Assembly: GCF_004010195.1 (NCBI RefSeq)
Contig: NC_057719.1
Span: 44,041,323 to 44,061,322 of the forward strand
DNA length: 20,000 nucleotides
From: Chiloscyllium plagiosum
Lineage: Eukaryota
Direction of reading: 5' to 3'
A program made the translations under genes and the position numbers. This document shows, piece by piece, positions 1 to 20,000 of the stretch. Under the pieces are notes generated by a model. It did no database searches, had not been told where the DNA came from, and saw only the letters and a list, made by a program, of their open reading frames with translations. Numbering within the stretch: position 1 is the first letter of the stretch; every line of letters starts with the position of its first letter.

Positions 1-183
1 CCTGATTGTACCAGGTTAACTGCCTCAGTCAGGGAGCCCTGGCTGACAGATGTAAACAGGAATGTCAGAAGCTCTGTTCACTTTGAGCTGGCTCTGAGGA
101 AGCTAAACTAGTGACAATTACTATACACATATAAATAAAGTGTGACTTGGTGATGGGATACATGCTTCTGCTGAGTTATCTCA
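1..183 (+). mobile_element. Probable 3' part of a solo LTR (LTR retrotransposon), truncated by the window edge
   Basis: AATAAA at 134-139 followed by ~45 nt ending in TCA at 183, an LTR R/U5-like layout; resembles shark LTRs from memory only. Confidence 0.35.
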
Positions 184-391
184 GAGGTGATGGTTAGAAA
201 ACTTGTGAACAATTTGATCAGCATATGACATGATGTAATAGCTTTTGTTTGGCATACAATGCCATCTGCATCTTTTGTTTCAATACTGTAATGTTATAAA
301 CTTAGTTTCATACAATGTTAGTTAAAGAGTTGTTATTTTCATAAACCCTTGTATTGCACTGTTCATGTGGTAGTCTCTGTTTCTATTCTGA

Positions 392-484
392 ATATGGGCT
401 AAACACAGGCAAAATGGTACCAGTTCGGTTTAGAATACCTAGTTGGAGTGAAGAGTCTGTTTCTGTGCTGTATGACTCTATGAA
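392..484 (+). mobile_element. CR1/HER1 LINE 3' end fragment
   Basis: Ends GAAGAGTCTGTTTCTGTGCTGTATGACTCTATGA, matching the reverse complement of the CR1 tail at 18447-18480. Confidence 0.75.
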
Positions 485-1556
485 GCATGACTCCTTGGCC
501 ATTAACAAAATTAATGGTTGGGGTGTACAATGAGCATCAAAACATTCTGTGGGAGCAAGGATAGCAGTGTGTGAGCATGGAATCAGCACACTTTGATACC
601 TTAGGCAGTTTTTCCCTTAAGCATCACTGTTACTGTTTAGCTGGCAGCAGTGTAAATCTGAGGGAGCTTCCCAACAGTGACAGAGAGGAGTAACTGAGAC
701 AGCCAATGCTGCAGGATGGTCTGGCAGTAGGCATCCTACTTGTCTGTGTTGGCAAGATAATGTGCATTACAGGATAATTATGTTCCTTGAGAACTCCCAG
801 TGAGTGGTTGTAGATGCATGTTCATCCCTCACAAGTTGGCTCACAGACCCCACTCACTGCATGTCCCTTCACAGCCATTCTCCCCAACATTGCATGCTAA
901 CCATGTACTTCACAATTGGAACAATGAGCGGCCCTCTGCCAGTGGCTTTCAGTCTCATCACTGAGATGCTCAACATCACTTTCTCCTTTCTAATTGCTCT
1001 TTTCTGTCAACACCGCAGAATTCACATTTCCTGGGTGATCACCCAAGCCATGTGCATGTCACTCCATCTTTGTACATGCAGCCCCCTCTTCTCTGGTCAG
1101 CCTCCCCCTTAACTTCTATGAATAGAGGAAATGGGACAACCAAGGTCTACCCCTTGAGTGACCTGATCTGCCAGCATCAGCCCTCACGTGCCCAGCTCTC
1201 TGGCTGGTGGACACAGATGCCTGCTACTATGACATCCCTTCCCATTCCCAATTGGCCCCTACAGAGACAAAGGACTGACCATGACCTGCTCCCCACAGAA
1301 TGGAGGCACGGCCTACTTTGCAATGCCATCCTGCCTGGACACCTGATCACGGCTGAAGCCCAGGACTGGTGTGGGAGGCTGCTCAGTCCTAGCCATGCTG
1401 GACTCCCGATTGACAGGTATCCTCATGGATTTCATTGCGGACTACTCCATGAAAACTTTCAAACATGTCCACTGCTTGCTGCAGATGCCAAGTGTTTGGT
1501 GCGAATGCAGAGGCTACATGATACAAGTATTAGAGTGACATAAGGCTGAAGTAAAA

Positions 1557-1876
1557 ATAGAATCCTTACAGTGTGGAAACAGGCCTTTCAGCCCAACAAA
1601 TCCATACTGATCCCATTCCCAAACCCATTCCCCAGTACTTTACACTTACCCATGACTAATGCACCTAACTTAGACATCCCTGAATACTATGGGTAATTTA
1701 GCATGGCCAATTCACCTAACCTGCACATCTTTGAGCTGTGGGAGGAAATCAGAGTACCCAGAGAAAACTTCGCAGTCACGTGGAGAATGTACAAACTCCA
1801 CACAGACAGTCGCCTGAGGCTGGAATTGAACGTGGGTCCCTGGCGCTATGAGGCTACCGTACTGAGCCAAGCTGCA
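1557..1876 (-). mobile_element. HE1-type tRNA-derived V-SINE, near full length
   Basis: Minus strand has a tRNA-like head (TGGCTCAGT...GTTCAATTCC), the V-domain (TGTGTGGAGTTTGTACATTCTCC...GTGCAGGTTAGGTGAATTGGCCATGCTAAATT) and a CR1-like tail (GGCCTGTTTCCACACTGTAAGGATTCTAT). Confidence 0.85.
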
Positions 1877-3864
1877 TGTCGTCTTGACAGACAACTTCAC
1901 AATTCATAGCATGGTCACCTGCCTGGTTGTGTAACTGTGTCAATTACCAATAAAAAACATGGCAGGACAATACAATGGAGGCATGGTCAGGGCATGCCAA
2001 AATGGCACCAGGTAAATACTCAGTTAGCAAGGGTGGACAGTCTAGTCCATGTCATATGATGGGTTCCCTGTACCTAATGCAGCTGGTCACTGCTGTGTGT
2101 CAGTGCTCTCCGACACCCATCCAGTCTTGCAGTGCATGGTGCTAATGTATTAGTCAAAGCCATGATGGTGGCAAAGAATCCCTGAAAGTGCAGTGCCAAT
2201 GTCCATAGAGGAAGGGTACATGTGGCTGTTGCTAGTGGATTGTGGCCTGGTCTGTGGGTAGGTGGAGGTCCTTTAGAGCAACCCATTAGTTGATCCCGTC
2301 AAGAACTCACTCTGATTTCCAAGGCAAGTTTTCCTGACTAGTTTATATGGTGAGCTTGGTAAGATTGCAGCACAAGGTAAGTTAGGCTGTTTAATATACA
2401 ACATGAGCATCAACTGAGAACTTGCCACTGACAATCGAGAATCTAGTAATGCTTTATGTGGTGAGATTATCTTGACATTGAGATCAGCCCCGCTGGGCAA
2501 CTTGCCTGATTCTATCATTTATCATTACCCATACTGCTCAGAGCCTGATGAGATCTTGCTTAATATAATTAAACTGAAATCCTAATTTCTGAAGATTTGA
2601 TTTAAAGCTTGCAACCATATTGTTGCAAAGTGTGTATAGTATTAAAACTGAGCTACTGCATAGAAGTATAAAATTGTCTAAGCAAGTTTGAAATTGTCAG
2701 ACAACTTTACAGACAGATGACATAGCCAGACTGCTGAGTAAAAAGTGTGAAACCATGACTAGCCAGGTAACTTTAGACAAGTCAGACATAATACATTAAA
2801 TAGAGAATAATATGAAGCACAGCAGAATATGACAGTCTCATCATATGTCAACCACTGTTAAAAGTTCAACCTCAGCAGCTCTAAATTTAAAAATAAATTA
2901 CTTAAAATCAAGAAGAATAAATTAAAACTGGATTTTTTTTAGACAGCACATTTCCAGCAATCCAAGCATATGACTTATACACCAGTGTGATTAATCAAAC
3001 TAGCTGTATAAAAAACTGTTGAGAGGCATACACTTTCCCCCATTTTAGAAAAAGTAATTACATGTTCAATGACAGGGCATTTTGGTTTTCATTGATCAAT
3101 ACATCTTCAGCCCCTTTGTCCAGTAATGAATCAAATTATCTTTCAAAATATATAAACATACTTCTGCACACTGTAGTCACAGAACATGCTTTGCTACCAT
3201 TAAGGAAGCTAGAATACCACCACCAAGAATCTCTGCTGCTTCCAGTACTGTGTTAATTACATACTGTGTAAACACTAAGGATTTGAAAGGTTTCCCTCTG
3301 AGTTACCTTGAATAATTCTGGACTGCGTGCGACATGACCGTAAGCTGAATGAATTCATCAACCATAAGTAATTTTATGTATGCTTGGCGCTCTCCTTTTT
3401 CAATTTGTGCCTACACACAATTTGTGGTTGAATAATCAGAGATTTGTTCCCATCTTTGTTTTTGCTCAGTGGCTTGCCTTTGATGGAAAGCAAACTCCAA
3501 TTAGCTCACAGTTGCTTCCAATTGTTCAATAAGAAGTAGAAAGATGGCCAAGGAATCAAAGCAGCTTTATTTCTTCTGAGGCATTGAGTAAATATGCAGG
3601 TCTTCTCAAGCAGTGAATATCAATATTTCATTTAACAAATCTCCAGGGCTTCTGTGCAACGCGCAACTCATTTTGTTTGTGATAAATTCGTTTCACAGCT
3701 TCACTCGTGTTATTGTAAAGAATGCTCTCACTACCTGTAAGACCCAGTGTGATGGTCACTTCACTATGAGTTCTCAGAATGTTCAATAGAATACTACTGA
3801 TCACATATGATCTCAACATGGAAAATGCCTCACATGATTAGCAGAATGCATGAATATGTATATG

Positions 3865-4035
3865 AACAGAGACAGTGAATTTGGTTATCAAGTTGAATTG
3901 GTATTGCAAAAACTTAGAAGTTCTACCTATATTTCAGGTGAGAATAACACTCAAAAATGTATCCCCTTAGCTGTGAAGCACTTTGTGAAGTTCTGAAATT
4001 GTGAAAGATATCATTCAAATGCAATTTCTTTCTTG
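3865..4035 (+). mobile_element. 3' end of an old DeuSINE/AmnSINE-like SINE or L2 tail
   Basis: GCTGTGAAGCACTTTGTGAAGTTCTGAAATTGTGAAAGATATCATTCAAATGCAATTTCTTTCTT resembles the L2-derived SINE tail. Confidence 0.5.
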
Positions 4036-4760
4036 CTTTTTGCCTCATGTCAATCAGAAGCTGCAAGAACTACTGAAGAGGGGTGTGTCATCTGCAGCTC
4101 TCAAAGCTTTAAAAATGCATTAAGGCACTTAACATACAGTGGATTATTTTGAAGCATTAGTGTTACACAGGTAAATGTGGCAGGTTTATTTTGCAAGGCA
4201 AGACCTCAAGAACAATAGTTTGGTGCTTTTCGTCAGAAAGAAAAATGGTAGAATGGTTGCAGCAGCAGAGGAGGTAATTCATCGTGTTGTCTTCATTCCT
4301 GTTCTCCGTAGGAGTAACTCAACCAGTCCACTCTCTCACCCCTTTTGCTATCACTGTTTTCTCTTCAGGTGCTCATCTAAGTTTCTCTTGAATCTGCTCT
4401 ACTACAGTCTCGAGCAACGCATTGCAGATCGTAACAGTTTGGTGAAATACTTTTGCACACTGTGGCATGCCTTACTCATGTGGCCTCTAATGTCATCTTT
4501 GTAAAGAGTTTTAAGGCAATAGGCATTTTATACATTGCATGGAACATAATGTCACTGCACATGGGACTAATGAATTTTCATAGCTATATTAGTGCCAGTG
4601 GCTGTCGAGATAAACATAGACCTCACTTATGTGAGTCCCAAAGGGTAATCTTTTATCTGAAGTCTGGAATTTCCTTTCACAGAAGGCACAGGGGTGAAGT
4701 GAAAAAGAAAATTAAGAAAGTAAAAACAGGATTCAAAAATGCCTATCCCTTGCATCTTTT

Positions 4761-5127
4761 GGGGTGATTAAATTGAGGTGTAAAATAATAAGGTATTTAG
4801 ATAGAGTGGACAGGAAAGATTGGTGTTCCCTAGTGGAGAGATCAATTACCAGGGGCACAGATTTAAGATGATTCGTATAAAGTGTAGAGGGGATATAAGA
4901 AAAAGCCTTTTCACCAAGAGAGTGATGAATATCTGAAATTCAGTGCTCGCTTTGGTTTTTTGAGGCAGAAACCCTAAACTTGAAAACAAACAAGTGCTGA
5001 AAGCTGCAAGGCTTTGGACTAGGGGCTGGAAAGTGGAAATAGAATGGGTGACTAATTTATTCAGCTAACACAGATATGATGGGCGGAATGATCTCTTTCC
5101 AGGCTGTAACCTTTCCATGATTCTATG
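4761..5127 (+). mobile_element. CR1 LINE 3' fragment (ORF2 C-terminus plus 3' UTR), degenerate
   Basis: Remnants of CR1 ORF2 C-terminal motifs (GD-IEV-KII, TRGHRFK, FTKRVMNI-NS) and a CATGATTCTATG tail. Confidence 0.75.
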
Positions 5128-5214
5128 GCTGTAATAATCAAAACTTCAGTCTGAAACTCTGTACAAAATACTGTTGTGCGGGTCATTTTAGCTTACAATA
5201 TTCTATTGTGTGAC

Positions 5215-5612
5215 CTTATGGAGATGTAAGAGGATTTAAGACTGAATTAAAAATTCCTCCAATCTCAATGATAGAATTATTTGGTTGCCACAGTATTGAA
5301 CAATAAGATATCAGAACTGGAGAAACAATGCTACAAGTTATATTGCAACCTAGACTTCACTGAAAAACAGAAAAGACAAAGTTGTGAAGTTTTAGAGGCC
5401 TTGAACAAACATTTTGAGCCTGCAAATAATGTCATCTATGAATGCTACATCTTCAATATGACAGCTCAGGAACAGGAGGAGAGTATGTGGCTCTACTGTG
5501 ACATCTAGATGAGTCTTGCAAGATTGGGCAACAGAAGGATAATCTAATCAGAGACATGGTTGTCATAGGAACAAGGAATCCCACAATGAGAGCATTTCTG
5601 ATGAAAGAAGGG
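5215..5612 (+). mobile_element. Gypsy/Ty3 LTR retrotransposon gag relic
   Basis: Translates to VLEALNKHFEPANNVIYECYIFNMTAQEQEES, then after a frameshift DNLIRDMVVIGTRNPTMRAFLMKE, matching the Gypsy gag pattern HFEPxxNVIYERYxF...LIRDRIVxG. Confidence 0.75.
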
Positions 5613-5949
5613 AAGGTTAGGGCCAGATATTCATCCTCAAAGTGGGATTTGGGAAAATTACCAAACCTGCACACCTATCTTGGCTAATACTGATTCTGGA
5701 GGGGTGATTTTCATTTACACACCTGGGGAAATGGCTGTGGAAGTGACCTGTTTAAAAGGCCTGCTTTGGGCTGGGGGACTTTGTCTTATCTGTAAGAAGA
5801 AAAGCCCTACAGTCTTCATCCCCACAATACACACTTCCAATGCAGCATAGATTATACACCCCAAACACCCTACCATGTTTTATCATACAATCCACTGCCA
5901 AAGTTTTCCCCTCCTCCCAGCCAGTGGCCAATCATGCTCCTATGCCAAA

Positions 5950-6320
5950 ACATGACATTTTCATTTACAATGAATGAATTCAATCATGACAGTATTATGT
6001 GTTAAAAAATCTTTGATAAAGAGGTTAATTGTGAACAAACATTGTGAAACTGATAGCAGGTATCAGACAACCAAAGCTTTGAATCAATGGATGGCTCAGA
6101 TGTTTCAACATTCAGTGAACAATAATAAGATTTGACTGAGAGCCAAAACAAATATTAGAGGGCTGAAACATCTGAGCCCCTGTTTAATTGACAGCTCTTA
6201 CTGTCTGATATCTGTAGCCTTGTACCTGCATTTTGCTGTTCATTGATCTTTTAATCTCAAGTTTGTTTCTTCAGGTCCCAGTAATTTCATTGACGATGAC
6301 TGAAATTTCATTTTTTTAAT
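5950..6320. repeat. Large degenerate inverted repeat (MITE-like or ancient palindromic element)
   Basis: GGCTCAGATGTTTCA (6093-6107) is perfectly inverted at 6164-6178; TATCAGACA (6061-6069) is inverted at 6202-6210 about the same axis; weaker symmetry extends outward. Outer limits are approximate. Confidence 0.65.
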
Positions 6321-6339
6321 GTTATTTGAACACTAGTCT

Positions 6340-7620
6340 GATGACACTGAGACATTTATTCTGGCATCCAGTTTAAACACCATGCTCTTCCCATTCACTT
6401 CCTGTTTAACAATACAGTAACTAATCCCAATACTGAGGGGATTTCTCATGAAATAGTTTTATTCCTGTTATGTGTTGTTTCAACTTAAATCTGTTCTAGC
6501 TTCATAGGCTTTGTTTGTTCACTGTATTCTGTTTTGGAATTCTGTAGACTTATCTAAAATATCTCAAATTCCTATCATTGTGGCATTGTGCTACCCCTCC
6601 TGGTCAATTGTCCAATTTGCATGGTTTATTCCCTTCACAAAGATGAAGGTTGTTGTGCATTTCCTGGGCTTGGTGGGCTATGTTTTCTATCCACTTTTTG
6701 TCTTGCAGCCCATGTACTGAATTGGCTCACTTGCTTTCTTCCGTGACCCTTCAGTTTCTCCTTAGACAAACACCTGATTCAGCTTCCAGTTCTGCCTACT
6801 CATCTGTACTGAAATTTCCTGCTTCAAATCCTCCCTAGCTTGTCAAAGGTATGACAATGCCTCATCGGAAACTCCAGCCATGATTCAATCATGAATTAGT
6901 TCTGCCTTCAGCACCTTGGAAATGCAGTTTTCTGTTGACCTGTAGGTCATTTGTGAATGAATCCATGCTTTTCTCAGCCCTTCATTTTTTCCAATTAAAT
7001 TATTAAATTTTTCCACATGTTGATGTATGCATTAAATGCCTTCAGTATTTCTTCATACAATATATTAAATGCATTAACATCCTATCTTGCAACTACATTG
7101 CTATAATGGCCCCTGCTGCATACAATAATGTTTTGACCTGGTCTATTTGCCCTTCATTTGTCTAAGCATGAAGCTATTCTGCATCTTGTAAATCTTTTCT
7201 TCCAAATCTCCCATTCCTGAATTTGGTGCAGTGTGCCTGAAATGGCACAGGGATTAGCCAGACAGGTTCAATAGAGGCATTTAAAAAAGGACTGGAATGG
7301 ATTTTTGGATAGTTCTGGTGTGCAGGGTTCTGGGAAAAGCAGGAGATTGGCACTAGATAAAAGAGCCAGAGTAGATAATAGAGCCAGTGCAGGCATGATT
7401 GGCCAAATAGCCTTCTTTTGCACCGTAATAATTGTGTGATTCACTGAATTGAGCTCTGGAGCTGCTCCTTCAACTACAGTGGAGCTTGTCCAGTTGTCCG
7501 CTAATTCAGTTGATTCTTACTGCTGAATGGTTTTTGGCTCCATTTTGCAGTCTACTGCTGTCTGGTGATGAGCGCCTGGTGAGACCTAAAATTTTTTTTT
7601 CTCCATCTTGACGACATATT
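6340..7620 (-). mobile_element. Gypsy LTR retrotransposon gag-protease relic, interrupted by a CR1 fragment
   Basis: Minus-strand translation in the expected order: QEWEIWKKRFTRCRIASCLDK, DQVKTLLYAAGA, LKAELIHD*IMAGVSDEALS, a decayed zinc knuckle (AQCHNDRNLRYFR) and a decayed protease motif FKLDARINVSV (cf. FKLDTGADVSV). Confidence 0.8.
7240..7442 (+). mobile_element. CR1-type LINE 3' end nested in the Gypsy gag
   Basis: GSIEAFKK remnant, then a 3' UTR AGCCAGTGCAGGCATGATTGGCCAAATAGCCTTCTTTTGCACCGTAATAATTGTGTGATTC. Confidence 0.7.
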
Positions 7621-7947
7621 TCACTTCAATAGTTACATTTGACGCCACTGCTTTTTGCTGCCTTTCCTGTTTCCACCATTTTCGATCATGTGTGTATGGT
7701 CCAAATTACTTTAATCTTCCAAATTCTGCTTTTTGAGTCCAAGGTACTTTCCTTTAAGCTGTTCCGTTACAACTTGGTATATACACACATTCTCTTCGAT
7801 CGCTCTACACAATCATCTGAGACAGACATAATCAATGCATCATTCTACATTATCACCTTTATACATTCTGCTGGTGTCTCGTTACTCTAAATCAGTAGCT
7901 TTATTAAAGCTGAGAGTTATTGAGCCAGTCAGAGTGTAAAGATTCAA

Positions 7948-8166
7948 CACAGGTAGAAAGTGAGGACTGCAGATGCTGGAGATCAGAGCTGAAAAATGTG
8001 TTGCTGGAAATGCGCAGCAGGTCAGGCAGCATCCAAGGAGCAGGAGAAGCGACGTTTCGGGCATAAGCCCGATTCCTGAAGAAGGGCTTGTGCCTGAAAC
8101 GTCGAATCTCCTGCTCCTTGGATGCTGCCTAACCTGCTGCGCTTTTCCAGCAACACATTTTTCAGC
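7948..8166. mobile_element. Penelope-like element (PLE)-derived palindromic insertion
   Basis: 83-bp inverted arms 7988-8070 and 8084-8166 (6 mismatches), flanked by direct repeat AAAGATTCAA at 7938-7947 and 8167-8176; related to 17262-17717 and 19801-19945. Confidence 0.8.
8071..8108 (+). ncRNA. Minimal type-I hammerhead ribozyme motif
   Basis: GATTC-CTGAAGA-A-GGGC-TTGT-GCCT-GAAA-CG-TC-GAATC: stem I GATTC/GAATC, core CUGANGA and GAAA, palindromic ACGU stem III, GUC cleavage triplet. Confidence 0.7.
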
Positions 8167-8258
8167 AAAGATTCAAGACACTCAATAAAAGATAACCTAC
8201 TTGGCAATGTGTAACCTGTGTGTAGCAGTTGTTACCACAGTTAAAATGACTGAATAGA

Positions 8259-8345
8259 CAACCACCTGTTGAAGGAGCAGCACTCCGAAAGCTAGTGCTT
8301 TCCAATAATCCCGTTGGACTATAACCTGGCATTGTGTGATTTTTA
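8259..8345 (+). mobile_element. Short PLE-derived insertion (second family) with a degenerate hammerhead motif
   Basis: CAC-CTGTTGA-A-GGAGC-AGC-ACTCC-GAAA-GC-TA-GTG at 8263-8297; flanked by direct repeat ACTGAATAGA at 8249-8258 and 8346-8355. Confidence 0.7.
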
Positions 8346-8799
8346 ACTGAATAGATAAAATGTCACAACCGCAGACATGTGCATATAATCAGAGGAGCTG
8401 CTCCTTCAATGCAGAAAGTTGATGGGAAAGATTGGATTTTTGCCAGCTGAACAAGGAAATGAATGATCATTAGTCTCAAAGGTCAAATATTTTCTACCAA
8501 ATGCAGTCGATCAGCAGTAACAGTTACCACAGCAGCAACATTCACCACCATTATATTTCACAGTGAGGCAACATCACCCCAGGACACCAGATGACAACTC
8601 GCATGTGTACAGTTAGAAAACCAGAATGCTTTACATTTGTGTGTGCAATAAATATGCAGGAACAGATGGAAATAGGACAGTCTAGAATGGGCAAGCAGTT
8701 TTACTGTTCATGTGAGATGATTTTCTTAAGAGGCCATATATGTGAGTAACTTGCAAATCACAGTGCAAACATTTTTAATTTTTTTAAATTAGCACTGAT

Positions 8800-8923
8800 T
8801 TTCAGAAGAGTCATATTGGACTTGAGATGGTTGTTCTATTTCTCTCTCCACAGCTACTGCCAGATCTGCTGAATTTCTCCAGAATGTTGCTTTATTTCAG
8901 ATTCCCAGCATCTGCAGTATTTT
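8800..8923 (+). mobile_element. Older PLE-derived repeat with a decayed hammerhead
   Basis: GAAGAGTCATATTGGACTTGAG...CCAGCATCTGCAGT; clearly related to 15695-15790, and its 3' end is complementary to the ACTGCAGATGCTGG start of the palindromic family. Confidence 0.65.
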
Positions 8924-8949
8924 AATTTTATTTCAATAAAGTCATGATT

Positions 8950-9460
8950 TGGATAATCTTAACATAATTTGTTGAAAAACACAAAGCAAGTCCATATTGG
9001 AGGGAAAAAGCTGCAAATAGCGACGAGGGGTGGAGATAAAGTGCAAACAGTCCAAAATAAATACAGCAAAAAATTGGAAACACATAGTAATTTGCCAGAA
9101 AAACAAATGAACAGTGGCAAAAGTAGATGGAGAGTTTGCAACGTGGATATACCATGGAGATACCTAACCTTAAAATGTGGAAAGGAGACTTAAAACAGGT
9201 TATCTTAAAATATATGATTATATATTCAAAGATAAAGAATCAGAAATAAATGGAAAAAGGATGGGGTTCTAAAATTCTTCAAGATTAGCAAAATTCCCAT
9301 TTTTATTTTCAAGAATTATATTTACTGGGCAACTTGGAAATATTACTGTAACAATACTCAGATCAAAAAGGTCAATGCAGCCTCCATGAAAAATGATACA
9401 GGCATTAGGACCATTTCAATTGTGAAATTGGACAACTTTTGGGTGACATAAGCATATCAA
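8950..9460 (+). mobile_element. Highly decayed CR1-like LINE relic
   Basis: A-rich plus strand with weak CR1 C-terminal remnants (FSRII..., KLDNF). Confidence 0.35.
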
Positions 9461-9544
9461 AATCTAGTCAAATAAAATACCGGGAAAAGAAAACTGCTAT
9501 AACCTAATTGATTAATTATTGTCAACTTTGTTGGATGTTTGTTT

Positions 9545-9790
9545 AACACCATGATTTGAACTTATAACTATCAAGGTTAACTATCAAGTGTGGATCTTAT
9601 GGAATACTGCATTGTTAGGATGCTGTCCTTTGGAGGATGTGTTAATATCCAAGCTTTAATCTTTATTTTCAGTGAGACTGAAAAAGATCCTGTGGCACTG
9701 TTTAAAGAAAACCAAGAGGCTTTGGCCAACTTATTCACTGTTCAACAAACAGAATGACCATGTGGAAAGTCAACAGCTCATTTGGCACAC
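9545..9790 (+). mobile_element. DeuSINE (SacSINE1/AmnSINE1-like) Deu-domain relic
   Basis: ATACTGCATTGTTAGGATGCTGTCCTTTGG...AAAAGATCCTGTGGCACTGTTTAAAGAA...TGGCCAAC resembles the conserved Deu domain. Confidence 0.6.
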
Positions 9791-10499
9791 CACATTATTT
9801 TCCTTTCCATTTACTTTGTTGTTGATTTAGTATTGTTGTTTTGTCCTAACATCCAAGTCAATTTCATATTCCAACAGAATTTAAGATTATTTTGCTCAAC
9901 TTGATTATATTTTTAGTATATTGTCTCACCTATTCACTTTAGTCAGACAGACTCAGAACTTTAATTTGATTTCCGAGGACATAGGATTATCTCGTTAAAA
10001 TAAAAGCAGGGCATATACTTTGTAGAGCCAGCCAGGAGAACTCTATACACATGAAGGCATTCATGATGGGACTCAAATAAATATACTATATGCTCAATGA
10101 CAAAATGGATGTAGTTACATGAGGGGGTTTCTGTTCAGCCACCACACTGATTTCATATTTCAGCATTACTATGAAAGCACATTTTCTGCTAGCTGCCTGT
10201 GCAACTTACACGCAAATTGGGAGGTGAAGAGCTCCTGGGAAATAAATAGCTAAACCGGTGGGACCTGAGGAAGAATAAAATGAGGTTGCATGACACAAAT
10301 AACCTCTATGCAGACAGTGTAAAGTGGTGTCTGTGTAAATTGCACATGTCACTGCACATCATAGCAACTAATTGCTTAAACAACTCCTGTTGCTAATTGT
10401 TCAAACAACTCATTCTGCAACAGTCAAGTACTCAAATTTCACCCAAGTAAGTGGAACTTCCAGCTGTCATTTGTCTATTTTAGACACAACCTATTAATG

Positions 10500-10740
10500 T
10501 AACCTTATTTCTTTCCTTGGTCTCTTAAGAATGTCTGCTAAAACATACATTTGGATAAAAAGGTTTGGTTTCAAGCTCATTTTCCAATGTAAATCACTCC
10601 ATGTGTATCTATCTATGCTTTGTTAAAATTCTACATTTGCCTGTACTGTCTAATGCGAAGCTTTGAAAGATTTTCCCCTTCTCTGTTTTAAATTCCTATG
10701 TGCACTTTTGTACTGGATTTTGCCAATATAAACTTGTCAC
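10500..10740 (+). mobile_element. Possible decayed L2 LINE 3' end
   Basis: CTAAAACATACATTTGGATAAAAAGG (LKTY...) followed by an L2-tail-like stretch; weak. Confidence 0.3.
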
Positions 10741-11681
10741 AAGTATTGCACTGTAAGGTGGCTTTGCAGGTGCTTTTTTATCCCCAGCAGAGTACCAACA
10801 CGTAAATATTTTACCCTTTGATACCCACAACCTACATTAATTTTCTCCAAATTTTAGGCTCTTGCTGTCCTTCAGCATCTGAATTCCACTTGTTCAAAAA
10901 TTTAAAATACAAGCTGTGGTTCTCTCAACTTTCTTTATGCCATCTTCATCCACCATGGGCCTCCAAACTTTGTCCTTATGAAATGAAATACACCTTGCCT
11001 CCAGGCTCCCCACCTAGCTGTTGTCAAGACTTTCCCACCCAACTCATGCAGCTGCTTCTCATGTCCGTTATATCTGTGACCCTGTTCCAAAAGCAGCTAT
11101 TGTTTTAAATATCCCACTATCCCTAACAGTTGCTTTAATTCAATGCAGATTGTTTACACTGAAATTTATTCAGTATTTTTCTTTGCTGCTGTGATGCTAA
11201 GACATACTCATGATCTTGCTACTCTCTTCAGTTACTAGGCTGGAATCTTTCCGGGCCCAGTGGTTGTATCTAATCTGATTAAAGGTGTATCTGCTGAGGT
11301 GAAGCCTGTCTGTACTTGGTTAAGAAAGAATGCCTACATCCCCAAAGATGTAGGCTAGCATCACACTCACTTTCAACAATTTGAAAAGTTTAGAATAATT
11401 TTTAATATCTTAAATTTTGACACAGTTATTTGATTTTCTGAAAGAAAGTGACATATACATACATACATACATTTACAGAGAGAGTGGAAATGAGAAAGGA
11501 AATCAAACTGAATAAAAATTTACACTAAGATGTTAAAAACAGAACTCTAATTTAGCTGGCTGCCCTCCCCAGCCAGATGAGGCACATTTCCAATCGTGGA
11601 CAAAATCCCAAAACTAATTTCTGTTTTTCACCCCTGCTAAATAACATAATACATGCTTTGCAGTTGGGACTACATAAACAT

Positions 11682-12018
11682 GGATGCAGGTTTCCTCGCT
11701 GAGCTGGAAGGTTCGTTTTCAGACGTTTCATCACCAAATTAGGTAAGATCTTCAGTGAGCCTCCAGACGAAGCATTGCTGATGATTTCTGCTTTCTATTT
11801 ATATGTTTGGGTTTCTTTGGGTCGGTGATATCATTTCCTGTAGTTATGTCATTTCCTGTGGTGATGTCTTTTCTGGTTCTTTTTCTCAGGGGGTGGTAAA
11901 TCGGATCTAAGTCAATGTGTTTGTCAAATAGAAAGTCTGAAAATGAACCTTCCAGCTTAGCGAGCGAACCTACATCCAGAACCTCAACCTGAGCTATAAA
12001 TCTTCTCAAAACTCGCTA
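11682..12018 (-). mobile_element. Penelope-like retroelement 3' fragment with inverted pseudo-LTR segment
   Basis: Minus-strand peptide DKHIDLDPIYHPLRKRT resembles the end of a PLE GIY-YIG ORF. 11681-11725 is inverted at ~11936-11979. Internal 18-bp tandem (DITTGN, 2-3 copies). Direct repeat ACTA(C/T)ATAAACAT at 11669-11681 and 12019-12031. Confidence 0.8.
11719..11758 (-). ncRNA. Minimal type-I hammerhead ribozyme motif
   Basis: Minus strand TCA-CTGAAGA-T-CTTACC-TAATTT-GGTGAT-GAAA-CG-TC-TGA: intact core, stem I TCA/TGA, stem II with a mismatched basal pair. Confidence 0.65.
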
Positions 12019-12208
12019 ACTATATAAACATTTCTACTTGGTCTAATATCTCCTATCCTCTAATTCCACTTTGGGTGAAGAACACACTTGAACTCATACG
12101 GAATTCAACTAATTAGAAATCAAAACCTAGAAATTCACACAGACCCAAAAACAGGATTCATTAGAATGTCCTCAAAAACAGCTAAGAATACAAATAATTT
12201 CAACCCAC

Positions 12209-12375
12209 CTCAATATCATGCCCAGAAGGAGCATTTTCAAGTTGTGTATCATCAGCTAAAGGTTCTGTCACTCTGACCTCCATAAACTCTTCCACCGAAT
12301 CCTGAAATTCTGGTGCTGTTCTCCGCCCATATCGTTTCCCATCTTTGACATATTTTGGCTGTACCTCGGTAGAAT
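12209..12375 (-). CDS. NIN: Internal coding exon of ninein (centrosomal microtubule-anchoring protein), N-terminal region after the first EF-hand pair
   Basis: Acceptor ttttatgcccacag, donor GAG|gtgggt; 167 bp, phase 1 to phase 0. Peptide (D)STEVQPKYVKDGKRYGRRTAPEFQDSVEEFMEVRVTEPLADDTQLENAPSGHDIE matches recalled human NIN DCSLEAQPKYVRGGKRYGRRSLPEFQESVEEFPEVTVIEPLDEE. Confidence 0.92.
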
Positions 12376-12572
12376 CTGTGGGCATAAAATGCATTGCAAT
12401 CAGCCTAATCATTTTAAATTGCATACACAATATCTTTAGAGGCTTTCAACTAACTCATCAGGCTTATCTAATAAACTTCTGAGTCCTAGTTCCAATGTCC
12501 TGCCTGTGCTGACTTTATTAATGATAATCAGTCTGACCATATGACTGCTACAATAGACCACAGTGTTTAGCA

Positions 12573-12644
12573 TCCAAGTAGTGTGGTGTTTAGTATCTCT
12601 GTCTGTCACAAGGGGAGACTGGGGTTCAATTCTCTGCTGGGGAG
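12573..12644 (+). pseudogene. tRNA-Asp(GTC) pseudogene or tRNA-Asp-derived SINE head
   Basis: TCCAAGTAGTGTGGTGTTTAGTATCTCTGTCTGTCACAAGGGGAGACTGGGGTTCAATTCTCTGCTGGGGAG aligns end to end with vertebrate tRNA-Asp; anticodon GTC at 12605-12607; stems disrupted; TTTT at 12654-12657. Confidence 0.75.
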
Positions 12645-12657
12645 TAGTTAACATTTT

Positions 12658-12778
12658 GGGTCCTCCTGTGACGCAGTAGTAGTATCCCTACCCTTGCACT
12701 GAGATATCTGGGTTCAACTCCCATCTGCTCCAGGAGGTGTACAATAATAACTCTGAACAGATTGATTAGAAAAAAAAT
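12658..12778 (+). mobile_element. Short tRNA-derived SINE with A-tail
   Basis: A-box-like TGACGCAGTAG, B-box GGTTCAACTCC, ends GATTAGAAAAAAAA. Confidence 0.7.
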
Positions 12779-12904
12779 GGGTAGACCACAGGGTCACTCA
12801 TGATTGCTATGCAACGTCTCCTAATATAAGTGCATGTGTAAACTTTGGTTTAATGCAAAACCTGATTAATCTGAGTTCAGAAGGATTTCAGGTTTTGGAT
12901 TAGC

Positions 12905-13370
12905 ATCAACACGTTTTTATATAGTCTCTTCAAAGTAATAAGTTGTTGCAGCATGCTTCACTGGAGCACTATAAAAAAAGCTTGATACCAAGCCACATTT
13001 GGAAATATTAGGTCAGATAACCAAACACTTGGTCTGACTGGTATGTTTTAAGAAACATTTTAGAATATGAAAGCAAGATTTAAGGGTTTAAGGAGAGAAT
13101 TCCAGTGTTTAAGGCCTTGACAGCTGATGGGACAGCTGCCAATTGTTCAGCAATTAAAACTGGCAATGCTCACAGGGCGAGAATTGGAGGAATGCATATA
13201 CCCCAGAAGATTGTGGGGCTGGAGGAGATTAGAGAGATAGGGAGGAGCGAGATCATTAAGTGGTTTGAAAACAAGGGTGAGAGTTGTAAAATCAAAGTGT
13301 TGATCAAACAGAAACCTGTGTAGTTCAGTGAGCACAAAGGTGATAGGTGATCCTGCCAGATTAGCCTGAA
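12905..13370 (-). mobile_element. L2 LINE 3' fragment
   Basis: Minus-strand SPITFVLTELHRFLFDQHFDFTTLTLVFKPLNDLAPPYLSNLLQ...MHSS matches the L2 ORF2 pattern HITPVLxxLHWLP..RIDFK..LVFKxLxGLAPxYL..LRSS; L2-like tail near 12905-12960. Confidence 0.8.
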
Positions 13371-13407
13371 GTCTGGCAAGGAAGATAACCTGAAAATGTG
13401 GAGACAT

Positions 13408-14960
13408 GGGGCTGAATTCAATTGCGTCACACAGGAATCTGGCAAAGTGTAAAGAAATCCAGAAGTACAGAATATCTGTCAATGATTTTTTTTTAACGTA
13501 GCTTTTGTGTTATGATATATTTTCTGCACTTTGTAGCCAATTTAAAGGAACATTCCAAGCATACAATTAACTGATAGTGGAGTTGGGTGGCACAACAGAA
13601 GGAATGGGCAGAATTAGAGACGCTGAGATGTTCAAAAGGCTATGCCTTGTTTTAGTGATATCACTCAGGGTGTGCTGTTGCACTCTGTTAGAGCCATCAG
13701 GAAAATATTCTTTCCTATAAATAGAGGGAACAAGCCTGTAGGTGAAGTAAGAAGGCATGGTTGGAGATTGGCCATAACGTTAGCAGCAACAGGAGCTGAA
13801 GCATAATATTAAAATTGTGGTTTTAATGATTGCTGCAGGGCAGGGAAGGTTAACATTGTTCCTGACTAACCCATCTTCTTAAATGTGCATAACCCAACAG
13901 CCTTCACTCTGCCTTTTTACGCCTACTCCAGCACATTACTCCTCAACCAATGTAGCTTACAGGTATACCCATCCATCTGTGTCAATACATGTTTTCCATG
14001 CCCATCTGTTCATTTACCTTGATACTCAATTTCATCCTTACAGTAATTAGAGTTTAAATGATTTCAAGTTATTTGGTACTGCATCCAATAGTTCAACCAC
14101 AATTATTCTTCTTTCTAAAGGATCCTCACCCTTATACGATGCCATGTCTCTACTTTGTAGTCACCTTCAAAAAGTCATCTCCATCTATTCATTCAATATA
14201 TAGCACAGGACACGAAGGAGAGGTAGAGAACTGGTGGTGACCCTACATTGTGTGGAAGTTGTATGGTGTATGAGCAGACGTGCAGAAGCTAAAAAGATTC
14301 CATGAATACCCTATCAGTCTCCACTGTATAACTACCACTCTCATTTAAATATACGGTTCAGACTTCTCAAAATCTGCATAGGCACCAACGAAAATTAGAG
14401 TGATCATTGCCCTTGAGTCACCTCTCAACTGATATCTGTAGAGGAATCTTGGCACTGCCTGACCATTGGTGATGGGGAGGTGTGTGTCTCACAGCTACCT
14501 ACTGGCAAAATATCACCTCACGTACAATGTTCACTCATGTTGATTTGATGTTGGCAACCAGTGAACAATGATCACATCAAGGATCCAGTAGGAGATGCCA
14601 GGAGGATATTAATTACTTCTCAGAGGAAGTCACTCACTCATGCATCAACTCAGATACTTACATTTTGGTGGGACCAGTGGGAAGATGGTTGTGTTTTTAC
14701 ACAGTGAGCAGCAGTACAGCATAGAGACATGAACAACAGTGGAGATTTTAGTTGGGAGACTACAGGGATGCTTAATGTGCATGCAGTAACTTAGGGCCAT
14801 TAATTAAAAAGGTACTTTGAGAGCAGTAGCAAGGATATACTGGCATGCTTTCCATCTATGCTTGCAAAGAGATGACAGACTTGATGTTGAAGTCTCTTGT
14901 GATGACATCTGAATCCATGCAAAGGAAAGTTACTGGTATAGTTCCTCACACACAGTAATC
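13408..14960 (+). mobile_element. PIF/Harbinger DNA transposon relic: decayed Myb/SANT-like gene
   Basis: 13645-13848 reads PCFSDITQGVLLHSVRAIRKIFFP..AWLEIGHNVSS..FNDCCRAGK|gt; 14203-14244 reads AQDTKER*RTGGDP. This is the RFS..L..V..W..IA..V..FND..RTGGGP signature of Harbinger Myb/SANT proteins. Boundaries approximate. Confidence 0.6.
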
Positions 14961-15667
14961 AAATGGGCTTATGCAGTCTTCAGCAATGATTTGTGTCTCA
15001 TGATATAAACGCCCCGAAAAGCAAGATAAATGATACCCTTAATCGGTTTTCACCCCACAATATTCCCCAGCAGATTGCTCGCAAGGAAGTGTGATAGGCC
15101 ATTAGATAGTTGGTGGTGAAGGGGATTCGGAAGTGGGGACCCCATACAAGTGCATCCATTTTTCACCCATTCTCCTTTATCCCATGCAGTATTCCACAAG
15201 TTACTTTGTATCCCAATGGTGATGATATCTCCTGTACAGCACAGCTGGAGCGATTTTGCCAGACTTTCATGAGCTTCAAAACCGAGAAGAACATTGGCCA
15301 AGTGTGTCTTGACAGTCAGAGCAAGGATCTGCATATACTTCCACTGAAGACACAAGAGTTCTACTCTTGAAGCACAGAAGCATTAGGAAAATGAAGAATA
15401 AAGATTACCGGATACATAAGGATATTTTTCACATGTTTAGATTGGCAGGTTCTATTTTAAATTAAATAAATATTATTCCCACTACTTTCCCACTTTACTT
15501 ATTTGTGGCTGCTGTCTAGCAAGTGGCATTTTCACTTGTGATAAATGTTCAGACATGAACTGACGCTGAGCAATGGGAGAAGAGGGGATGTGACAATGCT
15601 GATTGGCCTTTTATAGTATTGCTTTATGTTAGTGCCACTGCCAGAGAGAAGTAGCTTTTGCACACAA

Positions 15668-15795
15668 TGGCAAAATATTGTGGATGCTGAAAATCTGAAG
15701 AGGAGTCATATTGGACTTGAAGCAGTAACTCTGTTTTTCTCTCCATAGATGATGCCAGACCTAATGAGTTTCTCCAGTGTTCTCTGAGTTATTTG
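15668..15795 (+). mobile_element. Older PLE-derived repeat with a decayed hammerhead
   Basis: CTGAAGA-G-GAGTC-ATATTG-GACTT-GAAG at 15695-15722, preceded by a short inverted end piece; same family as 8800-8923. Confidence 0.65.
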
Positions 15796-17261
15796 TTGGA
15801 TGAGTGCACTAGCTGAGCACTACTGAACATTCCAATAAAAAGTATACTGGGTATCAAAGAGAGACACTGCTGCAAGTTGGCCGCATCACATTCTGTTACT
15901 TCCTCAAAACTGTCTGCAAAGAGACTCTAAGCTGCACACAAAGTTGAGGCTTTGACATATAAGTTCAGCACATCATGATCATTATGAAAAATGATACTGG
16001 GCCTCAGGTGCCCCAAGCAAGGAGGGCTTTTCTGGAGAATCAAAGACAGAAGGGTTTTCGAATGAGAGAAATTCCTGGAGCACTGTAGCAATCTGGTCAG
16101 TCAAGGAGGAGTTCATGTGGCACATGTTGTCCCTTTATAACTCTGGGCTTTGAGCTCATGTGCTCGTTCATTGAGACAGTAGTCAACTTGTTGGCAATTC
16201 ATAAGTAGCACCATTCTGAGAGGACATAGGAGCAGCACACTGACATCCGAGGAAAGGTTGGAATCTAATGCCCTCCTTTATGGCAGGTTTGGTGGCAGGT
16301 GGGGACCTCACCAACTTCTCATACCTGCCGCGAATAAGTCTGGGACAGGAAGGCCCAGACAATCCAACACCAACTACAATTGAGCCCTTAATTGGACAAT
16401 TAATGCACATCACAAGGCAGCATCTGTTGCCGTTGGTATTTACACAGTGGCTGGTGGGGGACTTACTATGGGGAAACCTGAAAACCCAACCTTGTCAGGT
16501 GACTTGCAAATTCACAAGAAGTTTCCTCATTCAAAGGCATTCAGTTTGTGATCAGGGACTTGGCATCAGGAAGAGGGGTAGCCTGGTGAGAGATTGCTCT
16601 TATTGGCATCCCCTCTCTCAACCTACAATCCCTTGTTTCATTACTCAGCTGTGCCTGAATCCTGTGGTCATGTTGGACATGGTTGTATTAGCACCGGCCA
16701 CTGCGCCCCATCCCATGATAAAACCCTATGACAGAAGTATTGATGCAGGAACAGTAACACCACATCGACACAGGCCCTGGGCATGTCAGATAGCTGCAGA
16801 TACAAGGCAGCAAGCTGCCAAGAACTCACTGATAGCCATAAGAGGAGTACCCCAAAAGTAGGTGTAAACATAAAGCAATACGTAAATGAACTGCATGGGT
16901 CATCTGGATGATGTTTGCTCATTTTGTCTGTTCAATTACTTTTCATGCAATCCTACCTCCTTATGTTCTCAACTGAACTTGTTGGTTAATAACACTGATA
17001 TCAAAAAGATTGGTACAATGAACTCTCTCAGAATGCTATGTCATCTTTATTGGAGGCCTGGTTTTTCATGTAAATGAAAAACATTGCTGCAAACAAAAAT
17101 CAATGAATTGTATACTTCTCATGAAACACAAGAACAGTACAATCTGTTCAGGAAAGAGGAAGCCTTACAAGAAACACTCATTGCAGTGGATATAATAGAG
17201 CACTTGTGAGTGTAATCTATTTATCATAATGACTTAATCACTGTTGTCCTTTATCTATCAG

Positions 17262-17717
17262 GCAAACGTGAGGACTGCAGATGCTGGAAATCAGAGTTTA
17301 GACCAGAGTGGTGCTGGAAAAGTAGAGCAGGTCAGGCAGCATCCGAGGAGCAGGAAAATCGACATTTCGGGCAAAAGCCCTTCATCAGGAATAGAAACAG
17401 GAAGCCTCCTGGGTAGAGAGATAAATGGGGGGGGTGGGGAGTGCTGGGGAGAAGGTAGCAAAGAGTACAATAGGTGAATGGGGGTGGGGATGGAGGTGAT
17501 AGGTCAAAGGGGAGGGTGGAGCGGATAGGTGGGAAGGGAGATTGGTAGGTTTACTTATCACCTCCATCCCCACCCCCATTCACCTATTGTACCCTTTGCT
17601 ACCTTCGCCTCAGCCCTCCCCTCTCCCCATTTATCTCTCCATCCTGGAGGCTTCCTGCCTCTATTCCTGATGAAGGGCTTTTGCCAAAACATCGATTTTC
17701 CTGCTCCTCGGATGCTG
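17262..17717. mobile_element. PLE-derived palindromic insertion with two opposed hammerhead motifs
   Basis: Inverted arms ~17334-17501 and ~17556-17720; 14-bp direct repeat CCTTTATCTATCAG at 17248-17261 and 17718-17731. Confidence 0.85.
17357..17392 (-). ncRNA. Minimal type-I hammerhead ribozyme motif
   Basis: Minus strand ATTC-CTGATGA-A-GGGC-TTTT-GCCC-GAAA-TG-TC-GATT: canonical CUGAUGA/GAAA core, perfect stem II, weak stem I. Confidence 0.7.
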
Positions 17718-17842
17718 CCTTTATCTATCAGTCAGCATTAAAAAATTCACATGATGCTGTTAACGAGTGTGACAATTCAATAGTGAAATGCATCTCTTAG
17801 TTCAAACTAGTTATGAAGTTTAACATGAAATAGGGGAAAACC

Positions 17843-18079
17843 ATGACCTGCAAGTTCCCCTCCAAGCCACTGACCATGCTGACTTGGAAATCTATCACTG
17901 TTCTTTCAGTGTCACTGGGTCAAATCCTGGAACTCCCTCCCTAATTGTGGACCTACAAAACATGGGAAGTAGTGGGTCTTGACGGCAGCTCACCAAGCAC
18001 TTCTTAAAGGCAACTAGGATTGGGCAATAAAACGTTGACCCAGCCAGCAGCACCCACCTCCCATGAGTATATAAAAAAA
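17843..18079 (+). mobile_element. CR1/L2-superfamily LINE 3' end
   Basis: SFSVTGS..SWNSLP-type remnant, then GGGCAATAAA and an A-rich tail. Confidence 0.7.
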
Positions 18080-18089
18080 TTTGTTTCCA

Positions 18090-19795
18090 TTCAGGAGACC
18101 ATGAGTTCTACCAGTATAATTCTCATCTCAGATCATTAACAATGTTCACTGAGCAAAATTACAATCTCAATTTCCTGTTGTGTCCACATACCTATGAAGT
18201 TCTTCTAGATTATCATATTCTTCCTGAAACAGGATAATTGATTTTGTTTTGATGATTGATTTGGAAACCTGTTTCATAAGAAATCTGTACCATTGTTTAT
18301 CATGTTGTGTGACCTTTCTGTATTACTGCACACTCTAAGGTAGATTTGCTGCCACCATTCTCCTTCAATGTAGGGATCTACAGAACGTACTTGGTTCAAT
18401 GTGGTAGAGGAAATCCACTTGGCAGCCTCATGATATAAGGTTCTTTTTAGAGTCATAGAGATGTACAGCATGGAAACAGACTCATCGGTCCAACCCGTCC
18501 ATGCCGACCAGATATCCCAACCCAATCTAGTCCCACCTGCCAGCACCCGGCCCATAACCCTCCAAACCCTTCCTATTCATATACCCATCCAAATGCCTCT
18601 TAAATGTTGCAATTGTACCAGTCTCCACCACTTCCTCTGGCAGCTCGTTCCATATTCGTACCACTCTCTGTGTGAAAACGTTGCCCCTTAGGTCTCTTTA
18701 ATACCTTTCCCCTCTCACCCTAAACCTATGCCCTCTAGTTCTGGACTTCCCCACCCCAGGGAAAAGGCTTTGCCTATNNNNCCCAACTCCTGTACTCAAT
18801 ACTCTGACCAATAAAGGAAAGCATACCAAACGCATTCTTCACTATCGTATCTACCTGCGACTCCACTTTCAAGGAGCTATGAACCTGCACTTCCAGGTCT
18901 CTTTGTTCAGCAACACTCCCTAGGACTTTACCATTAAGTGTATAAGTCCTGCTAAGATTTGCTTTCCCAAAATGCAGCACCTCGGATTTATCTTAGTTAA
19001 ACTCCATCTGCCACTTCTCAGCCCATTGGCCCATCTGGTCAAGATCCTGTTGTAATCTACACAAGATGTAATTTATTGTACGACAGCAAAGATGTACAAG
19101 TTACAAAGATGTGATAAACAATGTTACAGAAACGATGAGGAACATCCTAAAGTGTTCTCCCATCCAGTCTATATTATATCATCATAGTGGAAGGTGCTTA
19201 AAGCAATTTTCAGCAATAACCCTTCTGGATCTTTATACAACTCCTCCTGCCTAGCTTTTTTCACAACATTTACATTTATACATTTGTTTATATAATTCCT
19301 TTTGCTACTCTGCCAATTCCCAGCAAGTTCCCAATGCCACAGATTCAGGTGATCCAGAGGATTTTTGCATTATCTTCTGACCTGGAAAATTTACGTGTTA
19401 CAGTGTTGAAGCTTGTTGACATTGATTCAATTTCTGATTCTGTAAGGTCTGCAAGTCCCTTTAAACTGGAGGACTTTTAATTTCATATTTCCCTTATAGA
19501 AGCCCTGATGATATTGGCAGTTTTGAGTTTTTCAGTATCTATCTTCTTGACTGTATCCTGAATCTTTGGGCCTTGACCATTCTTTCTCAGTTGTAGCTTT
19601 TATAGAATTGGACAAATCATCTCTTCAATTTAAATGGGCAGACTCTTATAATCAATCTGCTGGTAAATCTGTGCTGAAGTGTGTAGACTCATAACCTCAA
19701 CTTGTTGCTTAACTTAGATGCTTTCATTTGCTCTCGGTGACTATAGTACTGGTGAACAAAAATACTTACTTCCTCAGTCACAGGTCTCTGGATAA
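18090..19795 (-). mobile_element. Highly decayed RTE-clade LINE relic interrupted by a younger CR1
   Basis: Minus-strand KLQLRKNG...KKIDTEKLK (post-endonuclease linker), QEELYK, and beyond the CR1 ENGGS...KSIIKTK (post-RT region), in the expected order; many stops. Confidence 0.4.
18447..19058 (-). mobile_element. Young CR1/HER1 LINE, 5'-truncated, containing an assembly gap (NNNN, 18778-18781)
   Basis: VLHFGKANLSRTYTLNGKVLGSVAEQRDLEVQVHSSLKVESQVD...IEYRSW is CR1 ORF2; 3' UTR ends in a CTCTATGACTCTAA tail. Confidence 0.92.
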
Positions 19796-19800
19796 ATCTT

Positions 19801-19945
19801 GGGCATAAGCCCTTCTTCAGGAATGAGGAAAGTTTGTCCAGCAGGCTAAGATAAAAGGTAGGGAGGAGGGACTTGGGGGAGGGGCGTCGGAAATGTGATA
19901 GGTGGAAAGAGGTCAAGGTGAGGGTGATAGGTCAGACTGGAGTGG
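19801..19945 (-). mobile_element. PLE-derived fragment with a truncated hammerhead
   Basis: Minus strand ATTCCTGAAGAAGGGCTTATGCCC, cut off before GAAA; purine-rich body similar to 17390-17550. Confidence 0.7.
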
Positions 19946-20000
19946 GAGGGACACACACACACACAGCGAGGGAGGGACACACACACACAGCGTGGGAGGG
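19944..20000. repeat. Minisatellite GGGAGGG(AC)nAGCG(A/T), unit ~24-26 bp, running off the window
   Basis: Two full units plus the start of a third. Confidence 0.75.

Follow-up and report, generated by a model that had tools for sequence, protein, structure and literature searches.

The hammerhead motifs in the window, a stretch of 20,000 nucleotides of shark DNA, are very probably minimal type I hammerheads from the terminal repeats of four or more families of Penelope-like elements (PLEs), left in the introns of ninein by 5′-truncated insertions. The reverse transcriptase and endonuclease of the elements themselves likely made these insertions, and the copies probably have no effect on ninein.

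Hammerhead motifs in the ninein introns and across the genome

Re-inspection of the sequence and a motif descriptor located each of the eight motifs reported by the first-pass annotation at or beside its listed position. CUGANGA cores start at 8076, 8266 (CTGTTGA), ~8795 (broken by an insertion), 15695 and 17667 on the plus strand, and at 11755, 17388 and 19820 on the minus strand. One motif is complete (8076+), two more have an intact core (17388 and 11755) and five are broken. The single extra nucleotide after CUGANGA was confirmed, and the 2-nt stem III is real, taking the form of a palindromic A-N-N′-U. A strict type I descriptor matched the window once with zero core mismatches (8076) and three times with one mismatch (8076, 8266 and 2589), while 40 Markov shuffles of the window yielded 0 zero-mismatch matches and on average 0.325 one-mismatch matches. 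The match at 2589 resembles those expected by chance. An Rfam search of the window, run to E 10, matched no hammerhead family; its miRNA matches, all below the gathering score, were discarded as palindromic arms. Pfam analysis of six ORFs of the window returned only DUF6577, below its cut-off. The motifs at 17388(−) and 17667(+) sit on opposite arms of a single insertion flanked by one common target-site duplication, so the eight motifs correspond to seven insertions (Table 1), five of which have target-site duplications of 13–17 nt.

Table 1. Features of the window, with positions counted from its first nucleotide.
Position	Strand	Feature	Details	Target-site duplication
7952..8166		Head-to-head mini-insertion, family A (putatively Neptune-type PLE end)	Plus-strand arm begins 4 nt before core; inverted arm lacks 5′ part of core; inverted arms 83 nt, 93% alike	14 nt, 1 mismatch, at 7938 and 8167
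8071..8108	+	Complete type I minimal hammerhead, antisense to ninein; only zero-mismatch descriptor match	5-bp stem I, CUGAAGA, extra A, stem II GGGC/GCCU, GAAA, palindromic CG; predicted cut after 8103; profile match 103 bits	
8262..8345	+	Family B PLE end	Hammerhead 8263-8297, core mutated (CTGTTGA), stem II GGAG/CTCC, palindrome AGCT	13 nt, 1 mismatch
8791..8918	+	Old family C PLE end	Core broken by insertion, GAAA decayed; profile match 25.7 bits; 77% like 15699-15777	Looked for, none found
11682..12018	−	Head-to-head insertion, family D (putatively Poseidon-type)	Hammerhead 11758-11719 (−), sense to ninein, core intact, first stem II pair mismatched; includes C-terminal end of endonuclease ORF; upstream homology 258 nt	13 nt, 1 mismatch
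12209-12388	−	ninein coding exon (tblastn range), third found by tblastn; remainder of window is intron	96% to Hemiscyllium protein, 94% to Chiloscyllium protein	
15692..15786	+	Old family C PLE end	CUGAAGA and stem II GAGTC/GACTT retained, GAAA and stem III decayed; profile match 30 bits; subfamily pattern in 156 copies genome-wide	
17265..17717		Head-to-head insertion, family A	Hammerhead 17392-17357(−): intact core, G.U in stem III, stem I 2 bp; hammerhead 17663-17698(+): mutated; upstream homology 332 and 360 nt	17 nt, 1 mismatch
19800..20000	−	3′-truncated inverted arm of head-to-head insertion, family A	Insertion crosses assembly gap and reaches ~1.4 kb beyond window, where plus-strand arm has core-intact hammerhead	16 nt, readable on both sides

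The motifs had been placed within the introns of one gene, which we identified by protein homology as ninein, on the minus strand; the window contains one coding exon and otherwise lies in the two introns that flank it, within an exon chain that spans +67469 to −82234. A candidate exon at ~7521-7586(−) was dropped because the next ninein exon lies at −12655. PDB and Atlas searches with the ninein exon returned nothing useful. The density of motifs, described as high, proved only mildly elevated, at less than twice background: 10 element ends lie in the window and 7 of these cover the core, compared with means of 6.1 and 4.0 in 65 tiles of 20 kb, among which 6 have at least 10 element ends and 7 at least 7 core-covering ends.

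Genome-wide, exact copies of the four patterns number 114,649 (87,591 for family A, 21,864 for B, 134 for C and 5,060 for D), with 0 in reversed controls. These counts establish the four stem II types as genuine families, support the attribution of the hammerheads to several PLE families and bear out, for number, the expectation that this genome holds very many ribozyme-bearing insertions. When only the core and stem II were imposed, 1,346,199 bases gave 119 matches versus 16–19 in Markov controls. Exactly one extra base is present in 111 of the 119, the palindrome in 59, and the palindrome together with the cut triplet in 58 (0–1 in controls), 49 of which also have G10.1-C11.1. Most copies of family A have a weak stem I with a U.U mismatch, while 10,544 family A copies have a GAAT stem I. 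CpG decay is seen in the cores. Divergence of the core versus the tail amounts to 1.9% versus 15.3% in family A (4.3% in the best-kept half of the tail), 5.2% versus 11.7% in B (4.2%) and 3.3% versus 25% in D (8.2%); these figures were not used to assess selection by the host because they are biased by the choice of core-covering copies and by subfamily differences.

Penelope-like origin and structure of the insertions

All four families have PLE endonuclease sequence directly upstream. An endonuclease of the same family and strand lies within 1 kb upstream of 24 of 143 copies in family A, 3 of 37 in B, 3 of 52 in C and 29 of 40 in D, compared with 1 of 272 in the downstream control. The ORF of family A locus L148 matches RVT_1 (E 2e-8) and includes YIDD, a CX4CXXC linker and an endonuclease part, with the hammerhead 160 nt beyond the ORF; another family A locus, L110, has a GIY-YIG match just under the cut-off (E 1.4e-4). 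Two family D ORFs (L178 and L180) contain reverse transcriptase and endonuclease motifs, as read by eye, and end inside the hammerhead. Reverse transcriptase ORFs were seen only for families A and D, and the link of B and C to PLEs consists of endonuclease fragments read by motif. The CX2-5CXXC linker, also shared by Nematis, is present in family A and absent in D, which suggests a Neptune-type PLE for the former and a Poseidon-type PLE for the latter; families B and C, going by the likeness of their motifs, may be of the Neptune type. Pfam gave no match for endonuclease pieces of families C (L085) and D (L098), and a PDB search with the reverse transcriptase ORF returned nothing. Among 24 long loci, many with assembly gaps, none had two direct terminal repeats enclosing a full-length ORF, and the longest ORF was 590 aa.

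Many insertions consist of only the last 100–130 nt of the element, and copy lengths form a continuum that extends to more than 1 kb, into the endonuclease. In families A and B the 5′ ends pile up immediately ahead of the core, 87 of 143 and 19 of 37 copies starting at most 12 nt upstream of it; family D shows no such pile-up (4 of 40). By upstream length 48 of 52 family C copies are short, a figure that we distrust because the references belonged to a younger subfamily. An inverted partner was found upstream of 147 of 272 copies versus downstream of 50. Same-strand neighbours occur upstream of 45 of 272 copies versus 52 in the downstream control, 28 of 272 have a same-strand copy of the same family within 1 kb, and the window contains no tandem. 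A start at most 3 nt from the cut site was found for only 5 of 344 element ends.

This organization would be compatible with reverse transcription that starts on uncut RNA within the tail, 3′ of the hammerhead, passes the motif and most often stops within ~12 nt past the core, either by stalling at the fold or at the RNA's own start. The inverted arm may then be built by a second priming event. Selection on source elements would keep the core, whose cutting in those elements would require a dimer or the protein that the element encodes; single intronic copies would therefore not cut ninein pre-mRNA, and would decay.

Given that many family A and B copies are very short, a self-propagating mini-element also has to be considered. 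The 100–130-nt units headed by a hammerhead may represent a non-autonomous family in its own right, SINE-like or retrozyme-like, that has its own start and uses PLE protein in trans. The pile-up of 5′ ends in families A and B would agree with such a family, as would the PLE-derived retrozymes of one chondrichthyan (Li 2026, 10.64898/2026.07.22.740005). We nevertheless judge it unlikely, since lengths run without a break into the endonuclease, tandems stay at the control level, very few ends begin at the cut site and family D lacks the pile-up. The background level of tandems and the rarity of ends at the cut site likewise argue that the copies are not retrozymes and, together with copies that reach the upstream endonuclease, speak against the term “retrozyme-like” used in the first-pass annotation.

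Strand distribution and possible cutting of host RNA

Cutting of RNA in cells by PLE hammerheads is an open question (Craig 2021, PMC8557442; Frangieh 2024, PMC11167929), which the presence of more than 100,000 core-intact copies in subfamilies of differing stem I strength makes testable by strand count. The depletion of intact cores proposed for the sense strand of introns did not appear: ~1.15 Mb covering three genes, one of which supplied most of the counts, contained 32 sense and 31 antisense intact cores. Judged by this first strand count, the introns of these three genes tolerate intact cores, taken together, in sense orientation. Intact copies with a stem I of at least 3 bp were found 8 times in sense and 17 times in antisense (p 0.11). 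Among intact copies, those in sense have a weaker stem I than those in antisense (p 0.026), with p 0.47 for broken copies. The weaker sense stem I and the 8 versus 17 counts would fit some cutting of host RNA.

According to this alternative, the genome would hold ~100,000–200,000 core-intact hammerheads, of which the ~10,000 whose stem I is fully paired would cut host pre-mRNA, as dimers formed by neighbours or aided by PLE protein, and hence be purged from the sense strand of introns. Besides the difference in stem I energy between strands, confined to intact copies, it draws on the fully paired GAAT subgroup of family A, abundant in the genome, whose intact copies number 1 in sense versus 10 in antisense (p 0.012). 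This result is however post hoc, for one of six subgroups, and a sister subgroup has the opposite distribution (23 sense versus 11 antisense); the first stem I test and the balance of all intact cores also weigh against purging, as does the origin of the counts in three genes, one dominating. Among RNA reads, the share of non-T at position 8106 is higher on the likely hammerhead-sense strand (130 of 652 versus 72 of 452), and such motifs have low activity in vitro according to the accessible text of Cervera and de la Pena (2014, PMC4209133). We thus consider purging improbable; if true, it would be the first genome-scale footprint of in vivo PLE hammerhead activity. In a single-cell RNA run, 1547 reads over the family A end came from both strands with no pile-up of ends, the run being a poly(A) library, ~2% of it read, that is ill-suited to revealing cut ends.

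Broken copies, 5 of 8 in the window, and the lack of an Rfam match there would also fit chance matches or ordinary hairpins within decayed repeats, an explanation made next to untenable by more than 114,000 exact copies versus 0 in controls, by one core inside four different stems and by the recurrence of features outside the descriptor (the extra base, the palindrome and G10.1-C11.1).

Comparison with known hammerhead-bearing elements

In the papers searched, these shark families are nowhere described; supplements to Li 2026 and Cervera 2014 may list families from sharks.

Non-LTR (animal) retrozymes (Li 2026, 10.64898/2026.07.22.740005) share with the shark copies a type I hammerhead, an origin in the PLE terminal repeat and short copies without protein. 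Unlike these retrozymes, which are tandem units each with a hammerhead, the shark copies have tandems at background level and units that do not begin at the cut site.

Closer parallels are found in Neptune and Penelope/Poseidon PLE insertions, as presented in the consulted portions of Arkhipova 2013 (PMC3846280), Craig 2021 (PMC8557442) and Frangieh 2024 (PMC11167929): strong 5′ truncation, an adjoining inverted copy placed head-to-head, target-site duplications, and a hammerhead near the 3′ end with uncut RNA as the template. The hammerhead of a lizard PLE requires protein to cut and is dispensable for insertion (Frangieh 2024, PMC11167929). Differences from the elements in those portions are the 13–17-nt duplications versus 8–10 in rotifer PLEs, the many shark insertions reduced to the last 100–130 nt, and the family D ORF that terminates within the hammerhead.

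The shark motifs are of a kind already described, the PLE minimal hammerheads of Cervera and de la Pena (2014, PMC4209133), at about ten times the counts reported in the accessible text of that paper. The shark motifs share with those in that text the type I fold without helix III, the extra base between 9 and 10.1, G10.1-C11.1 and the palindromic 15.2-16.2, as well as several families per genome with mostly single motifs from truncated elements and some close pairs on opposite strands. The minimal hammerheads described there self-cleave weakly, as a dimer. Compared with the cases in the same text, our host is a shark, stem II has 4 bp in families A and B versus 7–8 bp in Schistosoma, stem I of family A is mostly weak (U.U mismatch), and exact copies number 114,649 versus ~4,000 in coelacanth and ~9,000 in Xenopus, numbers called remarkable there and obtained by different counting methods. 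The shark families are an unexceptional, if very large, case of a class already on record, and their use is statistical.

Hammerhead copies in the window and the genome

All eight motifs reported by the first-pass annotation are present, and hammerhead profiles derived from natural copies were used to class them (see table). A type I descriptor matched only 8076(+) with zero mismatch and gained 8266(+) and one chance-like match with one, compared with 0 and a mean of 0.325 matches, respectively, in 40 shuffles. Seven insertions, four of them head-to-head, account for the eight motifs. Target-site duplications of 13-17 nt, each with one mismatch, flank four insertions and a 16-nt duplication was read around a fifth, while none was found at two old family C copies. 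The identities of the 54-aa ninein frame (see table) point to a hemiscylliid shark as the likely host. In window coordinates, tblastn with the Hemiscyllium ocellatum ninein over 220 kb around the window placed a series of minus-strand exons between +67469 and -82234 and missed a small exon at -12655; only one exon falls inside the window, which therefore consists of two introns and one exon.

Features of the window
Position (strand)	Feature	Observation
3390-3780	Has the look of conserved non-coding sequence or of a very old repeat	Single-copy in 1.35-Mb sample; no long ORF
6057-6214	Possibly another old palindromic insertion	Inverted arms of 51 nt, 75% complementary, 56 nt between; no match to four hammerhead profiles
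8076(+)	Hammerhead	Complete
8266(+)	Hammerhead	Broken or cut short
~8795(+)	Hammerhead	Broken or cut short
8930-9560(+)	A-rich, decayed, coding-like	By eye, like remnants of old LINEs; Pfam gave no match in frames tested
11755(-)	Hammerhead	Core intact, first stem II pair mismatched
11752-12015(-)	Coding frame	C-terminal end of family D protein
12212-12373(-)	54-aa frame	96% identity to Hemiscyllium ocellatum ninein, 94% to Chiloscyllium punctatum protein
12560-12780	Short repeats of tRNA-derived appearance, likely old SINE heads (by eye)	Second half: 12 further matches at 70-83% in 1.35-Mb sample
13094-13149(+)	Weak CPEB3 (HDV-like) ribozyme model match; could be fortuitous or derive from an old repeat's decayed HDV-like ribozyme	21.4 bits, gathering score 35; spans P4-like hairpin and next strand; single copy in 1.35-Mb sample
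15695(+)	Hammerhead	Broken or cut short
17388(-)	Hammerhead	Core intact, stem I only 2 bp
17667(+)	Hammerhead	Broken or cut short
19220-19760(-)	A-rich, decayed, coding-like	By eye, like remnants of old LINEs; Pfam gave no match in frames tested; single-copy in 1.35-Mb sample
19820(-)	Hammerhead	Broken or cut short

Exact patterns of the four stem II families, which do not require stem I, were scanned over 3.56 Gb and yielded 87,591 copies for A (GGGC/GCCC), 21,864 for B (GGAG/CTCC), 134 for C under a strict pattern and 5,060 for D (TTACC/GGTRA). This total of 114,649, with 0 copies in reversed controls, bears out the expectation that the genome holds very many of them. A pattern tolerating CpG decay detected 156 copies of the older family C subfamily of the window, and the 4-bp stem I is fully paired in 10,544 copies of family A. 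A sample of 1,346,199 bases contains 277 core-covering ends (5′-truncated tail copies of Penelope-like elements, PLEs), 77 of them with intact cores; extrapolated genome-wide on the assumption that this largely intronic sample is representative, these counts become roughly 700,000 and 200,000. A search of the same bases that required just the core plus a stem II of 4 bp gave 119 matches versus 16-19 in three Markov controls. Exactly one extra base is present in 111 of these; the palindrome together with the cut triplet occurs in 58 (0-1 in controls), 49 of which carry G-C at 10.1-11.1. Across 65 tiles, element ends average 6.1 (range 1-12) and core-covering ends 4.0, and the window has 10 and 7, respectively; the "high density" attributed to it thus holds insofar as it ranks in the upper tenth of tiles, but such density is the normal state of this genome.

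PLE coding sequence and insertion layout

PLE coding sequence was observed upstream of the hammerheads. In family A, a frame at locus L148 matches RVT_1 (E 2e-8) and carries YIDD, CNRKKCKTC and an endonuclease part, with the hammerhead 160 nt downstream, and a piece at L110 matches GIY-YIG (E 1.4e-4, 0.1 bit below cut-off); the cysteine linker (CNRKKCKTC here) is described as a mark of Neptune or Nematis in the relevant part of PMC8557442. Family D loci L178 and L180 contain reverse transcriptase and endonuclease motifs with no cysteine linker, and at these and other D loci the ORF continues past the hammerhead core to a stop within the motif, so the core overlaps the protein code. For families B and C, endonuclease fragments were read by motif upstream of the hammerhead in L059, L051 and L085; a Pfam search of the L085 (C) and L098 (D) pieces gave no match. 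In the sample, 24/143 (A), 3/37 (B), 3/52 (C) and 29/40 (D) copies have endonuclease sequence of their own family, in the same orientation, at most 1 kb upstream, compared with 1/272 in the downstream control. The 24 long loci, many interrupted by gaps, yielded no complete element. Assembly gaps often fall mid-way in long head-to-head PLE insertions (L141-L144, L150, window 20000 onward), which suggests that the assembly probably under-represents the longer copies as well as full-length elements. In family B (L051, L057, L059), a long CA-rich stretch, often an assembly gap, lies between the endonuclease stop and the hammerhead.

For 272 core-covering copies, an inverted partner lies at most 4 kb upstream in 147 cases (50 in the downstream control) and a same-strand partner upstream in 45 (52 in the control), and 80 lack a partner; 28 are accompanied by a same-family copy in the same orientation no more than 1 kb away. 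Since tandem units bearing hammerheads are the defining trait of retrozymes in the portion of bioRxiv 10.64898/2026.07.22.740005 consulted, these counts do not sustain the retrozyme-like label proposed earlier. Ends starting at most 12 nt upstream of the core amount to 87/143 in A and 19/37 in B, but only 4/40 in D. Of the 344 ends in families A, B and D, just 5 start no more than 3 nt from the cut site, which argues that the template RNA was uncut.

Strand distribution in host genes

The strand comparison took in 150 kb of ninein plus two LDL-receptor-related genes located with PF00057, covering 800 kb on contig C7 (exon motifs 33 minus, 1 plus) and 200 kb on C2 (62 plus, 0 minus). Sense and antisense counts were 166 and 190 for all ends and 105 and 129 for core-covering ends. 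Sense-strand depletion of intact intronic cores, suggested as a check by the first-pass annotation, did not appear, the ratio being flat at 32 to 31 (sense share 95% interval 0.38-0.64). Intact copies with stem I of at least 3 bp numbered 8 sense and 17 antisense (p 0.11). In a post hoc split into six subgroups, made once the overall counts were known, intact family A copies were 1 sense versus 10 antisense with a GAAT stem I (p 0.012) and 23 versus 11 with GATT (p 0.058); family B gave 3 versus 6, and other subgroups were small. Stem I energy was weaker in sense than antisense among intact copies (p 0.026), with no strand difference among broken ones (p 0.47). These differences amount to a post hoc hint from three genes. 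RNA reads count against it: in a poly(A) single-cell run, a weak test, 1547 reads of the family A end on both strands showed no pile-up of molecule starts or ends, and the non-T share at 8106 (130/652 versus 72/452 by strand) was higher on the likely hammerhead-sense strand. Core CpG positions are decayed by 14-23%, as unselected copies would show.

Origin of the copies and known systems

We consider it likely that target-primed reverse transcription of uncut PLE RNA, core conservation in source elements and passivity of lone intronic copies hold jointly. Reverse transcription would begin in the RNA tail and mostly end just beyond the hammerhead, often adding an inverted second arm; the 5′ pile-up near the core could reflect a polymerase stall or the start of the RNA itself. 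The core would be conserved in source elements, where it is predicted to function in dimeric form or together with protein from the element. PLE minimal hammerheads have low activity in vitro, as outlined in PMC4209133, and PMC6765202 gives a summary of their cleavage as dimers.

An uncut template also agrees with the lizard PLE, whose hammerhead requires protein and is dispensable for insertion according to the pertinent section of PMC11167929. Similarly, the head-to-head repeats, tails and duplications agree with the standard PLE layout in the passages concerned of PMC3846280 and PMC8557442. Published work already covers the class, its occurrence in fishes and how it disperses as single motifs, and the shark families are additional members of it. 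Our literature searches showed no paper on these families, and the parts consulted of PMC6155905 and PMC8455134 add nothing further on them. One extra base, the palindrome and G10.1-C11.1 are traits shared with the PLE minimal hammerheads described in PMC4209133, where counts of 4,000 and 9,000 were called remarkable in 2014; the shark count is about tenfold higher, by a different counting method.
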